Positions 1 to 64,000 of a stretch of 64,000 nt of DNA are shown piece by piece. Position 1 is the first letter of the stretch, and each line of letters opens with the position of its first letter. A model generated the notes under the pieces. The model was not told the DNA's origin and made no database searches. It saw only the letters and a list, made by a program, of their open reading frames with translations. The DNA lies in the IMG/VR virus record IMGVR_UViG_3300033066_000778, positions 32,001 through 96,000 of that record, one strand, 5' to 3'. The DNA is from a virus. Taxonomy: Duplodnaviria; Caudoviricetes. Both the position numbers and the translations under genes were made by a program.

Positions 1-814
1 TCTTAAACTTGATATTAGCCAATGGTAGTTTGAATGAGAAGTTTTTGTTTAGTCCATTTCGCTGTCCGAGTAGAAGCGTAAAATCAGCGTAAGGAATGTT
101 TGTGAATGGAACGTCAACACGGTTATTATCTAAAAGAAAAGATAAAACCTTACCTTCAAGATCTTCATTGTTGATAGGAAACTTAGCACTGTAGCCTCTA
201 AGTTCATTCCTAAAGACTTCTCCAAGAACAGTACCATTAGAGCCAACATGTACGTTATTTAGATAAACGAAAACTCTTGTATTACAGTCAAAGTTAGGTA
301 GTCCAGTTCCATTATTGATGTAGTAGGAGAGGTTTCCTATTACGTGGTTTTCTCCCTCGTAAGGAGGACGCATCAAACCATTCTCGGCAATGACGCAAAG
401 GTTGGTTGGGGTGGGAGTTGAACCGATCGCGTATGGAATAGAACGGTCAGATATAGTCTTGTAAGGTGCTTTGGCCCTTAGTGTGATCGTTTGACCGTAA
501 TTTGACATCGAGAATACGTCAAAAAAGAATGCCGTTGTCTCCCAATTACCGTTGGTATCACTTAAGATCGTGTTTTCTTTTATCTTAATCGTCCCATCCT
601 TATTTATCTCAGGTGGGTTGATAAGGAAACCATTAAGATATAAGTAGATATATGCATTTACCTCTGGAAGAATACGGCCATTTACGTCAACAGTACCTAC
701 CCAACCACGCAAGAAGTTAACTCCAGGCGTGATCTCCTCAACGTAAGGAGTTGGCGTAGCTGTTTTTGTCTGGCTAGCTCGTTTAGTATCGGATAAGTAT
801 GTCTGTATTTTCAT
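1..814 (-). CDS. Baseplate/tail structural protein, runs off the window edge (not in ORF track)
   Basis: ATG at 814 just after the stop of the baseplate wedge gene; frame open to the window end (MKIQTYLSDTKRASQTKTATPTPYVEEITPG...). Function inferred from position only. Confidence 0.7.
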   Translation of the reverse strand, partial: MKIQTYLSDTKRASQTKTATPTPYVEEITPGVNFLRGWVGTVDVNGRILPEVNAYIYLYLNGFLINPPEINKDGTIKIKENTILSDTNGNWETTAFFFDVFSMSNYGQTITLRAKAPYKTISDRSIPYAIGSTPTPTNLCVIAENGLMRPPYEGENHVIGNLSYYINNGTGLPNFDCNTRVFVYLNNVHVGSNGTVLGEVFRNELRGYSAKFPINNEDLEGKVLSFLLDNNRVDVPFTNIPYADFTLLLGQRNGLNKNFSFKLPLANIKFK

Positions 815-815
815 A

Positions 816-2618
816 TTAGACTGGGCTGTAAGTCGTTAGGTCCGTTTCTGGGTTTGGGTGCCCGTAGTATCCACCAGAAGGATAGGGCTCGTCTGTAATA
901 GGTTCGTAGGTAATGTTTATATGATTTATGTTTGTACCAGGATAGTAGGTATACCCGTTTGTATAAATGTCTAACTGTCCATCCGGATTGATTACTTGAA
1001 TGTCATTTACACCGACAAAGTACGATGAGGGCATCGCAAGCTGTAAGTATGGTGGAACGACATTAGTTGGTTCAGATACCGTTGGGATCGTAGAAACGTC
1101 ACCAAAAGTTGGAATCTTCCATTTCTCTAGGATGATATCCATAGGAGGATTAGGAGCTTCATCAACTCCGATGCCTTCCGGTGTCGTGTATAGTCTGCTT
1201 ATTCTCGCCCAAGCAACACCAGGAACCGAGTTTATAAGAGAGGAAATAGCAGAGAGTCGAATGTCCTGTCCAAATGATACGTTATCGAAAGAGTAAAAGT
1301 CTAGAATACTAGTACGGATTAAGTCGATAACGATGTTTGGATCATACTGATTAACATCAATTCCAATGTGTATGGTAACGAAAATGTCTACCAATACAGG
1401 ATCAACGAAAACTAATCTTGTAGTTACAGGCATTTTTTCTGCAACTGTTTTTCTTACAATGTTATCTCGTAGTGTTCTATAACTGGCTCTAGATGCTGGG
1501 TTATAGAACATATCGCTGAATTCTTTTGAGAAGAAAGTTAGTCTTACTTTGTTAAGCAGTCTGTAGTCAGGGACAGCTTCTTCGTCTTCTCCCCATGCAG
1601 CAGCTTTTGTGACGTTTGGAATACCCTCAACAATAGAGGTATAATCTGTTTTTGATAAGGCCCTTCCTAGTCCAAAAAGATTACCGATCGCCTTTTTCTT
1701 AGCCTTATCAATACTCTCCTGGTCGTCACCACCGGCTGTAGCTTGACTGTTTACAACAAGTAATTCTACTTTGTTTCCTACAGAATCGGCAACGAGAGGA
1801 GCGCCAGATACAACTTTGTTAATAGCGTTCTTACCGACATTTCCATCAAGTCCTTTCGTCTGGATGTAGTTTATCGTAATGGTAGCGTTGTAAGGAGGAA
1901 TAGCTCCAAATTGCCCATCACTGAATGAGATGTACACCCTGGAGAACTCATCTACTTCTGTCGTAAAGTGTTTGGAATCTTCTTTAGACTTATAGAAGGA
2001 CTCGACGAGTTCCCATTCTTTAGCTTCTTCATTATCCGTTAGATCGTTGTCAATGAAGACCTGAACGGATGATTTATCAATGTTCGCTAACGTAAGAACA
2101 AACTTCTGGTTTGGTGTTCCGTCAGAAGTAAATACATCAATACTCTGTGTTCCTTGAATAACTTGGATCGTCTTAGTATCACTTGGTCCCGCTAGTGTAG
2201 TCGCACCGAGGGCCGTATACGTAATACTCTGCGTATCTTTTTGAGCGGAAAACTGTGTACCTTTAGAAACGTAAACAGGGTAAATAGGGCTTTCGTTTGG
2301 AGAAACCCTTACCGTAACAGTGCCCGTCGCCGCTGAAACGCTATTTACCTTATACCCAATTAGCTTAAGTAATGAGATAACGTTTTTTCGTTGTTTGGCT
2401 CTTTCGATATCGAGTTCATTACACTGCATATCCAAGTAGAACATTAGGTTGTCTACCATGGACATAAACGTTTCCAAAAGAACGATACCAGGATCAGAAT
2501 CATTAAGATCTGTCCACTGTCCCTTAGAAACAATCGGAATTTGTTTAATCAGTTCATCTCGTAAGGACACGTAGTCTTTAGAGAGGTAACTGGATTTGGT
2601 TGCTACAGGTACTGCCAT
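816..2618 (-). CDS. Baseplate wedge subunit (T4 gp6 / P2 gpJ-like)
   Basis: Motifs KDYxSLRDEL, WTDLNDSDPGIVLLE, SFSDGQFGAIPP, AGGDDQESIDKAK, RALSKTDY; follows a gp25-like gene. Confidence 0.9.
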   Translation of the reverse strand: MAVPVATKSSYLSKDYVSLRDELIKQIPIVSKGQWTDLNDSDPGIVLLETFMSMVDNLMFYLDMQCNELDIERAKQRKNVISLLKLIGYKVNSVSAATGTVTVRVSPNESPIYPVYVSKGTQFSAQKDTQSITYTALGATTLAGPSDTKTIQVIQGTQSIDVFTSDGTPNQKFVLTLANIDKSSVQVFIDNDLTDNEEAKEWELVESFYKSKEDSKHFTTEVDEFSRVYISFSDGQFGAIPPYNATITINYIQTKGLDGNVGKNAINKVVSGAPLVADSVGNKVELLVVNSQATAGGDDQESIDKAKKKAIGNLFGLGRALSKTDYTSIVEGIPNVTKAAAWGEDEEAVPDYRLLNKVRLTFFSKEFSDMFYNPASRASYRTLRDNIVRKTVAEKMPVTTRLVFVDPVLVDIFVTIHIGIDVNQYDPNIVIDLIRTSILDFYSFDNVSFGQDIRLSAISSLINSVPGVAWARISRLYTTPEGIGVDEAPNPPMDIILEKWKIPTFGDVSTIPTVSEPTNVVPPYLQLAMPSSYFVGVNDIQVINPDGQLDIYTNGYTYYPGTNINHINITYEPITDEPYPSGGYYGHPNPETDLTTYSPV

Positions 2619-2619
2619 A

Positions 2620-3069
2620 TTAAATTCCTGCTAGGTACTGTTTTCCCTTGATTACTTCACTAAAAGGTCTTCCTGCTCTCATAAAAGGAAATACATAAGA
2701 CCCTGGGGTATTCGTCGCTTTTATTATGTATTCAACAGTAATATCAATCTGATGATCGCTTGGATCCTCAAATTTGAGGTTTGTTACTGTAATACGGCGT
2801 TCCCACCTGTCGATTGCTTCAAGTAGCGTATAGGCTAATAGACTTTTAAGAATAGCGTCGTTAGGCTCAAAAATACCGGCTAAGAGATCGCAGCCATACT
2901 CATTACTATTGTAGCGTTCACCCTTTCTTGTATTGATAAGGATGTGTAAAGCTTCGTTAATCCGGTCTTTACCAGTCGATGTTTCTAGGAACTTATTTTT
3001 CTTTGCGGAGGAGAAAGTAACAGGGTATTTAATTCCTGTTCCAATAACCTTGTTTAACTGGTAGTCCAT
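2620..3069 (-). CDS. Baseplate wedge / sheath initiator (T4 gp25, GPW_gp25 family)
   Basis: GIKYP...INEALHILINTRKGERYNSNEYGCDL...FEPND...IDRWERRI pattern; 149 aa. Confidence 0.9.
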   Translation of the reverse strand: MDYQLNKVIGTGIKYPVTFSSAKKNKFLETSTGKDRINEALHILINTRKGERYNSNEYGCDLLAGIFEPNDAILKSLLAYTLLEAIDRWERRITVTNLKFEDPSDHQIDITVEYIIKATNTPGSYVFPFMRAGRPFSEVIKGKQYLAGI

Positions 3070-3078
3070 TCTGTCTCC

Positions 3079-4158
3079 TTAAGAAAAAACGTACATCCGT
3101 GGGTTATTTCCTGTTGTAACGTAAATGTACGTAGAGCCTGCTTCTTCAAATCCACACCAGTTTATGAAGTTACAATCAGAATGAGATACCGTTACAACAT
3201 TAGATGCAGCTGTGTTTTCTGTAGTATCCACAGTGATATTTACAAAGCCGTAAGAAAGTGCAGTATCACGAAGGAACCATGCTCTTGGGTTAGAGCCAGA
3301 CATATAGGAGAACGCTGTTCCTAATGGTGCTGTACCGGATCCAAAGAAAGATTCTGGAGGAGAAACTTGGTATGTATGGTCTATTGTTCCATTATCGAGA
3401 ATTTCGGCTACAACAATATCTACTGGTGCTAGCGTTGTGGAGCTTAAAAGACTAACAAAGATCCAAACATGTCCTGCGTCGAATGGATCGGCAACCATCG
3501 TAAAGTCGTTTATGACATAATCTGTTGGCGTAGCGATTCCAAAGTCCGTTAGGGTTAAGACACGTTGAGTAAAGTTCTCAGTGATATCAGGAGAGCCATA
3601 CGCCCCAGATGCGTCTAGGAGAATAAGCGTTCTTACGGTATCATTTGTAAGGACGTATTTTCCATCAGACATTAACCTTGACGGAGTATTAGGTAACTCC
3701 GGTACGGTTATTTGATAAGAGGCTAGTGTACCATTTATATCCGGTGGAGGTATAGCATTACCATTACCCGCTGTTAAACTTGAATCGGATATATCAGCTG
3801 CGTAGAAGAAGTTAAAGCCTCTTCCAAACGCAACGTATTTTCCATCTGGTCTTTTAAGAATAGTGACGTTTAGTGGCCTTGGAAGATTCGAAATCGTATC
3901 TCTAACTTCAAAAATACTTCCTGAGTCAGTAAGGACTACTGTACCTGATGTCGAGTCATTCCATCCAACAATCATTCTGGTACAGTCTTTAGAAAGGTAG
4001 ATTGCCCCAACGGTACTTTGACCATCACCGTGAACGGTAAATGGACCTCCCCCGCCTTGGGTTACCATATTATGATGACCCGCTACAGAAGGAGATCCTG
4101 GTGTATTTAGATTTACGACTGAGTAGCCGTAGCACTGTGATACTACAAACTTATGCAC
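3079..4158 (-). CDS. Hypothetical beta-rich (possibly beta-propeller) baseplate-associated protein
   Basis: 359-aa ORF, GTG start with AGGAGG 8 nt upstream; short beta-strand repeats; baseplate context. Confidence 0.5.
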   Translation of the reverse strand: MHKFVVSQCYGYSVVNLNTPGSPSVAGHHNMVTQGGGGPFTVHGDGQSTVGAIYLSKDCTRMIVGWNDSTSGTVVLTDSGSIFEVRDTISNLPRPLNVTILKRPDGKYVAFGRGFNFFYAADISDSSLTAGNGNAIPPPDINGTLASYQITVPELPNTPSRLMSDGKYVLTNDTVRTLILLDASGAYGSPDITENFTQRVLTLTDFGIATPTDYVINDFTMVADPFDAGHVWIFVSLLSSTTLAPVDIVVAEILDNGTIDHTYQVSPPESFFGSGTAPLGTAFSYMSGSNPRAWFLRDTALSYGFVNITVDTTENTAASNVVTVSHSDCNFINWCGFEEAGSTYIYVTTGNNPRMYVFS

Positions 4159-4732
4159 CGCCGACGCCTCCTATTGTCCCACCATTAGCATAGCCATTAG
4201 CGAAAATTGGAGGAAGACCGGGTGAAAGGTTTATGTTAGTTCCTGTTACAAGGGAGCCTCCAATTCCACCGGGGGAACCTCCTCCACCACCAGGAATGAT
4301 TCCTCCACCGCCTCCACCGACTGGATCAGGAATGCCTGGAGCTAATGCACCCGGAAACTGTGCTCCAGCGATACGACCCATAGCCGCTGTATTTACGGAG
4401 TTCACAAAGTCAGAAGCTGAGGGAATACCCGGAGGAGGCGGAATGGCCGGTGGTTGAGGGATCGAAATTCCTTGCCCAACAGAAGCTATAGCTTTATTTA
4501 GGATTGCATCACTGAACCCTGTTATATTGGGCGCGTTAGCAATCATGTTCGTAAAACCACCAGGACCAGACGCTAGAGCAGACAAGCCCGAGGGTAAAGA
4601 AGGGAATCCAGGTACACTTTGAAGTAACGTGAGCAAATTCCCCATCAGTCCCATCATTGCTGCTTGGGAAGTTTCAAGTGTTTTTAGTCTGGCGGCTGTT
4701 ACTTGTGTTTGGACGTTAAGGGCATTTCCCAT
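4151..4732 (-). CDS. Gly/Pro-rich hypothetical protein
   Basis: 193-aa ORF with low-complexity PPP/GGGG tracts, in baseplate operon. Confidence 0.55.
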   Translation of the reverse strand: MGNALNVQTQVTAARLKTLETSQAAMMGLMGNLLTLLQSVPGFPSLPSGLSALASGPGGFTNMIANAPNITGFSDAILNKAIASVGQGISIPQPPAIPPPPGIPSASDFVNSVNTAAMGRIAGAQFPGALAPGIPDPVGGGGGGIIPGGGGGSPGGIGGSLVTGTNINLSPGLPPIFANGYANGGTIGGVGGA

Positions 4733-4743
4733 CGTTACTATCC

Positions 4744-7266
4744 TTAGAGGATTTCAAATGGCGTTGTTACTGTTATTCCAGCAATTGCTACGGTTATAAC
4801 ACTAGCACCAACAGTTGTTGTTATCTCGGTTCCTGCAAAGTATTCTGATGTCGTAGTGGCACCTTCGGAAATCGTATTGGCCCTTAGAGAGATTTCGTCA
4901 GCCATAGCTGATAGATTGATGCTACTAGAAGTACTAGTCATATGAATATGGTTTTCTACGGTAATATCCCAGTAGTCTCCAACATCCATTGTGGCATACT
5001 GTGTATAGACTTCTCTAAGACGTTTTGACTTCATTTCAATCATGTCGTCAGCAGAGATAAACATACTTCCGTACGTATCTACGAATGCAGAAGAAGCATT
5101 TCCGAGTGAAGAGCCATGAGACTTCGTAACTACTCTTGTATTGGACATATAAAGGCCAAACAAGAAGGAATCACCACGCATATAGACGTAAGGTGATTTT
5201 ATATATGCTAGTTTTGCTGTTGCAGAACCAAGGGTAGTGTTTCCAGTTACTGAAATGTAATCAAAGTCTGCAATAGCGTAGTTTTGGACTTGAAGCTCTC
5301 CATTAACTTTTACTACTGAGCCTTTTACCAAGCTTTTATTAGCTGTTAAAGACTGTAGGCCACAGTAAGAAAGGTCAGTAATTGAAAGATCTTTTAGCTC
5401 TGTCGTTCCAACATCAGAGTCAGTAAGGAATGACGTTGAGCCTTTACTGGTGAAAACTTCAGATGTAATGAACTTTCCATTTAGTACACAACGAGTTATA
5501 TCAATTTCATTTACAGAGGTAATACCTTTTAGTTCAATATCATAGTTTCTGCCTAATAGTTTCGTATTAAGTGTGATAGGCCCTGTACAAGAGAAAAGAA
5601 AACTTCCCGTACTCTTGGTACTATAGAGTTCAATCTTTTCTCCAGTGATCTTTGCGTTAGTTCCTGCTCCGTTATTATCAATGATCAGGTCTGACTCATT
5701 GAGGTAAATACCCTTTTGACTTAAAATGTTCTGTGATGTCTTTACCTTGATTTTATTCCCTACTTTATTACACCTGATCGCGTATTCCTTACCTTCTAAA
5801 GTAGTGCAGTTTACAAGATTAACAACTGCGTTTGTGTCAATATCAATCCCGTTTCCTTGACTGTTAGTGGCTTTTGCACTTACAAGGTTTTTTACGGTTA
5901 ACTTTGAGAATGACCCAACTTTAAAAGCATGGGCACCTTCAATTTCTCTACTGTTAGTAATAAGAGCAAAGGAGTTATTCCCGACATAAATAGCTGCGTC
6001 GTCTGTAGTTCCACTATTTTCCATCTTGATATTGGAAACATATAGAACCTGGAGTCTAGCACCATTATTTGTTTTTACTGTTGTTTTATCTTTACTTGTG
6101 ATGTTAGTGATGTTAAGTAAGGTACAGATACTCTGGTCAAGTAAAATAGCTTCTTTTGACGAGCTACTTGTTTTCATGTCTTTTATGCTGTAAAAGTACA
6201 ACTTTGAGTTCTTCGTAGCGGATATTACAGAATCTGTATCATTGGTGATATTATCGAAAACCTTAGCAAAGATAGAAGAACTTTCAGCGTTAAAGGTTTC
6301 TTTAGCCTTAGTCTTTATCTTTGCTTGAGCTGACGCACCAATCATATCAAGATTTGATGAAACTAGTTTAAACGTTCCTTCTTGACTTTCAATTTCCTTA
6401 ATAGAAGTTAAAGAAACCTTAGACTTGTCTGCGGTAAAAAGTGTTCCACCTGTTACCGTGTTTTTATATGTTTCACCGTTAATGTAGATATCTGACGACG
6501 TAGCATCTACGAGTGTTTTATTCGCCTGAAGTGTCAAAGCTTTGTTTATTTTGATAACAGAATCTTTTGCCTTAATCAACGTTCCGACTGACTTGAAGTT
6601 CTGGACATTGAACGTTTCGAGCTTACTAGCTGAATTGATATCAAATAATGAGGTATCAGCTTTTTCGCCTTCTATCTTTGTAAAGTCCCATACCTCAGCA
6701 GTAGAATTCTTACTGAGGTAAACGAACGTAGCGTAGTTTTGAATCTTTATCGGATTAACAATAGAGATGAAACTGTTATTCTGACCCTTTACGGTGAACT
6801 CTTCCCATTTCCCCCACGTATCCTTAATGCTTTCTACACGGCTTTTAAGAACAAAAAGCCCTATCTTATTAAAAGAACCTGAAACAGAAGTCCAGTCAGA
6901 ATCTTTACTCTTTAGAAGAGATTTATTTTGAACGAATATTGACTGCTTAATCTTACACTTAATAAACTCAACCTTTGAGGAGTTGAACGTCACTTTAGAA
7001 GAAAACGTACACTCCTCAAAGATACAAGCTGAGTTTCTTAGGTTGAAGTTTGTAAAGTCCTTTTTGAAATCGCATTTGTAGAAGTAAAGGTTATTACTGT
7101 TTGTCTTAAGCGACTCAAAATTACATGAGTAAAACTGAACGTTTATATAGTCAGGAAGGGTGCAAGTTCCCTCGCACCCGTTTATCCTAATGGTAGCACT
7201 ACTGTTTGGTGGTGCCAAAAAGTAGTCTACTTGATCCTGAATTGACTTTTTTTGTTCAGTTGCCAT
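4744..7266 (-). CDS. Beta-helix tail spike-like protein with a gp5/VgrG-like C-terminal segment
   Basis: About 700 aa of ~22-residue parallel beta-helix-like repeats; C-terminus EITTTVGASVITVAIAGITV resembles VgrG/gp5 spike ends. Confidence 0.6.
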   Translation of the reverse strand: MATEQKKSIQDQVDYFLAPPNSSATIRINGCEGTCTLPDYINVQFYSCNFESLKTNSNNLYFYKCDFKKDFTNFNLRNSACIFEECTFSSKVTFNSSKVEFIKCKIKQSIFVQNKSLLKSKDSDWTSVSGSFNKIGLFVLKSRVESIKDTWGKWEEFTVKGQNNSFISIVNPIKIQNYATFVYLSKNSTAEVWDFTKIEGEKADTSLFDINSASKLETFNVQNFKSVGTLIKAKDSVIKINKALTLQANKTLVDATSSDIYINGETYKNTVTGGTLFTADKSKVSLTSIKEIESQEGTFKLVSSNLDMIGASAQAKIKTKAKETFNAESSSIFAKVFDNITNDTDSVISATKNSKLYFYSIKDMKTSSSSKEAILLDQSICTLLNITNITSKDKTTVKTNNGARLQVLYVSNIKMENSGTTDDAAIYVGNNSFALITNSREIEGAHAFKVGSFSKLTVKNLVSAKATNSQGNGIDIDTNAVVNLVNCTTLEGKEYAIRCNKVGNKIKVKTSQNILSQKGIYLNESDLIIDNNGAGTNAKITGEKIELYSTKSTGSFLFSCTGPITLNTKLLGRNYDIELKGITSVNEIDITRCVLNGKFITSEVFTSKGSTSFLTDSDVGTTELKDLSITDLSYCGLQSLTANKSLVKGSVVKVNGELQVQNYAIADFDYISVTGNTTLGSATAKLAYIKSPYVYMRGDSFLFGLYMSNTRVVTKSHGSSLGNASSAFVDTYGSMFISADDMIEMKSKRLREVYTQYATMDVGDYWDITVENHIHMTSTSSSINLSAMADEISLRANTISEGATTTSEYFAGTEITTTVGASVITVAIAGITVTTPFEIL

Positions 7267-10200
7267 TATTCTTCAACTAGAATGATATTTTCTGGTGGTA
7301 CTTCTACGCTTCCGATAAATACTCGTGGTTTACTAGCTCCTCTAGAGAAGAAGTAGCGGCCAAGGACATAAACAGTGTTTCCACCCGAAGATGGTCCCGA
7401 GGCAGGTACGATTCCCGTAATTACAGGAGCAGCCCTGTAGGTGTACCCATTATCACCAGCGGATAATGTTCCGATTCCAGAAGAGTTTTGTACGTAGAGA
7501 TTAACGTCAACTCGACCAACGTTGTCATGCGGTAAACTCCATGTTGGCGTCGTAGCATAGATCCTTTGTGGATTAGACTGTAGATCAACCGATGTGATCG
7601 TAGCGTTGAATGAAGATCCGAAGTCTAAACCAAACTTGAATACAACGTCACTTGTGAAATTCGTACCATAAAGAACAACCGCCTGACCACCGGAGAAAGG
7701 ACCGTCTTGTTTGTCAATACTTATGATCGTTGGTACACTTTGAATCGTGTACTCATAAGTTGAAATTGACGTTGCCTGTCCACCATCAGTATTTACAACT
7801 CTTAGGTAAACAACAAGGTCAAGAGGGTTAATCTGCGATGAGGCAGCGGGTGTTACGCAAGTAATCGTCGTTCCATTGTTTAGTAATTGGATATTACGTG
7901 CTACGTTGTTACCAAAGTAAACTGTAACTCCACTGGCGAAACCAGTTCCATTGATTGTTACAGGTGTTCCACCGTCAACTGGTCCTGTTGCAGGAGAGAA
8001 TGACGTGATTGAAACAGCACTCTGCTGCGTGTTAAGGATTAAGGTAAACGTCGTGGTAGCGGATAGTGGAGTACCACCCGTACTGTCTTGTACTCTTACT
8101 GTAAACGTGTAGTTACCAGGAGTGTTATTCGAAGCAGCCGTACCGCTTAATACACCACTTGAGGAAAGTGTGATGCCCGCAGGAAGCTGCCCTGATGTTA
8201 CAGACCAAGAGTAAGGGAGAACCCCTCCCGTCGCCTGTAATGTCATGCTGTAAGGAGAACCAATCGTTGCTTGGAACAACGAAGAAGTTACGATAGAGAT
8301 TGAAGCTCCACCTGTTACGCTGATCGTAAGGGCTTTACTTGCATTCTGAGCAGGAACGGCGCTGTCTTGTACACTAAAAACGAGATCTTTTGTAAGCGCG
8401 GTTACGAGTGGAGTACCTGTGATCGCTCCCGTTGAGGAATTTAGGCTTAGTCCATCTGGTAAAGCGGGATTAACCGTCCAATTTACGTAAGGAGAAACAC
8501 CACCTTCGGCAGCAAGTGAGGTACTATAAGCACTTCCGATTACTGCGTTTGGTAATGAGCCTGTTGAAATTGAAACGGATGTTGGTACGATTGCGATGTT
8601 CGCACCAGACGTTGTTACTGCTCCAGAAAGGTAGTCTTTAACGTTTACCGTGTTTGTAGCATAGATATCATCGACGCCAAGCCATACTGATGGTATTGTG
8701 GCACTTAGGACACCGGAATTATACGTTGTTACAAGTTCGATTCTATCCCCAACATTACCTTTAGGGTCGTAAAGAACCTTACAAGAGTTATTGAAGTTCG
8801 TTCCTGTGACTTGAATTACCTTGTCTATTGGAGAACCGATCGCTTGGATAGAATTCGGAGAAACAGTTCCTACAGAAAGTACTGGTGTAGCAGACCAAGT
8901 AAAAGCACCAGCAAGGATAGCAAGTATTGTTGCGTCAGCTGTGATAGCTTCAATATCGCAGAGTCCAGCTGCTCCTCCCCATGGAACACCACCGGCATTA
9001 AGTGTGATCTCAATTACAGTTCCTGTGTTAGAAGTAGGAACGTAGTTCTGGTAAACACCTGTACCTTGTAAACGAATACGAATGAAATCTACGGCAGCAA
9101 GGTTAGTTCCTGTTACCGTTACACCTGTTAACTCTGGCCCCGTGATAGAATAAGTACTTGGCGTTATACTATCGACCGTAGTAATACCACCACCACCGCC
9201 CGATGGGTCACCGACTACTTTAACAACCTTTGAAGTTATCGCGTTGTTGTTTCGAACAGCCTTGATAATAATTGTTTTTGTAATACTCTGTGTTATTTCA
9301 CCAGTTACTCTAAGAACACAGTTACCATTTACATTTTCGATTGTTAGCCAAGGAAAATCAGTAGAGATATTGTAGTAAGAACTATATACAAACGTTCCTG
9401 AACCACCAGTTGGAGTTAAAGTATACGTATCCCCAACAGCTGATGCATTGAAGGTACATGTACCTTCTTGGCAGTTCAGATTAAAGTTAGCATCAGATCT
9501 TGGTAATGTTAGGAACCATGTATTTGCATACCCGGCTGTGATAACCTCGCCTGATACTACGTTTGTTTCATAAGCGTTGTATTCGATTGCACAGTTACCA
9601 GGAACACTTGAAAGTGTTGAGGCTGGGAGAGTATAGACGTTACTGAGCCCTGTTCCACTCTGTAGAGAACCAACAGGAGGTAGCGCAAATCCAGGTGCCT
9701 TTGAAAGTTTCCAATCACCTTTTATTGCTGCGAGTGTCTTTGAATCCCAATCTGTAGGAACGCCACGAACCGTAAAGCTCTGACCTTCAAACATGTAAAC
9801 GTATGGGTTTACGATTTGGTAGCTTGCACCTGAGTACGTTACATAGTTTGATGGCCCAGCTTCGTCGTAGTATTTTACAGTAAACTGTTTTGACGTACCG
9901 AATGATGTTGTATCCGAACTAGTACTAACTTGAAAAGTAAGAGTAAATGGATATACAGCACTGTACGTTGTGATGAAGTCTAATGGGATAATGTAAAGTC
10001 GATAGAACGTGTCCTGTGAAAATGGTCCATAGATATGGTAGTAGTCACCTGATGCAGGAGGTTCTTCAAAGTCAGAACCTATAGACGGAATGTTTGTGTC
10101 AAATCCAGTAAGGAACCAAACGGAGTTTGGAGTAGCATCACTGGCTTGATGCTTAACCTTAGTTTTAATGTAGTATGTTCCACCAGCAGTTGTTTTAAAG

Positions 10201-12392
10201 TCAATGCTATTTGACCCTGCTCCTGCTGTAGCAAACTGAGTATTTTGAAGCGTAATAGCACTATTACCGGGACCACCAGAACCACCACTGACGTTTATAA
10301 CTAAATTGAAGCTCCTTCTAAGAACCTCAACTCCTGTCATAGGGTATTGTTGTATAGCTTCTACGATTACTGTATACGCTCCGCTAGCTGTAGGCGTTCC
10401 GGAAATGAGTAGTTTTGGCCTATATTTTTCGCCAGATAGCGCACTCTTTGAGAAACTTAAGCCAGGAATCGACCCTGTTACGACATATTGTATTTTAGTG
10501 TCGTTCCATGCTGTTCCGGGTTCCCCGTTTCCACCAACATCAGGAAGGTCAAATGCTACTTTATAAGGACCATATGCCTGATCCTTCGTAGCAGCATTCA
10601 TAGTGATCGTCTTTGTTATATCACTATAGCTAGAAACCCCTGTGCTATTTGCAGCATTATAGAGGATTTCAGGTGTGATATTAAGATATATCTCAGCTAA
10701 CTTTACATAAACAATGTCATCATCTGTTCCACGGAGTTCAATTATTTTATTAGTCGCTGGCGTTTGGTTCGGGTAGCTATACGCTTTAGTTGATAAATCG
10801 TTTTTTAAAGCTTTAAGCGTTATTTTCTTACCAATAGTATCATGACTAGTAATTACAAAGGATAAACCAAGGTCTAAAGACTTACCAACATAGTAAGGAA
10901 AACTTACACTACTAAGGTCAACCAAATATCCAGAACCAATATTAGTATAGAAGCTAACACCATAGAAATTAAGCTTATACTTTACAAAAGAGACGGGTTC
11001 CGCAGAGTAATCAAATACTAACTCATATGCAGTATTCACTTGTGTATACTGATTGTAAAATACATCAAATGTATTGCCGTCTGGGATTAATGGTGTTCCA
11101 TTAAATGTGGCAACTATATTGGTAGGTGAAGCCGTTCCAGTAGCCTCAATTGTTACAGGCGTAAGTGAGGAGTAAATCGTTCCACCAGAACCAAGTGTCG
11201 AGGCTGCGCGAATCGAGAATGAAGATATAGCAGCATTATCTGGAGTACCAGAAAAGTTTAGTGTAGCACCACTTCTAGTAATCGTTAGCCAAGAAGGAGC
11301 TATACCAACAACTTCAAATCCGAATGAAGAGTTTCCGTCTCCACCAGCGATGGTCAGTGAACCACTATATGGCGTTCCTACCGTCGCCGTTGATGGAACT
11401 GTTCCCCTTACTACTACATTTGGTGTGATCTGGAACGTAAGAGCAAGTGATCCAGCGACTGATCCACCGGATAATGCTCCGAGAGATGGACCAGTAAACG
11501 TACCATAAACAGTTGGCGTTCCAGTAATAACGCTTTGGTTTCCAACTTGAGTAAATACTAAACCAGTAGGTAGCGTACCTGTTAAGTTCCATGAGTATGA
11601 ACCAGAACCACCAGACGCTCCATAAACAATTTGTGCTGCTTCTTCTTGTAAAAGTGTGATTGGATTCTGTGACGTTTTTGAAATCGTCAAAGTTCCAGCA
11701 GACGCATTGTTGATGGTTAAGCTATATAGTGGTGTTACTGTTACTTGCTTTGAAACAGAGTCAGCAATCGTAATCTGAATGTTGGAATAAACACCAGATA
11801 ACGTTGGAGTACCCGTAATATAGAATGTATCGCCAGTTAACGACAAAACGTTCGTTGGCGTTGCTTGAACGACGGCTGTCCTTGATAGTCCGAGGCCAGG
11901 AGGAAGTCCTTGAGCCGTAAGTCTATAAGCACCAGAACCATTTGTGATGGAGAACGGTGCTGAGATATAACTGTTTTGTGTTAAACCAGTCGTGATTTCA
12001 AAGCTGTTATCCGGTGTTAGCATCAGTGAGTTGCCGCCGACGACGACAGTAACAACAGCAAAGTTATCAAACGTAACCAGACCGGAGATATATCTGGCTC
12101 GTACGTAGATACTGTAAGTACCCGCTAACGTTGGAGTACCAGAAATCGTTACTCCATTTAGCGGACCTACAGGTGCTGGGTAAGTTCCAGCATTGACGAC
12201 TACGCCAGGGAAGACTGTTGCCCCCGCAGGGAGAACAGACGAACTCCCCGGAGCAGCAACAAGGGCAATATCTACCGCGTACCCCGAGTTGTCATCACTG
12301 TAAAAATAGTCAAAGACTTGACTAAATGCCAAGCCTGTATTCGTGTAAATTACAAAATTTGGGTCGGGAGTAAGTACGCTTGTAACAGCCAT
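7266..12392 (-). CDS. Large Ig-repeat virion protein (He_PIG-like and IPT/TIG domains)
   Basis: Repeated LPxGLxL...ITGTPTxxGxY units and SITSFSPATGPVDGGTPVTINGTGF / PVITGIVPASGPSSGGNTVYV IPT/TIG units; 1708 aa. Confidence 0.8.
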   Translation of the reverse strand: MAVTSVLTPDPNFVIYTNTGLAFSQVFDYFYSDDNSGYAVDIALVAAPGSSSVLPAGATVFPGVVVNAGTYPAPVGPLNGVTISGTPTLAGTYSIYVRARYISGLVTFDNFAVVTVVVGGNSLMLTPDNSFEITTGLTQNSYISAPFSITNGSGAYRLTAQGLPPGLGLSRTAVVQATPTNVLSLTGDTFYITGTPTLSGVYSNIQITIADSVSKQVTVTPLYSLTINNASAGTLTISKTSQNPITLLQEEAAQIVYGASGGSGSYSWNLTGTLPTGLVFTQVGNQSVITGTPTVYGTFTGPSLGALSGGSVAGSLALTFQITPNVVVRGTVPSTATVGTPYSGSLTIAGGDGNSSFGFEVVGIAPSWLTITRSGATLNFSGTPDNAAISSFSIRAASTLGSGGTIYSSLTPVTIEATGTASPTNIVATFNGTPLIPDGNTFDVFYNQYTQVNTAYELVFDYSAEPVSFVKYKLNFYGVSFYTNIGSGYLVDLSSVSFPYYVGKSLDLGLSFVITSHDTIGKKITLKALKNDLSTKAYSYPNQTPATNKIIELRGTDDDIVYVKLAEIYLNITPEILYNAANSTGVSSYSDITKTITMNAATKDQAYGPYKVAFDLPDVGGNGEPGTAWNDTKIQYVVTGSIPGLSFSKSALSGEKYRPKLLISGTPTASGAYTVIVEAIQQYPMTGVEVLRRSFNLVINVSGGSGGPGNSAITLQNTQFATAGAGSNSIDFKTTAGGTYYIKTKVKHQASDATPNSVWFLTGFDTNIPSIGSDFEEPPASGDYYHIYGPFSQDTFYRLYIIPLDFITTYSAVYPFTLTFQVSTSSDTTSFGTSKQFTVKYYDEAGPSNYVTYSGASYQIVNPYVYMFEGQSFTVRGVPTDWDSKTLAAIKGDWKLSKAPGFALPPVGSLQSGTGLSNVYTLPASTLSSVPGNCAIEYNAYETNVVSGEVITAGYANTWFLTLPRSDANFNLNCQEGTCTFNASAVGDTYTLTPTGGSGTFVYSSYYNISTDFPWLTIENVNGNCVLRVTGEITQSITKTIIIKAVRNNNAITSKVVKVVGDPSGGGGGITTVDSITPSTYSITGPELTGVTVTGTNLAAVDFIRIRLQGTGVYQNYVPTSNTGTVIEITLNAGGVPWGGAAGLCDIEAITADATILAILAGAFTWSATPVLSVGTVSPNSIQAIGSPIDKVIQVTGTNFNNSCKVLYDPKGNVGDRIELVTTYNSGVLSATIPSVWLGVDDIYATNTVNVKDYLSGAVTTSGANIAIVPTSVSISTGSLPNAVIGSAYSTSLAAEGGVSPYVNWTVNPALPDGLSLNSSTGAITGTPLVTALTKDLVFSVQDSAVPAQNASKALTISVTGGASISIVTSSLFQATIGSPYSMTLQATGGVLPYSWSVTSGQLPAGITLSSSGVLSGTAASNNTPGNYTFTVRVQDSTGGTPLSATTTFTLILNTQQSAVSITSFSPATGPVDGGTPVTINGTGFASGVTVYFGNNVARNIQLLNNGTTITCVTPAASSQINPLDLVVYLRVVNTDGGQATSISTYEYTIQSVPTIISIDKQDGPFSGGQAVVLYGTNFTSDVVFKFGLDFGSSFNATITSVDLQSNPQRIYATTPTWSLPHDNVGRVDVNLYVQNSSGIGTLSAGDNGYTYRAAPVITGIVPASGPSSGGNTVYVLGRYFFSRGASKPRVFIGSVEVPPENIILVEE

Positions 12393-13556
12393 TTAGAACT
12401 CCGATGAGAACGTTTTATTGAATTGTGATATTGGGAACTTACCGTTTTCTTCCGTTGAGATAACTTCTCCGGAAAAAATACCGTTTTCAGAACAGATTAA
12501 TGTCTTGTTTATGTTCAAGTTACCTGAGACGGAAACGTCACCGTTTAATATAATGTTTTCTGCATTGATTTTCAATAGCGAGGTAGCTTCGATATTTACC
12601 GTACCTGTATTGCCATCAATGAGAAGTTTTGATTTGATCTTTCCGTTTTCAATAACTTCGATCGAGAATAGGCTATTACCGGATGACATGTCAAGAATTA
12701 CGGTAGCTTTACCTAAATTCTCCTTGTTTCCAGCAACGACTTCTCGGCTATCAGAATCATAATCACCTTGTTTAGAAATGATTTTGATTCCGTTTGAATT
12801 CTTCTTTGTCTTTAGTGTTATACTCTGTCCACCAATATCGACAATTGATACTTCGGCCCCATCGGTAATAGTAGACTCAATTGGAAGAGGATCACCATCC
12901 TTGGCAGTTCTTAGTCCTCTTTGTGCGTAGTTAAATGTATTCGTTGGATATGTATCTCCGCTGGAACCCTCGCGTATTGGAGAGTCCATGAAAATACCTT
13001 GTCCACTTCGGTCAATGATGTTAAAGTGTTCTACTTCATCCCGTTCTTCAACATCTAGTGTAGTTCCTTTCATGGACTTAAAAGGAACCATTCGTTCTGG
13101 TCTGTAGTTTACTTGTTGTAGGAATTCATCCGGTCCTTCTGTCCCTGGAGGCGATGGGGCAGGCTTATCCGGTGAAGGCGACATACTAATAGGGCCTTCG
13201 GGAAGTTTCTTTGATGAATCTCTCAGTAACGGAGAGTATTCAGATGGTACGCTATCAACAGTACCAATTACTAAGGGCCATTCTCTGTTACCTGCTTCAA
13301 AGATAACAATTACTTTTGATCCAACGGGAGGAACTACCCTTGAACCGAAACCGTGACCACCACCGAAAGACTGTACTACTTGAGCCCATGGAAGTTGATC
13401 TGTTGCAACTTCTTTTACATAACCCCATAAGGCTGGGATACGAACTCTGACTCTTCCAAGCTGCATTGGATCATTGATGTATTCTACATAGCCAATGTAG
13501 AAACCATTCCAATTACCAGGATCGTCTATTCTATCTTTGTATTGTGAAAAGCCCAT
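12393..13556 (-). CDS. Baseplate central spike (T4 gp5 / P2 gpV OB-fold type)
   Basis: GxVEYINDPMQLGRVRVRIP...LPWA...VPPVGSKVIVIFEAGNREWPLVIG OB-fold signature; C-terminal beta-strand repeats; no lysozyme domain seen. Confidence 0.9.
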   Translation of the reverse strand: MGFSQYKDRIDDPGNWNGFYIGYVEYINDPMQLGRVRVRIPALWGYVKEVATDQLPWAQVVQSFGGGHGFGSRVVPPVGSKVIVIFEAGNREWPLVIGTVDSVPSEYSPLLRDSSKKLPEGPISMSPSPDKPAPSPPGTEGPDEFLQQVNYRPERMVPFKSMKGTTLDVEERDEVEHFNIIDRSGQGIFMDSPIREGSSGDTYPTNTFNYAQRGLRTAKDGDPLPIESTITDGAEVSIVDIGGQSITLKTKKNSNGIKIISKQGDYDSDSREVVAGNKENLGKATVILDMSSGNSLFSIEVIENGKIKSKLLIDGNTGTVNIEATSLLKINAENIILNGDVSVSGNLNINKTLICSENGIFSGEVISTEENGKFPISQFNKTFSSEF

Positions 13557-15064
13557 TATTGTTTACTCGGTATCGTTTTTAGTGGGTCGGTGTAAATTGC
13601 TTGCCGTGAAGCTGTAATCAGTCTGAGTTTAGTCGTATATCTTCCTGGTGTTATGTTGTGAGAGATCCCGATGATTCTAAAGTATCCGGAAATCCAGTGT
13701 ACAAGTTTTTGACTTTCTGAATTCTGCGTTGGCGAAAAGATTAAGACAGCCACTTTATCAAAGATCTTGAAAGCCTTTGGATTTCCTACTATCTCTACTT
13801 CAGCCTGTAATGCTCCCATTACCAGTTCCGTTTGCTTATTCGTTTCTGAGATAATCTGGAGCATCGTGTTAGATCCTGGTGTATAGGACGTTGTAAATTT
13901 CTTTCCAAACGTCTGTGTTGGGTCGTCCTTCATTTTTTCTTGTGTATTGACCTGACCGCCACCTGTTTGGTCCGTCATAATGGCTGTATCTGAGGCTTTC
14001 TTTACCTGACTTAATGTACTCTTGTTTAAGTCAATTACAGAAGAGAAAGAACCCGATCCGCCTGAGATATTCGCAACCGTTTGATTCCACAAAGGACTGA
14101 AGTTTATCAATGCCGAGTTCTTGTCACGGAACATTGTAAAGGCAGGGACTAATCCTGAATCATTCTTGTACTTATAGTACATTGTATGAAAGTGAAACTC
14201 AACGTCATTCGTATCTGGGTTCGTATGAATGTAGTACTGATAGTTTCCTTGGTTTCCTTCAGCACTTAAGGCATACTGAGCAAGAGTGTTTATAATGAAC
14301 TCTAGATCAGTTTGGCCTGCTTGTTGGAAAATCTTTTGTACGAGTTCGGGTCCAGAAATCCCGTCTCTCGCTAAAACAGGTGCAGTTGGCTCAATAAAGA
14401 TATTCTGATCCTTAATCTTTATGTCACCAGTAGCATTTATATCTTTAACTATTTCTTTTACGATATCACTAATTAGCTGATTCTTTTCTCCAAAACCCTT
14501 AAACTTTTTCTGTAGATTAAGCTCAAAACCCGAAGCTAGACCAAAAATATGGATAATGATACCAGATTGTTTAAACTCAAGGCTATAACCTGTCGTAAGA
14601 ATCTTGAACCAAGCAGACATGAGCTTATCGGGGTAACCAAATCTGAGAGCAAACAAACCTCTATTTTTTACTAGTTTTTGCTCAATGTCTCCCCAAGTCG
14701 GGTCGAACAGTGAGATCTTTATTTTTGCTACTTCGTTTGTTAAGAAGTCACCAGTAAATGACAGTAGGTTTTGAGGAAGAACTTCAAAATAGTCTGTGTT
14801 ACTGTCTCTTAGATCTACAGTAAGAGTGTCTCCAGCCGATGTGCTTTCTAAACTAAAGAACTTGAGTAAAACCCTGGGTACATACGGTTGGGTTACTGGG
14901 TAGTACGCTGGATTATCTATTGTTACTTCTTCAACGTCGCTGAAAGGTTTTGGAGCAGCAACAGATGCAAAAGTATCGTTAGGAAGATTAAATCCTTTAG
15001 ATGCTGGTGTTAATGCCGTAAAAGCAGAGGCTAACCCTGTTGTCAGTGCTGGGTATTCAGGCAT
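13556..15064 (-). CDS. Baseplate hub protein (T4 gp27 / P2 gpD-like)
   Basis: QTDLEFI, EVEIVGNP and WISGYFRIIGISHNITPGRYTTKLRL motifs; upstream of spike gene. Confidence 0.75.
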   Translation of the reverse strand: MPEYPALTTGLASAFTALTPASKGFNLPNDTFASVAAPKPFSDVEEVTIDNPAYYPVTQPYVPRVLLKFFSLESTSAGDTLTVDLRDSNTDYFEVLPQNLLSFTGDFLTNEVAKIKISLFDPTWGDIEQKLVKNRGLFALRFGYPDKLMSAWFKILTTGYSLEFKQSGIIIHIFGLASGFELNLQKKFKGFGEKNQLISDIVKEIVKDINATGDIKIKDQNIFIEPTAPVLARDGISGPELVQKIFQQAGQTDLEFIINTLAQYALSAEGNQGNYQYYIHTNPDTNDVEFHFHTMYYKYKNDSGLVPAFTMFRDKNSALINFSPLWNQTVANISGGSGSFSSVIDLNKSTLSQVKKASDTAIMTDQTGGGQVNTQEKMKDDPTQTFGKKFTTSYTPGSNTMLQIISETNKQTELVMGALQAEVEIVGNPKAFKIFDKVAVLIFSPTQNSESQKLVHWISGYFRIIGISHNITPGRYTTKLRLITASRQAIYTDPLKTIPSKQ

Positions 15065-15417
15065 TATAGTACTAGTCCAAAAGAAATGGTATTTAAGTCT
15101 GGGATTCGAATTACACGACCAACGTACAACCCATCAATTCTATCTAACGGATTTACAATATCGTTAGCGTAGCAGATAGCCCATCCGAGTAATGGAGTAT
15201 TGTAGAACTCATATGAGATAGCATCCGGTCGGTAAGCAAAAGCTGTCGTTACATAAAAACTTTTGTCTGTTTCTTTCTCTGGGATAGAGATAGGGGTCCA
15301 TGATCCAATAAACTTTTTCTTTGTATCTGGATCAATATAAACAGGATGATTCAAGTAACGGCTATACTGTGTAGTCGTTGACTGTTGATTGACGGGTATT
15401 AGTTCTGATACTTTCAT
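15064..15417 (-). CDS. LysM-like baseplate wedge protein (T4 gp53 / P2 gpX-like)
   Basis: YRPDAISYEFYNTPLLGWAICYANDIVNPL...GRVIRIP motif. Confidence 0.85.
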   Translation of the reverse strand: MKVSELIPVNQQSTTTQYSRYLNHPVYIDPDTKKKFIGSWTPISIPEKETDKSFYVTTAFAYRPDAISYEFYNTPLLGWAICYANDIVNPLDRIDGLYVGRVIRIPDLNTISFGLVL

Positions 15418-16391
15418 TAGCGTCCAAAAATGCTTGAAACAGCACTTCCAACATTGGTTGAGATTATATTACTGAGGTTTCCACTTAGATAACTTGTAAC
15501 GCCGCCAACTCCAGGTATACTGTTTATACCGGGTATTGACTGTAATCCTGTTATAAGGGCTGAAGAAGCTAGATTAGACCCAGTATTTAGTGCGTTAAAT
15601 CCTAACGTAGATAAAACGGTGTTTAGACCACCTTGTAAATTACCTTGAACGCCACTTGAAACTAGAATGTTTACAATATCGTTTACGTTCATAGTTCCTA
15701 AAATTGACTTAAGTAGATCAATTGGTAGACCATCAGGTCCAGTTTCACTTCCACTAAGCAAAGCATCATTTGTTCTTGAATCTGATAGTTTTAAACTAAT
15801 CTGTTCCATTGAAGCAGGAATAGGCTTTACATCTTCAAACGTCAAATTAATCTGTACGCCATGTGGATTAATCCCTGCTGAACGGTCTACATCCCAAGGG
15901 TAATCTTGTGTTACAGAAGTTGAAACAGCCTTACAGACACCGTAAAAGTTAATGTAGTCTCCTACTTTAACAACACAGATAGGAGGAGGCTTTACAATAA
16001 ATCCTGTGTATACGGGATACACCAATGACTTACAGAATTGAACGCGTTCGTTGATTCGCTTAGGCGTCATCTCCTTATCGCTTTGTTCTGGGTTTGCAAA
16101 GAATTTAAGCGAGAAAGCCAGTGTTTCTGCTCCTGAATGAGAGTAAGTCTTAATTGGTGTTGACCGACCAAGTACGATGATATCACCATACATGGCAGCT
16201 TTACTATCCTGTATGGTATCTGGCATAAATTGAAAGGGTAATACGTCTTGTTGAATTACACCTTGTTTAAACCAGAAACGAGCAATAAAGGAAGAGTTAA
16301 CCGCAGAACGACTTAACCTTCCTTGACTACCACTAAACGCGCTCTGAACAAAAGAATTTGCTGCGCTACTGAGTATTGATCCTATTGACAT
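15417..16391 (-). CDS. Tail tube initiator-like protein (P2 gpU / T4 gp48-gp54 type)
   Basis: FQFMPDTIQDSKAAMY...GRSTPIKTYSHSG...PPPICVVKVG; located between tape measure and LysM-like gene. Confidence 0.7.
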   Translation of the reverse strand: MSIGSILSSAANSFVQSAFSGSQGRLSRSAVNSSFIARFWFKQGVIQQDVLPFQFMPDTIQDSKAAMYGDIIVLGRSTPIKTYSHSGAETLAFSLKFFANPEQSDKEMTPKRINERVQFCKSLVYPVYTGFIVKPPPICVVKVGDYINFYGVCKAVSTSVTQDYPWDVDRSAGINPHGVQINLTFEDVKPIPASMEQISLKLSDSRTNDALLSGSETGPDGLPIDLLKSILGTMNVNDIVNILVSSGVQGNLQGGLNTVLSTLGFNALNTGSNLASSALITGLQSIPGINSIPGVGGVTSYLSGNLSNIISTNVGSAVSSIFGR

Positions 16392-16394
16392 TTG

Positions 16395-19300
16395 TTAACT
16401 TAGCCTCAATGGTCCACCACCAGTGATATATTGTCCTTTGCTTAGATCTCCCCAGAACGGATTACTGTAAGAAGGCTGTTGAGCCTGAGCGCCCATTGGC
16501 TGTTGTCTTGGTTGCTTTAGTAAGGTTGCGATCTCTTTTAGTACGTTGTACGTTTGTTTGTCATGTACTTCTTGAAGTGTTTCAGCGTCTTCGCGTTTTA
16601 CTTCTGGTTTTACTATGGTATTTTGAGAGACAGAATCAGTTGGTTTCTCTTGCGCAACAACTGAAGAAGTATCCGGAATAGTTATAGCACCACCAACTGA
16701 AGATTTAGGTGCGACAATATTTTCTGTACCCGTTTGTCCACCACTTCGTGTCGTAGAAACCGTGTTATTAGGAAGGGTTGCTATTACTGTTAAGGGCCTA
16801 CCTGTATCCGCACTCTTTAATGCCGTACCTAGTTCGCCTTGTTTTTTATCTGGTGACGCGGAGGTGGCTGTGTACGTTGCTTCCGTTGCATCCGTTGTTC
16901 CTGGGCTAAATTTATGTTTCGCTTTTGCTTGAGCGTTTAACTGCCTACCTAATGCCGTTAGTTCATCTCGTGAAAGTCGAGGTGAGTTATATTCTTTTGC
17001 TATCTTTTCGCCATACTCTTCTGCTTCTTTTGATATATCTCGTCCGTCAGGCGCGAACCATCGTCCACCCCTAGTATTAGCGCCTCTTGTTACAGTTCCT
17101 TCTCCTGAATGATACGTAACCCCAACTAATTGTGCTTGTTCGGGGGTCATTTCTCCGTCAGAAATACCGTAGAAGCGTTTGATATTGGTTAGTTTTTGTA
17201 AGGCTTTTTCTGTACTCTTTACAGGATCTTTCGCGTCTGCATCTGATAAGCCGTATTCACGGCGTGTCCCAGGAACGAATTGCCAAAGACCCATTGCTCC
17301 GGAATCTTTGTTTGTTCTACCAGAATCATATTGACCACCAGTTTCTATCCCCGCAATAACATCCGCTAATTTAGGGTCAAACTTGTTCTGTTGTGCTACT
17401 TGTTTTATTAGCTCTCTTACTTCAGCTTTACTACCAATTTCTTGCTTTTCTGTAAAGTTGCTAAGCCTCTCGTTGACCTCGCTCAATGCACCACGTAAGA
17501 AATGCTCTTGCCTTACAGAATATGGCATTGATGGAGCACCCTTGTCTAGTATCGTCCCCTTTATATGCTTTTCATAATCATCTTTAGTGGCTAGATAGTC
17601 CTTTATTTCTTTACTATACGTGTCTTTTAGTTTCTTTTGTTCAGCTTCATATTGTGTCTTTAGTTTAGTAAGATTCGCTTCAGATTCATCTGATTTCAGT
17701 TTATCCGCTGCTTCTAGTCTACCTTTAAAACTGTGAAATGTTTGATCAGAATATTGCCCAGTCTTATTTAGATGGATAAGCCTTTGCTCTATTTCTTGTT
17801 TCTGTTCTTTTGTCTTTATATCGTGTATGTCATTAATCAAGCGATCTTGAACAGCGTTATTTCGCTGATCGTCATGAATAGCTAAGTCTTCTTTTTCTTT
17901 TCTTTTTGCCTCTATTTTACTATTTATCCATGTTCCAATTGCTACCCCAGCCCCTCCAGCTAAAACAGCTAGGACGAGTGTTCCAAGAGATAGTGTAGCC
18001 GTTGAAGTTAATGCTGTAAGCACACCCTGTATCATACCACTAAACCCGCCAGAGGCTACAGTAGTACCTAATTGACGCGCCATTAACAATGCTTGGGAGG
18101 CTTGAGGGGCTGCGGCAGCTGCTGTACCGACTGCGGTAGTTGCTGCACCGGCAGCTTGTCCTAAAAGTGGATTAAACCTTCCTAATCCAACTAAGCTAAG
18201 TAGTAATTGACCTAAACGTCCAACACCTAGAGCATTAGAAATCGCTCTAACTACACCAGCGACTAACGGCCCAACAATGAACCCGGCAACGAGGGAAGCC
18301 ATCCCTAACCCACCGAGCCCTAACCCAGACCCGCCGGTTATTTTGTCTATAAAGTCAACGGCTTTCTTTATCCATTCTCCGACCTTACTCATTACGTTCT
18401 TAAAGTCAACGACAGCTTCTGAGAACTTCCTTACTATACGTGTTTCCATTTCAGTAAAGAACTGACTGATCTGTTGGTCTAACGTAACGAAAGGACGCTC
18501 GTACTTAATAGCAGCATTTTCTAAAGATTTAGACGCTTCTTTAAAGCTCTGTTCTATTTTTTGCTGCTCTAACTTACCATCTTTTTCCTGGTAAGTTCCT
18601 TTAGCCATTGCAGCGATATCTTGATTTGAAAATTCCTTTAGTCCAAAGACATCAGCTGTCTGTCGTCTAAGGTAAAGTTGCTCGTTAGAAGCGTTATCTC
18701 CACCCGTTTGGCTATAGATCTCTCTTGCCTTAGCAGCAAACTTAGCCATGTTACCGGAAGCATCGGCTGGATTAAGGCCAAGGATCATAGATTGAATGAG
18801 AGCATCTTCTGATCCCTCAGACATTCTATTCATCTTAGCTACAGTTTCATCTACGTTCATTCCCATTGCAGCTATAGCTTTGCCAACTTCCATAGAGTTC
18901 ACTACAAACTCTTGGGAAGCTTTAGAACTTAAGCCGTATGCTCTTGCAATGTTTGGTAGTACGTCAAGTAGCTTTTTGAACTGATCCGTCGTCATGTTAG
19001 ACTGACGGTAAACAGCTGTTGTACTTAACGCGAATTTTTCCATCTCCGCATAAGTAAGACCAAGTTTCTTATGGAAATCCATTAGAGTTGCTGCTGACTC
19101 TGCTATTGGAATCCCAATACCCTTAAACAGTCCAGCAGCACCTTCTGTTAAGTTTTTAATACTACCCGCAGTATTCTTACTATACTTTTCTGACTCTGAA
19201 GCATACGTGGCAAAAGACCCCATAGCTTCTTTTCGTTGCTCTGGGGTTAAACCAAAGGATAATGCAGTCTCAGGAACGATAGATTGAGTTAAAAGAGTAT

Positions 19301-19970
19301 CTTGATACTTCTTAAGATCGCCATTTGTATTAGTAATCTTAGTATGTAATTGACCTAGATAAGTATCGTACTCTTTCAGTCTACCTATGACATTAAAGAA
19401 AATACCAAAACTGGCAGTAAGCCCTTGAGCTACTGCCGGTCCAGCCATCGCCTTTAACTTTTCAGAAAACGTGGAGAATGTCTTTGTAGTTTCTTTTGCT
19501 TGGTCGTCTACTTCTTTAAGGGCTTTCTTTGTTTTCTTTGACCCTTCTTCAGTCGCAGCAGTCGATTCCTTTACGGCAGCTGAAGCTTCGGTAGCAGCAG
19601 TTTTAATACTCTCGGATGTTTTTTTACTTGTTTCAGCTATTTTAGAGTGTGTTTTTTCACCGAGAGCCGTGATCATCTGCCCCATTTTTTCAATGGAGTT
19701 TGACCATTTATTTGATGTTTCAGAGATTTTTTTTAAGTTACTATTAAGTACATTAAGTCTTGAGTCAAAACCATTCGTAAAAGTTTTTAGTTGATCTTCT
19801 ATGCCCTTAAAAGAATCTTTAATTTCTTTTGCGGTTTCTTTTATGTCTGTACTAAAACCAATACGAATATCTGTACCAACAAGGCTACCACCACCAATAG
19901 GCGACTGTGATTTAGCCCCACCCTTTCCAAGTGGTTTTTGCGTATTTGATGGTGGTGTATTGTTAGCCAT
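16395..19970 (-). CDS. Tape measure protein with SLT lytic transglycosylase domain
   Basis: 1191 aa, helical Ala/Gly-rich with hydrophobic middle; SLT motifs DPKLADVIAGIETGG and SGAMGLWQFVPGT at about 17050-17420. Confidence 0.85.
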   Translation of the reverse strand: MANNTPPSNTQKPLGKGGAKSQSPIGGGSLVGTDIRIGFSTDIKETAKEIKDSFKGIEDQLKTFTNGFDSRLNVLNSNLKKISETSNKWSNSIEKMGQMITALGEKTHSKIAETSKKTSESIKTAATEASAAVKESTAATEEGSKKTKKALKEVDDQAKETTKTFSTFSEKLKAMAGPAVAQGLTASFGIFFNVIGRLKEYDTYLGQLHTKITNTNGDLKKYQDTLLTQSIVPETALSFGLTPEQRKEAMGSFATYASESEKYSKNTAGSIKNLTEGAAGLFKGIGIPIAESAATLMDFHKKLGLTYAEMEKFALSTTAVYRQSNMTTDQFKKLLDVLPNIARAYGLSSKASQEFVVNSMEVGKAIAAMGMNVDETVAKMNRMSEGSEDALIQSMILGLNPADASGNMAKFAAKAREIYSQTGGDNASNEQLYLRRQTADVFGLKEFSNQDIAAMAKGTYQEKDGKLEQQKIEQSFKEASKSLENAAIKYERPFVTLDQQISQFFTEMETRIVRKFSEAVVDFKNVMSKVGEWIKKAVDFIDKITGGSGLGLGGLGMASLVAGFIVGPLVAGVVRAISNALGVGRLGQLLLSLVGLGRFNPLLGQAAGAATTAVGTAAAAAPQASQALLMARQLGTTVASGGFSGMIQGVLTALTSTATLSLGTLVLAVLAGGAGVAIGTWINSKIEAKRKEKEDLAIHDDQRNNAVQDRLINDIHDIKTKEQKQEIEQRLIHLNKTGQYSDQTFHSFKGRLEAADKLKSDESEANLTKLKTQYEAEQKKLKDTYSKEIKDYLATKDDYEKHIKGTILDKGAPSMPYSVRQEHFLRGALSEVNERLSNFTEKQEIGSKAEVRELIKQVAQQNKFDPKLADVIAGIETGGQYDSGRTNKDSGAMGLWQFVPGTRREYGLSDADAKDPVKSTEKALQKLTNIKRFYGISDGEMTPEQAQLVGVTYHSGEGTVTRGANTRGGRWFAPDGRDISKEAEEYGEKIAKEYNSPRLSRDELTALGRQLNAQAKAKHKFSPGTTDATEATYTATSASPDKKQGELGTALKSADTGRPLTVIATLPNNTVSTTRSGGQTGTENIVAPKSSVGGAITIPDTSSVVAQEKPTDSVSQNTIVKPEVKREDAETLQEVHDKQTYNVLKEIATLLKQPRQQPMGAQAQQPSYSNPFWGDLSKGQYITGGGPLRLS

Positions 19971-20122
19971 TAGATTCCTTCTTCTAGTGCTTCAAGACCG
20001 TTAGACTCCTTTTTTCTACTTTTTAGCTCATCATAGAATATGTACAATTCATATAATGGCATCGTGTCCACGTCGTTATACGAGAATCTTCCGTATTGTA
20101 TTAGATCAAGCTGCATCTTCAT
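19970..20122 (-). CDS. T4 gp51-like baseplate hub/tail assembly protein, 50 aa (not in ORF track)
   Basis: MKMQLDLIQYGRFSYNDVDTMPLYELYIFYDELKSRKKESNGLEALEEGI; resembles the gp51 pattern (LMQ..xSxxEhxxMxPxE..hY); its TAA overlaps the tape-measure ATG (TAATG). Confidence 0.75.
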   Translation of the reverse strand: MKMQLDLIQYGRFSYNDVDTMPLYELYIFYDELKSRKKESNGLEALEEGI

Positions 20123-20945
20123 TAGAGACAGCTTCTCCTCCAAGGTCAGGACGAAAAAATTCCGCCGTCATCGGTAGATCGGTCGTAATTTCCTTTCCGC
20201 AAATCTTGCAGTCAACATGGATATCTGTTTTGAGTCCAGGTGTTCTCTTATCAAATTGATTCTTTAAGAAAGAACAATCCTTTGCGGAAAGTCTGGAAAC
20301 CAATTCCATAGCAGTCATCATGTCTAATGCACGACCGTTTACACTTACAAGATGTTTTGCAATTCTATAAATGTAACCAGGATCACCATCGGTGTAATTG
20401 CCCTTCTTAATTTCCTTCTCAACGTAGTTCTTGATAACCTTCGTATCCTTACCTCTAAGTAATCTAAATTGAATAGCTAGTTTACTATCTGGTAAGGTTG
20501 TATAGAAAGGTTCAACCTCATTGTCAACAGGAGGGACAACTTCAAGATCACCGGGGATCTTAACTGTGTATTTTGCGGAGGATTCACAGGAAGGACAGGT
20601 AAGGTCAAACTTATAGTCCTCACCATAACTATTTGCCCTTAAAGCAAAAAGAAGGTAGAATCTATCAGTGACCAATAACTGTTCGGGGGTAATTTTGGTA
20701 ACAAGACAACGACTAAGAATAACATCAATTACGTCATCAACGTTATTACCCTTAATACCTGCGACGAGTTTTTCTTCTCGTGCGGACATGGGCTTAATTT
20801 CAAGTTGTCCGTTTTGAACTAACCCATCTTCATAGTAAAGGCCCTTGGACGGTAAGTCAACAAGGGCTGTGACGGGTTTAGGAATGAGTGAAATTAGCTC
20901 GTCTAATGAGATAACTTCATTTGTTTTTGTAGAGGATCTAGCCAT
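20106..20945 (-). CDS. Baseplate hub assembly chaperone (T4 gp26-like)
   Basis: VDLPSKG...IKPMSAREEKL...DRFYLLFALRANSYG...CPSC...CKIC...EFF; upstream of tape measure. Confidence 0.8.
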   Translation of the reverse strand: MARSSTKTNEVISLDELISLIPKPVTALVDLPSKGLYYEDGLVQNGQLEIKPMSAREEKLVAGIKGNNVDDVIDVILSRCLVTKITPEQLLVTDRFYLLFALRANSYGEDYKFDLTCPSCESSAKYTVKIPGDLEVVPPVDNEVEPFYTTLPDSKLAIQFRLLRGKDTKVIKNYVEKEIKKGNYTDGDPGYIYRIAKHLVSVNGRALDMMTAMELVSRLSAKDCSFLKNQFDKRTPGLKTDIHVDCKICGKEITTDLPMTAEFFRPDLGGEAVSNEDAA

Positions 20946-20975
20946 TTTGAATCTCCTATTCGAATAAATATAGTG

Positions 20976-20983
20976 TATTTATA
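20976..20983 (-). promoter_or_regulatory. Candidate T4-type late promoter (TATAAATA)
   Basis: Exact TATAAATA on the minus strand in an intergenic gap, 30 nt upstream of the gp26-like ATG; only one clear intergenic copy found. Confidence 0.4.
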
Positions 20984-21046
20984 CATAAAAAACAAGTTGT
21001 CGAAATTAGGAGATTTTCTCTACAAAACAAATCTTAGGGAATTAGC

Positions 21047-22930
21047 TTATTTCTTTTTTGGCTTTCCTGCTGTAGCTAAAGCGAAAGAAGCTAATTGGCT
21101 TGCGCCGGATCTACTTAATTTAGGACTTTCTTTTTCGGGTTTCGCTGAAGTTGGACCTACTACTGGTTTTGCTTGTTCATGAGAGGGTGCTTCACCAGCT
21201 TTTCTACTTAGGTCTGCACCGAGTAGTATCCGTCTAATGGAGTCTGGAGCCGAGGAACCCGGTGTGGGCCGGGCCAAACGAATATTCGTATTTGGTTCAT
21301 TTTGAACAGTACGAACAACGCCAGGAGCGGGAGGACTGGTATCAACACGACGTTCATCATCCTTACCGGCTACAGTAAATGAAGAATCGAATGCAGGTTT
21401 ATCTTCAGCAGTTGCTCCACCAAAATCTGCTATGAACTTAGTAGCATTTGGAGATAGTGCTGAAGCATGGAGTCCTGGGATCTTTGGAGCGGGTTGTCCG
21501 GACTTCGCCGCTAGTTCTGCTTTTGCTGCTAAAAGATCTGCCATTCTTTTACGAACAGGAATGGCCGCTGCCTGTTTGGCTTCGAAGTCTTGCTTTCTAC
21601 TTTCAAGCTCACTGGCTTTTTGTTCTTTTCTTTTCTGAGACTCCGCAGCGAGGTCAGCCTGCCTTTTAGTAAGATCTTCATAAGAAGGGCCAGAAGGCTT
21701 AGGAATTGGAGCTTCATACGTCGTTACTCTTGTTTTATGACCACCGATTGGTCTAGCACCTTGTTGTACGTTGCTCTCTGGAGGCTCTGCCTTCGAAGGT
21801 TTAAGATTTCTTATAACACCTTGAATACTTCTTGTCCGACCTATGTTATTGTCAACAGTAGCTCGTAGTGCTTCTTCTTTTGACGGTGTTGGTGTAGCTG
21901 CGATTGTTTTCGGTGCTGGTTTAGCACTTGGCATCGTTGGGGCGATACTTGGTGCTACAACAGAAGGTATTGGTGTAGTTAGACCAGATGTTGACAGTTT
22001 TTCAGGTGGTAGAGCATCGGTAACCGTACTAAACGTACCGGCTGTTCTGCCTTTTGGGCGTTCTGTCGGTGAAGCAGGAGCAGCGTTTGGACGTGGAGTA
22101 GGTGGTTCCTCAAACTTTGGCTTCTTCTCAGCACCGTTGTACCAAGGGTCATCCAACATAGGCGTTCCATCATCCCACGTTGGTCCAGCAATCTTAGATT
22201 TTAGTACAGGTTTCTCTTGCGCTGTTGCTTTACTTTGGCGACCGGCTTCTATAATTGCTCTAATTCCATGTGGGTTAATAGCACCGGCAAGAAACTTTCC
22301 ACGGTTACCAGCAAACATTCTTTCTAATGTTTCAGCCGGATGTTCTCCTTCTCTTTGTACTGCTTCGGCGGCTAACTGTGGGTTCTTACTTCCGATTCCT
22401 GCTCTGATATGGTCAATAAACTTTGACATATGTTCAGGAGACGAAAGCATGGTATGTACATCTTCTTGTGAAATTAAGTGCCCTACGTAACTATGAATTT
22501 TATCACGAAGTGCCGAAACAGTTCCAGCGATCGGATTTCTCTTCGTAAGTTCGTCGTACCTAGTTCCTACAAGATCTTTCTTACTAAGTTCCTTTTTAGT
22601 TGCGTCATCAGAAGAAGCTGTAATAGGTTCAGGTAGTGTATCATCTACCTCATATAGATTAAGAGAATTTTTTATAGCTTCTTTAAAAGAAAGTGAAAAC
22701 ATATTGATACCTTCATCCATATGAGTTTTTAAACCTAGTGCTTCTGCTCTTCGTCGGATATGTGCTGTAGCTGCTGCTTTATTCTTAGCGTGACCTCGTA
22801 GTCGTTCTGCGTTACGGAGATCCTTTTCGTTCTCGATAGGAAACGAACCATCACCCATTGCAGAACCTTTTTTAGCAAGTTTCTTTCTCTTTTTAGAAGA
22901 GAAGAATCTTTCTACGAGGTCAGTAGTCAT
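21047..22930 (-). CDS. Pro/Ala-rich hypothetical protein, candidate internal head protein
   Basis: Likely start is the ATG at 22930 (MTTD); N-terminal RKKLAKKGSAMGDGSFPIENEKDLRNA module recalled from phage head-associated proteins; long low-complexity C-terminus. Confidence 0.6.
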   Translation of the reverse strand: MTTDLVERFFSSKKRKKLAKKGSAMGDGSFPIENEKDLRNAERLRGHAKNKAAATAHIRRRAEALGLKTHMDEGINMFSLSFKEAIKNSLNLYEVDDTLPEPITASSDDATKKELSKKDLVGTRYDELTKRNPIAGTVSALRDKIHSYVGHLISQEDVHTMLSSPEHMSKFIDHIRAGIGSKNPQLAAEAVQREGEHPAETLERMFAGNRGKFLAGAINPHGIRAIIEAGRQSKATAQEKPVLKSKIAGPTWDDGTPMLDDPWYNGAEKKPKFEEPPTPRPNAAPASPTERPKGRTAGTFSTVTDALPPEKLSTSGLTTPIPSVVAPSIAPTMPSAKPAPKTIAATPTPSKEEALRATVDNNIGRTRSIQGVIRNLKPSKAEPPESNVQQGARPIGGHKTRVTTYEAPIPKPSGPSYEDLTKRQADLAAESQKRKEQKASELESRKQDFEAKQAAAIPVRKRMADLLAAKAELAAKSGQPAPKIPGLHASALSPNATKFIADFGGATAEDKPAFDSSFTVAGKDDERRVDTSPPAPGVVRTVQNEPNTNIRLARPTPGSSAPDSIRRILLGADLSRKAGEAPSHEQAKPVVGPTSAKPEKESPKLSRSGASQLASFALATAGKPKKK

Positions 22931-22934
22931 AGAA

Positions 22935-23447
22935 TTAAAGCTGCATCTCCCAACGGTCAACTTGAAGCGTTAGAGAGATCTTAACTTCCCCTTGGTCGGT
23001 TTCATAGGTAAGATCAGAGAAAGTCATTGAAGAAGGCCAAACACCCTTAGCAACAACCGCTCTCTTAATTTCACCCTTGGGGTCAACTAGCTGAATCGTT
23101 CCTTGCTTCTTATAATCAGAAGCATAACCAATCTTACCAGTAGCTGGATCATGTACCTGTTCCATCCACTTGTTAAGAACGCGAAGAGTTGGCTTATCAA
23201 CGAAGTCGCGAACTACGATGGAATTTGCACCGACGTGCGCTCCACCGGAAACCTTGACATCTTCGTTCATGTAGCGAAGGTGCATAACCGCTGTATTCAA
23301 AGCAGGCATCTGTACCTTTTCAACTGATAGACGAATAAGCTCAACATCGTCAATACCGGATAAGAGAAGTACCCAGTTAAATACTCTCTGGGGCTCAAAC
23401 CCACCACCAGCAGGAGCTAGGTGTGAAGCACTTGGACTATAGGCCAT
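22935..23447 (-). CDS. Tail tube protein (T4 gp19-like)
   Basis: FEPQRVFNW...WMEQVHDPATGKIGYASDYKKQGTIQLVDPKG...GVWP...LQVDRW. Confidence 0.9.
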   Translation of the reverse strand: MAYSPSASHLAPAGGGFEPQRVFNWVLLLSGIDDVELIRLSVEKVQMPALNTAVMHLRYMNEDVKVSGGAHVGANSIVVRDFVDKPTLRVLNKWMEQVHDPATGKIGYASDYKKQGTIQLVDPKGEIKRAVVAKGVWPSSMTFSDLTYETDQGEVKISLTLQVDRWEMQL

Positions 23448-23946
23448 TGTTAGTAATCTCCTTTTGTGCTGCCCATTCCATTAGTAGTGGGCAATAAATT
23501 TTGATGTTTTCTACCATTTCGTCATCAGTAAAACTGTCTTTTAGTTTGTTGATGAACTTATGGATTAGTCTTAAGTTCTCTTTTTTACTTGACCCACCAC
23601 GAGAGAGTGGTAAAATATGGTCGATTTCGATATTTAAACCAGGGACGAGGTCTAATCCACTTATTGCGCATTTTCCTCGTTGTTCATGCCAGAGTGCTAA
23701 AATGACCTTACTAAATTCCGATTTAGAGTAACCACATCGCCTTGATGTTCCTGCGTATGACATACTCCAATGTTTTAAGCACTTGTTTGTTACTCCTACT
23801 GGAGGTTCGTTACATCCCATACTCACTGTACATTTGTTTGCGTATATTTTTACTTGGCGCATCCTATTGAGTTTGGCTCTATATATTTTGTGGGGTATAC
23901 TGCCTGTTTTCTTCTTGGTTGACTTTTTCCGTGTGCGTTTTGTCAT
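23437..23946 (-). CDS. HNH homing endonuclease
   Basis: QRGKCAISG...IDHILPLSRGGSSKKENLRLIHKFINKLK. Confidence 0.85.
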   Translation of the reverse strand: MTKRTRKKSTKKKTGSIPHKIYRAKLNRMRQVKIYANKCTVSMGCNEPPVGVTNKCLKHWSMSYAGTSRRCGYSKSEFSKVILALWHEQRGKCAISGLDLVPGLNIEIDHILPLSRGGSSKKENLRLIHKFINKLKDSFTDDEMVENIKIYCPLLMEWAAQKEITNNGL

Positions 23947-24388
23947 CAGTAACTAAATCTTTTTTAGCTCTAGACTTCACCATAAATCTTATGGTTTCAA
24001 AGATCGTATCAATTGGATCATTAGCTCTACGGAATATAATCGGAGTTGTTAAAGGCTGTTTGGACTTAAGATCCTCAATGACTTTGGAGATCTCGTAGTT
24101 ATTAGCCGCGATGTATAAAATAGGCGTATTATCTGAGTAGTCAAGAGCTTCTTGTAATGAGATCTTGTTATTAGTCAGAATGATTACTGGTTCTTGTTCT
24201 AACTCAGCCATAAACTCTTGTTTAGTACCGGCTGTTAAAACATCGTACCCCAATTTCGACAAAAAGTAGATATACTTTGTTTTTGCCGAAAATGTAGACG
24301 GATCCTTTACTTGATTCTCTACTTTATGATACCCACGATCATCGGAGTACATAATTTTGTTTATTGACTTGTAATAAAGTATTTTCAT
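23879..24388 (-). CDS. Hypothetical protein
   Basis: 169-aa ORF between two HNH genes; no recognised motif. Confidence 0.55.
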   Translation of the reverse strand: MKILYYKSINKIMYSDDRGYHKVENQVKDPSTFSAKTKYIYFLSKLGYDVLTAGTKQEFMAELEQEPVIILTNNKISLQEALDYSDNTPILYIAANNYEISKVIEDLKSKQPLTTPIIFRRANDPIDTIFETIRFMVKSRAKKDLVTDDKTHTEKVNQEENRQYTPQNI

Positions 24389-24402
24389 ATAATTACTTGA
24401 TT

Positions 24403-25041
24403 TTAAGTTCCTTGAAAAAGGTATTCAATCTTTGGCGTTGCCCACTCTAAAAGCTTTGGAGCAAGTTCTACTATTTTATTAACCAACTCACCGTCTGTAC
24501 TATCTTTCTTAAAAAGGTTTACAGCGTAGTGTACAAAGCGAAGATTAGTAATTTCGTTTGTTCCACCTTTTGATACAGGTAGAATATGATCAATAGTTGC
24601 TGTGCTACCGGGTATTAGTGGTATACCAGTAATAGCACAGCAACCATTTTGTTTCTGCCATAGACTTAAAAGAGCACTTGTATCAAAATTTTCTTGTCTA
24701 TTTTTATTTTCTGAGTATTTACGCGCAATCGACCTAATCCAATGTTCTAAACAATACTTTGACTTACCCGCTTGCTCTTTTTTACAGTACAATGCTGCTA
24801 CACATTTACCCGAAGGTATTTTATTACGAAATTTTATCCACGATTCTTTTTGTACTTTTAAGTAATTAGCTCTTCGTTCTGGATCTGCATCTCTAAGAGC
24901 TACTGATTTTTTAGCTACCTCTCGTCTTTTAAGATATTGCTCATCAGTTAGTTTCATATACCTTTTCCTTGACTTTATAGCAACCTTATTAGTTGAGTAT
25001 TCTTCGCTTGTTTTGTCTACTGTGTAGCGTTTTTTGTCCAT
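24403..25041 (-). CDS. HNH homing endonuclease
   Basis: QNGCCAITG...IDHILPVSKGGTNEITNLRFVHYAVNLFK. Confidence 0.85.
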   Translation of the reverse strand: MDKKRYTVDKTSEEYSTNKVAIKSRKRYMKLTDEQYLKRREVAKKSVALRDADPERRANYLKVQKESWIKFRNKIPSGKCVAALYCKKEQAGKSKYCLEHWIRSIARKYSENKNRQENFDTSALLSLWQKQNGCCAITGIPLIPGSTATIDHILPVSKGGTNEITNLRFVHYAVNLFKKDSTDGELVNKIVELAPKLLEWATPKIEYLFQGT

Positions 25042-25064
25042 AAAACTATTGAATATTCAAGGGG

Positions 25065-27749
25065 TTAAAACACGAGTTCATCAAACGATGCCCCTTGAGC
25101 GGTTAGAACGAAGTTGACCTGTAGGAACTCAGCGGCTTTCGTTGGCTTGATGTAGATGATCGCAGACATTTCGTTACGATCAACTCTATCAGCGGTGTTA
25201 GTCGTAGAGTCACAACGGATCTTGAAGTCTACAACACCCCTACGGTCCTTAACAGCCTGTAGGAATGGTTCGGCGGTGTTTACAAAGTTCGTCCAGGTGA
25301 TAGCATCATCGGGCTCGAATAGAATGTATCGACCAGTCGTGGTGATAACCTTTTCAAGATAGAGTAGAAGCTTACGAACGTTTACACGGTCAAGAGCAGA
25401 TGGTTTGCGCTGTAGTGTCTTCTGTCCCCAAACGTTGATACCGTCACGAGCGAACGTAGCGATAACGTTTACGTTGTTTGAGTAGAGAAGATCCATTTCA
25501 CCACGGGTTGGGTTGTATTCAGCCTTGGTAGGTGTTACAAGCCGTCCACGGGTTAAACCAGCAGGAGCGATCCAGGGATCAGCAACCATATCAGTATAGG
25601 CGTAAACCTGAGCAATATGGCCTGATGGAGGAGTCCAAACCTTCTTCTTGTTTACAGGGTCGTAAACCTGTAGCCAAGGCCAGTAAAGAGCAGCGTAGGA
25701 GGAATTGAATGCCTGATGATCTCCAAGGAAGTCACCAGTTCCATTATTCCAGTCTACGATCTGTTGTGGGGTGTAACCGCGTGGAGGATCTACTAGACAC
25801 ATCGCGTCTCCACGACCTGTGCAGATGGAGGTCATCTCGTTGATTACAGAAGGATCAGAAACCCCTGGAACCGCGATTAGGTTGATATCGAGTTCCTCTG
25901 CGTTTGCGAAGAACTGTAGACCAGTCTTTTCTACTCCATTAGCGACGCCAATGAAGGTTGAAGGGTTGATCGTATTGGTTGGAGGCATTCCATTAGATCC
26001 ACCAGAAAGAGCATACTTAACACCAACAGCGGATGCCTTTGGCTGAGAAGTATTCTTAACTAGTGTATCACCAACGTAGTTGTTGGTAACCGTGATTCGT
26101 GCAGAAACGCCGTTAATTGCGTTTTCTACATAAGCGGGGTTAGGAATCGTACCATTGGGGTCAAGTGGATCTACAATTGTTTCAGGAGTCATTACAAGGT
26201 TCTTGTAGGACTCGACAAAGTATCCCTTTTCATAGACATTTAGGTTAAACGTTCCATTTACGTTGGAGATGATTTCGACACCAACAGCGTTACCCCAGGT
26301 TCCAGCTGAAGCAGCAGTAACATCGAGAGGAGCAGCTACAGTAGTCGTAGTGGTCTTTTGTGCAGGAACAGTTCCGAATACCGTGTAAACTCCGTTACCC
26401 GTACCAAGCGTTAGACCTTCGTAAGTTGAACCATTCTTTAGAGCAACTTTGAGGTATTCATTTCCACCAACAGTTACTTTAGATGCGTCTAACTCAGCTG
26501 AGAAACTAGCATTGTTATTTAACGCGGTAACTAAAGTGTCGATGGTAGCATAAGTACCAGCTGTTACTGTTGCTGAAAGAGGCGTTGACGTTCCATTAGA
26601 AAACTCAAGAAGATTGAACGTAAGCGTATCATTTGTAGCAGCTACGATTGTCATAGGAGCTTCAACAGATCCAACGACGTACTTGGCAGCTACAGGGCAA
26701 CCGAATATGGCTAACGTTGCGTCACGGGAAGCTGGGGTTCCAAGGGCAAGGTAGGTATTTGCAGAAGATGCCTTAAGAGCAATCTTAACCTGACCATTAC
26801 CAGATGCGCCATTGAATACCGAAGCAACAAGATTTGTTGAGAAACCGGAGATAGCATTGATTGCCGTAACAAGATCGTCAACCGACGCGTAAACAGCAGG
26901 AGCTACAGTAAACTCAGTTGGAGACGCGAGGGCTGGTGTGGTTCCCATGATAACAGCGAACCTATCACTAACACTGTCTGTTATTGTAATCGTAGAACCA
27001 ATGTTTGATCCGAGAATGTAAGCATACTCAGAAATCGTTCCCGTTCCGAAAACAACAGGTGTTACGCCAAGGCTTCCAAGGCGAGTAAAACCAAATACGT
27101 TTTGGGAGATAGCCGTTCCGCCAAGTTGGATACTATGTGAGGATCCAACCTGCTTACCCGTGATCTTCAAGCTTCCTGTTGAAGAAGCAGAAGCAGTAAG
27201 GTAAGTAGCAAATGCTGGTGTTGAATTTAGTGCAGAAACAACGTCAGGAACTGACCGTACGACAGATCCACTGATTGGAAGTGTGAACGTAAGGTCGTAT
27301 CCAGGTAGAGATCCATCAACAATGATCTTTAGTACGTTATTTGAAGACGTGAACGTAATAAGAGAGTTGACTGTTCCTGTCATTGTTGGAGCAGTGGAAT
27401 CCTCATTAAGAGAAGTCGCTGCATATTTCGCTGCGTACTTTTCAGTAATTGGATCCGTTAGTGGATCATAAAGTGGATCAAGCTCTGCTACGCGAACGAA
27501 GTAAAGCTGACGACCAGTATGAAGATACTGAAGGGCTGAATAAACAGCGGGAAGAGGAGCAACGTCTGGATCAGTTGGATCACCAAAAGTTGACGCAAAC
27601 TGAACAGGATTCGTTACGTAGGTAGGTTCGTTAAGTGGTCCTCTTGAGGCAAAACCAACGATACCTAACGCAGTCGTAGAGAGGTTTGGCACGTAGAGAC
27701 TTAGATCAGTCTCTAAAGAGAATACTCCTGGTGAGAGATAGACAGACAT
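25065..27749 (-). CDS. Contractile tail sheath protein (T4 gp18-like) with large insertion
   Basis: YLSPGVFSLETDLS, PPSGHIA, WIAPAGLTRG, VWGQKTL...DRVNVRKL, IKPTKAAEF. Confidence 0.95.
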   Translation of the reverse strand: MSVYLSPGVFSLETDLSLYVPNLSTTALGIVGFASRGPLNEPTYVTNPVQFASTFGDPTDPDVAPLPAVYSALQYLHTGRQLYFVRVAELDPLYDPLTDPITEKYAAKYAATSLNEDSTAPTMTGTVNSLITFTSSNNVLKIIVDGSLPGYDLTFTLPISGSVVRSVPDVVSALNSTPAFATYLTASASSTGSLKITGKQVGSSHSIQLGGTAISQNVFGFTRLGSLGVTPVVFGTGTISEYAYILGSNIGSTITITDSVSDRFAVIMGTTPALASPTEFTVAPAVYASVDDLVTAINAISGFSTNLVASVFNGASGNGQVKIALKASSANTYLALGTPASRDATLAIFGCPVAAKYVVGSVEAPMTIVAATNDTLTFNLLEFSNGTSTPLSATVTAGTYATIDTLVTALNNNASFSAELDASKVTVGGNEYLKVALKNGSTYEGLTLGTGNGVYTVFGTVPAQKTTTTTVAAPLDVTAASAGTWGNAVGVEIISNVNGTFNLNVYEKGYFVESYKNLVMTPETIVDPLDPNGTIPNPAYVENAINGVSARITVTNNYVGDTLVKNTSQPKASAVGVKYALSGGSNGMPPTNTINPSTFIGVANGVEKTGLQFFANAEELDINLIAVPGVSDPSVINEMTSICTGRGDAMCLVDPPRGYTPQQIVDWNNGTGDFLGDHQAFNSSYAALYWPWLQVYDPVNKKKVWTPPSGHIAQVYAYTDMVADPWIAPAGLTRGRLVTPTKAEYNPTRGEMDLLYSNNVNVIATFARDGINVWGQKTLQRKPSALDRVNVRKLLLYLEKVITTTGRYILFEPDDAITWTNFVNTAEPFLQAVKDRRGVVDFKIRCDSTTNTADRVDRNEMSAIIYIKPTKAAEFLQVNFVLTAQGASFDELVF

Positions 27750-28045
27750 TAAATTTTCTCCTTTTTGAATTTCTTCGTCTTCTTGTAAGCTTCTCTACTG
27801 TCTTCAATAATTGGCTTCGGCTTCTCATAAGAGACAGTAACTATTGGAGGTAGAGCAGTAGCAGCTATTTCTTTTAAGAAACCATTTTTTAGTTTTGTCG
27901 TTACATCCCCTGTATACTGCCAGGAGTACACTTCGTAAGTTTCAAGTGGACGAAGTTCCACTGTAAAATTAGACACTTTATCTACGGTCTTAAAGTTAAC
28001 CGATAAAGTATTCTTTGTAATGTTCTGTAGTGTTAAACTTACCAT
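27749..28045 (-). CDS. Hypothetical protein
   Basis: 98-aa ORF, TAATG-coupled on both sides. Confidence 0.6.
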   Translation of the reverse strand: MVSLTLQNITKNTLSVNFKTVDKVSNFTVELRPLETYEVYSWQYTGDVTTKLKNGFLKEIAATALPPIVTVSYEKPKPIIEDSREAYKKTKKFKKEKI

Positions 28046-28614
28046 TACTTGATTCCAAATTCCTCTTCAATACTTAGCATTGCTTCCGTATACGTTCGAT
28101 TCATCCCTGGTCTGTAAGTAGATGCGTCTGGTGCCTTCTCTACCTTTTTTGCCTTGGCGACTTCTCCTAATGGGCTTCTGCTCTGTGATGATTGTGAGGT
28201 TGCAGTTGTTTTTTTGGTCTTATCTTCTTTGGACTTAGGTGCTTCTTCGGCTTGTCTAACAGGAGTTGAGGGAGGGTTTCCAGAGGGGGCACCAGACGGT
28301 ATGTTCTGTGGTACATTTGTTTGACTCGGGGCTAAGCCACCAATGAGTCCACCAAGTGTTTCTGTAATGTAAGTATCAGGATTAAATTCTTCTTCGGCTT
28401 CGTTTGCCTTAGACGTTTGAGAAGGACGTGAACCCTTATTTAAAGAAGACTGGGTTCTGAGTCCAATACCATAATATCCGGCTCGCTGGTCAGCAGCATG
28501 TATCGCGGCCTGTTCCGCCTCCGCGTCAGACATGCCAGGATTATTAGCGATGTATTGTTGCTTTAGTTGTAAGATAAGTGCATCTTTTTCAGCAACAGAT
28601 GAAATTCGTGGCAT
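28045..28614 (-). CDS. Hypothetical low-complexity protein, candidate internal head protein
   Basis: 189 aa, Ser/Pro/Lys-rich, with YITE and YTE sites resembling gp21 cleavage motifs. Confidence 0.55.
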   Translation of the reverse strand: MPRISSVAEKDALILQLKQQYIANNPGMSDAEAEQAAIHAADQRAGYYGIGLRTQSSLNKGSRPSQTSKANEAEEEFNPDTYITETLGGLIGGLAPSQTNVPQNIPSGAPSGNPPSTPVRQAEEAPKSKEDKTKKTTATSQSSQSRSPLGEVAKAKKVEKAPDASTYRPGMNRTYTEAMLSIEEEFGIK

Positions 28615-28689
28615 CGTAAAAACTCCATAGTATATTTACATTTAGTTTGAAATTTACCCTAAAATATTTGAAGTTTCAAATATAGTATT

Positions 28690-29448
28690 TTATGGGTTTT
28701 GATCTTCTTTATCTTCTTCGATCTTTTCGAATACGAAGTCCCATTCATTAGTTGGTAAGACTGCCGTAGGAGATGGGAAATCAGCCCCAGGTTGGTTTAC
28801 ATAACCACCAAGAACTAGTTTCTTTACGGTTGGGAAGACGGTTGCCTCGGGGATTACCCAAGCGTCTAGATTAAAGGTAAAAGCCATACGAACTGTACGA
28901 TCTTTATCTCTTGGCTCATACTCAGTTAAATTTGACGGTCCATTGTGTAACATTGCAAGGGAAACGTATTTCTTTCCCCAAACGCCTTTAAAATCAATTG
29001 GAAGCCAAACCTCGTGGTCAATGAACTTAAGTAAGATTGTTCTTACTATCTGGTTCATCGTCGTACGGTACTTGGTCCAGCAGTCTAACTGGTACATAAT
29101 ACTAACAGGTAGTGGCTGACGAGATTGAAATACTCCGTTCCCATCCTCAGTCCAACCGAGCTTCCTATAGTGATGCTTTGTCCAACGACTCGTATCAACA
29201 GACCAGTCTAACTGTGTTAGTGCCAACGCAGGTAGTTTAACTATTTGATTTTCTCTTGTGGTGAACTCTTCGTTGGTTGGCGACAGGTTTTCTTGTGTAC
29301 CTAAGTTTAATACAGGAGGGCCTGTAACAGGAATAAGCGTTTCAAAAAAAGTTGTATTGTTAGGATCAGGAAACACGTTTATTGTGAAGAACTTTTTTAG
29401 TTCCTCATCAAACTCGTAAAAACCTATTGGAGAAGGAAGGTCTTGCAT
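28690..29448 (-). CDS. Tail terminator / sheath stabiliser (T4 gp15-like)
   Basis: KLPALAL...PLPVSIMYQLDCWTKY..MNQIV..IL...RTVRMAFTFNLDAW; upstream of sheath. Confidence 0.75.
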   Translation of the reverse strand: MQDLPSPIGFYEFDEELKKFFTINVFPDPNNTTFFETLIPVTGPPVLNLGTQENLSPTNEEFTTRENQIVKLPALALTQLDWSVDTSRWTKHHYRKLGWTEDGNGVFQSRQPLPVSIMYQLDCWTKYRTTMNQIVRTILLKFIDHEVWLPIDFKGVWGKKYVSLAMLHNGPSNLTEYEPRDKDRTVRMAFTFNLDAWVIPEATVFPTVKKLVLGGYVNQPGADFPSPTAVLPTNEWDFVFEKIEEDKEDQNP

Positions 29449-30152
29449 TAGACTGTTGTTTCTTCTTTTTTCGTATGCTTGAGGAACTCAGCCAAAGCTG
29501 ATCGAGTAGCAGTTTTCATATCGGCTGTCCAGTTCTTTTTGAGTCTATTGCTTTCCTTCTTTATCTGTTGAAGAACGGGACGCCAGTGTGGTCTTGCTGG
29601 TATGTTTCTGCTTGGTACGCCAAACTCTAGCCAACGTGCAAGGTCAATCATTTTTACTGGTTTCTTTTGTTTTACATACATCTTTTCGATTACTTTTTCT
29701 AACTTTTTTGCTTTTAACCTTTTGATAGTAGTAGTTAGGTCTTCCTTGGTCATTTGTGAATAGGCAGCACGAAGTGTTTTCTTACGCATTATTGGTGTAT
29801 GTTCTTCATTACGGAAACCAACAACATATGCTGTAGGAAGGCCATTACCTGTACTGTCGTAGACTGGAATAGCAGAAATACTATCTACGTATTCTCCAGT
29901 AAACATTAGTGGATTTGTGCTGTTACCATGCTTTGCTTTCCAAGCAAGGTATGAATTATGTCTTCTACTTTCAGAACGTTCAGCCTTAAAGTTAAAGGCA
30001 TTACTCCGTATTTTATCTTGAAGTCTTGTTACGATTGTTTCAGCATACTCTTGTAAGTTTTCCTGCATAACAGGAATAACTGTTGAATTAAACGTCTCAA
30101 CAATTATGCTTCCCCAATCTGCTGTTGGCTTAGTAATGATTATCTTAGACAT
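29448..30152 (-). CDS. Neck/tail completion protein (HK97 gp10-like motif)
   Basis: PLMFTGEYVDSI and ARWLEFGVPSRNIPARPHWRP motifs. Confidence 0.7.
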   Translation of the reverse strand: MSKIIITKPTADWGSIIVETFNSTVIPVMQENLQEYAETIVTRLQDKIRSNAFNFKAERSESRRHNSYLAWKAKHGNSTNPLMFTGEYVDSISAIPVYDSTGNGLPTAYVVGFRNEEHTPIMRKKTLRAAYSQMTKEDLTTTIKRLKAKKLEKVIEKMYVKQKKPVKMIDLARWLEFGVPSRNIPARPHWRPVLQQIKKESNRLKKNWTADMKTATRSALAEFLKHTKKEETTV

Positions 30153-30613
30153 TAGTAGTTAGATATAACAGTAGTACCCTCTGAGGGCTTTTCGTAACGG
30201 ATTCGTTTAACTTCAACTATATGAGAAAGAGGAATCTGTAGGTTTGATCCATAGTCAACTGGGTTAGTCTGTGTAACCAAATAGTAGTCATTCTGTACTT
30301 CGATTTGGTCACCAGTACCGGGCCATTCAACGTTCTTTTCCCTAAGAAGGTCCAAACTGAAGTAAATAAGTAAAGAACGGACTTCATCCATTCCGAACTT
30401 AGTCATGTAGTTTTCCCACTTTGATAAGTCAGGGATATAGGCTTCGATTGAATATGGCTCGTCATACTGCTTATTAGGGTTTTCTCCGTATACGTTATTA
30501 AACTGTTGGCGTTTAACTTTGTATACTTTAACAGGAAAAAAGAGATCTTTGTAGATCTCCACGTTTTTCCTTTGAAAGAAAGCTATGTCAGCAGGTTTTA
30601 GAAAAGTAGGCAT
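30152..30613 (-). CDS. Neck/head-closure protein (T4 gp14-like)
   Basis: NNVYGE..K.YDEP..IEAY...MTKFGMD...PGTGDQI pattern. Confidence 0.75.
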   Translation of the reverse strand: MPTFLKPADIAFFQRKNVEIYKDLFFPVKVYKVKRQQFNNVYGENPNKQYDEPYSIEAYIPDLSKWENYMTKFGMDEVRSLLIYFSLDLLREKNVEWPGTGDQIEVQNDYYLVTQTNPVDYGSNLQIPLSHIVEVKRIRYEKPSEGTTVISNY

Positions 30614-31752
30614 TAAATCCCCATTGCAATAGCAATTTGACGGTGCTTACGCTTCTTTCTCTTAGCTGGAGTAGTAGCCGGACCTAGATCTCTTGTATCG
30701 TCTAATTCGCCACCAAAGGGTTTAACTAGACCAAGCTCAGGATGGCCCATTGGCTGACTAAACGTTGGAACCATTGACGTAAGCATATTCTCAAATAGAC
30801 TTTCGTTAATTGGTTCAGTTTGCTCTTCAATGTCCGGAGCAGTAGACGTAGGTAACTCCTCAGTTAGAGTAAGAGCCTTGAGATTCTTGAGAATACCCTT
30901 ATCAAAGTGTTCCTGTAAGTTCGCTGTTACGATAGCAAACTCATTAAGGATATCTAGGCAATGGATCTGAATAAGCGTAGACTCATCTGCTCTAGTCTTT
31001 GCCCTGTTTGCACTACCTATAAGATGTTGTCTTTCTTGTGCTACCAATCCAGTTGCTGGACCGGAAAGTTCCTTTGCTTCTTCTTTACCTTCTGGGTAAT
31101 CTTCAAACTTTTTATGCGGTAGTGCTGTCGGAGGAACTTTAGTCTTACTAGCTCTATTTTTAGTAATGTAAGCATTAGCCGTTTCAGCATCTAGTTCTGT
31201 AAGGACGTTTTTGAACCCATCAAAAAAAGTACTCTCTTTTACCATTGACTTGCCATCCCATCCTTTTATGCCAGACTGCGTAATCGGATTCTTATCCTTA
31301 AAACCTAGTTCTGCTCTTTTCTGTGCTATTGTTAGGCTCTTTGCTTTTTCAATGTCATTTTGAGCAGTTTCAGCATTTTTGAAACCATGTGGAATAGGTT
31401 TTACAACATAATTTTCAAATGACGGACGGTTATACGTTCCCATCCCAGTTTCATCACTTACGTGAGGTAACGTCATCCCAGCAATTTCTTCTTTAGTTCC
31501 ACCCTCAGAAGCAATCCTACGAACAGCATTTCTTGTTATTGTTGGTACATCTTTATCTGCCATGAGCTTAGAAGGCTCTACACCAAGCTTAAAAGCTTCT
31601 TTTGCTGGCCCTAATGCTGTAACACCACCAGATATAACTTTGTACTCTTTTGGTGTAATACTATACTCTTTATCTTCATCTGCTTTTGGATTTTTATTTC
31701 CAAAAATACCTAGAGAACGTAAACGATCAGTAAAAGAACGAGAGTCAGCCAT
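30613..31752 (-). CDS. Hypothetical protein, candidate protease-processed internal head protein
   Basis: 379 aa, charged, several hydrophobic-x-E sites (MVKE, VLTE, ILNE, NLQE, INESLFE). Confidence 0.55.
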   Translation of the reverse strand: MADSRSFTDRLRSLGIFGNKNPKADEDKEYSITPKEYKVISGGVTALGPAKEAFKLGVEPSKLMADKDVPTITRNAVRRIASEGGTKEEIAGMTLPHVSDETGMGTYNRPSFENYVVKPIPHGFKNAETAQNDIEKAKSLTIAQKRAELGFKDKNPITQSGIKGWDGKSMVKESTFFDGFKNVLTELDAETANAYITKNRASKTKVPPTALPHKKFEDYPEGKEEAKELSGPATGLVAQERQHLIGSANRAKTRADESTLIQIHCLDILNEFAIVTANLQEHFDKGILKNLKALTLTEELPTSTAPDIEEQTEPINESLFENMLTSMVPTFSQPMGHPELGLVKPFGGELDDTRDLGPATTPAKRKKRKHRQIAIAMGI

Positions 31753-32492
31753 TAAACGTACCTCGGAAATAGATCAGCCCTTGAAGACTGAATTTCATTA
31801 AGAAGGCGATTTTGCATTGAAGTAGCTTCGGCTACCATTGCATCTCCGTCCAAGTGCATGACTGTTCCAGCTACAGGGATTTTATCATATTTCCGTCTAG
31901 CTCTTCCGACGATTAACATTGCTTCGGTAAGAGCCCAATCCGATACCCATTTATGTGAATGAGGAGGAATTGACGTTAAATCATCTTTATGAGGAAACGT
32001 CAATTCCACATCAACAAAAAGCTGCTGAGATCCGTAAAGGTATAGTTTTAATCTAAACGTTTCTGGATCAATGACGTAAGCCCAATCAGGATCAGATGCT
32101 AGTTCACGCGAAACAGTCTTAATCCATCTACGGCGTAAGTCTAGATACTGTATATCCATATAAGTATCACCAACACCGTAATAGACAGGAACACCAGATA
32201 GTAATTGGGATTCAACAGCTAAACCAGAATTCATTCCTGGTTGGATACCAGGGGAAATCATTATGTCTTTAACACCAGTAGCACCTTCGGGACAAATGTG
32301 ATATGTCATACCGGCTAAAGGTGTAACAAAGTTTTCTTTCTTGGTAAAAGGTTTATACCGCGAGAAAACTTCAACTGTTCTCTTGATGGCTAGGTTAAGA
32401 CCGGCTTCGCCTATTTCGATAGGAACACCAACACCCGCCTCGCCACCAAGAGCTACTGGTAGTTCCTGTTTAAGAACTGTAGCATTAAACAT
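31752..32492 (-). CDS. Neck adaptor protein (T4 gp13-like)
   Basis: C-terminal WVSDWALTEAMLIVGRARRKYDKIP...HLDGDAMVAEA matches the gp13-type pattern. Confidence 0.8.
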   Translation of the reverse strand: MFNATVLKQELPVALGGEAGVGVPIEIGEAGLNLAIKRTVEVFSRYKPFTKKENFVTPLAGMTYHICPEGATGVKDIMISPGIQPGMNSGLAVESQLLSGVPVYYGVGDTYMDIQYLDLRRRWIKTVSRELASDPDWAYVIDPETFRLKLYLYGSQQLFVDVELTFPHKDDLTSIPPHSHKWVSDWALTEAMLIVGRARRKYDKIPVAGTVMHLDGDAMVAEATSMQNRLLNEIQSSRADLFPRYV

Positions 32493-32968
32493 TAGTCAGC
32501 AAATTTCTTTCTTAGCTTGCTTAAGAGTTCAGGACGTGTCTTGAAGTCAGTAATGTTGTACTTGACAGCGAATTCCTTAAGCTCTTCAAATGACATCTTT
32601 CTCATCTCATTAAAAGAAGGAATAACGCTACGTCCACCAGCCATAGCTTCTTCAAGAATCTGTGCGATATCTTTCTTAGGTTCGTCTTTAATCTCTGGTA
32701 AAATTGGTGTTGACCGAGATTCCTTTTCAGGAGCAGGATCTCTTGTTTCGGTTGGTGTACTAGCTGAATCTACAGATAAGAGTACTAAACCACGATCAAC
32801 CGCTTTAGCTTCCTCTTCTGATAGTTTATCGAGATCCATACCTTTCTTCCAAGCAGAAAGGAAGTACTCCCCTTCCACCATGTAACCAGGAGCAACGAGC
32901 TTTCCGATCCCAGATGGAGTTGGTACTTGTACTCTATAGTGTTTGTTATTTATAAAGATTGGCTGCAT
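32492..32968 (-). CDS. Head-associated protein: shared N-terminal module plus Rho_N/HeH-like C-terminus
   Basis: N-terminus FINNKHYRVQVP...VAPGYMVEGEYF shared with four upstream genes; C-terminus MSFEELKEFAVKYNI...RPELLSKL. Confidence 0.6.
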   Translation of the reverse strand: MQPIFINNKHYRVQVPTPSGIGKLVAPGYMVEGEYFLSAWKKGMDLDKLSEEEAKAVDRGLVLLSVDSASTPTETRDPAPEKESRSTPILPEIKDEPKKDIAQILEEAMAGGRSVIPSFNEMRKMSFEELKEFAVKYNITDFKTRPELLSKLRKKFAD

Positions 32969-32983
32969 TTGTAAATCCTTTAT

Positions 32984-33184
32984 TTATTTAGGTAAAATAC
33001 CTATACCCATTTTTTCTAGATTCTTCTCAACATCTGATTTTTCAGATGAAAGATCAATAGTTTTACGATTGTTTTTTAAGGCATTTGCCATTCCTCTTGT
33101 ACCGAGTTTTCCTTCTTTTTTGTCTTTTTGGATTTGCTTAATTACATTATGCATTGCAACTTGTAGTGCGAAATCTTCATTCAT
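32984..33184 (-). CDS. Small hypothetical protein
   Basis: 66-aa ORF with AGGA upstream, after the capsid terminator. Confidence 0.5.
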   Translation of the reverse strand: MNEDFALQVAMHNVIKQIQKDKKEGKLGTRGMANALKNNRKTIDLSSEKSDVEKNLEKMGIGILPK

Positions 33185-33194
33185 ACTAAGTCCT

Positions 33195-33235
33195 AAAAAG
33201 AGTAAAGGTGGTTGCTGTTATACAACCACCTTTAC
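33195..33235 (-). terminator. Intrinsic terminator downstream of major capsid gene
   Basis: 13-bp stem GTAAAGGTGGTTG/CAACCACCTTTAC (33202-33214, 33223-33235) followed by TCTTTTT on the minus strand. Confidence 0.85.
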
Positions 33236-33257
33236 CAACCTCTAGCCTATGAGGCTA

Positions 33258-34670
33258 TTAGGCATTGTCAATGAGGCCCTTGGCGTAGAATAGACCGTTA
33301 ACCGCTTTTCTTCCGAAATGCGTCATAACAGCCTTTCTGAACATTAGGTCATCAAGCTGTACAGTAGGTGTTGAGTAGAATGGAATCCATGGTGCGTAGA
33401 CGTATCCGGCATCATAGAAGTTCTGACCCTTATAGCCAAGAAGGAAGTTAGCGGAACCGAAGTCACCAACAGTGGTTGAAGTTAGGAAGGGGTTCTTCCA
33501 AACCTTCCACTTACCAGCGAGAACGCCAGAGAAGACAACACCGGGGCCGTTGAGGTTTCCAGCGGATTCGAAGAGAGGATGGGACTCAATGATCGTAGCA
33601 GCGTCAACTCCACAAACGATCCAGTTAGCGAACCCTCTACGTGTCTCTTGGAATACCATGTTACTACCAGACTGTAGTGTCTTTACTAGAGCCATCTGGT
33701 GAGTAAACCATGGGATTGAAGGGCTAGAAGGAGCCGCGTCGAATACAACTGATCCAGCGGAAGCGATTCTCCATAGGTCATTGATAACAATGTTGTCGAT
33801 GGAGAAACGGATCTGTTGGGCAAGAGCTTCCGTAAGTTCCTGTTCCGCGTCGAGGCCATAGATCGAACGAAGCTGTGCAGCAACGTCGGCGGACCAGATG
33901 ATACGGAGGGCTTCCTTACGAGAAACGACTGGGCTATTGGTTAGCTGGGCGTCGATCTGTGGGATTGGGTTGTTAGCGAAGTTTGGTCCTTCACTGTTGT
34001 AATCATACGTAGCCTGAGCGGTAGCGACAGAACCACCACCGGAAACTGTCCACGTATAAGCACCAGTCATATAGTTGATATGGAGCGTAACAGTTTCACC
34101 AGCTACTGTGGTAGTTGGAGCACCGTTGCCATTGTCAACTAGAGTACCGGAATTGCCTAGCCCTGACGTGTAGGTAACAGTCATTGAACCAGGACGGATT
34201 GGAGCGTAAGAAGTGCTTGAACCACCACCAGAAAGCGTTTCAACGTCGATGGTTTCTGATGGGTAGTTGTAAGCATTCTCGTTCATACCACGGCGAGCCC
34301 CGGCAAGTACGTCACCCTTCTTGATCTTACCCTTGGTAGAACCAGCGGTAAAGTCAAAGTAGAAGATCATACTTACTGGGCCGTCCATAGCCTGAACAGA
34401 CACGAGGTCAAGAGAGGCAAGATTAGGCCATACGGTCCTGATCATTGGGAAGATGAACTTTTCGAACGTCGCAATGTTGGACGTACGGACATCTTCGTTT
34501 AACTGAGAAACGTGTTTATACTGCTCTTCAAGGATCATCGCAAGGTTACCCTTTTCCCAGGGATTCTTGATGTCCTCTACATAGCCCGCCCACTCTTCAA
34601 TGAGCTTTGCGCGCTTATCAGTAACTTGTTCGGAAATATCCTGTAGCTTCTTCATATTTTTAATCTCCAC
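33258..34670 (-). CDS. Major capsid protein (T4 gp23-like)
   Basis: FPMIRTVWPNLASLDLVSVQAMDGPVSMIFY, YGLDAEQELTEAL..QI..SID, LLGYKG..FYDAGYVYAPWIP; probable maturation site QLNE/D. Confidence 0.95.
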   Translation of the reverse strand: MEIKNMKKLQDISEQVTDKRAKLIEEWAGYVEDIKNPWEKGNLAMILEEQYKHVSQLNEDVRTSNIATFEKFIFPMIRTVWPNLASLDLVSVQAMDGPVSMIFYFDFTAGSTKGKIKKGDVLAGARRGMNENAYNYPSETIDVETLSGGGSSTSYAPIRPGSMTVTYTSGLGNSGTLVDNGNGAPTTTVAGETVTLHINYMTGAYTWTVSGGGSVATAQATYDYNSEGPNFANNPIPQIDAQLTNSPVVSRKEALRIIWSADVAAQLRSIYGLDAEQELTEALAQQIRFSIDNIVINDLWRIASAGSVVFDAAPSSPSIPWFTHQMALVKTLQSGSNMVFQETRRGFANWIVCGVDAATIIESHPLFESAGNLNGPGVVFSGVLAGKWKVWKNPFLTSTTVGDFGSANFLLGYKGQNFYDAGYVYAPWIPFYSTPTVQLDDLMFRKAVMTHFGRKAVNGLFYAKGLIDNA

Positions 34671-34686
34671 TTTTTTCTATCTTAAA

Positions 34687-36354
34687 TTAAGACGCACGAG
34701 AATAACTGAGGCTCTTGGAGAGCTTCTTAGCTAGAGAAAGACCATAATCGGATACACTGTTGGATTCATTAAGTTTCGCTACAGAACCTTCGATGTTCTG
34801 AACTGACTCAGTGAGTTCCTTCTTTTCCTGCCTCATGCCCTTAACAGAAGCCATACCCATGATTGCTTCGTCAATAGCTTTCTTGGTAGGTGAACGCTGA
34901 ATTGCTTCAGCAATGACCTTACGTGCAGCATTGTTGTCCTTTAGACCAGCCTTATCAAGCTCTTGTAGAGCATAGACTTTGGCAGCTAGGAGACGATGAC
35001 GAGTCTGTAGTTCATCAAAGGTTTCTACAAGCTTGTCATAATTTGCACGAAGATCGGAGTCCTCAGAAAGAACGATTTTTCCGGTTTTTGCGCCTTCTTC
35101 AATCTTTTCTTGAAGCTTCTCAACAACGCGGGAATACGCTTGATTCTCAGTCGTTCTACGATCATGCTCAACAAGATAAGCGGCAGCAAATGCACGAGCT
35201 ACAGCATTGTTTTCAGTTTCCTGAAGCTGAACAAGTGTAAGTGCGATATTGGTTAGGGCTTGAACGCGGGTATCTTCGTCAACTTCTGATTCATCTTCAC
35301 GGCCTTCCATGAAGTTGTTTACAGAGTTATTGATGTCAGCAAGAACGCCAGCGTCGCCGGGGTTAATAGCCCAACCTTCACCTGGAGGTGGAGGAGGCTC
35401 CATAGGAACGGTACGAACGAAACCTTGATCGGCAGACCCCTGCGTATCTTCTTTTACGTCCTCGTCCTTTTCACCCTTCTTCTTTTTCTTCTTCTTTTTC
35501 TTATCCTCGTCGTCGTCCTCATCCTCGTCAGACTCATCGTCTTTCTTCTGGAATGGGAACTCTTCAACTAAGTCGAACTTAATTCCGTTGCGCTTAGTGT
35601 TGAGGTTGTGGATAAGAGATTCAGTAAGTCCGCGAAGTTCAGGGGCCTCAGAGCTTAGTTTGGTTAGTTCGATAACCAAGTCAGTAATCGTAGATTCAAC
35701 AAAGGGCTTCGTTGATTCATTTAGATCATTGCTCTTGAGGCAAAGAACAGTAGCAGCCTTCTGCTCAAGGTAATTTAACTTTTCCCTTGCACTCATGTAA
35801 TTCTCCTGTATTTCTTTAATTTCTTCATTTTCTGTAGATTCACTAATTACTTTGGGATAGGCACCTGGAGTTGAAGGAGCAGCTACAAAGTCAAAAGTTA
35901 AAAGCTTGAAGTCAGATTCCTGTACGATGAAAGTTCCGTCTGGTCCTTTAGTCAAAGAACCCTTAGCGCGTGAAGAAATACCAACTGGTACTCCCGCTTC
36001 TAAGAGTTCTTTAATCAACTTACCATCTTCTGTTTCTAGGATTTCTGCTTTACCAATTACTGTTCCATCTTGCATCATCTCAAGGAATGTGATAATGTGA
36101 GAGGCACCTTTTAACCTTGGCGTAGAATCTGCTGGGTGATCGACGTTACCCAACATTCTTTTTGTTTCTAGGCATTCAAGAATGTTTCGATCCTTTAGGA
36201 CGTTCTCCCAAAGTTTCCGTGGATAAATACGACCGTTTGCGTTTTTTACGTCTGCTTTTTGAAATACTCCTTCAACGACAAGTCTCCCGTTCCCCGATGA
36301 GTTCTCAAGAATCTTCGGAGTGAAAGAAATTGTGTCAACTAGTAATTCAGCCAT
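34687..36354 (-). CDS. Prohead protease (T4 gp21-like) fused to scaffold (gp22-like) region
   Basis: GVFQKADVKNANGRIYP, GNVDHP, ASHII, GISSRAKGSL, DFVAAPS in the first ~170 aa; acidic coiled-coil remainder with many LxE sites. Confidence 0.9.
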   Translation of the reverse strand: MAELLVDTISFTPKILENSSGNGRLVVEGVFQKADVKNANGRIYPRKLWENVLKDRNILECLETKRMLGNVDHPADSTPRLKGASHIITFLEMMQDGTVIGKAEILETEDGKLIKELLEAGVPVGISSRAKGSLTKGPDGTFIVQESDFKLLTFDFVAAPSTPGAYPKVISESTENEEIKEIQENYMSAREKLNYLEQKAATVLCLKSNDLNESTKPFVESTITDLVIELTKLSSEAPELRGLTESLIHNLNTKRNGIKFDLVEEFPFQKKDDESDEDEDDDEDKKKKKKKKKGEKDEDVKEDTQGSADQGFVRTVPMEPPPPPGEGWAINPGDAGVLADINNSVNNFMEGREDESEVDEDTRVQALTNIALTLVQLQETENNAVARAFAAAYLVEHDRRTTENQAYSRVVEKLQEKIEEGAKTGKIVLSEDSDLRANYDKLVETFDELQTRHRLLAAKVYALQELDKAGLKDNNAARKVIAEAIQRSPTKKAIDEAIMGMASVKGMRQEKKELTESVQNIEGSVAKLNESNSVSDYGLSLAKKLSKSLSYSRAS

Positions 36355-36360
36355 AGTACC

Positions 36361-36771
36361 TTATCTATCTATGTAAACCGTTCTTACTGGTGGTCCACCA
36401 GAAGCCGGTAATGGTGGTAAACTTGGAGTGTTATCATTGAATGGTTCAAACTCACCTGTAGCCTGATTGATCAGTACCTTTGGGAAGTTCCAGGCCATTT
36501 TAATAATTACATCCACTACTTCAGGACTAAATCTAGGACCAAATTGTGAAAGGATTATCTTAGTTTGAAACCGATCAAATCTGGCCGAGATCTTATAGTC
36601 GGAGGTAAAGAAGTCATACTTCTCGTCCTCCTCCCCTTCCATCTCATCGAAGTCATAAGCCCGTTTGAAGATGATACACTTGGACTTATTACCTTGAAGC
36701 ATCCTAACGCCGGGTTTTTCAATGTCGCTAGTTAGCTTTTCGATGAAAGCAAGGAGCCGTTCTTTAATCAT
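36361..36771 (-). CDS. Hypothetical protein
   Basis: 136-aa ORF, TAATG-coupled. Confidence 0.6.
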   Translation of the reverse strand: MIKERLLAFIEKLTSDIEKPGVRMLQGNKSKCIIFKRAYDFDEMEGEEDEKYDFFTSDYKISARFDRFQTKIILSQFGPRFSPEVVDVIIKMAWNFPKVLINQATGEFEPFNDNTPSLPPLPASGGPPVRTVYIDR

Positions 36772-37130
36772 TAGTCTTGTTTACCACAAATTGCGGATAG
36801 AGCGGTCATACGCTTGTTTACTTCGTTTAGAAGCTGAACAAGACCAGCAGAGGCAAGTACATCAGACTTGTCTAAAAGCTGTTCATAAGCTGACTTATTC
36901 GCTGTCTTTAGACGTTCAGGGTATGGATACGTACCCGTTGTAAACGCTACGCCTGGGGCCTTACCATTTACAGTAGCAGTAGACATGTTGTGCGTAAGGT
37001 TATAGAGAACACTCTGCATGAGTCCAGCAGCTTGGTCAAGAGAATCTAACTGGCGATCAATAGGATCAGTTGGATCATAAAGATCGTAACGAGCAGGATT
37101 CTGGGGAATTGTAACATTAAAAGCTGGCAT
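36771..37130 (-). CDS. Hypothetical protein
   Basis: 119-aa ORF with GAGG RBS, first gene after an AT-rich gap. Confidence 0.6.
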   Translation of the reverse strand: MPAFNVTIPQNPARYDLYDPTDPIDRQLDSLDQAAGLMQSVLYNLTHNMSTATVNGKAPGVAFTTGTYPYPERLKTANKSAYEQLLDKSDVLASAGLVQLLNEVNKRMTALSAICGKQD

Positions 37131-37226
37131 ATTAAAAACCTCTTTCTTAGTATGTGATTAGTGAATAACCCTAAATATATAGGACGAAAAGTAGACGAAA
37201 ATTATGGATTTATTGAAAATACAACA

Positions 37227-37802
37227 TTACTCTGCATTACGAGAAAGTTCTGAAATTTCAACCTCACCGTATTGAGGTAGTTTCCTCGTAATCTGAAAAT
37301 GTACTTCGGGAATAGAAACCGTAACTTGTGTATCTCCAGGTAGTAAGGCACTGAAAAACCCGTGTTGATTCGTTACTATAACCAGATCATTTTTTGAGAG
37401 TAATAGGTTCTTTTCATATTGAGGAATTGGACTCAGGCGAATGAACACCTTTGCGTTTTGAACAGGAGCTAAATCAAGATACTTTATATACCCGTAGAGT
37501 AAAACTTTGTCTTTAATGTTCTCATTGAGAAAACGCGTACTACCATACATTGTTAGATTAAGTGGCGTCGTACCAACAGTAATGACTTGAGGTTGGTTGA
37601 ACGTTACTTTTTCTTTATAAGCAAACACCTTATACGTAGCATTCTGTGGTAAAGAAGTTGTAGCAATACCCTCAATGTTTGAAATTAGATTAGGTACGAT
37701 TGACGCAGTTAGTACGTTTGTCCATATTGACAACGTAGTATCTGCAATAGGCTCTTCGTTCAAGCTATTTTTAACAGTAATTGTAACAGGTATTAAAGAC
37801 AT
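37227..37802 (-). CDS. Two-domain prealbumin/carboxypeptidase-regulatory-like beta-sandwich protein
   Basis: EPIADTTLSIW...SNIEGIA and GYIKYLDLAPVQNAKVFI...TNQHGFFS repeats. Confidence 0.55.
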   Translation of the reverse strand: MSLIPVTITVKNSLNEEPIADTTLSIWTNVLTASIVPNLISNIEGIATTSLPQNATYKVFAYKEKVTFNQPQVITVGTTPLNLTMYGSTRFLNENIKDKVLLYGYIKYLDLAPVQNAKVFIRLSPIPQYEKNLLLSKNDLVIVTNQHGFFSALLPGDTQVTVSIPEVHFQITRKLPQYGEVEISELSRNAE

Positions 37803-38134
37803 TAGTTTCTCTTTAAGTTAGCAATGCAGGGCGAAGCCCATTGAAGGAAACAGTCCTCACCGTTAAAGACGTAAACGTCTTTCTGGACCATAACACCATT
37901 TTCTTTAATCTCAATAGTAATACGCCATTCCCTTGCTACGTATGACGGTGTTGTAGAAGGAAATGGCGTTGGTGTTACATACGGAGGATTAGTTGGGACT
38001 GGTGTTTGGTAAATTGGAATAGTTGCTGTAGGTCTTGGGGTTGGCCTAACCGTAGGAACGGGTGTGGGAGCCCTATAGTACTGCCCGTATAAAGGCATCG
38101 TCGCAAGACCTAACAGCAAGACTAATCTCTTCAT
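37802..38134 (-). CDS. Secreted Pro/Thr-rich protein
   Basis: Probable start MKRLVLLLGLATMPLYG (signal peptide) at 38134, which removes the overlap with the upstream gene; PTP linker. Confidence 0.6.
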   Translation of the reverse strand: MKRLVLLLGLATMPLYGQYYRAPTPVPTVRPTPRPTATIPIYQTPVPTNPPYVTPTPFPSTTPSYVAREWRITIEIKENGVMVQKDVYVFNGEDCFLQWASPCIANLKRN

Positions 38135-38141
38135 TGTAGGT

Positions 38142-38780
38142 TTAGTTACCCCCACCTTGTCCTGGTCCGCCACCTTGATGGGTATTGAAGTAGTCACGAG
38201 CAAGGACTTTATCCAAACTCATATCCTGTAGTTTGTCAGGACGATTAGTGTCAGTACCAAAGTTTGACCAAGGATTCGTTGGGTCGAAGTGTTCTACATA
38301 GGTAAGGAACGCAACAAGGTCTGGTTCAATGTTATACTTGGCATAAATGGAATTCTGCCAATCTTCCTCGGACATCTTTAGAATGAAGTTTACGTTATTC
38401 CAAACTTTCTGTAGATCCGTAAGATTCCAAGCCGTTGGTGTAGCAGGATCCGATGGAGCGAAACCCCATCTTGCTAGTTTAACAATGAAGGACTTTTGAT
38501 CAGCTGACGTTACTCCAACTGAGATTGGATTAGCTACAGTGATGATTCCATCCTTATTCCAAGGGAATGGACCCCATGAAGCATCCCACTCGTCAATAAG
38601 AGGAGTCTTCCAAACTTTTCTGAATACATCGAGCCAACTGTTTGGTGGTGTATTCGGTGGCTGTGGGGGTGCAGTTGGTCCATTGACTTTATCAGAGAGG
38701 GCTTTTACCTCTGCTTTTAAAGCGTCAAGGGAATCTGCTAGTTTCTGTAGAATGTCGAAAAGTTGTGAATCGGTAGGCAT
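38142..38780 (-). CDS. Hypothetical protein with N-terminal coiled coil
   Basis: 212 aa; AAGGAG RBS. Confidence 0.6.
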   Translation of the reverse strand: MPTDSQLFDILQKLADSLDALKAEVKALSDKVNGPTAPPQPPNTPPNSWLDVFRKVWKTPLIDEWDASWGPFPWNKDGIITVANPISVGVTSADQKSFIVKLARWGFAPSDPATPTAWNLTDLQKVWNNVNFILKMSEEDWQNSIYAKYNIEPDLVAFLTYVEHFDPTNPWSNFGTDTNRPDKLQDMSLDKVLARDYFNTHQGGGPGQGGGN

Positions 38781-38794
38781 TGTTTACTCCTTTA

Positions 38795-39306
38795 TTAGGC
38801 CCATGTTGCAAGGGTTGTTTTAACCCAAGTATCTGTTGCAGTACATACGTAAATTGCATCAGCTGTAATACGAATTTCACCTAAAGTCCCGGCTGCTGAT
38901 GCTGATGCTGGCGCGGTATCGAGACTAGAAAAACTTAATCTGCCAACACCATCACACGTATCTATTACGACTCGCCCTGGATTGCCGCCGTTGATACCGG
39001 AAGCGCCACGTATACTAACGTTTCCGCCATTCTCAGCTGTATGTGTATCAATTCCATCGACGGCTGGAGCGGCCTGTATTGTTACGTACCTGTGCCAGAA
39101 ACAGTATCTGGATCGGGTGGAATTTCATAGTTATAGACTACAGTAACATTTAAATCGTCGGCTAAACGAGTTAAGTTTATTTTGTCATATAGTCCTAAGT
39201 AGTAGTTACCACTGATAATCCCTTGTCTTGGGACTTTTACTTCCTTTTGGTAACCGGGAACTATAATTTCGTAGTCGTTGTCGTTTCTAAAAAAAGCTAT
39301 TGCCAT
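38795..39306 (-). pseudogene. Frameshift-split fibre/decoration gene
   Basis: 74-aa ORF stops at 39082; the -1 frame continues from 39085 to TAA at 38795 (VTIQAAPAVDG...APASASAAGTLGEIRITADAIYVCTATDTWVKTTLATWA), a recognisable fibre-tip motif with no start codon. Confidence 0.75.
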
Positions 39307-39314
39307 AATTACCC

Positions 39315-39689
39315 TTAGAAGTATTGAGGTCTTACAGTCACATCCACAACGTCGAGAATCGTTTCCCCTTGGTCAGAACTAGTACAAGTAAGTGTAGCTG
39401 TTCCTTCAGCATTGCTTTCTACGTCGATTGTCGTATAAGAAGCAGAAATAACAGAAGCTACAGCGGTATTAGACGAAGTCCAATTTACTGTTCCACTAGG
39501 AGTAGGAGAAAGTACAACAGGTAGCGTAAATGTGAATGGAGTATTTAACGTACCACCAGTAAAGGATTCATTCGTTAGTTTAAAAAGAACTCCTGGGTTT
39601 GATCCTGATGTCGGCCTATTGATAACAACACGGGCGTCAGTTTCATAAACAGGGTTACTCACATCGTAATTTACGCTAATGGTTGTCAT
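39315..39689 (-). CDS. Ig-like (Big_2-type) domain protein
   Basis: VNWTSSNTAVASV...EGTATLTCTS motif. Confidence 0.7.
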   Translation of the reverse strand: MTTISVNYDVSNPVYETDARVVINRPTSGSNPGVLFKLTNESFTGGTLNTPFTFTLPVVLSPTPSGTVNWTSSNTAVASVISASYTTIDVESNAEGTATLTCTSSDQGETILDVVDVTVRPQYF

Positions 39690-39697
39690 ACTTCCTC

Positions 39698-40285
39698 CTA
39701 GAAGATTTTTCCTAAAACAAAACCGTATGTAGTTCTGTCATAACTTTTATCGTGGTTATTGCTGTCTAAGAAGTGGTACACATTACCATTTAGTTTAATA
39801 TAAGCTCCAAATGGCTGATATGTCAAGCGAAGCTCATATTCCTGACCGTTTAGTTCGTTTATCTTATCTGTACCAGAGAAAATCTGTCGTGCAGTAGCCA
39901 AAACAGACACTTGTTGACTAATTGGTTGATCTATTCCAAGTACTACACAAGGGCGGAAAGAACTTTTACTCCATAAAGGTGCTTTTGTATAAGAGTAACC
40001 TACACAACCTCCACCAATAATTGGAGTTTCAGGAACGGAGTAAAAAGCGTTTAAGTGCGACGTTCCACTCCACCCAAATTCTTCATTAGTTTTTCTGTTA
40101 GGGGACCAATCACCATCAAAAGAAAAAGTAAACTGGTTTAATTTATACTTTACTTCTGCACCTAACGTGTAAGTAGGTGACGTGTAACCCAATCCAGATA
40201 AATTAGCCATACCAATAAACACAGAGTTATTCCACTGCGCATTTAGAGGTAAAGCAAGTAATAAGAGTAAAAGAAGTTTTTTCAT
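39698..40285 (-). CDS. Outer-membrane beta-barrel protein
   Basis: Signal peptide MKKLLLLLLLALPLNA, alternating amphipathic strands, C-terminal TYGFVLGKIF ending in Phe. Confidence 0.7.
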   Translation of the reverse strand: MKKLLLLLLLALPLNAQWNNSVFIGMANLSGLGYTSPTYTLGAEVKYKLNQFTFSFDGDWSPNRKTNEEFGWSGTSHLNAFYSVPETPIIGGGCVGYSYTKAPLWSKSSFRPCVVLGIDQPISQQVSVLATARQIFSGTDKINELNGQEYELRLTYQPFGAYIKLNGNVYHFLDSNNHDKSYDRTTYGFVLGKIF

Positions 40286-40318
40286 AATAGCGTTTTTGAC
40301 TCTCAGTTCTTGGCATAG

Positions 40319-42100
40319 CTAAAATGTCCACTCACCTGTGATTTGTCCAAACCACTCTGTTGCATTTATAGCAGTTAACTTGATAATGGACCCTACGAAG
40401 TTTGATGTAATACTTCCCCCAGGTGCAGTCACTGAAGCCGCTACACGAATCGTGTCACCTGTAGCTGCTGTAACAGTTACTGTTTGAGCAGCTTGTACTG
40501 CAATTGTGTATTCAAGACCAGCTACTGCTGAAGGAAGTGTAATAGTACTTCCATCCGCATCACCTTCATTGGTATAAACCGTCCTTGAATCCGTTGCTGC
40601 TGGTGTTGCTGTTCCTGTATTTGGGGTTACTTTGACTTGAGCGAAAGTAGGTCCATTTAAGTAAATTCCGCATGTACTCTCTAAGGAAATTCCGCCTCCA
40701 CCATTACCACTCTCTAAGGAAATTCCGCCTCCACCATTACCAATCTTGATTCTTTCCCGTGTCAGGGAACTGTGGGCAGATAACGTTAGATACCCCGTCC
40801 CCAAAGTATAAATACTAGGAGTAGTACTTTCCTGAGAAACAATTAGTGATCCATACCCCGTTGAACCATCAGTGACTTTTACAACACCAGCTGAGGAACG
40901 GGCTAGACCAACGTCTTGAGAATTTCCAAAGATGATTCCATCATTGGGGATATCGACAGTAATGGCAACATGGCTGCCAGTATCAGCAAAGTAAGCGTAC
41001 TGTGGAGATGAGATTATGGGTATAACGGTTGGCCCACTGACGTATATGTTGTAACCGTAGTGATTATCACCACAACCAAAACCAAGTGTTCCAATAGTAC
41101 CTTGTTTAATGGCTGCAACTTCAACCCCTTCACATAGGAAGGATACGTGTTTAGTGCTGTTTGGTACATTGACATCAACCTGTCCAGTACCAGCAACTTT
41201 GAACACCGTAGCAGTAGTACTGTCTATGATCTCAAATGGACTAGCAGTCTGAGCCGCTGTCATTCCAAGACGTAGGTTTGGTTTCGTTGTGTACCCAACG
41301 GCAGGAATTTCCATTACAGGAGTAGTGTTGGCTTCTGTACTGAATGTTATGAAGTTAGCGGAGTTTGTTCCAAATGCTGCAGTTGTCGATGTGAAAATGT
41401 GGGGAATACCGTTAAAGAACCCATAACCGTTATAGACAGTAGTGGAAGCAAACGCGGTTCCTGCAAACATTCCAGGGCCTAGACTGTTGTAACCTAAGTT
41501 TAGGTATTCATCTCCAGCGTATTTGAGACTAAGCCACTTTGAAGATAATGCGGGATTCAGTGTTATGGTATCTGTTCCGCCTAATGTAGTTCCATTTATC
41601 CAATAAGCCATTTGATTTGCAGTGCCAGATCCAAGAATCCCTGATGCCGCTGCTAGTGTTTTCCAGTGAGCATTATCTGTTGCAGGGGATTCAGCTAGGA
41701 TATAAGTAAACCCATTATCCGTTTGAATGGCAACGTCGCCAACCTGAACATTTAGACCTAGACGCTCTGCTTGAGTTGTTACAACGTATGTATCTGAAAT
41801 TGCTAATTGAGGTAATTGATCTAAATCAAGTTTACCTGTAGCGTCTAATGTAGCTAAACCTTCTGGTACTGCTGGGTACATGTCAGCACCAGTTACAGTT
41901 TCAACGTAATCGTAAACTAAATCTGTAATAGGGTCTACAACAATATCGTTACCAACAGATGTCAGTCCATATTTTTCATACTCAGGTAAATAAAAGTTAC
42001 CACTAACATACTTTCCTGGTTTAACGATAATACCCGGAATTTTATATCCAGGTACAGAAAGTGTGTATAGATTATCGTTTCTAAAGAATGCTTTTGCCAT
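40319..42100 (-). CDS. Fibre/decoration protein (shared N-terminal module, shared C-terminal tip domain)
   Basis: GLATLDATGKL and VQVGDVAIQTD fibre motifs; C-terminus paralogous to 44387..45505. Confidence 0.7.
   Translation of the reverse strand: MAKAFFRNDNLYTLSVPGYKIPGIIVKPGKYVSGNFYLPEYEKYGLTSVGNDIVVDPITDLVYDYVETVTGADMYPAVPEGLATLDATGKLDLDQLPQLAISDTYVVTTQAERLGLNVQVGDVAIQTDNGFTYILAESPATDNAHWKTLAAASGILGSGTANQMAYWINGTTLGGTDTITLNPALSSKWLSLKYAGDEYLNLGYNSLGPGMFAGTAFASTTVYNGYGFFNGIPHIFTSTTAAFGTNSANFITFSTEANTTPVMEIPAVGYTTKPNLRLGMTAAQTASPFEIIDSTTATVFKVAGTGQVDVNVPNSTKHVSFLCEGVEVAAIKQGTIGTLGFGCGDNHYGYNIYVSGPTVIPIISSPQYAYFADTGSHVAITVDIPNDGIIFGNSQDVGLARSSAGVVKVTDGSTGYGSLIVSQESTTPSIYTLGTGYLTLSAHSSLTRERIKIGNGGGGISLESGNGGGGISLESTCGIYLNGPTFAQVKVTPNTGTATPAATDSRTVYTNEGDADGSTITLPSAVAGLEYTIAVQAAQTVTVTAATGDTIRVAASVTAPGGSITSNFVGSIIKLTAINATEWFGQITGEWTF
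40676..40742. repeat. Perfect 33-bp in-frame tandem duplication
   Basis: actctctaaggaaattccgcctccaccattacc occurs twice; encodes GNGGGGISLES x2. Confidence 0.95.
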
Positions 42101-42103
42101 CTG

Positions 42104-42436
42104 TTACTCACTATTGAAAGTTGTTCGAGGCTTCTTTTCTTTTACAGGAGGTTCTTGTCCTTTTATCATCTTAACTTTTTTACTGACTTTTCTCGACACA
42201 GTTTTATCTGAAGGGATGGAATTGATTGGACCCCAAAGGTTACCGGCTAAAGTATCACCGATGTCTACTATAATAGACGCGATTAAAGGACGGGTTTTGG
42301 GGTTCTTATAGCGAAGGCGTATAACATTGATAACGATTTTCGCTATAAAGAAACCAATAATTACATTCGGGTGTTTTTGCAGAAAGGCAATAACAACCGT
42401 AGTAAAATCAATTTGGTTAAGAACAGCTGGATCCAT
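42104..42436 (-). CDS. Small membrane protein, holin candidate
   Basis: Hydrophobic N-terminal segments and a strongly basic C-terminus. Confidence 0.4.
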   Translation of the reverse strand: MDPAVLNQIDFTTVVIAFLQKHPNVIIGFFIAKIVINVIRLRYKNPKTRPLIASIIVDIGDTLAGNLWGPINSIPSDKTVSRKVSKKVKMIKGQEPPVKEKKPRTTFNSE

Positions 42437-42651
42437 TATCCTGGTATAACCTCATGCTTTTTGAAGATGGCTTCGGCAGCATCTTGACGCTGTTTAGTCT
42501 CTTCTGGTGTTTCCCCGGCTACCTGTGACATAAGAGGAATAAGCCCTTGGATGATTGGGGCGATATGTATCTCTAGATCAGGTTTACGAATTACAGCTTT
42601 GATTAAAATATCAGCCGCTTGTCCAATTAGGAAAAGTAGAATAGGACTCAT
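42436..42651 (-). CDS. Small hypothetical protein
   Basis: 71 aa, TAATG-coupled on both sides. Confidence 0.55.
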   Translation of the reverse strand: MSPILLFLIGQAADILIKAVIRKPDLEIHIAPIIQGLIPLMSQVAGETPEETKQRQDAAEAIFKKHEVIPG

Positions 42652-43052
42652 TATTTGTTCTCCTTCTTAACTGGAGGGTTTACAACAAGGTCTGGTCCAC
42701 CATTGGCTTTTACCAAAGTCGTTAAACTGATTAAGAGCTTCTGTAAGGCATCGAACTGAACGGATAGGTCATTTGTCTTTCCAGCCTTGTAAAGCTGTAA
42801 GGCACTATCGGTTGCTCGATAAGTATCAGGAAAGTTCTTATGAACAAACTTAAATACATTCTTTGTATCTTCAGAAAGCTTTAAGTAGTTCTGCTCGTAC
42901 CAATCCATACCTTCGTCATAGATTATTGTACTACCTTTTAAAGTTTGTTCTACTTTAATTACTAGTTTGTCTTCACCAGGATTTGGTGGTAAGCACCCAA
43001 TAAGGAAAATAGGAAGAAGTAAAGCTATGATGTACCTTTGTGCTGTTTTCAT
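42651..43052 (-). CDS. Lipoprotein
   Basis: MKTAQRYIIALLLPIFLIG-C lipobox. Confidence 0.7.
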   Translation of the reverse strand: MKTAQRYIIALLLPIFLIGCLPPNPGEDKLVIKVEQTLKGSTIIYDEGMDWYEQNYLKLSEDTKNVFKFVHKNFPDTYRATDSALQLYKAGKTNDLSVQFDALQKLLISLTTLVKANGGPDLVVNPPVKKENK

Positions 43053-43060
43053 ATAAGTCC

Positions 43061-44377
43061 TTAGTACGTAATAGGAATTCTTATTTTAGATAGGTTAATT
43101 GATGCTGTTTGAGTTCCGTCAGAAGCTAATCTTGCGTAAAGAGCAAAGTATCTTCCCGTACCGCTCACGGTTACAGAGCCAGCAGCTTGATAAGTACTTG
43201 CAGCAGGAGAAGGAGATCCGCCTCTTACAGCGCTATATGTAACAGTACCTAAATCTCTATACCGTGTATTTGTAGCATTAACCAACGCATTTTGAATATC
43301 CGTATTAGATATTGTTGTACCAGAAGCTGTAAGATCTACAGAAGCAACTAGAGTTACATCAGTACTTGCAGCAAAACCAGCCGCAGAATCGCCTGGAATA
43401 CTTATTCCTCTATTACCTGGATACATACTGCTGTAATAATCTTTAAAATAACTTACTTCTCCTGTTGGAGTTCCAGTACCTGACCCTCTAAACAAAGAAA
43501 ATCCAAAAGCTATTGCTCCATTTATGCGTCGTGTTGCAGTTGCGAAAACAATATTATTTTCTGCTATTTTTACCCAAGAAGAAGGAGAAGTAGGTGGAGT
43601 TGTTACAGCATCTACGGAAACAGCTAGCCCTATATTAGATCCATTTTTCCATGCCCAAACCCATTCAGCTTGATCATCGGCCGCCGTTATATTCGTAAAA
43701 GAAGAAGTGTCTACTTGAGATCCAACTCCGTAACCATTTCTATAAATATCTGTCCGCACCATTGACGCTACATCTGTAGGGTCAGCAACAATAAAAGCCA
43801 TTCCTGTAGAAGTATCACTTGCTTGTAAACAATGAATACGTGCTATACAAGAATAATCATCGTTGTAACTTATCAACTTATGGAGTAACGGTGCAGTACC
43901 TGCTCCGGACCACCAATCATATGATCCAGAAGCTGTTCCAACTAAGTGTAATCTATTAGCAGTAGTAACATTTGCATCAATAGCAGAAAAATTAGTTGGA
44001 TTTTTTATAGTCCAACCTGTTCTAGGATTAGCTTTCGCATCAGCAATAGTTGTAGAAAAAATAGTCGTTGGAGCTAACTCTAGTAAATCTCCTGAATAAA
44101 GAGACCTATTAATTCCTGCTGGTAATGATCCTATTACATCTGGAAGAATGTAACCAAGAACTATTGAGGAGCCCGCGACAGGTGTATCCCATGTAACAGC
44201 ACCTGCTCCGTCTGTTTTTAGAAACTTGCCACCGTTTCCTGTTTGAGTAGGAAGAATGGAGGCTTGGGCGTCAGCCTGGGAAGTAGATCCTGTACCACCA
44301 TCAGTAACAGCGACAGTACCAGGAAGGTCTACTACACCACCCGTTGTGGTTAATCCGTATGTTTTAGTATCTGACAT
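43061..44377 (-). CDS. Fibre protein with lectin-like beta-sandwich C-terminal part
   Basis: VAVTDGGTG and LPTQTGNGGKFLKTDG..VTW fibre repeats; beta-rich remainder. Confidence 0.6.
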   Translation of the reverse strand: MSDTKTYGLTTTGGVVDLPGTVAVTDGGTGSTSQADAQASILPTQTGNGGKFLKTDGAGAVTWDTPVAGSSIVLGYILPDVIGSLPAGINRSLYSGDLLELAPTTIFSTTIADAKANPRTGWTIKNPTNFSAIDANVTTANRLHLVGTASGSYDWWSGAGTAPLLHKLISYNDDYSCIARIHCLQASDTSTGMAFIVADPTDVASMVRTDIYRNGYGVGSQVDTSSFTNITAADDQAEWVWAWKNGSNIGLAVSVDAVTTPPTSPSSWVKIAENNIVFATATRRINGAIAFGFSLFRGSGTGTPTGEVSYFKDYYSSMYPGNRGISIPGDSAAGFAASTDVTLVASVDLTASGTTISNTDIQNALVNATNTRYRDLGTVTYSAVRGGSPSPAASTYQAAGSVTVSGTGRYFALYARLASDGTQTASINLSKIRIPITY

Positions 44378-44386
44378 AGATTTTCC

Positions 44387-45505
44387 TTATATCGTCCAAG
44401 TTCCAACGACGCTAGTAGCTACCCACTCAGTGTCGTTTATAGCTACAAGTGTAATAGCCGAACCTACAGTTGCCGACGTAATAGAGCCAGCGACGGCTGT
44501 AACAGAAGTATCAATTCTAATTGTATCGCCGGTATTAGCCGTAATTGTAATAGTCTGTGCTGTTTGTACATAAACTGTATACGTAATTCCAGATGCAGCA
44601 GTCGGTAATTCTAAGACACTTCCATCAGCATCACCAAGGTTAGTAAAAACAGCACCAGAGTCTTCAGGAGTTAAAGCAAGAGTAGTATAATTGTCTATAA
44701 TAGCAACTATCCCAATCGTATTCCACTGCGCAGCCGAACCGTTATTAGAAAGGTACTGCCCTTTAGTACCAACAGACATTGCTGGAAGTTCTACTGGTAT
44801 AGCCGCCCATGAAACATTACTACCGTTAGTAGTAAGGAACTCTCCACTATGTGTAGCTTGATCTGGTATATCTGTTGGAATATCTGCCCAAGAAGCCGCA
44901 GATCCATTAGTTGTTAAAAACTTACTTCCATTACCCGACTGGTCTGGTAAAATACCATCAGCTGTGATGGACGCCCAATCTGCTGTTGTAGCTGACGTAG
45001 CTACTAAAGCCTGTCCGGCAGTAGGAACTGTAAAGCTTGCGACGCTTACTTCGTCACCATTAGTGTTTTTTAAACCCTGCGTAAAGTAAGAAGTACCGTT
45101 TAAAACACCGATAAACTGTCCGTCGCATCGAATAGATCCGGCAACGTCAATTTCATACGATGGTGTTGGTGTTTTAATACCTAATCTAAAATTTGTATAG
45201 TCCCAAACCAAATGCTGAGATTGTGCAAAAGTACCAGAATTATTAGCGAAGTAAATTTGTTTTTCTACCGCACTAGCTAAACCTGTTCCGCCTTTATTGA
45301 CAGGAACAACGTTTAATGAAATAGTGTTTACACTACGAGATAAAGGAGCCGAAAAGGTTAAGACACTTTCGGCTCCAATAATACTCGGAGTAGCACTAGA
45401 GAAGTTTATTTTGGTGTAATCAATAGCCGCCGATGGAGAAACTTTAGCATTGACTATAGCTCCATCTTTGATTTGATTACCAGAAATCTGTGTGACATCA
45501 CTCAT
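44387..45505 (-). CDS. Fibre protein
   Basis: IKDGAIVNAKV, VPVNKGGTG, NFRLGIKTPTP and three LPxQ..xGxFLTTNG..xSW repeats. Confidence 0.75.
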   Translation of the reverse strand: MSDVTQISGNQIKDGAIVNAKVSPSAAIDYTKINFSSATPSIIGAESVLTFSAPLSRSVNTISLNVVPVNKGGTGLASAVEKQIYFANNSGTFAQSQHLVWDYTNFRLGIKTPTPSYEIDVAGSIRCDGQFIGVLNGTSYFTQGLKNTNGDEVSVASFTVPTAGQALVATSATTADWASITADGILPDQSGNGSKFLTTNGSAASWADIPTDIPDQATHSGEFLTTNGSNVSWAAIPVELPAMSVGTKGQYLSNNGSAAQWNTIGIVAIIDNYTTLALTPEDSGAVFTNLGDADGSVLELPTAASGITYTVYVQTAQTITITANTGDTIRIDTSVTAVAGSITSATVGSAITLVAINDTEWVATSVVGTWTI

Positions 45506-47052
45506 TATGCTTTTCCTACTGTAATCCAGAACGTAGCTGGAGAGGGTGATGACTGAACCACAGCCATTATATTAGCCGATTGCCCTTGAGTACTTAGTGT
45601 CAAAGTCGTTTGTCCGTTAATCTGCTGACCATTCGACGGCGCAATTAAAACAGCATTAGTAGTAGCGTCGTACTTAGCAAACGTATAGAGCGTACCGTTC
45701 TTTACCACTCCACCGACTGTTAGTTCAGGTAGTTCAACCGTAGTGGCTGTCGATGCACAGTCGAAGATAAAGACTTTTTCATCGTAGTTATCAACGGCGT
45801 AAGAACCACCGACTAAAAAGATTGGTGGTGTACTTATCCCAGCTACGTCAATACTCTTGACAAAGAGATTTCCGTTGGTATCTAATTGCGCTGTAATTGC
45901 GTTTGTATTGTCTTTTGTTTGTAACGCAAGAGCATTAGCTGTATTGGTTACGTTTTCTACTAGTATAGCTGGGACTGTTACAGAGGAAGTAGTAAAGGTT
46001 TCTAAAGGAAGGCTAAATACCGTTCCCTCGATTGATGCACCTTCCTCTAACGTAATGGTATTGAAGGCATCAGTTTTTGCGTAGAAAGAAATAGAACTGT
46101 TTGCTAACGTGTCTAAGGCATCTACAGCAAATACTTCATTTAGATCTTCTGCATACGCAGTTATATTCCCGTACGATATTAAACCAGCTGCTCTAAAAAG
46201 ACCTGTTGGGCTTAATGACGCAACGATCGGGAGGTCATCAGCGTCGTCTACAAAGATGGTTGCGTCTTTATTCAAGAACGCAGCAAGGTATCTATAGTCA
46301 GAGTGGACAAAGGTCATTAACCGAGCAATAGTATCTGCAACAACAGTAGTATCGTCCTCAGTTGAGTTTAAGCGAACGATACCGTCTATATCGTAGATAT
46401 TACCTGTTAAACCAATATGTCCGGTTTGGCTTATGATTGGTAAGGTTTGCTTTGCTATTGCTCCACCATCGTGGGTAGCAGTAATAGAAATCGAACCGTT
46501 TAGTGTTTGATTTCCATTAGAAAGTGAAAGAGATAAAGGCGTTACAGCAGCAGTTGCTGTTAAACCTGGAGCGTCTACGTCAATAGCGAAGCGAGTTTCA
46601 CCTTCAGCAAACGTAGTTACAACCGTTGACCCTGCGCCGTCAATCAGTACGATAGCATCATGGTATCCGTTGACTGATTTAACTACTTCGCCGCCTGCAA
46701 TATCATCGGCAACGATAGTTCCATCAGCAATCATCGAAGATGTGATAGAGCCAGGAGACAAGGATATCGTTGCTTCAGTACCTACAATGTCAACAGTGAT
46801 TCCAGTTCCGGCAATAATATCTGTGATACCATCTGAGCCTGAACCGGAACCACCTCCACTTCCTTCGGGGTAGACGTAATAGACGTTTAATGGATCAACT
46901 ACACCATTATACTCGTCTAAAAGTCCAATTAAAGCGAGATCATTATAATATGTACCCTTTACTAATCCCCCTGGAGGGACTGAAGTGGATGACCCCATTG
47001 CATTAGGAACTGCAATTCTAAATTGGTGGGGATTAATAAAATAAGGTATCAT
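45505..47052 (-). CDS. Fibre/decoration protein (shared N-terminal module)
   Basis: GITDIIAGTGITV, GSITSSMIADGTI and VKSVNG fibre motifs. Confidence 0.7.
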   Translation of the reverse strand: MIPYFINPHQFRIAVPNAMGSSTSVPPGGLVKGTYYNDLALIGLLDEYNGVVDPLNVYYVYPEGSGGGSGSGSDGITDIIAGTGITVDIVGTEATISLSPGSITSSMIADGTIVADDIAGGEVVKSVNGYHDAIVLIDGAGSTVVTTFAEGETRFAIDVDAPGLTATAAVTPLSLSLSNGNQTLNGSISITATHDGGAIAKQTLPIISQTGHIGLTGNIYDIDGIVRLNSTEDDTTVVADTIARLMTFVHSDYRYLAAFLNKDATIFVDDADDLPIVASLSPTGLFRAAGLISYGNITAYAEDLNEVFAVDALDTLANSSISFYAKTDAFNTITLEEGASIEGTVFSLPLETFTTSSVTVPAILVENVTNTANALALQTKDNTNAITAQLDTNGNLFVKSIDVAGISTPPIFLVGGSYAVDNYDEKVFIFDCASTATTVELPELTVGGVVKNGTLYTFAKYDATTNAVLIAPSNGQQINGQTTLTLSTQGQSANIMAVVQSSPSPATFWITVGKA

Positions 47053-47540
47053 TATTGAGCCTTAATTCCAAACTGGTATTCGGGAGCTTGTTCTCTCCCT
47101 GGGTTAACATCAAACATCTCAGGGTCGCCAGTTGACGCTAAGTAGTACTTTCCACATGTCTTGTAGTCTAAAGCAGAGAATAAACAAGGTTTAGAATCTA
47201 CTCTGCAAATCCCAAGTAAAAAAGCCGGACATGGGTTATAGTCAGGATTAGTTGACATTACATTAGGATTTTTTGTATTAGCCTCAACAGGCTGCTGTGG
47301 TTGGACCGCGTCTTCTTTTAATGTTTTCATAACTTCCATACTCGGGTCCAAAGTGTAGTCAGTCTTTGGTATGTTAGGAACGTAGTCAGCAGTCAACTGA
47401 ATAGGGTTTGTTTTCCTACGCTCAGTTGGCTGCTGACCAGCACTTATCCAATTCATACCGTAACCCTCCATATCCTTGTTCAAAATCATATTGGACAAGG
47501 TTAGAGGGTCTACGCCATCGTTTTCTTTAATGTTGGACAT
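47052..47540 (-). CDS. Hypothetical protein with Cys-rich C-terminus
   Basis: CPAF..GIC...KPC...TC; NIKE and LKE sites. Confidence 0.55.
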   Translation of the reverse strand: MSNIKENDGVDPLTLSNMILNKDMEGYGMNWISAGQQPTERRKTNPIQLTADYVPNIPKTDYTLDPSMEVMKTLKEDAVQPQQPVEANTKNPNVMSTNPDYNPCPAFLLGICRVDSKPCLFSALDYKTCGKYYLASTGDPEMFDVNPGREQAPEYQFGIKAQ

Positions 47541-48355
47541 TAAGAAATCGTTACTCCAGCACTAGAAGTCGTGTACCATACACCCTGATAAGCAACGAGA
47601 GTAACGTGGCTTCCAACGTTGGTGTCAAAAGTAAGCGTGGTGTTGGTTCCACCATTTACTTTCCCAGAGGCAACACTAATTACGTGAGCGTAACCAGTTG
47701 TCGAAACGAAGGTCATTGTATAACCATCATGCGTGGTGACCGTTGGGGTTGCAAGCGTTGAGGAGCCTAGAGCGGACCCCTTGGTGATAAAATACGTGAT
47801 GTTATTAGCAGCTGCGATAGCGCCATCCGTTAGCTTCGCAGAAACAGTTGGAGGCGTTGCAAGGGCAATGGTATACGTTCCAGCAACTGGAGTTACTGTG
47901 ATACCCGTACCTTGCGCAATGTCAACGACATCAGCTGCAACTTCAAACGTTCCACTTGTTGGAGTTACGGTAATACCGTCGCCAGCAGTTACTTCAACTA
48001 CGTCAGCCTTAACTGTGTATACGCCGTTTAGCTTTGTTACTGCAATGCCGTCGCCTGCATGGATGTCAACTACGTCAGTAGAAATTTCCCCACCAGCAGT
48101 GATGTTGACTCCATCGCCAGCGGAAATCGTAGCTGTTTCGACTTCAGAAGATTCCGTATAGGCTAGAAGTGTTGGATCAGCAGTTACTTCGGCAGGCGTT
48201 CCAGTTCCTTCGTCTGTTAAGAAACCTAGCTCTGCCATAGGAGCAAAAGAGTCACCCTTAACATACTGACCTGGGTTGATCTTGATCGTACCACTGACAC
48301 CGAGAGGTAGTTCTAGTCTAGTGGTCTTTGCGTTCTTGTAGTAGTTATTAGCCAT
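47540..48355 (-). CDS. Fibre/decoration protein with AGDGI repeats (shared N-terminal module)
   Basis: Four ~23-aa repeats of the type DVVxIxAGDGIxVT. Confidence 0.7.
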   Translation of the reverse strand: MANNYYKNAKTTRLELPLGVSGTIKINPGQYVKGDSFAPMAELGFLTDEGTGTPAEVTADPTLLAYTESSEVETATISAGDGVNITAGGEISTDVVDIHAGDGIAVTKLNGVYTVKADVVEVTAGDGITVTPTSGTFEVAADVVDIAQGTGITVTPVAGTYTIALATPPTVSAKLTDGAIAAANNITYFITKGSALGSSTLATPTVTTHDGYTMTFVSTTGYAHVISVASGKVNGGTNTTLTFDTNVGSHVTLVAYQGVWYTTSSAGVTIS

Positions 48356-48370
48356 TTTTGTCTCCTTGTT

Positions 48371-48856
48371 TTATTCCATGTTGGAAATAAACTTAAACGT
48401 TTTTGATAATCGGTTAATCCACCCATAGCGGAATACTTCTAGTTTGTCATTCATTTGTAACAGTGTTTTAAGTACATTATACTGAAGCGTTAGATAAAGA
48501 AAACATAACGAATCTTCAGTAAGTGATTTACGTGTATTTTGTAGGTCATTAACGTCATTTAGAATCTTGTTAGCTCTAGTTTTCCAAAGAAGAACAACAG
48601 CTTGAAAGTGACAAATGGCTAATTTCGGCGTTAGCTTATCGCAGCCACCTTGGAGCCAATACTCGCTATAGTAGATATCCTTGGCTTCTTGTTCTGTTAT
48701 GTTATAAACGTCAGCTGGAGGTTGAGCTTTCTTTACTCGCCAAGCATCATATGTTTTTTGAGTAATACCGAAACTAGTTTTACCACCAGGGTCGTTTGGG
48801 TTGTTACTTTTTTTGCCTTCAAGATAAAGGATTAGGTCAAACGCTTGATCAAACAT
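48371..48856 (-). CDS. Endolysin, glycoside hydrolase family 108
   Basis: FDQAFDLILYLEG...NPNDPGGKTSFGITQKTY, IYYSEYW and C-terminal FRYGWINRL. Confidence 0.85.
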   Translation of the reverse strand: MFDQAFDLILYLEGKKSNNPNDPGGKTSFGITQKTYDAWRVKKAQPPADVYNITEQEAKDIYYSEYWLQGGCDKLTPKLAICHFQAVVLLWKTRANKILNDVNDLQNTRKSLTEDSLCFLYLTLQYNVLKTLLQMNDKLEVFRYGWINRLSKTFKFISNME

Positions 48857-49311
48857 TAAACGCCCATTCCAATGAACTCTATAAATACAGGCTCAATTTC
48901 AGGCTGTGTAATAATCTGATTAGGAGGAGTACCAGTTATAATCGGTCCTGTAACTAAGAGATCATTTACTTTTGTACCTATAACAGCTATTTGCGCAATA
49001 TTCACCCCCGACATCAGTAACGTACCAGAAAGATCCAAGTCAATATACTTAGCTAGGCTGTTACCTTGCTTTTGTGTTAAGCGTATAACTGCCGTACCAC
49101 CTGTTACTTGTGCAAAAAGAAACTTTACTGTTTCTATTCCTGGCGTTAAGACTAGAAGGGGAAACGTTGGATAAGGAAGTTTTGTCAAATCAACGGAAGA
49201 GTAAAACTCTTTATCCGCTGAAGAGCCTGATGTGAGAGCAATCTTCCTAAATGTCGTACGATCGAATTTAGTTGCTCTAACCAACTGTCCAGTAGCGGTA
49301 TAAGTTATCAT
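48856..49311 (-). CDS. Hypothetical protein
   Basis: 151-aa beta-rich ORF, TAATG-coupled. Confidence 0.6.
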   Translation of the reverse strand: MITYTATGQLVRATKFDRTTFRKIALTSGSSADKEFYSSVDLTKLPYPTFPLLVLTPGIETVKFLFAQVTGGTAVIRLTQKQGNSLAKYIDLDLSGTLLMSGVNIAQIAVIGTKVNDLLVTGPIITGTPPNQIITQPEIEPVFIEFIGMGV

Positions 49312-50351
49312 TAGTACTTATTCACTTTTTTGATGAATTTATCGAAAGAAATGGTATCTTTTCTAACCAGTAAGCTTTCCGCTATCAGGGTAGAAAGAAG
49401 ATCAGCTACTTTTTCGTACTTACTCTCGTTCGTTGTATTCAACCGTTTTTGGATTGAATAGAGTAATGAATTAAGACTTTTTATACTAATCTCGTTTGTA
49501 TTGGAGTATATTTGGTTAAGCTCTGACTTAGAAAAGACATCTTCTAAAATACTCTGTTTAGCCTGCTGTACTGGTTTTGGCTTAGCTACTTCTTCAAATT
49601 CGATATTTTCAGAAACACCAAACTCATTATCTTTATACAGAAGTTCTTTTACTTTACTTGTCGGTACGTAAAGAGGCTTAATAGCTGTTTCTTTTTCCGT
49701 ATCGTCATAGTCGTCTTCATCGTAATCAGGGTTTAATCCAGTATTAGCAAAAGCTTGAGGATCGTCGGAAGGCATTGCTCTAAAGAGATTTCCTGCCTTA
49801 TCGGCTTTTACTAAAAACTTCGTTCCCTTTTCACCCAGTAATGCTCTTGAAAGACCCGGTTGCTGTATTACCGTATGTACAACCGTATATACGTCGCTGA
49901 TAGCCGTAGACTGAGGGTAAGATCTAACAAGGTTTCCAAATGTAATGGGCTCCCATTGGAGTTCAGTTGGTTCGTGTTCATTATTTACAGCTGGACTGTT
50001 TGGAATTGTTGGAGAAGGAGTATCATCGCATTCATTAAGCGGCTGCTGAGAAACTAAGTTTTTTAGTTTACCTGTCTTTCCACTCTTAATGTTCGTGAAC
50101 AGCTTTGATAAACTTTGCTTTTCTTCTTCAAGTTTTTGCTGTTCTTGCTGTTGAAGTTTACCTTCGTTTACACGTTTCTTTTGCTCAAACATTTCTTTGA
50201 GCTTTTTCTCATCAGCTTTGAGCATGTGTTCTAAAAGAGGGTCAGTTGTTTCGTCCATACTTTCTCTTGATCTCTGTGTTCTTGATCTAACCTTATCCAA
50301 TACCCTTATTTGCTGTAGGAGCATTAGCGTAGGAGTTATAGAACTTACCAT
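49311..50351 (-). CDS. Hypothetical protein, candidate prohead core protein
   Basis: 346 aa, charged; many hydrophobic-x-E sites (PLLE, RVNE, PLNE, ILE, LIAE); near portal. Confidence 0.55.
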   Translation of the reverse strand: MVSSITPTLMLLQQIRVLDKVRSRTQRSRESMDETTDPLLEHMLKADEKKLKEMFEQKKRVNEGKLQQQEQQKLEEEKQSLSKLFTNIKSGKTGKLKNLVSQQPLNECDDTPSPTIPNSPAVNNEHEPTELQWEPITFGNLVRSYPQSTAISDVYTVVHTVIQQPGLSRALLGEKGTKFLVKADKAGNLFRAMPSDDPQAFANTGLNPDYDEDDYDDTEKETAIKPLYVPTSKVKELLYKDNEFGVSENIEFEEVAKPKPVQQAKQSILEDVFSKSELNQIYSNTNEISIKSLNSLLYSIQKRLNTTNESKYEKVADLLSTLIAESLLVRKDTISFDKFIKKVNKY

Positions 50352-50390
50352 AACTAATATCCTAAAGTTTTTTGCAAATGGAAAAAGTTA

Positions 50391-51143
50391 TTATTGTTTC
50401 AATTGACTTAGTTGGAGGGGTAATAAAGATGCCCGAGTTCTCAGTTGTTTGGGGACTATTTTTATCTTGCAAGTACAAAGTTTCCCACAAGTACATAACC
50501 CTCCTCGTGGTGTTGTCACCATGCATTCTTTATCAATAGGAGAGGAATACTGTAACTGCTCGCAGGTAGTACAATGAGGATGATCCTCTGGCATAATCCA
50601 GTAAACAACTGAATTAGAAGGAGCACCAACGACTCTACCTGCGAGGTAATGTGAGTCAAGTCTTTGTACATACTGTTGTAGTATCGACTTAGAGATAAAA
50701 CGGTCTACATGCTTAAGAAACTCAACCCAAAATTCTTGCTCAATTTTAGTTGCTTCAGCCGACCATAGCGTTTCTGTTTCATAGATCTTTGGTTTACCAT
50801 ACACGTTATGGGCAAAAGAAAACGTATGAGAAACTAAACCAGCACCAGAAGACTTGACTCCGAGGAAGTAAGACTTCTTAAAGAACTCATGAAAGATATT
50901 ATATAACTCCTGGTGCTTTGTTTCTTTATCGTCAGCTTTCAAGTACTGCTTAATGAACGTATACAACTGTTGTACTAGCTTATTCTGTAGAGCTTGAAAG
51001 CTCTTATTTGCAATCGTTTGTAGCTGTGTTTTTTGCCTAGACCATTCACCAGTACCGAGAAAATTACGGTGAATTTTATGAAGATTCGCCCTTCTCGTTA
51101 TTTGTGACGCTGTGACTAGATCTTTGCTTGTTAGTAGATCCAT
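50391..51143 (-). CDS. Head morphogenesis protein (MuF / SPP1 gp7-like)
   Basis: VYW...HCTTCEQL...PRGG..TCGKLCTCKI Cys pattern, downstream of portal. Confidence 0.6.
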   Translation of the reverse strand: MDLLTSKDLVTASQITRRANLHKIHRNFLGTGEWSRQKTQLQTIANKSFQALQNKLVQQLYTFIKQYLKADDKETKHQELYNIFHEFFKKSYFLGVKSSGAGLVSHTFSFAHNVYGKPKIYETETLWSAEATKIEQEFWVEFLKHVDRFISKSILQQYVQRLDSHYLAGRVVGAPSNSVVYWIMPEDHPHCTTCEQLQYSSPIDKECMVTTPRGGLCTCGKLCTCKIKIVPKQLRTRASLLPLQLSQLKQ

Positions 51144-51459
51144 ATTGTTTTAATTTCTCCGAAATTGTGTTCACTTTTTTGTTTGCAGTAGACGAAGGAG
51201 CAAAACCGAGATGATACCTATCTGGTATAGTGAACTCACGGTTTTGAAGCCACGGGATTCCTGTCTTTTTAATCTGCTTTCCTTTTATGAAGCGACTATA
51301 AAACTTCCCTAGACCTAATAAGGAACACTCTTCTCCGTTAGCTGTTGCATCTAAAACAGTGAGAGTAAGCGCCTTGATTATATCGTTCACATCCTGCTGT
51401 GAATACTTATAGTTTAGGGATACCCGTATACGCGCAATTAGTTCTTGTTGGTTTAACAT
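51076..51459 (-). CDS. HU/IHF-like DNA-binding protein
   Basis: MLNQQELIARI...DVNDII..L...GEECSLLGLGKF...FTIP.....FAPS. Confidence 0.8.
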   Translation of the reverse strand: MLNQQELIARIRVSLNYKYSQQDVNDIIKALTLTVLDATANGEECSLLGLGKFYSRFIKGKQIKKTGIPWLQNREFTIPDRYHLGFAPSSTANKKVNTISEKLKQYGSTNKQRSSHSVTNNEKGESS

Positions 51460-51467
51460 ATCGTTCC

Positions 51468-54400
51468 TTAATCAATCGTCTTATTTACTTCTTCGACAAT
51501 AGTTCCTTCTATTGTTTCTGTATTGTTATAAGCTTTCTGTAGAAATTCTTCTGCTTCAGTCAAGTAATAATCAGGTGACTTGGACTCTGGGTCGATGATC
51601 TCAAAAACGTTTTCAATCTTCTTACTCCAAGACTCTTGTGGCGTATACTCATCAATATACCTGTCTTTGTAGTTATCCCTGTACGCAATTACCTCAGCCA
51701 TTTCCTTCTTATTGAATCCATTTAAAACGTTCTCGATAAGGTCACCAGGGCGGACATTGGGGTAAAGTTCCTGAAGTTCTTCCTGTTTTTGCCTGAACTC
51801 TTCAAGAAGCTCAGAATTAGGATCCAACGGGTCATCTACCTTAGCTTCCCCATAACCAAATGTTCTTAGACCGAACTTAAGACTATCGGCAGTAACATGT
51901 TTATTAGGTTTCTTAGCCTTAATACCATCAGCGGTTTTAACCTTACCTTTATCTCCACCGTCTGCAACAGCTAGTTCTTTTTCCTTCTCGAATTCCATGT
52001 TTAGAACTGGATCAGGTGTACAGAGTTTTGCTCTTGTTTCGGCAGGAAGAGGGAAGATTTCGTCAAGGAGGTAATCGCCCCAAACCCAACGGTTCCATCC
52101 AAGAGTATTAGCAACACCAGCTAGGATCTCTAGGATTTGAGACTTACGGAGAAGAACATCTTCTCTTTGTCTTTCAGCTGTTTCCGAGATCGTTCCTAGT
52201 TGAACTTGGAAACGCTGTGGATCGAGGAATTCACCATGTACAATTGACCAGTGTAATTGACAAAGCTTTACGACACCTTCTCTAAAAGCTTCTTGTAACT
52301 TTTGAATCTTCTTACTAAAACGAACATCCTGTAACATTAGAGATTCTTTTGAGTTCCACCCACCAGTTTGAACACCTTCTAAGTATTCTTTTGGAATACC
52401 TAGTCCGGTTCGAATCTTATCCTTGAGTTGTTCATAGTCTTCAAGAGGTCCGATGTTTGGACTGTTTTGAAGAGGTTCTACCTTAGAGAGCGATCCAGCC
52501 CTAACCGGCCAAATAATGTCTTGTAAGAACATCGCGGGGTCAAAGTCTACTTTAAACTCATTAGTCTTAGGATCAGTAAAGTAATTCTTGTTCTTTAGGA
52601 ACTTCTTGTAATCCGCTACGAGCTGATGCGTTTCTTCAACCGATGCCTGACCTACGTCAACATAGAAAATGTTACGTTGGACCGTCCTGGCAATACGGTA
52701 TAGGATAATCATCGTGTTACCAGTCCAGGCCGATTTTCCATTCCTACGAACGTAAACGATGGTATTAGGAACTTTTACACAATAAACCATACCGTTGTAA
52801 GAAACTTTTTCGGCAGCAAAACTATTAGCCTTGGAGTATTTAATACTTACGAGATAAGACTCCTTACATGTCATTATACGTGTTTGTCCTTTTTTATTTA
52901 CGTATTCCTTACTGTAAGCTTTTCTTGTATTTACTGAAGCGGACCATCCTAGCTTCTGGGCTATCTCAACAAACTGTCCAGCCATCCTCTTGCTAACAGT
53001 AGAGATATTAACTGATTTCTCTCTAGCACAATTTTTATATTTTCTGAAATGCCCATCACCAAGAACAAAATGATCAAAGAAAATAGTGAGTTGCTCTTTT
53101 GTCGCATCCATAATTTCATCTGGAATGAACTTATCAGCTGCTTTTCCAAACTGCATAAAGTAAGGTACAACAGCCCCCCAGTTCAGATGAAAAGCATGAC
53201 CGTCATGGCTAACATCTTCGCCATTATTAATAGCATTAAGTGTAGCCTTAAATGTTTCGTAACCTTTAGAGTCTACCTGCTGGGCGATACGGAGTCCACT
53301 TGAACGTCCTTTTTTACGTGATCCATTGTTTATACAACCTTCTGAAAGGTACATTCCCATAAGCGCGCAGAAATTATCACCGCTTATCCTCCGTTCAGGT
53401 GCTCCCTTTGTCTGGAATGACATAGTCTTTCCATCACGAACGGAAACTACATCGTTTGGAATATTAGGAAATACTTTTTCTCCGATAGGAGTCCCAGTCC
53501 ATTCAGACGTAGTAGGGATTCCTACAGCGCGGCTTGTATTGCCAAGAAGTTCTTCAGCCCTAACAACGTACTCCCCGTTTGCTTGTGGCTCTATGGGGCC
53601 TACTGTGGCACATGCGGGTTTACTATTTAGCAGAATCCTGTGATTAGGCGTAACCAGTAGGTCAACAGACTTACTAGAGAGCTTAATCATATCGCCATCA
53701 TGGGGCCTGGCAACAATTTCTGTTGGTACTTGCCATTCAAATTGTTTAGTATCTGGATTTCGTGTGGCTACTTCCGTGCCTTCTTGGAGATCTTTGAAGT
53801 ATATCCATCCATCTTTTGTTAGAATCTCTGTTTCTTCGTCAAGGCACTCTAACATACTAAACGATTTCCATGCTTTACGGACATTATCAAGCATTGACTT
53901 CCCGTAAACAGATTCCTGGTCATAGGCAAGAAGTCTAAAGTGGATGAACTCCCAAGGTTTAAAGATTCCCTTATTATCAGTCGGGAGCAAACTTGCTAGT
54001 TCAGGTGCCTTAAATCCTAATAGTGAAGTAGTTTGAATACGTTCAACCCTAGCAGGATGAATGAACTGTGTATCATGGACTCCGTAAGCACCTAAGAGAA
54101 GATAGAGGGGAACGTCACCGTATTTGGCTAAATTACGGTAAACACCGTAAGCTTTAGTTTCAAGCTTGATCCTTTGGATCATTGCGTTTAGTTCGCTAGC
54201 TACAACATCTTCAGGAGAGTCAATCCAAACACGTAATCCTGTTTTACTATCTTTCTGGGCTGCTTCTTCGGCGTAGATATCGAGAGCAACACCGCATTCA
54301 GTTGAAGCAACGTCCATTCGGTCAAAGTCTCTATACTTGGAAATACGATCCTGCGAAAGCTCGATACTTCCTACATAGAGTTTACTCAGACGTTCTTCAA

Positions 54401-54545
54401 ACGTTGCTCCCGGTACGTACTTAGATTCATCAGGAGTTTGACCTTTTAGATAGCTAACCTGCTTATCAGAAAGGCCAAACAGTACCTGAAACGATTTGAT
54501 AATCGGGGTTAAAACCTGTTGTACTGGTTTGTTAAAATCGTCCAT
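51468..54545 (-). CDS. Portal protein (T4 gp20-like) containing an intein
   Basis: YGKSMLDNVRKAWK...MLE|T MIILYRIAR...RNIFYVDVG; 648 aa after splicing. Confidence 0.92.
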   Translation of the reverse strand: MDDFNKPVQQVLTPIIKSFQVLFGLSDKQVSYLKGQTPDESKYVPGATFEERLSKLYVGSIELSQDRISKYRDFDRMDVASTECGVALDIYAEEAAQKDSKTGLRVWIDSPEDVVASELNAMIQRIKLETKAYGVYRNLAKYGDVPLYLLLGAYGVHDTQFIHPARVERIQTTSLLGFKAPELASLLPTDNKGIFKPWEFIHFRLLAYDQESVYGKSMLDNVRKAWKSFSMLECLDEETEILTKDGWIYFKDLQEGTEVATRNPDTKQFEWQVPTEIVARPHDGDMIKLSSKSVDLLVTPNHRILLNSKPACATVGPIEPQANGEYVVRAEELLGNTSRAVGIPTTSEWTGTPIGEKVFPNIPNDVVSVRDGKTMSFQTKGAPERRISGDNFCALMGMYLSEGCINNGSRKKGRSSGLRIAQQVDSKGYETFKATLNAINNGEDVSHDGHAFHLNWGAVVPYFMQFGKAADKFIPDEIMDATKEQLTIFFDHFVLGDGHFRKYKNCAREKSVNISTVSKRMAGQFVEIAQKLGWSASVNTRKAYSKEYVNKKGQTRIMTCKESYLVSIKYSKANSFAAEKVSYNGMVYCVKVPNTIVYVRRNGKSAWTGNTMIILYRIARTVQRNIFYVDVGQASVEETHQLVADYKKFLKNKNYFTDPKTNEFKVDFDPAMFLQDIIWPVRAGSLSKVEPLQNSPNIGPLEDYEQLKDKIRTGLGIPKEYLEGVQTGGWNSKESLMLQDVRFSKKIQKLQEAFREGVVKLCQLHWSIVHGEFLDPQRFQVQLGTISETAERQREDVLLRKSQILEILAGVANTLGWNRWVWGDYLLDEIFPLPAETRAKLCTPDPVLNMEFEKEKELAVADGGDKGKVKTADGIKAKKPNKHVTADSLKFGLRTFGYGEAKVDDPLDPNSELLEEFRQKQEELQELYPNVRPGDLIENVLNGFNKKEMAEVIAYRDNYKDRYIDEYTPQESWSKKIENVFEIIDPESKSPDYYLTEAEEFLQKAYNNTETIEGTIVEEVNKTID
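52716..53846 (-). mobile_element. Intein with LAGLIDADG endonuclease in portal (377 aa)
   Basis: Begins CLDEETEILTKDGW, block B LLVTPNHRI, LMGMYLSEG and FVLGDG motifs, ends VYCVKVP...RRNGKSAWTGN before Thr. Confidence 0.92.
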
Positions 54546-54554
54546 ATAAATCCT

Positions 54555-57500
54555 TTAGGGCTTAATTGAGAATGGATTCAATTTATCAATATGTTCATTG
54601 AGGAGTTTAGTCTCTTCGTGTTCAGACGCGAAGTAACTATTTAGATCATCTTGTTTGTAAAGTGAATTTATGATTTTACTTGCAATATCAAGGTTTGCAG
54701 TATTAGGATGTTTTTTATTATCTGTTAGCATCGAATAAGAATTTGCTATTACTCCAGTTACCGCATCGGATATGTCTTTGCTTCCGGCACCCCCTGTAAA
54801 GTTTCTTACAGGGTGATCTACTTTAGCTTTCGCACCGGAATAATCATGAATAAGATTTAGTAATTCCATCTCTAAGATCTTGTTATATGGACACTTAACG
54901 TTATTCTTGTGTACAGCATCTCTGAATAAGACATAGGGAATATCGGTTCTATCCACCGATAGATTATCAACAGTAAAGTTGTCTTTAATCAACATCTGCA
55001 TTGGACCAGTAGAGAAGGCTTGGTCAAACGTAATAAGATGTATTTTAAACTTCATCTTCCGTAAGAAGCTAAAAAACTGCTGGATCTTTTCGTAGTCGAT
55101 CTGATCTCCTTGAGGAGCCTTGATTGCTATAGCAAAGTCAATGAAAAACTCTGGTGAATAGGAACTTATGATTTTATTTCCTAGTACGTTTGATCCGACA
55201 TTCTGCTTAATGTAAGCAACGCCACCCATTGCTATACCAGTACTATCACCACTTTTAGATAAGTCTACATGGATAGTTCTTAGCATATCTGGGTGGTACT
55301 TTGGTATTACTGCGAAACCAGCATCGAAAAAGAAATTGTTTTGTAGTACGTAACTGGAAATGCTTCTGTTTGTCCTAAGTCCAATTTCAATTTGATCCTC
55401 AAGGAATGGAGAATACCGTTCTCTATCCCAAAGGTTCTTAAGAAGCGTTGGATCATCAAACAACAGACTAGTTGGTGATGAAGAGATACCCGCAAGTTCT
55501 CTAAGGGCCGCATTTACATCGTGTTCAAAGTGACGACGGGTACTTTCTGGAACTTCAAGAATGTTAGGGCTACCTTCTGGGAAATCTTTCTCATCCTCTT
55601 CAGTAAGTATTCTGGATGATCTGGCAGAAGATCCAATGAATACCTTGAACGTCTTTCTGTTCATATCAAAGAAGTTATCCGGCTTAACGTCCCACTGAGA
55701 GTAAGAGGAGATGAAGGCATGACGATCTTGTCTAGCCACCCAACTACCTGTACGGTTAGAAAGCTGTCCATCCAAGGCTGCGATACGTGCTTCAAGGAAG
55801 TCTGACGATGTCTTTCTTGAAGAGATAACACAAAGTAACCCTGGCGTATAGGAGAGACGTTCGAAACGTGACGTGATACGATAACGAACTTGTTTGTATA
55901 GGTTTTCGGCTGAGTTCTCATCTTCGCCAGACTTAATCGTACGCTTACCTCGGAAATTCATTTCGTCCAAAATAGCCGAAACTACAGCGTAAGAAAGGGC
56001 GTGAGAGACTTTTGAACCAACTAGAATCTGTAAGCCTTGAGGTAGGATGATCTCATAGTCAGTCATATCTCGCATGTTACCAGAAGCAGCGTTATTCATT
56101 GCCTTTCTTATCTTGCGAGACTTCTTGATAGGAAATACGTTTTTGAAGTAAGGGCTTTCATTGATAATAGTCTTGAAGTCATCAGAGATAGCACCTTCAG
56201 CCTTATCAATAGAAAGAGAAAAAAGACCGAATGAGATCTTAGTAGCAGAGTCCAATGTGAAATACGCTTGAATATTACGAAGACAAGTAAGTACATGGAG
56301 CTTATACAATTGTGAAATAATAGCAATACGTGTATTATGAGATATAAACCCATTTGAAATATAGGAAGGGTCATCTTTTACTGTTAGATCATAGCAGTGT
56401 CCACGGCTAGTTTCTTTCGTAACTACAGTATCAAAGGTATACCGTTCTTTATAAATCTTCTTTAGTATCTCTGGAAGGTATTGTTCACCATATATTTCTA
56501 CTATTTTATCAAGAGCTTTATACGTGAATGCCTGTTTTCCTTTTGTTTTGACACAAACAAACATATCACGATTTTCTTTTAGCCCCAGTCCTTTACCACG
56601 GACTGCGTCTCTTACTTGGGAAACAATTTGCCAATCAATTGGGATTACTTCGTTGTCATTATGCCGCCAGGTAGTTGCTTCTCGTTCTAGTAATGCCTTT
56701 AACCGTTCAGCTTTCTTTGGATGTCTAAATCCTACCTCTTTTGCAAAGATCTCTTTAGACTCTCTACCAATTAACCGTACTGTCCAAGCACCTCTATACT
56801 TGTTACTCTTAAACTTTCTGGACGAGCGAATCCCAAAGTTAAGAAACAATAATTGAACTTGTTCCGCTAAATCCTTTGAACAAGTAGTAAATTCAATAGC
56901 ATTTCCTCGTTCATATACAGTTCCATCAGTATCAAATAAACCTCGGAGAAAGGCTCCTACAACCTCTTTAGTTCCCATACGAATAGCAATAGGTACTTTC
57001 TTCTCCCAAGATCTTCCTGATAGTCCAAGCTCTTTCCATTCCGCTATTAGTTTGGTTCCATTGAAGCTAACGCGGTGTACTATTTGTTTCGTATCTGCTC
57101 TCTGATACTTATGTGCATACATTTTAAGAGAGAGTCGTTCACCAAGAGTTATTACATGGCTTTGATATTTTTGTTCATCTTCGGCTGGTCCAAATGTTAG
57201 TTCAACTGTTGCTTCTTTTATACATCCATCACCAATAATAGCTCCCCAAAGTTCAGCTTGTTCTAACGAAATATTATAAGGGTTTTTACCCCATACATTA
57301 TTTTTGTAAGAAAGCAAAACTACATCATCTATTTCGATCTTTTCTGTTTCTTTCCATAAAATTTCTGTTCCATTAAATACTCTTAGTCTATGATTAGGTC
57401 GAGCCTCGATTTCATGTCCTAAAGATGTAAATAACTTAAATGTATCTGTCTCCCCTTCATCATGGAACTCTTCTACCTGCTTCAATCCAGACTCGGCAAG

Positions 57501-58046
57501 GACGGCATTTATTTCATTGCGCTTAGCATAAACTTCGTCAATACGTAAAACGCCTAAGTCCGTTAGAATGAATGAATTACAAGTACATTTCCCAACGCCA
57601 ATTCCTCCGCTCAAAACCCATTCGTGTATCTCATTCTTAGGGTCTAATACAAAGATAAGATCCTTTCTCCATGGAGCATAAATCCTAGTAGACATCTCTT
57701 CGCCTAGGTATTTAGGATCATTTACGAATTCTTCTGGCGTTGCAGGAGTACGAAACCAATCGGCTTCTCTTAATGCTTTGATAGCTTGAAGTTCATTGGT
57801 TCCTGAGATCGTTGCTTCTACTATTGTATTAGTAATGATCCCACGTTCTGCTGGAGTGAAAGCTTCCCAGTCAATTTCTCCTTTAGCACAACGGTCAACG
57901 AAAGCTTTCGCTGCATTTGGATTCCGTCTAAGAAGAATTTCAACTTCTGTTTTTTCAAGTTCCGGTAAAAAGAATGGGAATTTTTCTAGGTCAACCTGTT
58001 GGTCATCCTCTAGATTACTCTTCGTTGTCATCATTTGACGCTTCAC
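54555..58046 (-). CDS. Terminase large subunit containing an intein
   Basis: Walker A SGGIGVGK|T, Walker B AILDEMNF, nuclease HVDLSKSGDSTG and KDISDAVTG; true start may be the ATG at 58034. Confidence 0.92.
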   Translation of the reverse strand: MKRQMMTTKSNLEDDQQVDLEKFPFFLPELEKTEVEILLRRNPNAAKAFVDRCAKGEIDWEAFTPAERGIITNTIVEATISGTNELQAIKALREADWFRTPATPEEFVNDPKYLGEEMSTRIYAPWRKDLIFVLDPKNEIHEWVLSGGIGVGKCTCNSFILTDLGVLRIDEVYAKRNEINAVLAESGLKQVEEFHDEGETDTFKLFTSLGHEIEARPNHRLRVFNGTEILWKETEKIEIDDVVLLSYKNNVWGKNPYNISLEQAELWGAIIGDGCIKEATVELTFGPAEDEQKYQSHVITLGERLSLKMYAHKYQRADTKQIVHRVSFNGTKLIAEWKELGLSGRSWEKKVPIAIRMGTKEVVGAFLRGLFDTDGTVYERGNAIEFTTCSKDLAEQVQLLFLNFGIRSSRKFKSNKYRGAWTVRLIGRESKEIFAKEVGFRHPKKAERLKALLEREATTWRHNDNEVIPIDWQIVSQVRDAVRGKGLGLKENRDMFVCVKTKGKQAFTYKALDKIVEIYGEQYLPEILKKIYKERYTFDTVVTKETSRGHCYDLTVKDDPSYISNGFISHNTRIAIISQLYKLHVLTCLRNIQAYFTLDSATKISFGLFSLSIDKAEGAISDDFKTIINESPYFKNVFPIKKSRKIRKAMNNAASGNMRDMTDYEIILPQGLQILVGSKVSHALSYAVVSAILDEMNFRGKRTIKSGEDENSAENLYKQVRYRITSRFERLSYTPGLLCVISSRKTSSDFLEARIAALDGQLSNRTGSWVARQDRHAFISSYSQWDVKPDNFFDMNRKTFKVFIGSSARSSRILTEEDEKDFPEGSPNILEVPESTRRHFEHDVNAALRELAGISSSPTSLLFDDPTLLKNLWDRERYSPFLEDQIEIGLRTNRSISSYVLQNNFFFDAGFAVIPKYHPDMLRTIHVDLSKSGDSTGIAMGGVAYIKQNVGSNVLGNKIISSYSPEFFIDFAIAIKAPQGDQIDYEKIQQFFSFLRKMKFKIHLITFDQAFSTGPMQMLIKDNFTVDNLSVDRTDIPYVLFRDAVHKNNVKCPYNKILEMELLNLIHDYSGAKAKVDHPVRNFTGGAGSKDISDAVTGVIANSYSMLTDNKKHPNTANLDIASKIINSLYKQDDLNSYFASEHEETKLLNEHIDKLNPFSIKP
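56334..57587 (-). mobile_element. Intein with LAGLIDADG endonuclease in terminase Walker A (418 aa)
   Basis: Begins CTCNSFILTDLG, block B RPNHRL, WGAIIGDG and FLRGLFDTDG, ends CYDLTV...YISNGFISHN before Thr. Confidence 0.95.
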
Positions 58047-58581
58047 CTAATAGATTTTCGCTTTCCTCAACGTCAGAGATAATACTGGTAAGGATACCTA
58101 GCATCTTTTGTCGTTTATCTGACGGCATCTGTTTAACTGAATTGTACACTTCTTTTTGTACTTTGAACTCCGATACAGATTGAATTGTCTTTTGAACTGT
58201 TTCAAAGATATCGAATCCGTATAACTGTGCTTCTAAACGTTTAAGCTTCTTTTCATTAGACTCTGCAAATGTTTTCAAAGCATTCATCTGCTGATTCGTA
58301 GTCATAAAGGGATAATTCTGTTTGAGCATTCGGCGCATCTCATTTTCAAACTCTACGTCTGAAGCGATTGCTGTTATACTCTTCCTTTGCATCTCTACAT
58401 AAATAGCTTGCATTTTGATTCTGAGATCTTCAGAACGTTCGATGAAATACTGTTTAATACTTGGATCAAGTGTATCTTGTGAATTGAGCCACTCTAGGAG
58501 TTTCTCCCATACAAGATTTGCTACTTCATCTTGCGATAGCTCTTCATCTGTATGTATAGTTGAATCTTCAATGTATGTCAT
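58015..58581 (-). CDS. Putative terminase small subunit
   Basis: 188-aa helical protein overlapping the terL start; inferred from position. Confidence 0.5.
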   Translation of the reverse strand: MTYIEDSTIHTDEELSQDEVANLVWEKLLEWLNSQDTLDPSIKQYFIERSEDLRIKMQAIYVEMQRKSITAIASDVEFENEMRRMLKQNYPFMTTNQQMNALKTFAESNEKKLKRLEAQLYGFDIFETVQKTIQSVSEFKVQKEVYNSVKQMPSDKRQKMLGILTSIISDVEESENLLGEASNDDNEE

Positions 58582-58611
58582 GTTCTATATCTCGAATATA
58601 AAAGATGTGTT

Positions 58612-58640
58612 AATATAATCCCTTGAAGTATCAATGTCAA
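58612..58640 (-). promoter_or_regulatory. Sigma70-type promoter for the packaging/structural operon
   Basis: TTGACA (58640-58635), 17 nt, TATATT (58617-58612), just downstream of a terminator. Confidence 0.75.
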
Positions 58641-58657
58641 ATTTACTGCCAAAACGC

Positions 58658-58684
58658 AAAAAAGGGAGCCAAACGGCTCCCTTT
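58658..58684 (-). terminator. Intrinsic terminator
   Basis: AAAGGGAGCC-GTTT-GGCTCCCTTTTTT on the minus strand. Confidence 0.85.
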
Positions 58685-58706
58685 AGGTCTATGTAGTCTT
58701 TTATTT

Positions 58707-58932
58707 TTATGCTTTTATACTTAGTAGTTCTCTAAGGGCTAGATTTTCCTCATGAAGAGCTTTTACAGCGTTAAACAGTAAGATATCTTTTTGTTTGAGT
58801 TCGGCAATTTCTTTCGAGGTTTCTTTTATACGTAAGTAAAGACTCCTGTACTTCAGACGATGCTTTAAATGCTTCGTAACTAGCTGAAACTTGTTTTTCT
58901 AGTGTACTAATCCTACTAGACGTATCAAACAT
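58707..58932 (-). pseudogene. Small coiled-coil gene split by a +1 frameshift (not in ORF track)
   Basis: MFDTSSRISTLEKQV...SLLTYK, then +1 frame KETSKEIAELKQKDILLFNAVKALHEENLALRELLSIKA*; span is 226 nt = 75 codons + 1. Confidence 0.55.
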
Positions 58933-59429
58933 TATGCTGTCTTACTTCCCTTTACCTTATTGCCTGTTACCATATCTGGAGTAACATCCCATTTATATGA
59001 AGCATCTTTTTCACTAGAGCCTCGATATGTACTGACGTTATTAGAAAGAGAAACGAACGCGGCGTTTACTCCAATAGAGTCAGCCGAGTAGTTAGCGACG
59101 CCTCTAAGGCTAATGCCAATACTACCCGCTTCAGCAAAGGAATCCTGGTTCGCACCGAGGAAGACAAACTGCCAATTATAGTTCTTCTCTTGATGTTCGA
59201 TCATTTCCTTGATCTTATCTTTAGAGAACTCTGTACTGGAGTTTTCCTGTCCATCAGTAATGATAATAACCATTACTTTCGACGGACGATCTTCTTCCTT
59301 GGTGTTACTAAGGCGGGTTCCTGTCCAACTGATAGCCTTGCCAACTGCGTCGAGTAGAGCCGTAGATCCTCTAGGGACATAGGTTCTCTCGTTGAGAGTA
59401 CTCCTTATATCTATTCCGTAGTTCTGTCT
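58932..59429 (-). pseudogene. 5'-truncated vWA-domain gene
   Basis: Frame open from 59429: TYVPRGSTALLDAVG...VMVIIITDGQENSS...WQFVFLGANQD; the DxSxS MIDAS N-terminal half is absent. Confidence 0.7.
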
Positions 59430-59748
59430 CTAAACAAGAAACGATACCGTAGTGCTTAACTCTGTATACATAGTCAAGAAATTCTGAATCTGTAAGTTTT
59501 CCTTTTGCTGGACCTCCCGCTTTTCTAAGTTCAGAAAGAAGAGCGTTCTTTATATGTTGTGTATCCATAAGGCGTATTGGAGTAATTCCTTTAGACTCGG
59601 AAAAGTATACTTTTTCTTCGCCAAGGCTATTTATAGCATTAACAACATCGTCAGGATGCCCTGTAAGCGTTAGGCCATTAGAAAGAACGTAGTTTACATT
59701 GGTTCCAATATATGGAATATTTTCAGTAAGTTTCTTCGTCGCTCGCAT
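59371..59748 (-). CDS. Hypothetical protein
   Basis: YFSESKG..PIRLMDTQHIKNAL; its 3' end runs into vWA coding sequence. Confidence 0.6.
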   Translation of the reverse strand: MRATKKLTENIPYIGTNVNYVLSNGLTLTGHPDDVVNAINSLGEEKVYFSESKGITPIRLMDTQHIKNALLSELRKAGGPAKGKLTDSEFLDYVYRVKHYGIVSCLETELRNRYKEYSQRENLCP

Positions 59749-60028
59749 GTTTCTCTATACTCCTCATTAGCCCTTCCATAGCTTTCGTATGACACAGACC
59801 ACCACGATAAGATCCACTAATTTCACACCAGTCCACAATTGCACCAGCTTCATTAGATGGAAAAATATATGTTTCTGGACCAGTATACGGAGCTACTACG
59901 GCTGAAACAATAACAAAATTTGTTTTCTCATCCTCGTCATTATTGCCTCTGTAAGTAATTGCTTCATCTAGTTCATACAGGACAGCTTTACCGCGCATAC
60001 CTTCGATTGCTCTTATACGCTTATACAT
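59723..60028 (-). CDS. Hypothetical phage protein
   Basis: GGAGTAACATG start context; VIVSAV...GPETYIFP. Confidence 0.65.
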   Translation of the reverse strand: MYKRIRAIEGMRGKAVLYELDEAITYRGNNDEDEKTNFVIVSAVVAPYTGPETYIFPSNEAGAIVDWCEISGSYRGGLCHTKAMEGLMRSIEKHASDEETY

Positions 60029-60029
60029 G

Positions 60030-60284
60030 TTACTCCCTTGCTAATGGTGCAGCCATATTGATTGCTTCGTGGATTGACGTAATAAAAACCTCAATAGCTT
60101 CTTTTCCATGTATTTTTTCGAGATTTAAAACGAATTCTATATTTACTTGAATAAGAGGATTTTTCTTACTCGCAGCTATCTTAAAAACGTGATTCCTTTT
60201 AGTTCCATCGGGCATTGGTTCCCATTCAGAAATACCATCAGGAAAATCTACTAAGAGTCTTTCTACTAGTTCTTCGTTTGTCAT
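60030..60284 (-). CDS. Hypothetical protein
   Basis: AAGGAGTAACATG start context; 84 aa. Confidence 0.6.
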   Translation of the reverse strand: MTNEELVERLLVDFPDGISEWEPMPDGTKRNHVFKIAASKKNPLIQVNIEFVLNLEKIHGKEAIEVFITSIHEAINMAAPLARE

Positions 60285-60389
60285 GTTACTCCTTTTGAAC
60301 TTTCAATATTATGTACTATTTATTCTTCTTCTAACAGAGAATAATAGTCTGGGTGACAATGTTCGACAGTTTAAACGAAAGGTTTTTTT

Positions 60390-61013
60390 ATGACAGAAAT
60401 TACAGAAGAGTTTATTGCATCTCTTATAGGTCTTCCGTATAAAAGTAAAATATGCGTAACATGTAAGCAATGTAAAAAAGAAATTTACAGAACAAAACAT
60501 GCTATCCTTCGTCGTTACTGGGCAAAAGCTAAGTTGATCTTCTGTGGGGCGACTTGCTACGGGTTATTTAACGATAAACGTATTGTACGTACTTGCGTGA
60601 ACTGCCAGAACAAAACATTTACTCGTTTTTGCTCCCAGTCTTGTTCGGCTATATATAATAATATGCATAAGAAAACTGGGCATCGTCGCGCAAAGTTAGA
60701 AATCGCTATTGAAAAAAAACTTTTAGAAGCGGGCGTTACCTTTGTATGTAATGACCGAAAAACTGTTGGGTATGAACTTGATTTTTTCTTTCCTACCTTA
60801 CGTAAGGCAATTGAAATAAACGGTATTTATCATTACAAGCCAGTACATTCGGAGGCTAAATTCAAGCGTATACAAGAGATAGATAATGAAAAGATACAAC
60901 GCTGTGAGAAAGCTAATATTCAATTACTAGTAAAGCCAAATTTATATATTCGTTTTACTCCAGAAATAATAGAAAAAACTTGGACAGAGATAAAAGAATT
61001 CCTAGATAGATAA
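60390..61013 (+). CDS. Free-standing endonuclease (Zn-ribbons plus Vsr/PD-(D/E)xK-like domain)
   Basis: CKQC...FCGATC, CVNC...FCSQSC, YELDFFFP...AIEINGIYHY...DNEK; the only credible plus-strand gene. Confidence 0.75.
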   Translation: MTEITEEFIASLIGLPYKSKICVTCKQCKKEIYRTKHAILRRYWAKAKLIFCGATCYGLFNDKRIVRTCVNCQNKTFTRFCSQSCSAIYNNMHKKTGHRRAKLEIAIEKKLLEAGVTFVCNDRKTVGYELDFFFPTLRKAIEINGIYHYKPVHSEAKFKRIQEIDNEKIQRCEKANIQLLVKPNLYIRFTPEIIEKTWTEIKEFLDR

Positions 61014-61021
61014 AAACTTCC

Positions 61022-61084
61022 GTAAGCGGAATAGACTCTTTTAATTTCATGTGATTTTATTTTACTGTTATCTATTCCGCTTAC
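61022..61084. other. 14-bp inverted repeat / hairpin at distal end of tRNA array
   Basis: GTAAGCGGAATAGA (61022-61035) / TCTATTCCGCTTAC (61071-61084), 35-nt AT-rich loop. Confidence 0.75.
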
Positions 61085-61098
61085 CACTCAATTAAAAT

Positions 61099-61183
61099 TG
61101 GTGGGACTGACGCGGTTCGAACGCGTACGACTTTCGTCACGATTTTTTGAGAATCGCGTGTATTCCGATTCCACCACAGTCCC
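61099..61183 (-). tRNA. tRNA-Leu(CAA)
   Basis: GGGACTG/CAGTCCC acceptor, CGATT-CTCAAAA-AATCG, long V arm, GTTCGAAC T-loop, ACCA. Confidence 0.92.
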
Positions 61184-61184
61184 A

Positions 61185-61259
61185 TGGAGCGTGTAACAGG
61201 ATTTGAACCCGTAACCTACAGCTTGGAAGGCTGAGACTCTACCATTGAGTTATACACGC
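61185..61259 (-). tRNA. tRNA-Gly(TCC)
   Basis: GCGTGTA/TACACGC acceptor, loop CTTCCAA, TCCA end. Confidence 0.93.
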
Positions 61260-61269
61260 ATTATAGTTG

Positions 61270-61458
61270 AATGACGATCAGCTAGTACAATACCTGCAAG
61301 GGCGGAATGCCCCAGACGTATAATATTACGTTACCATGCTCAAACATCACTAACGAAACCAACTAATTCCGGCATAATTATATGCTTAGGCGGCATAGGA
61401 ATCACCCTACTTCGTCGTATCCGCCTCATGTACTATCCGGTGATTAACCGGCACGTAT
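61270..61458 (-). ncRNA. Unidentified ~190-nt multistem structured RNA
   Basis: Nested stems TAGTACA/TGTACTA, AGGCGG/CCGCCT, GTAGG/CCTAT, GCATA/TATGC, CGGAAT/ATTCCG, ACGTA/TACGT and a CCGGT/ACCGG hairpin; no ORF; ends approximate. Confidence 0.55.
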
Positions 61459-61466
61459 TAAGATAT

Positions 61467-61555
61467 TGGTAAGAGTGGGTGGGGTCGAACCACCATATAC
61501 CTTGTAAGGGCATCCAGCTTATAAGGCTGGGGCTATACCATTTAGCTACACTCTT
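61467..61555 (-). tRNA. tRNA with anticodon TAT (nominally Ile) and long variable arm
   Basis: AAGAGTG/CACTCTT, CCAGC-CTTATAA-GCTGG, 19-nt V region ATGCC-CTTACAA-GGTAT-AT, GGTGG-TTCGACC-CCACC, ACCA. Confidence 0.88.
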
Positions 61556-61566
61556 ATAATTGAAAA

Positions 61567-61643
61567 TGGCGGGTATGAGGAGATTTGAACTCCCGTTCTC
61601 TGACGTGACAGGCCAGCGCTTTTGACCGCTAAGCTACACACCC
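61567..61643 (-). tRNA. tRNA-Asp(GTC)
   Basis: Loop CTGTCAC, G73, CCA. Confidence 0.93.
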
Positions 61644-61651
61644 GTAAGTAA

Positions 61652-61734
61652 TGGACTAGGTAGGGTTACTGGCAGTACTTGCTCCCTACTCCTCAAAGTC
61701 TGAGTGACCGCGATCATTGAAATCTACTAGTCCA
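61652..61734 (-). ncRNA. tRNA-sized, non-tRNA branched RNA
   Basis: GGACTAG/CTAGTCC-A closing stem stacked on GTAGGG/CCCTAC; internal CTCA/TGAG hairpin; no T-loop or anticodon loop. Confidence 0.55.
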
Positions 61735-61738
61735 AAAT

Positions 61739-61814
61739 TGGCTGGAGCGGAAGGATTCGAACCTTCATTAGCTGGGTCAGAGCCAGCGTTCCTGACCAAT
61801 TGAAAGACGCCCCA
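61739..61814 (-). tRNA. tRNA-Gln(CTG)
   Basis: TGGGGCG/CGCTCCA, GCTGG-CTCTGAC-CCAGC, GCCA. Confidence 0.93.
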
Positions 61815-61817
61815 ATA

Positions 61818-62045
61818 TTACCTTGCTATGTCTTTACCCTTTTCATAGATTGAAATTCCGTCGTTACAGTTACGAGTAGGGCACTTAACTATCATACTTC
61901 TTAACCTACCGTTGAAGTACATTACTTGTGTTAATGAAAGTGCTTCTTCCTCGTCTAGTTCTACTTCACACTTACAGTTATAGCATTTTCCTGCGTAAAT
62001 AACGTTGACTTTTTTTGGGAGAATGCCTTCTTTAATTATTCGCAT
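61818..62045 (-). CDS. Small Cys-rich hypothetical protein
   Basis: MRIIKEG...CYNCKC...CPTRNC. Confidence 0.6.
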   Translation of the reverse strand: MRIIKEGILPKKVNVIYAGKCYNCKCEVELDEEEALSLTQVMYFNGRLRSMIVKCPTRNCNDGISIYEKGKDIAR

Positions 62046-62217
62046 TTCTTTTTCCTACTGCGCCAGAAAGCCACAGTCCAAAGTTCCATGCACCAAACAT
62101 TGCGAATAATGTATGAACGATGTCAACAGCAATCATAGCCATGGTATAGTTTAGGAGAGTAAGAATGAGTATTGAATACATCAAAATAATTACAACGTAA
62201 ACTTTTTTATCAGTCAT
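62032..62217 (-). CDS. Small membrane protein
   Basis: Two hydrophobic segments in 61 aa. Confidence 0.5.
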   Translation of the reverse strand: MTDKKVYVVIILMYSILILTLLNYTMAMIAVDIVHTLFAMFGAWNFGLWLSGAVGKRNANN

Positions 62218-62252
62218 GGTTTTTTTACTATTCCTTACAACAAATACAAAGT

Positions 62253-62342
62253 TGGTGAAGCGAGTATGATTCGAACATACGATGGGGTTATTAGTCCTAC
62301 GGGGTTACAGCCCGTTTCCTTCAGCCACTCGGACATCGCTTC
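62253..62342 (-). tRNA. tRNA-Tyr(GTA)
   Basis: GAAGCGA/TCGCTTC, ACGGG-CTGTAAC-CCCGT, long V arm, ACCA. Confidence 0.92.
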
Positions 62343-62375
62343 GTTATATTAAAATGGCGGGAGAACGAAAATCTT

Positions 62376-62936
62376 CTACTGAGAATTTTCTAATTGTAAT
62401 AGCTGGTAAATAGCGTAATTACTTTCTATTTTATGCCTACGCCTATGACAATTAGAGCACCGAACGTCACACTTAGCAATTTCTTTTTCTACTAATTCCC
62501 AAGTACAGTTATTTTTGGCCATACTGGAAATGTTGTACTCTTTATTTCCTTGATGATCAAATTCTAAGACTAAAGGATCTTTCTCTCCACAGTCAACACA
62601 AAAGTGTGTTTTAAAGTAAGCCAAGATATTTTTGTAAATTAAAAATTTACGATTATTACTGTAGAGCTTAGCCCTATCAATATATTTAGCTTGATTACGC
62701 TTATAGTGTATATTACCCGCTGCGTTTTGACAAGTCTTGCACACATTTTGTATACGCCCAGACTTACTATCTTTTAAGTTAAAAAATGCCCTGTCAAAGT
62801 AGCCTTTACAAGCTAAACAGATTATTTTACCATCTTCTCTTATCCTTGATGCTCGGCGCTTTTTGCTATTACATTCTCTGCAAGACTGTGCTCTTTTACT
62901 TTTTTCTTTAGTGCATATCGGACATATATTATTCAT
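62376..62936 (-). CDS. HNH endonuclease within tRNA array
   Basis: CVDCGEKDPLVLEFDH...IAKCDVRCSNCHRRRH, plus N-terminal CxxC pairs. Confidence 0.85.
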   Translation of the reverse strand: MNNICPICTKEKSKRAQSCRECNSKKRRASRIREDGKIICLACKGYFDRAFFNLKDSKSGRIQNVCKTCQNAAGNIHYKRNQAKYIDRAKLYSNNRKFLIYKNILAYFKTHFCVDCGEKDPLVLEFDHQGNKEYNISSMAKNNCTWELVEKEIAKCDVRCSNCHRRRHKIESNYAIYQLLQLENSQ

Positions 62937-62943
62937 ACAAAAT

Positions 62944-62972
62944 AATGTACACTAAAAAAAGCAAAATGTCAA
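62944..62972 (-). promoter_or_regulatory. Sigma70-type promoter giving a probably leaderless HNH transcript
   Basis: TTGACA (62972-62967), 17 nt, TACATT (62949-62944), 7 nt, ATG (62936). Confidence 0.65.
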
Positions 62973-63012
62973 GGCAGTCTCTAAAATCATATAAAGTTTT
63001 AGAGACTGCCTT
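62971..63012. other. 16-bp perfect hairpin downstream of tRNA-Asn
   Basis: AAGGCAGTCTCTAAAA / TTTTAGAGACTGCCTT, 10-nt loop. Confidence 0.75.
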
Positions 63013-63019
63013 TCTAATA

Positions 63020-63094
63020 TGGCTCGGTTGGTAGGAATTGAACCTACGACAGTTCGATTAACAGTCGAACACTCTACCACTGAGTTACAACCGA
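63020..63094 (-). tRNA. tRNA-Asn(GTT)
   Basis: TCGGTTG/CAACCGA, TTCGA-CTGTTAA-TCGAA, GCCA. Confidence 0.93.
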
Positions 63095-63102
63095 ATGAAA
63101 CT

Positions 63103-63177
63103 TGGAGCACTGAAGTCGATTCGAACGACTGAATAGCAGGGTTGCAATCTGCCCTCTTACCACTTGAGTATCAGTGC
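63103..63177 (-). tRNA. tRNA-Cys(GCA)
   Basis: GCACTGA/TCAGTGC, loop TTGCAAC, U73, CCA. Confidence 0.92.
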
Positions 63178-63188
63178 GTTATTTGAAA

Positions 63189-63267
63189 TGGGACCGGGAA
63201 CTGGATTTGAACCAGTGATCTCTAGCTTATGAGGCTAGCGTGGTAGACCAGACTGCACCATCCCGGT
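63189..63267 (-). tRNA. tRNA with anticodon CAT (elongator Met or Ile2)
   Basis: ACCGGGA/TCCCGGT, CTAGC-CTCATAA-GCTAG; lacks initiator GGG/CCC pairs; discriminator C. Confidence 0.88.
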
Positions 63268-63273
63268 ATAGGT

Positions 63274-63365
63274 ATTGGTAGCTCTAAGGGCAAAAGGCCA
63301 TGGTTGGTGAATTCAGCGTTAAGGAGGTCAACGTATGAAAAGAACAACCTTAAAAAGCTACCAAT
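63274..63365 (-). ncRNA. Hairpin RNA with anti-SD loop and anti-start-codon segment
   Basis: 10-bp terminal inverted repeat ATTGGTAGCT/AGCTACCAAT plus TAAGG/CCTTA; internal CGTTGA-CCTCC-TTAACG hairpin. Confidence 0.6.
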
Positions 63366-63381
63366 CTTTTAAACTAAGAAA

Positions 63382-63454
63382 TGGTAGGAATAGCCCTTCG
63401 AAAAGGAGAGGGGGGACATCTCTGAGGAAGAGTTTCCTAAGAGCTATTCCTACC
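63382..63454 (-). ncRNA. Hairpin RNA with pyrimidine-rich anti-SD segment
   Basis: GGTAGGAATAGCTCTT/AAGGGCTATTCCTACC-A 16-bp stem (one G-U on minus strand only); loop region has CCCCCCTCTCCTTTT. Confidence 0.6.
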
Positions 63455-63460
63455 GGGGAC

Positions 63461-63512
63461 TTACAGATTCAGTTTTCAAGGGTCCGTTGTTCGTCAACCG
63501 CGAACACTGTAA
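63461..63512 (-). promoter_or_regulatory. rrn-like boxB/boxA leader upstream of the RNA array
   Basis: Hairpin TGTTCG/CGAACA followed by CCTTGAAAACTGAAT, resembling rRNA-operon boxA/stalk sequences. Confidence 0.45.
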
Positions 63513-63536
63513 AGATGAGCCGTTTGGGTTGAGATG

Positions 63537-63740
63537 TCAAGGCTTCTTCTCAGGTTTCTCTTTTCTTTGCTTTACAAGGATATTATACGCCTCAACCATT
63601 GCTTCTAGGAGTTTTGCGTTATTTCCATAAAGTAAAATGACAGGGGTATTACTTGTATCGTCCGTATACGTCACTCCAGCAACGTAAAGCTGATCTGGCA
63701 TTTTTCTGGAACGTGGTGGTAGAACTTTAAGCTCTCTCAT
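63537..63740 (-). CDS. Hypothetical protein
   Basis: 67 aa with AAGGA RBS. Confidence 0.55.
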   Translation of the reverse strand: MRELKVLPPRSRKMPDQLYVAGVTYTDDTSNTPVILLYGNNAKLLEAMVEAYNILVKQRKEKPEKKP

Positions 63741-63975
63741 TAATTGTATCCTTTATTACCTTGGCTTGGCGTTCACTTACTTTAGTGCTTTTCTCTTGAA
63801 TGTAAATAGTTAGTTCTTGCTGAATAGCCTGGACTAACGGGGTCATAAGCTCATAGTATTTCTGTTCATTGAGCTTAAGTCTACTTTTAAGTTCCTTGCT
63901 CTCCTTACTAGAGAAAAACAATGTACTTACATCTCCTGGTAAATCCCTTGCGGCCCATTCAGTTAGTTTGGTCAT
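63727..63975 (-). CDS. Hypothetical protein
   Basis: 82 aa, helical. Confidence 0.55.
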   Translation of the reverse strand: MTKLTEWAARDLPGDVSTLFFSSKESKELKSRLKLNEQKYYELMTPLVQAIQQELTIYIQEKSTKVSERQAKVIKDTINERA

Positions 63976-64000
63976 CTGAGCCTTAAACTCTGATAAGGAC

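Follow-up and report, generated by a model that had tools for sequence, protein, structure and literature searches.

The tRNA(UAU) gene and its surroundings

The window analyzed here is a stretch of 64,000 nt (positions 32,001 to 96,000) of the IMG/VR virus record IMGVR_UViG_3300033066_000778, which is 153,958 bp long and an estimated 83% complete. It holds a cluster of nine tRNA genes, the only tRNAs that ARAGORN finds in the 154-kb record, and one of these, with the anticodon UAU, carries an additional arm in its variable region (Table 1). The phage, which has a T4-type portal and a tail sheath, is a divergent myovirus. Terminases of cultured phages share only about 29% identity with that of the phage, whose relatives by terminase amount to a single short related contig, which has no tRNAs. 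The phage is also rich in HNH and intein insertions. Three essential-looking genes contain mobile insertions: the terminase gene (window 54555-58046(-), 1163 aa) with an endonuclease segment inside, the DNA polymerase gene (L315:12549-16082(-), 1177 aa) with an HNH segment inside, and the C1A cysteine protease gene (L317:612-2453(-)), whose Hint and LAGLIDADG domains indicate an intein.

Table 1. Features of the tRNA(UAU) gene and its neighborhood (window coordinates).
Feature	Position	Strand	Basis
tRNA(UAU) gene, 89 nt including encoded CCA (61467-61469) and discriminator A73 (61470)	61467..61555	-	ARAGORN, Rfam, family model
Anticodon loop CUUAUAA, with anticodon UAU at 61521-61523, A37 and A38	61519..61525	-	U33-A38 invariant in 46 family sequences
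Class I type D arm: 4-bp stem GCUA/UAGC, 7-nt loop AAUGGUA with A14, A15, G18, G19	61532..61546	-	Fold; 13:22 covaries
C26, opposite A44 (61513)	61531..61531	-	Invariant, 46/46 family sequences
Extra variable-region arm: stem 61509-61513 / 61497-61501, 7-nt loop CUUACAA at 61502-61508, then A and U48 at 61495-61496	61495..61513	-	Fold, family motif, 14-nt insertion relative to class I tRNA-Ile(UAU)
Nine co-oriented tRNA genes: Leu CAA, Gly UCC, UAU, Asp GUC, Gln CUG, Tyr GUA, Asn GUU, Cys GCA, CAU	61099..63267	-	ARAGORN
Terminator-like hairpin with a T run, directly following the cluster's last tRNA	61018..61031	-	Consensus match only
HNH/homing endonuclease gene flanking the tRNA cluster	60390..61013	+	PHROG matches
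Second HNH/homing endonuclease gene, interrupting the tRNA cluster	62376-62936	-	PHROG matches

ARAGORN calls the gene as tRNA-Ile(tat), and the Rfam tRNA model (RF00005) matches it over model positions 1-71 with 62 bits (E=2.8e-12), which exceeds the curated threshold (gathering score 29); the alignment accommodates 16 additional nt as a variable-region insertion. Any other RNA family was set aside as the identity of the gene, since tRNA is the sole Rfam match at E ≤ 1. The minimum free energy fold (−27.9 kcal/mol, z=−2.4) gives the same five-arm structure as the ARAGORN drawing, with a 7-bp acceptor stem (A1-U72, then A2-U71, through to G7-C66), an anticodon arm CCAGC-CUUAUAA-GCUGG with the standard CUUAUAA loop, an extra hairpin AUGCC-CUUACAA-GGUAU (5 bp, 7-nt loop) followed by AU, and a T arm GGUGG-UUCGACC-CCACC with a 5-bp stem that leads into A73 and the encoded CCA. 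Both bases of the tertiary pair A15:U48 are present, U48 being the base that precedes the T stem.

Each item in the structural list of an earlier, sequence-only reading of this locus (a 7/5 cloverleaf, the TAT anticodon, A37, A15:U48 and A73) is present according to ARAGORN and the minimum free energy fold, and its remark that the 4-bp D stem resembles class I is borne out by a D arm of class I with a covarying 13:22 pair and without A20a. Two of its structural descriptions stand in part. The molecule was described as a class II tRNA with a long variable arm; the long arm is there, but unlike a generic class II arm it is a module of conserved sequence, carried by a class I body of the Ile type. 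Similarly, the 5-bp stem that had been described is fully paired in the window tRNA, but only its inner three pairs are conserved across relatives.

Within the cluster, the spacer of about 207 nt between tRNA-Gly and tRNA(UAU) (61260-61466) lacks any ORF of at least 50 aa, and neither ARAGORN nor Rfam (at E ≤ 1) reports anything in it; the tRNA(CAU) at 63189-63267(-) has an enlarged D loop and, in the Rfam alignment, a C at the discriminator position where A73 is expected. The phage record encodes neither a class Ia synthetase nor TilS, so the tRNA(UAU) must depend on host enzymes. A phage-encoded partner for the tRNA was rejected as a candidate for the same reason, the only recurrent neighbor of the family members described below being an HNH endonuclease.

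A family of tRNAs with the same arm

Neither megablast nor blastn, run with the tRNA cluster and with the tRNA against 50,697 phage records, gave a match for the tRNA(UAU), and the cultured phages of INPHARED held no full-length match to it. Two other members of the family gave 5'-half matches to tRNA-Arg genes only, or nothing, against INPHARED, and an exact 36-mer of the tRNA had no match in IMG/VR. Relatives were collected by sequence patterns instead, since the similarity searches were empty. In phage contigs, the anticodon-arm pattern alone yielded 13 genes that were called as class I tRNA-Ile(UAU), and a pattern in which the UAU loop and the T loop had to lie far apart yielded 104 loci. 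On the loci collected by pattern, ARAGORN called 95 long-armed tRNA(UAU) genes of two arm types, the majority having a GAU-containing arm loop and the window tRNA belonging to the second type, R-CC-CUNRCAA-GG-Y. With two further scans this second type reached 46 distinct sequences, from uncultured phage contigs and from Lachnospiraceae tRNA arrays, and it is defined in the present analysis as the CUNRCAA-type extra-arm tRNA(UAU) family.

The window tRNA has all the marks of this family (C26, A44, the R.Y wobble pair, the two C-G pairs, the CUNRCAA loop, UAU, A73 and a class I D arm). The family model (R1), whose seed includes the sequence, scores it at 88.4 bits, against 33-44 bits for the other tRNAs of the genome. 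The gene is a genuine tRNA and a member of a conserved family.

A sample of 116 phage loci that had not been selected for UAU contained 20 distinct tRNA(UAU) genes. Ten of these have the GAU arm, nine are class I, one has another long arm with a GAU-containing loop and none has the CUNRCAA arm, which indicates that the CUNRCAA type is rarer than the GAU-loop type.

Sixteen loci of the scan come from bacterial or archaeal genomes. Among these are the genomes of two isolates, Lachnospiraceae bacterium AC2031 and NE2001, in which the gene lies within arrays of at least 20 tRNA genes. All three Lachnospiraceae genomes tested carry TilS, so the extra-arm tRNA(UAU) is not the only route to reading AUA there, and the idea that it serves as the sole AUA decoder was rejected for these three genomes. 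The same arrays contain other unusually built members: five of them (L161, L163, L167, L170 and L171) also have a 74-76-nt tRNA-Leu(UAA) without a long variable arm and 70-71-nt tRNA-Cys genes. In L173 (Eubacterium ruminantium ATCC 17233, about 1315-1420) and L165 (about 4715-4820), family copies keep their sequence as far as the T loop (GGTTCGA), beyond which they run into unrelated sequence; ARAGORN does not call them, and they look like truncated copies produced by recombination at the 3' end of the tRNA.

In about 14 loci (L074, L122, L129, L133, L134, L140, L144, L147, L149, L155, L156, L305 and others), HNH genes of a single cluster (Pfam HNH_3) lie about 10-30 nt from an extra-arm tRNA(UAU) or overlap it. 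This recurrent adjacency suggests that the endonuclease and the tRNA move together.

Conservation and covariation

The acceptor, D, anticodon and T stems covary strongly across the 46 distinct sequences. In the family alignment 89% of the paired cells hold a pair, compared with 63% in shuffles, and the covariation score of 0.705 compares with 0.18 for shuffled alignments, was reached by none of 500 shuffles and falls to about 0.1 when the pairing partners are slid. Double changes are found at all seven acceptor pairs, at five anticodon-stem pairs and at three of the five T-stem pairs, the other two T-stem pairs being invariant G-C. The D-stem pair 13:22 alternates between C-G (26 sequences), U-A (13) and A-U (6), and the Levitt pair 15:48 covaries as well, being A:U in 33 sequences and G:C in 7. 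U12-A23 is kept in 45 of the 46 sequences, the window tRNA among them. Invariant throughout are U33 to A38, which includes the UAU anticodon, together with A73, C26 and A44.

The extra arm follows a different pattern, in that its sequence itself is conserved. Two C-G pairs and the loop bases C-A-A are invariant in the 46 sequences; in the loop C-U-N-R-C-A-A the third position is free and the fourth is a purine (A in 34 sequences, G in 12). GAU occurs in the arm loop of none of the family sequences, the window loop being CUUACAA, and a reading of the arm as a spare or mimicked GAU anticodon for IleRS therefore fails for this family. The third arm pair is G.U in 28 sequences and A.C in 13, with a Watson-Crick pair in only 4, and the fourth position is mostly G opposite A, so that the window tRNA is the only one of the 46 with a U-A pair there. 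As the exchange between G.U and A.C preserves wobble geometry, selection would act on the RNA and not on a DNA site, and the conservation of the extra arm points to selection at the RNA level.

Origin of the tRNA body and portability of the arm

The body of the tRNA was placed by comparison with tRNAs that lack the arm. L235, a 77-nt class I tRNA-Ile(UAU) of another phage contig, aligns to the family over its full length with a single 14-nt gap exactly at the arm, and it has a D arm identical to that of L135, an arm-bearing family member, with C26 and A44 common to both. When the 5' halves (positions 1-31) are compared with those of about 2,000 other phage tRNAs, the nearest are CAU, Ile-GAU, Lys-UUU, class I Ile-UAU and Val-UAC tRNAs, and Leu, Ser and Tyr tRNAs are the farthest. 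Judged by these similarities, the body is that of a class I Ile-type tRNA with a hairpin inserted in its variable loop.

The arm also occurs on other tRNAs. A scan for the arm at the variable position with any anticodon, whose hits were read by eye, returned about 36 UAU, 4 Asn(GUU) and 3 CAU tRNAs. The arm-bearing tRNA-Asn keeps GUU and G73, and the arm-bearing UAU and CAU tRNAs keep A73; the discriminator thus tracks the anticodon and not the arm, which argues that the arm does not set amino-acid identity. A CAU tRNA (L277:2060-2149(-)) and an Asn(GUU) tRNA (L313, near 2168-2198) on different contigs have nearly the same body and the same extra arm and differ in anticodon and discriminator (A73 vs. 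G73), an apparent switch of anticodon and identity on one scaffold.

The loop of the arm has itself the look of an anticodon loop. The 11-mer CCCUNRCAAGG forms the true anticodon arm of 70 tRNA-Val(UAC) and 31 tRNA-Ala(UGC) genes in phage contigs, and a specific mimicry of Val or Ala anticodon arms was considered on this account. However, when tRNAs were sampled without regard to the motif, the CC-CU...AA-GG context proved to be generic, being shared by tRNAs for Glu, Arg, Gly and others and by only 3 of 41 Val/Ala tRNAs, and an N-R-C loop is Val/Ala-like by definition; we therefore downgraded this candidate and do not claim specific mimicry. Among near-identical Lachnospiraceae copies the central triplet of the arm is AAC, GAC or AGC, and a triplet that differs in this way is neither a working anticodon nor a signal for ValRS.

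Meaning of AUA in the phage

AUA is a common codon in this phage, accounting for 608 of 2,799 isoleucine codons (21.7%) and 1.41% of all codons in the genome. ORFs of 470, 434, 367, 358 and 325 aa (genome 65258-66670 and 125850-130450) contain no AUA codon at all, which fits an avoidance of AUA in highly expressed genes.

The amino acid that the phage genes expect at AUA was assessed by collecting the residues of distant homologues (at most 60% identity) that align to each codon class in four proteins: DNA polymerase (149 homologues), terminase (18), the C1A protease (24) and SbcC (29). The homologues were taken from large protein databases because a tblastn of the phage ORFs against the collected loci gave too few. 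At 52 AUA sites the homologues have I at a frequency of 0.35, L at 0.16 and V at 0.15, nearly the profile of the 166 AUU/AUC sites (I 0.34, V 0.17, L 0.17); in the comparison classes, Leu sites have L at 0.41 and Val sites have V at 0.31. With summed log-likelihoods and bootstrapping, isoleucine is preferred at the AUA sites over leucine (p=5e-5), valine (p=0.0014), methionine and serine, and when 29 genuine sites for Ile, Leu or Val were drawn as controls, the right class was recovered 500 times out of 500. The AUA sites therefore behave like AUU/AUC sites, and the phage genes expect isoleucine at AUA. This test speaks to the meaning of AUA in the genes and not to the cargo of the tRNA, as host tRNA-Ile2 could decode all AUA codons. 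Were leucine, valine or serine put in at AUA, about one codon in 70 would be mistranslated.

Identity elements and charging

The E. coli identity sets for IleRS, LeuRS and SerRS (PMC9976931) were compared with the tRNA(UAU). For isoleucine, A73, A35, U36, A37 (the t6A site) and A38 are present and invariant in the 46 sequences, and U12-A23 is present; G34 or lysidine-34 is absent, U34 standing in its place, and the minor determinants C4-G69 and C29-G41, which are known for E. coli only, are replaced by A4-U69 and A29-U41. For leucine, A73, A15:U48 and G18G19 are present, but tRNAs for Ile, Val and Met also have A73 and G18G19. A20a is missing, the 7-nt D loop having only U20 and A21 after G19, and so is a D arm of class II. 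The serine elements G73, G1-C72 and G2-C71 are absent (A73, A1-U72 and A2-U71 are found), which leaves only the long arm, and for tyrosine A73 is present while U35 of GUA is absent, the anticodon being UAU with A35.

The Leu-like identity features named in the sequence-only reading are real in that A73 and A15:U48 are present, but they do not single out leucine: 15:48 is G:C in seven relatives, A20a is missing and the body is least like those of Leu, Ser and Tyr tRNAs. Of the two functions it had put forward, a TilS-independent decoder of AUA fits the data, given the Ile-type class I body, the UAU, A37, A38 and A73 invariant in the 46 sequences and the AUA sites that behave as isoleucine sites. 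The other, a missense tRNA inserting leucine at AUA, is not supported, and it is taken up below.

Class I synthetases approach the tRNA with the variable region facing the solvent, and IleRS should for this reason tolerate the extra arm. According to PMC3575796, a tRNA with UAU is a poor substrate for the IleRS of E. coli and misreads AUG on the ribosomes of that species, while the IleRS of Mycoplasma mobile charges a UAU tRNA well. Function in the host of the phage is therefore not guaranteed and would depend on that host; poor charging and AUG misreading would be plausible pressures for an added element.

Function of the tRNA and of its extra arm

Taken together, the gene probably encodes an elongator tRNA that works in translation, decodes AUA and receives isoleucine from the host IleRS. 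We infer the charging with isoleucine, and the tRNA would supplement the lysidine-dependent tRNA-Ile2 of the host in a phage in which more than a fifth of the isoleucine codons are AUA. Its structure is that of a class I tRNA-Ile(UAU) plus a 14-nt hairpin in the variable loop. The hairpin appears anticodon-arm-like, with C-G closing pairs and a 7-nt C-U-N-R-C-A-A loop that would form a U-N-R turn, on top of a conserved pair of wobble geometry, and it seems to travel with the tRNA as a module.

For the role of the arm we can offer a best guess. A conserved hairpin that resembles an anticodon arm, with a U-N-R turn and a basal wobble pair, is likely to be a docking or stiffening element, and the arm may thus improve a UAU tRNA as a docking or rigidifying element while leaving the amino acid unchanged. 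It could aid charging by an IleRS that reads UAU poorly, or it could aid the rejection of AUG. A bolder version, which we put forward tentatively and hold to be possible rather than probable, is that the hairpin represents a novel sort of tRNA element that the classical identity sets do not cover, a docking module that is portable and sequence-specific, added by phages and mobile arrays to tRNAs for codons that start with A (mostly UAU, but also CAU and GUU tRNAs) and read by a partner, with the GAU-loop arm being a second solution to the same problem. Candidate partners would be a domain of IleRS or AsnRS, an enzyme that modifies position 34 or 37, or a protein of defense or counter-defense.

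It is unlikely that the tRNA is an Ile/AUA decoder with a functionless arm, whether a tolerated insertion spread by gene conversion of a homing endonuclease or one that protects the gene from an endonuclease. Such an origin would sit well with the HNH genes of one cluster next to the tRNA in about 14 loci, with the wealth of HNH and intein insertions in the phage, and with the established solvent-facing position of the variable region in class I synthetase complexes, where an arm is tolerable. However, the rest of the tRNA has diverged to saturation, every acceptor pair having changed, while the arm has stayed fixed; constraints typical of an RNA and not of a DNA site show in the G.U/A.C exchange and in the freedom of the third loop base; and the HNH genes of the window itself fall outside the recurrent HNH cluster.

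Rather more doubtful is a tRNA-shaped molecule that takes no part in translation and uses its arm to bind a protein of the host or the phage; it could, for instance, act as a decoy against a defense that targets tRNAs, or be the partner of a protein of RNA surveillance. The arm is indeed conserved in sequence, as protein-binding sites are. Against this, the 7/5 stack, T loop, G18G19, Levitt pair, anticodon loop and A73 are all kept or covary, and CCA is often encoded; the only Rfam matches at E ≤ 1 are to tRNA, the neighbors are ordinary tRNAs, and AUA is frequent in the genome.

The identity of the tRNA could also be redirected by the arm, with SerRS accepting the long arm or ValRS reading its N-A-C "anticodon," so that serine or valine is inserted at AUA. 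We consider this very unlikely, even though SerRS depends chiefly on the long arm and takes no account of the anticodon (PMC9976931), allo-tRNAs with UAU exist (PMC5389517), and the arm loop of the window tRNA has A-C at the positions equivalent to an anticodon, ValRS using A35, C36 and A73. A73 is invariant in the family while bacterial tRNA-Ser has G73, and the first two acceptor pairs are A1-U72 and A2-U71 instead of the conserved G1-C72 and G2-C71. The "35" position of the arm is G and not A in 12 of 46 sequences, and it changes among the near-identical Lachnospiraceae copies (AAC, GAC, AGC). The tRNA-Asn with the same arm keeps G73 and GUU, and the AUA sites reject serine outright and valine at the p value given above.

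Charging by LeuRS, with leucine inserted at AUA in the manner of the nematode nev-tRNA-Ile(UAU), is in our estimation highly improbable. It would draw on A73, A15:U48, G18G19 and the long arm, on the indifference of E. coli LeuRS to the anticodon and the arm (PMC9976931), and on the finding that nev-tRNA-Ile(UAU) is charged only with leucine in vitro (PMC3333845). The body, on the other hand, is least similar to Leu tRNAs, with a 4-bp D stem, a covarying 13:22 pair, a 7-nt D loop, no A20a and G15:C48 in seven relatives; removing 14 nt from the molecule gives the class I tRNA-Ile(UAU); and the AUA sites reject leucine, and 608 AUA codons would be mistranslated.

That the second hairpin is the real anticodon arm of a Val/Ala decoder, with the UAU hairpin as the extra one, is scarcely credible and was rejected: for all its anticodon-like 7-nt loop and its 11-mer identical to those Val and Ala anticodon arms, only three of its stem pairs are conserved (one of them a wobble pair), its context is generic and shared by 3 of 41 Val/Ala tRNAs in the unselected sample, its triplet is free (A first in 22 of 46, with a Val/Ala switch in near-identical copies) against an invariant UAU, and the extra hairpin would then fall between positions 26 and 27.

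Relation to known tRNAs

Reading AUA without misreading AUG is a classic problem, which is known to be solved by lysidine, by agmatidine or by adapting both IleRS and the ribosome. Widespread tRNA(UAU) genes of phages and mobile arrays with a conserved extra hairpin bear on this problem, and the intact copies in the cultured isolates AC2031 and NE2001, both of which have TilS, make the role of the arm directly testable. They also matter for annotation, as the genes are labeled tRNA-Ile by the anticodon alone while their length suggests class II, and isotype predictors may disagree. In the full-text literature on allo-tRNAs, non-canonical tRNAs, nev-tRNAs, M. mobile, tRNA arrays and tRNA identity we found no 7/5 tRNA(UAU) with such an arm, which makes it an apparently undescribed variant of extra-arm tRNA(UAU).

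The closest known molecules are the class I tRNA-Ile(UAU) of phages (L002-L017, L235) and the tRNA-Ile2(UAU) of M. mobile (PMC3575796). They share with the family UAU, the CUUAUAA loop, A37/A38, A73 and a class I D arm, and neither kind needs lysidine, but they are without the conserved 14-nt hairpin in the variable loop. The M. mobile tRNA is in addition paired with an adapted IleRS (Arg865) and an adapted ribosome. The GAU-loop extra-arm tRNA(UAU) (L021-L123), which likewise did not turn up in the literature, resembles the family in combining UAU with a further variable-region hairpin whose loop has 7 nt, in residing mostly in phage tRNA clusters and in often encoding CCA. Its loop is Y-A-G-A-U-N-A where that of the CUNRCAA family is C-U-N-R-C-A-A, and the latter family is marked by C26.A44 and the wobble pair.

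Nematode nev-tRNA-Ile(UAU) (PMC3333845) likewise combines a long extra arm with UAU and A73, but the nev-tRNAs are derived from tRNA-Leu and are charged with leucine, whereas the phage tRNA has a body that is of class I Ile type and is least Leu-like. A 90-nt tRNA on a Woesearchaeota MAG contig (L169:1882-1971(-)), with UAU and a class II D arm of the Leu type, is nev-tRNA-like and lies outside the CUNRCAA family. The (8/4) and (9/3) allo-tRNAs (PMC5389517) have a long arm with an anticodon other than those of Ser, Leu or Tyr, UAU is one of their predominant anticodons and some occur in phages; they differ in their 8/4 or 9/3 stack and Ser-type identity from the phage tRNA with its 7/5 stack, A73 and class I D arm. 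With the canonical class II tRNAs (Leu, Ser and bacterial Tyr) the phage tRNA shares a stem-loop in the variable region and an overall length of 85-90 nt, but these have 3-bp D stems, larger D loops and variable arm sequences in contrast to its class I D arm and conserved arm.

Other long-armed tRNAs are common in phage contigs. Many tRNAs of 82-99 nt with long variable arms have anticodons for Thr (UGU), Lys (UUU), Trp (CCA), Cys (GCA), His (GUG) or Asn (GUU), often with a short stem, a GNRA-like loop and a Ser/Tyr-like D arm; examples are L024:5873-5958, L091:11611-11695, L211:12379-12463, L235:4719-4807 and L086:520-605.

What the first reader, a model, noticed from the sequence alone, without database searches (positions are those of the whole stretch)
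63274..63454. Tandem hairpin RNAs at the head of the tRNA array carrying anti-Shine-Dalgarno sequences: candidate tRNA-processed antisense system
Seen: two tRNA-sized units, spaced like tRNAs, each closed by a stem starting GGTAG and ending CTACC-A; G-U pairs favour the minus (tRNA) strand. Unit 63274-63365 shows CCUCC in a hairpin loop within UUGUUCUUUUCAUACGUUGACCUCCUU, the exact complement of a full initiation region (AAGGAGG-7 nt-ATG AAA AGA ACA; MKRT, also how many L34/rpmH proteins begin). Unit 63382-63454 exposes CCCCCCUCUCCUUUU. I found no matching target among minus-strand gene starts in this window. The same GG...CC-A closure occurs at 61652-61734. Inference: the phage may use tRNA-operon transcription and processing to release stable guide-like sRNAs that block ribosome binding sites of host or phage mRNAs. 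I know of no described family like this.
Basis: partly seen in the sequence, partly recalled or inferred. Interest (0 to 1): 0.85.

Follow-up and report, generated by a model that had tools for sequence, protein, structure and literature searches.

The report
Stem-closed small RNAs heading phage tRNA array
Two folded, tRNA-sized non-coding RNA modules really do sit in front of this uncultured phage's tRNA genes. They are new examples of the "stable RNAs of unknown function" long known from the tRNA regions of phages T4 and T5, and nothing yet shows that they silence ribosome-binding sites.

Summary
Window 63454-63382 (unit 2) and 63365-63274 (unit 1), minus strand, fold as independent stem-closed domains (z -5.1 and -5.6). 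They are spaced like tRNAs ahead of tRNA-Met/Cys/Asn. Like all nine tRNAs of the array, each ends in ...CCA followed by an A/T-rich trailer.

The one relative that carries the same array head (L016, a Logan contig) keeps unit 2. All five substitutions in its 16-bp closing helix preserve pairing, two of them as double compensatory changes, and the exposed C-run is unchanged. Unit 1, which carries CCUCC and the opposite-strand SD-ATG, is absent from L016 as one clean block of about 107 nt. It is therefore lineage-specific, and the plus-strand ORF 63335-63532 is not conserved. That ORF also has non-genic codon usage.

The anti-SD idea stays untested. The C-rich loops are predicted to be unpaired, but the best pairings to 222 phage start regions are not clearly better than chance. 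No host target was found and no expression data could be obtained.

The "no described family" claim fails. T4 RNAC/RNAD and T5 RNAI/III/IV are the same kind of element, though they show no sequence homology to these units. The third unit (61734-61652) is a decayed tRNA. This scan has already noted similar non-tRNA RNA arrays in other phages.

The parts
63455..63536 (-). Conserved leader between the stop of the 67-aa gene and unit 2. It contains TTGACA at 63539-63534, but no convincing sigma-70 -10 box at 16-18 nt.
   Evidence: 91.5% identical to L016, against 84.8% for the adjoining coding gene. L014 matches as well. The promoter scan finds nothing here.
63382..63454 (-). Unit 2: a 73-nt hairpin RNA. 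It has a 16-bp closing helix, two small inner hairpins, an exposed UCCCCCC run, and ends ...CCUACCA followed by UUUC.
   Evidence: z -5.05. The L016 ortholog folds the same way, z -4.6. All 5 helix-1 substitutions preserve pairing, with 2 double compensatory changes. P is 0.0015 to 0.077 depending on the substitution model.
63274..63365 (-). Unit 1: a 92-nt three-way-junction RNA closed by a 12-bp stem. CCUCC is the hairpin loop, within ACCUCCUUA. It ends ...GCUACCA followed by AU. It lies inside a block of about 107 nt (roughly 63269-63375) that is absent from L016.
   Evidence: z -5.61. The clean indel is seen in alignment A2. No paralog or homolog was found.
63335..63532 (+). Plus-strand ORF of 65 codons with AAGGAGG-N7-ATG. 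Judged not to be a gene.
   Evidence: Codon-usage score is -0.09, like shadow ORFs (-0.06), against 0.25 +/- 0.10 for real genes. No Pfam or PHROG hit. The start and SD are absent in L016 and the frame is broken there.
63020..63268 (-). tRNA-Met, tRNA-Cys and tRNA-Asn, co-oriented with the units and immediately downstream. All three encode CCA.
   Evidence: ARAGORN and Rfam. 3' ends listed.
62971..63012 (-). 16-bp perfect hairpin followed by a T-run. This is the likely terminator that closes the first tRNA operon in this phage. It is followed by TTGACA-17-TACATT, which would drive the HNH gene.
   Evidence: The hairpin and the HNH gene are absent from L016, where tRNA-Trp follows tRNA-Asn.
61652..61734 (-). 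Unit 3: a tRNA-derived cloverleaf between tRNA-Gln and tRNA-Asp. The acceptor, D-like and T-like stems are kept, the T-loop is oversized, and the central arm is degenerate. It ends ...GUCCA followed by UUAC.
   Evidence: The L016 ortholog (1120-1205) scores 39 bits on Rfam tRNA RF00005, with anticodon loop CU-UUA-GA and a 21-nt T-loop insertion. The window copy gives no hit. Only 57% identical, yet the acceptor, D and T stems are kept.
61345..61462 (-). Conserved structured segment in the 207-nt tRNA-Ile/tRNA-Gly spacer.
   Evidence: About 86-96% identical to L016, while the rest of the spacer is 52% identical. One G-C to U-A compensatory change. The fold itself is not significant (z -1.1).
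61022..61084 (-). Tail hairpin after the last tRNA: a 15-bp perfect stem with a 33-nt A-rich loop, followed by GGAAGUUUUU. It shares GGAAUAG/CUAUUCC with the unit 2 stem.
   Evidence: z -3.9. Nearly identical in L016 at 3073-3151. Weak hit with the unit 2 model, 14 bits.

Best explanation
Units 2 and 1 are non-coding structured RNA modules in the 5' part of the first tRNA operon of an uncultured phage. The record is about 154 kb, 41% G+C, with a T4-type portal and no close relative among GenBank phages. Inferred biogenesis: they are transcribed with tRNA-Met/Cys/Asn from the conserved leader. RNase P cuts at the 5' end of tRNA-Met, and endonuclease cuts fall in the A/U-rich trailers. 3' exonucleases then trim back to the closing helices. 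The product would be stable RNAs of about 75-90 nt that end at or near ...CCA. This is how the small stable RNAs of the T4 and T5 tRNA regions arise. Unit 2 is the conserved, selected member. Unit 1 is a lineage-specific insertion of the same design. Inferred functional face, with low certainty: the single-stranded C/U-rich loops (UCCCCCC in unit 2, CCUCC in unit 1), presented on a nuclease-resistant, acceptor-like helix. Shown: the folds, their position, their strand context, the CCA plus trailer ends, and the covariation and conservation of unit 2. Not shown: expression, the true RNA ends, and any target or partner.
For: The folds are far better than shuffles and are independent of each other. 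The units are co-oriented with nine tRNAs and spaced like them, with no terminator or ORF in between. All nine tRNAs and all three units end in CCA followed by an A/T-rich trailer. Relative L016 keeps the leader (91.5%) and unit 2. All 5 helix-1 substitutions preserve pairing, including 2 double compensatory changes and a new U.G that only fits the tRNA strand, and the C-run is unchanged. The units are not tRNAs and match no Rfam family. The C-rich motifs are predicted to be unpaired in both phages. Precedent exists: T4 rnaC and rnaD are annotated in the tRNA cluster, are detected as RNAs, and have no known function (PMC3014915; PMC9697503). T5 RNAI, RNAIII, RNAIV, RNA1 and rna2 are interleaved with tRNAs, small ORFs and HNH genes, and several are stem-closed (T5 RNAIII has a 12-bp closure around a three-way junction; RNAI ends GCCA).
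Against: Only one full ortholog of unit 2 exists, so covariation statistics are weak: 113 of 500 shuffles reach the observed value, and P rises to 0.08 if only transitions are allowed. Unit 1 has no ortholog at all. The plus strand folds nearly as well. No promoter is recognisable upstream. A long inverted repeat could also act at the DNA level or purely in cis. There is no homology to the T4 or T5 RNAs.
Confidence: 0.6

Rival explanations
1. One reading: once released by tRNA processing, the units act in trans as anti-Shine-Dalgarno RNAs. Unit 1 mimics the 16S rRNA 3' tail (ACCUCCUUA). Unit 2 resembles the C-rich-loop sRNAs. Both would mask ribosome-binding sites of host or phage mRNAs.
For: CCUCC is exactly a hairpin loop with unpaired probability 1.0. 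The C-run of unit 2 is exposed, and it is identical in L016 although neighbouring loop positions changed. The phage's own genes use AAGGAG-type SDs: 26 of 218 starts against 1.35 expected. The SD-N7-ATG complement is a rare arrangement. Of the 18 AAGGAGG sites in the genome, 6 have an ATG 5-7 nt downstream, and most of the other five precede ORFs long enough to be genes.
Against: The best non-self duplex of the unit 1 loop with 222 phage start regions is -28.8 kcal/mol, against -24.4 +/- 1.9 for shuffled loops, which is marginal. Unit 2 is no better than shuffles. An exact scan of bacterial genomes found nothing. A degenerate scan found only generic MKRTT... signal-peptide starts with no extended match. 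Unit 1 is absent from the nearest relative. TAAGGAGGT occurs twice in 308 kb of both strands, about the chance number. The host is unknown.
Confidence: 0.12
2. Purely cis-acting leader elements. The options are an RNase III-type processing stem that separates upstream mRNA from the tRNA precursor, a transcript-stabilising hairpin, or a partial attenuator in front of the tRNAs. In all three cases there is no functional free RNA product.
For: Unit 2 sits at the head of the operon in both phages. Its 16-bp helix stacked on a 5-bp hairpin gives about two helical turns. It is followed by AUUU(C/U)UU. No terminator separates the upstream genes from the array. The tail of the array carries another long hairpin.
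Against: The inner hairpins and the C-run are at least as conserved as the stem, which a bare processing stem would not need. tRNAs are released by RNase P and 3' processing without such stems. The 12-bp stem of unit 1 is short for RNase III. The large structured 'loop' and weak U-tract are atypical of terminators. Comparable RNAs in T4 accumulate as discrete species.
Confidence: 0.17
3. Unit 1 is a relic or passenger with no function of its own. It could be the remnant of an inserted plus-strand gene start, for example of a lost homing-endonuclease cassette, or a decayed duplicate of unit 2. Alternatively, the plus-strand 65-codon ORF is a real, young small gene.
For: Clean presence/absence polymorphism against L016. 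The array is visibly remodelled by HNH endonuclease insertions and by tRNA gain and loss. There is a strong SD, a 7-nt spacer, an ATG and an open frame that fills the gap exactly. Unit 3 shows that decayed tRNA-like genes persist in this array.
Against: A 12-bp closing stem, a z-score of -5.6 and a tRNA-like CCA plus trailer end are not expected of a random relic. The ORF has shadow-ORF codon usage and no homologs, and two thirds of it would be the antisense of the conserved unit 2 and leader. The unit 2 model scores unit 1 at only 6.3 bits, E 1.6.
Confidence: 0.1

Closest known systems
Phage T5 small RNAs of the tRNA region (RNAI, RNAIII, RNAIV, RNA1, rna2, RNA2H; misc_RNA features of AY692264)
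   Same: They are about 100-170-nt non-tRNA RNAs on the tRNA strand, interleaved with tRNAs, small ORFs and HNH endonuclease genes. Several are closed by a long terminal stem: RNAIII has 12 bp around a three-way junction, as unit 1 does; RNAIV has an 8+ bp closure; RNAI ends ...GCCA. Their function is unknown.
   Different: No sequence or covariance-model similarity to unit 2. rna2 and RNA1 of T5 carry a canonical T-arm, which units 1 and 2 lack. The units here are shorter (73-92 nt) and sit at the very head of an operon. The C-rich or anti-SD loop is not a noted feature of the T5 RNAs.
Phage T4 RNAC and RNAD (species 1 and species 2 RNAs; rnaC, rnaD)
   Same: They are small stable RNAs encoded in the tRNA cluster on the tRNA strand, next to a homing endonuclease gene. 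They are detected in infected cells and their role is still unknown (PMC3014915; PMC9697503; PMC2330249).
   Different: The T4 RNAs lie at the distal end of the cluster and are 119-139 nt long. rnaC has a tRNA-type T-arm GGUUCGAAUCC. No homology.
C-rich-loop base-pairing sRNAs that target Shine-Dalgarno regions (e.g. RsaE/RoxS of Firmicutes; from my own knowledge)
   Same: C-runs or CCUCC are exposed in hairpin loops on a stable scaffold.
   Different: No Rfam match. No own promoter or terminator is evident. No target better than chance. Processing out of a tRNA operon is not how those sRNAs are made.
sRNAs and sponges derived from tRNA-operon spacers (E. coli 3'ETS-leuZ) and the tRNA-linked small RNAs of murine gammaherpesvirus 68 (from my own knowledge)
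   Different: Those are a trailer fragment that binds Hfq-dependent sRNAs, and eukaryotic pre-miRNA hairpins. They are neither homologous nor structurally similar, and were not tested here.

Membership tests
Phage tRNA-cluster stable RNAs (T4 RNAC/D, T5 RNAI/III/IV type), a kind rather than a sequence family | Encoded within or next to a phage tRNA gene cluster, on the tRNA strand | tested here: met
   the units directly precede tRNA-Met on the minus strand, with tRNA-like spacing.
Phage tRNA-cluster stable RNAs (T4 RNAC/D, T5 RNAI/III/IV type), a kind rather than a sequence family | Not a tRNA, but stably folded with paired 5' and 3' ends | tested here: met
   No tRNA or Rfam hit at E<=10, and none with relaxed ARAGORN settings. 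z -5.1 and -5.6. The unit 2 stem covaries.
Phage tRNA-cluster stable RNAs (T4 RNAC/D, T5 RNAI/III/IV type), a kind rather than a sequence family | Accumulates as a discrete stable RNA, matured by tRNA-processing enzymes | not testable with these tools
Only indirect support: CCA plus A/T-rich trailer, as in all nine tRNAs.
Phage tRNA-cluster stable RNAs (T4 RNAC/D, T5 RNAI/III/IV type), a kind rather than a sequence family | Sequence or structure homology to the T4 or T5 RNAs | tested here: not met
   Covariance model R1 of unit 2 finds nothing in the T4 and T5 tRNA regions (best hit 17 bits in an AT-rich spacer).
tRNA (Rfam RF00005) | Cloverleaf with D, anticodon and T arms that scores above the gathering threshold | tested here: not met
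   Units 1 and 2 give no hit. Unit 3 of the window gives no hit, but its L016 ortholog scores 39 bits against a threshold of 29. Unit 3 is therefore tRNA-derived.
Trans-acting anti-SD / C-rich-loop sRNA | C-rich or CCUCC motif single-stranded and conserved | tested here: inconclusive
   Unpaired probability is 0.88-1.0. The unit 2 C-run is identical in L016, but unit 1 is absent there.
Trans-acting anti-SD / C-rich-loop sRNA | Complementary targets at translation start regions beyond chance | tested here: not met
   Tested on phage start regions only: unit 1 is marginal and unit 2 is no better than shuffles. Bacterial genome scans gave only generic hits. The host is unknown.
Small protein-coding gene (plus ORF 63335-63532) | Gene-like codon usage, homologs, and conservation of start and frame in relatives | tested here: not met
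Y RNA / YrlA | Rfam Y_RNA or YrlA match; partner Ro60/Rsr gene | tested here: not met
   No hit at E<=10 over the array. A Ro60 gene was not searched for.
RNase III processing hairpin (T7 R-site type; from my own knowledge) | About 20-22 bp of near-continuous duplex | tested here: inconclusive
   Unit 2 has 16 bp plus a 5-bp hairpin that could stack on it. Unit 1 has only 12 bp. Cleavage cannot be tested here.
Intrinsic terminator | GC-rich stem, short loop, U-tract | tested here: not met
   The scan calls none at either unit. The loops are 40 nt or longer.

The most novel reading that the evidence does not exclude
The tRNA-maturation machinery releases the units as nuclease-resistant, acceptor-helix-capped RNAs. 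Their loops mimic the 16S rRNA 3' tail (ACCUCCUUA in unit 1) or present a C-run (unit 2). They would bind Shine-Dalgarno regions and retune host or phage translation. This would be a phage-encoded anti-SD decoy made by tRNA processing, and a first function for the old class of phage tRNA-cluster stable RNAs.
Probability: 0.1. Interest if true: 0.8.

Novelty: new member of a known kind. Interest (0 to 1): 0.4.

Why it matters
Small stable RNAs in phage tRNA clusters have been known in T4 and T5 since the 1970s and 1980s, and still have no function (PMC3014915, PMC9697503). This window adds a compact example with a covarying stem, tRNA-like CCA ends and an exposed, conserved C-rich loop. It also shows a natural presence/absence polymorphism for a second module. 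Together these give a concrete hypothesis to test (SD masking, or decoying of tRNA-end-binding factors) and simple constructs to test it with. On the present evidence, however, this is an ordinary member of a recurring class and not a new system.

Tried and rejected
- GenBank phages: no nucleotide relative, by megablast or blastn.
- IMG/VR and JGI metagenomes: no array-bearing relative was found through MCP, TerL or the 614-aa neighbour.
- The 357-aa neighbour has no homolog among 5.8 billion proteins.
- Exact-pattern scans found nothing for the unit 2 stems, the unit 2 core, the unit 1 core or the tRNA-Met D-arm.
- A tRNA-Met T-arm pattern only hit an unrelated 24-tRNA array, L005-L007. Its spacers show some stem-closed folds but none is significant, so I did not generalise from them.
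- More distant relatives with TerL about 65% identical or the 67-aa protein 40-50% identical (L012, L013, L017, L018) have no tRNA array at this position.
- Unit 1 as a paralog of unit 2: both share GGUAGC..AGG and GCUACCA ends, but the unit 2 model gives 6.3 bits, E 1.6, and BLAST finds no paralog. Not shown.
- L34/rpmH link of the plus ORF: no Ribosomal_L34 or any other Pfam hit even at E<=10. MKRT is a generic N-terminus.
- Reading the closures as MITE-like terminal repeats: rejected, because every unit is single-copy with its own stem sequence.

Full report
**What is there.** The window is bases 32001-96000 of a 153,958-bp IMG/VR virus record with 41% G+C. On the minus strand a tRNA array runs from 63268 to 61099, in the order Met, Cys, Asn, Tyr, Gln, Asp, Ile(UAU), Gly, Leu. 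It is interrupted by an HNH endonuclease gene (62936-62376) and two small ORFs. A second HNH-type homing-endonuclease gene, on the plus strand, lies just beyond its tail. The stop of a 67-aa gene is at 63537 and tRNA-Met begins at 63268. The 268 nt between them contain a leader and the two units of the finding.

**The folds.** Unit 2 (63454-63382) and unit 1 (63365-63274) fold far better than shuffled sequence: z -5.05 and -5.61, with 0 of 200 shuffles as good. They stay separate domains when the full leader is folded.
- Unit 2 has a 16-bp closing helix around two small hairpins and a pyrimidine-rich single strand.
- Unit 1 has a 12-bp closing helix around a three-way junction, and one of its hairpin loops is exactly CCUCC.
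- Neither unit matches the tRNA model or any of the 4,227 Rfam families at E<=10, and relaxed ARAGORN settings call neither.

**Comparative evidence.** The phage is isolated.
- It has no nucleotide relatives among GenBank phages.
- The best IMG/VR relatives have only 63% MCP identity and 68% TerL identity, and both lie on short contigs.
- One neighbouring protein has no homolog at all.

Searching with the two small proteins just upstream of the units gave three useful contigs. L014 (JGI) ends 14 nt into unit 2. L016 is a 3,187-nt Logan contig from the same run as a contig whose TerL is 88% identical. It carries the homologous array head.

Against L016 the flanking coding gene is 84.8% identical, the leader 91.5%, unit 2 81.8% and the tRNAs 84-100%. 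Unit 2 has therefore diverged at about the background rate. Even so, all five substitutions in the 32 nucleotides of its closing helix keep pairing: A-U to G-C, G-C to A-U, and U-A to U.G. L014 shares the first of these changes. The chance of this outcome from five random substitutions is 0.0015 with uniform substitution, 0.012 with a 2:1 transition bias, and 0.077 if only transitions are allowed. With two sequences the built-in shuffle control has no power, since 113 of 500 shuffles reach the observed value. This is supportive evidence, not proof. The inner hairpins and the run UCCCCCCUCUC are unchanged, while the adjacent single-stranded positions carry substitutions and a 4-nt insertion. 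The L016 version folds the same way, z -4.6.

**Unit 1 is accessory.** In L016, unit 2 is followed after 10 nt by tRNA-Met. A block of about 107 nt that contains all of unit 1 is missing as one clean indel. Its core has no exact match in IMG/VR, and the opposite-strand SD-ATG core inside it has none in the bacterial genome collection. The covariance model of unit 2 scores it at only 6.3 bits, E 1.6. Shared end motifs (GGUAGC...AGG and GCUACCA) hint at a common design, but common descent is not shown.

**The plus-strand ORF.**
- The phage uses AAGGAG-type SDs: 26 of 218 starts against 1.35 expected.
- Of the 18 AAGGAGG sites in the genome, six have an ATG 5-7 nt downstream. Most of the other five precede ORFs long enough to be genes.

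The SD-N7-ATG-65-codon arrangement is therefore not trivial. The evidence still goes against a gene.
- The ORF's codon-usage score (-0.09) matches shadow ORFs (-0.06 +/- 0.16) and lies more than 3 SD below real genes (0.25 +/- 0.10). Neighbouring small genes score 0.15-0.32.
- It has no Pfam or PHROG match, and no L34 match even at E<=10.
- In L016 its SD and start are absent and the antisense frame is broken into fragments of 25 and 20 codons.

I reject it as a conserved gene and leave about 4% for a young, lineage-specific gene.

**Strand and tRNA-likeness.** Thermodynamics barely separates the strands. The few G.U pairs favour the tRNA strand. Context is the stronger argument. All nine tRNAs encode their CCA, followed by an A/T-rich trailer. 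All three non-tRNA units end the same way...CCUACCA-uuuc...GCUACCA-au and ...AGUCCA-uuac. In units 1 and 2 the 5' GGU pairs with A-C-C of that end. Either the CC is buried in the helix, or the mature RNA starts three bases in and carries a free ACCA. Sequence alone cannot decide this.

Unit 3 (61734-61652) turned out to be tRNA-derived. Its L016 ortholog scores 39 bits on the Rfam tRNA model (gathering threshold 29). That ortholog has a weak anticodon stem, the loop CU-UUA-GA and a 21-nt insertion in the T-loop. The window copy no longer scores and has AC-UCA-GA at the same place. The two copies are only 57% identical, yet they keep the acceptor, D-like and T-like stems through paired changes. 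The array also holds a conserved segment in the Ile/Gly spacer and a conserved 15-bp tail hairpin.

**Testing the anti-SD idea.**
- CCUCC has unpaired probability 1.0, and UCCCC of unit 2 has at least 0.88 in both phages.
- The unit 1 loop region reads ACCUCCUUA. From my own knowledge this is the 3' tail of 16S rRNA, which is why its complement is a textbook SD.
- I computed duplex energies against 222 phage start regions. The best non-self partner of the unit 1 loop is -28.8 kcal/mol, against -24.4 +/- 1.9 for shuffled loops, about 2 SD. Unit 2 (-21.2) is no better than shuffles.
- An exact 23-mer of the complement is absent from 185,579 species genomes. A degenerate SD-N7-MKRTT pattern hit 11 unrelated bacteria, mostly at starts that look like signal peptides, with no extended match.
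- TAAGGAGGT occurs twice in the genome, about the chance expectation.

The hypothesis is neither refuted nor supported. It loses weight because its best exhibit, unit 1, is dispensable in the nearest relative.

**What is known.** The claim of no precedent is wrong.
- T4 annotates rnaC and rnaD ('small, stable RNA; species 1/2') at the end of its tRNA cluster, beside the segB homing endonuclease gene. Reviews and a 2022 omics study still call their roles unknown (PMC3014915; PMC9697503; PMC2330249).
- T5 record AY692264 annotates RNAI, RNAIII, RNAIV, RNA1, rna2 and RNA2H among its tRNAs, small ORFs and HNH genes. This is the same architecture as here.
- T5 RNAIII folds as a 12-bp closure around a three-way junction, RNAIV is stem-closed, and RNAI ends GCCA.
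- There is no homology to unit 2.

The units are new sequence families of a known kind. Earlier notes of this scan describe similar non-tRNA RNA arrays in other phages, with the same closest-known call. I checked only the T5 annotation lead myself.

**Mechanism and odds.**
- Most likely (0.6): the units are co-transcribed with tRNA-Met/Cys/Asn and freed by the tRNA-maturation machinery as stable, stem-capped RNAs. Unit 2 is under selection. Unit 1 is a newer module. The exposed C-rich loops are the likeliest functional face.
- Trans-acting SD masking specifically: 0.12.
- Cis-only processing, stability or attenuation element: 0.17.
- Relic, or a young plus-strand gene, for unit 1: 0.10.

None of these can be settled without RNA data, which the tools could not supply.

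Noticed in passing
window 54555-58046 (-), 51468-54545 (-); L004:1613-3457 (-): The large terminase (1163 aa), the portal (1025 aa) and a 614-aa papain-like protease each appear to carry an intein (Intein_splicing / LAGLIDADG / Hint hits). TerL relatives occur both with and without the intein.
   Followed up: partly
window 61467-61555 (-): tRNA-Ile with anticodon UAU has a long (about 19-nt) stem-loop variable arm, like the Leu/Ser/Tyr class. This is unusual for an isoleucine tRNA. It scores 62 bits on Rfam tRNA.
   Followed up: no
L016:1387-1758: At the corresponding place the relative has a different tRNA-Ile(UAU), normal-sized, interrupted by a 295-nt insertion in the anticodon loop (ARAGORN intron mode). 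No Rfam intron family matched at E<=1.
   Followed up: partly
window 61652-61734 (-) and L016:1120-1205: The decayed tRNA-like unit 3 shows stop-codon-reading triplets at the anticodon position: UCA in the window and UUA in L016. The anticodon stems are poor and the T-loops oversized. The phage shows no sign of stop-codon recoding, with 94% coding density under code 11.
   Followed up: partly
window 62944-63012 and 62376-62936 (-): A strong terminator hairpin, a TTGACA-17-TACATT promoter and an HNH endonuclease gene replace the tRNA-Trp that L016 has between tRNA-Asn and tRNA-Tyr. The window phage also lacks L016's tRNA-His. The array is being remodelled by homing-endonuclease cassettes.
   Followed up: partly
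window 61022-61084 (-) versus 63382-63454 (-): The head hairpin (unit 2) and the tail hairpin of the array share the stem core GGAAUAG/CUAUUCC. In L016 the unit 2 stem has changed but the tail stem has not, so the two do not co-vary. This may be chance or old common origin.
   Followed up: partly
L016:1765-1921: The relative has a further element of about 155 nt, closed by a 13-bp stem (AAAGUCUGUAAUA / UAUUACAGACUUU), after its intron-containing tRNA. It is absent from the window. Its interior fold is not significant (z 0.3).
   Followed up: partly
L016:2257-3069: A 270-aa HNH-type ORF call in the relative contains a tRNA-Leu(CAA) call (2740-2828) inside it. This is either a fused or mis-called ORF, or a tRNA embedded in a homing-endonuclease gene.
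   Followed up: no
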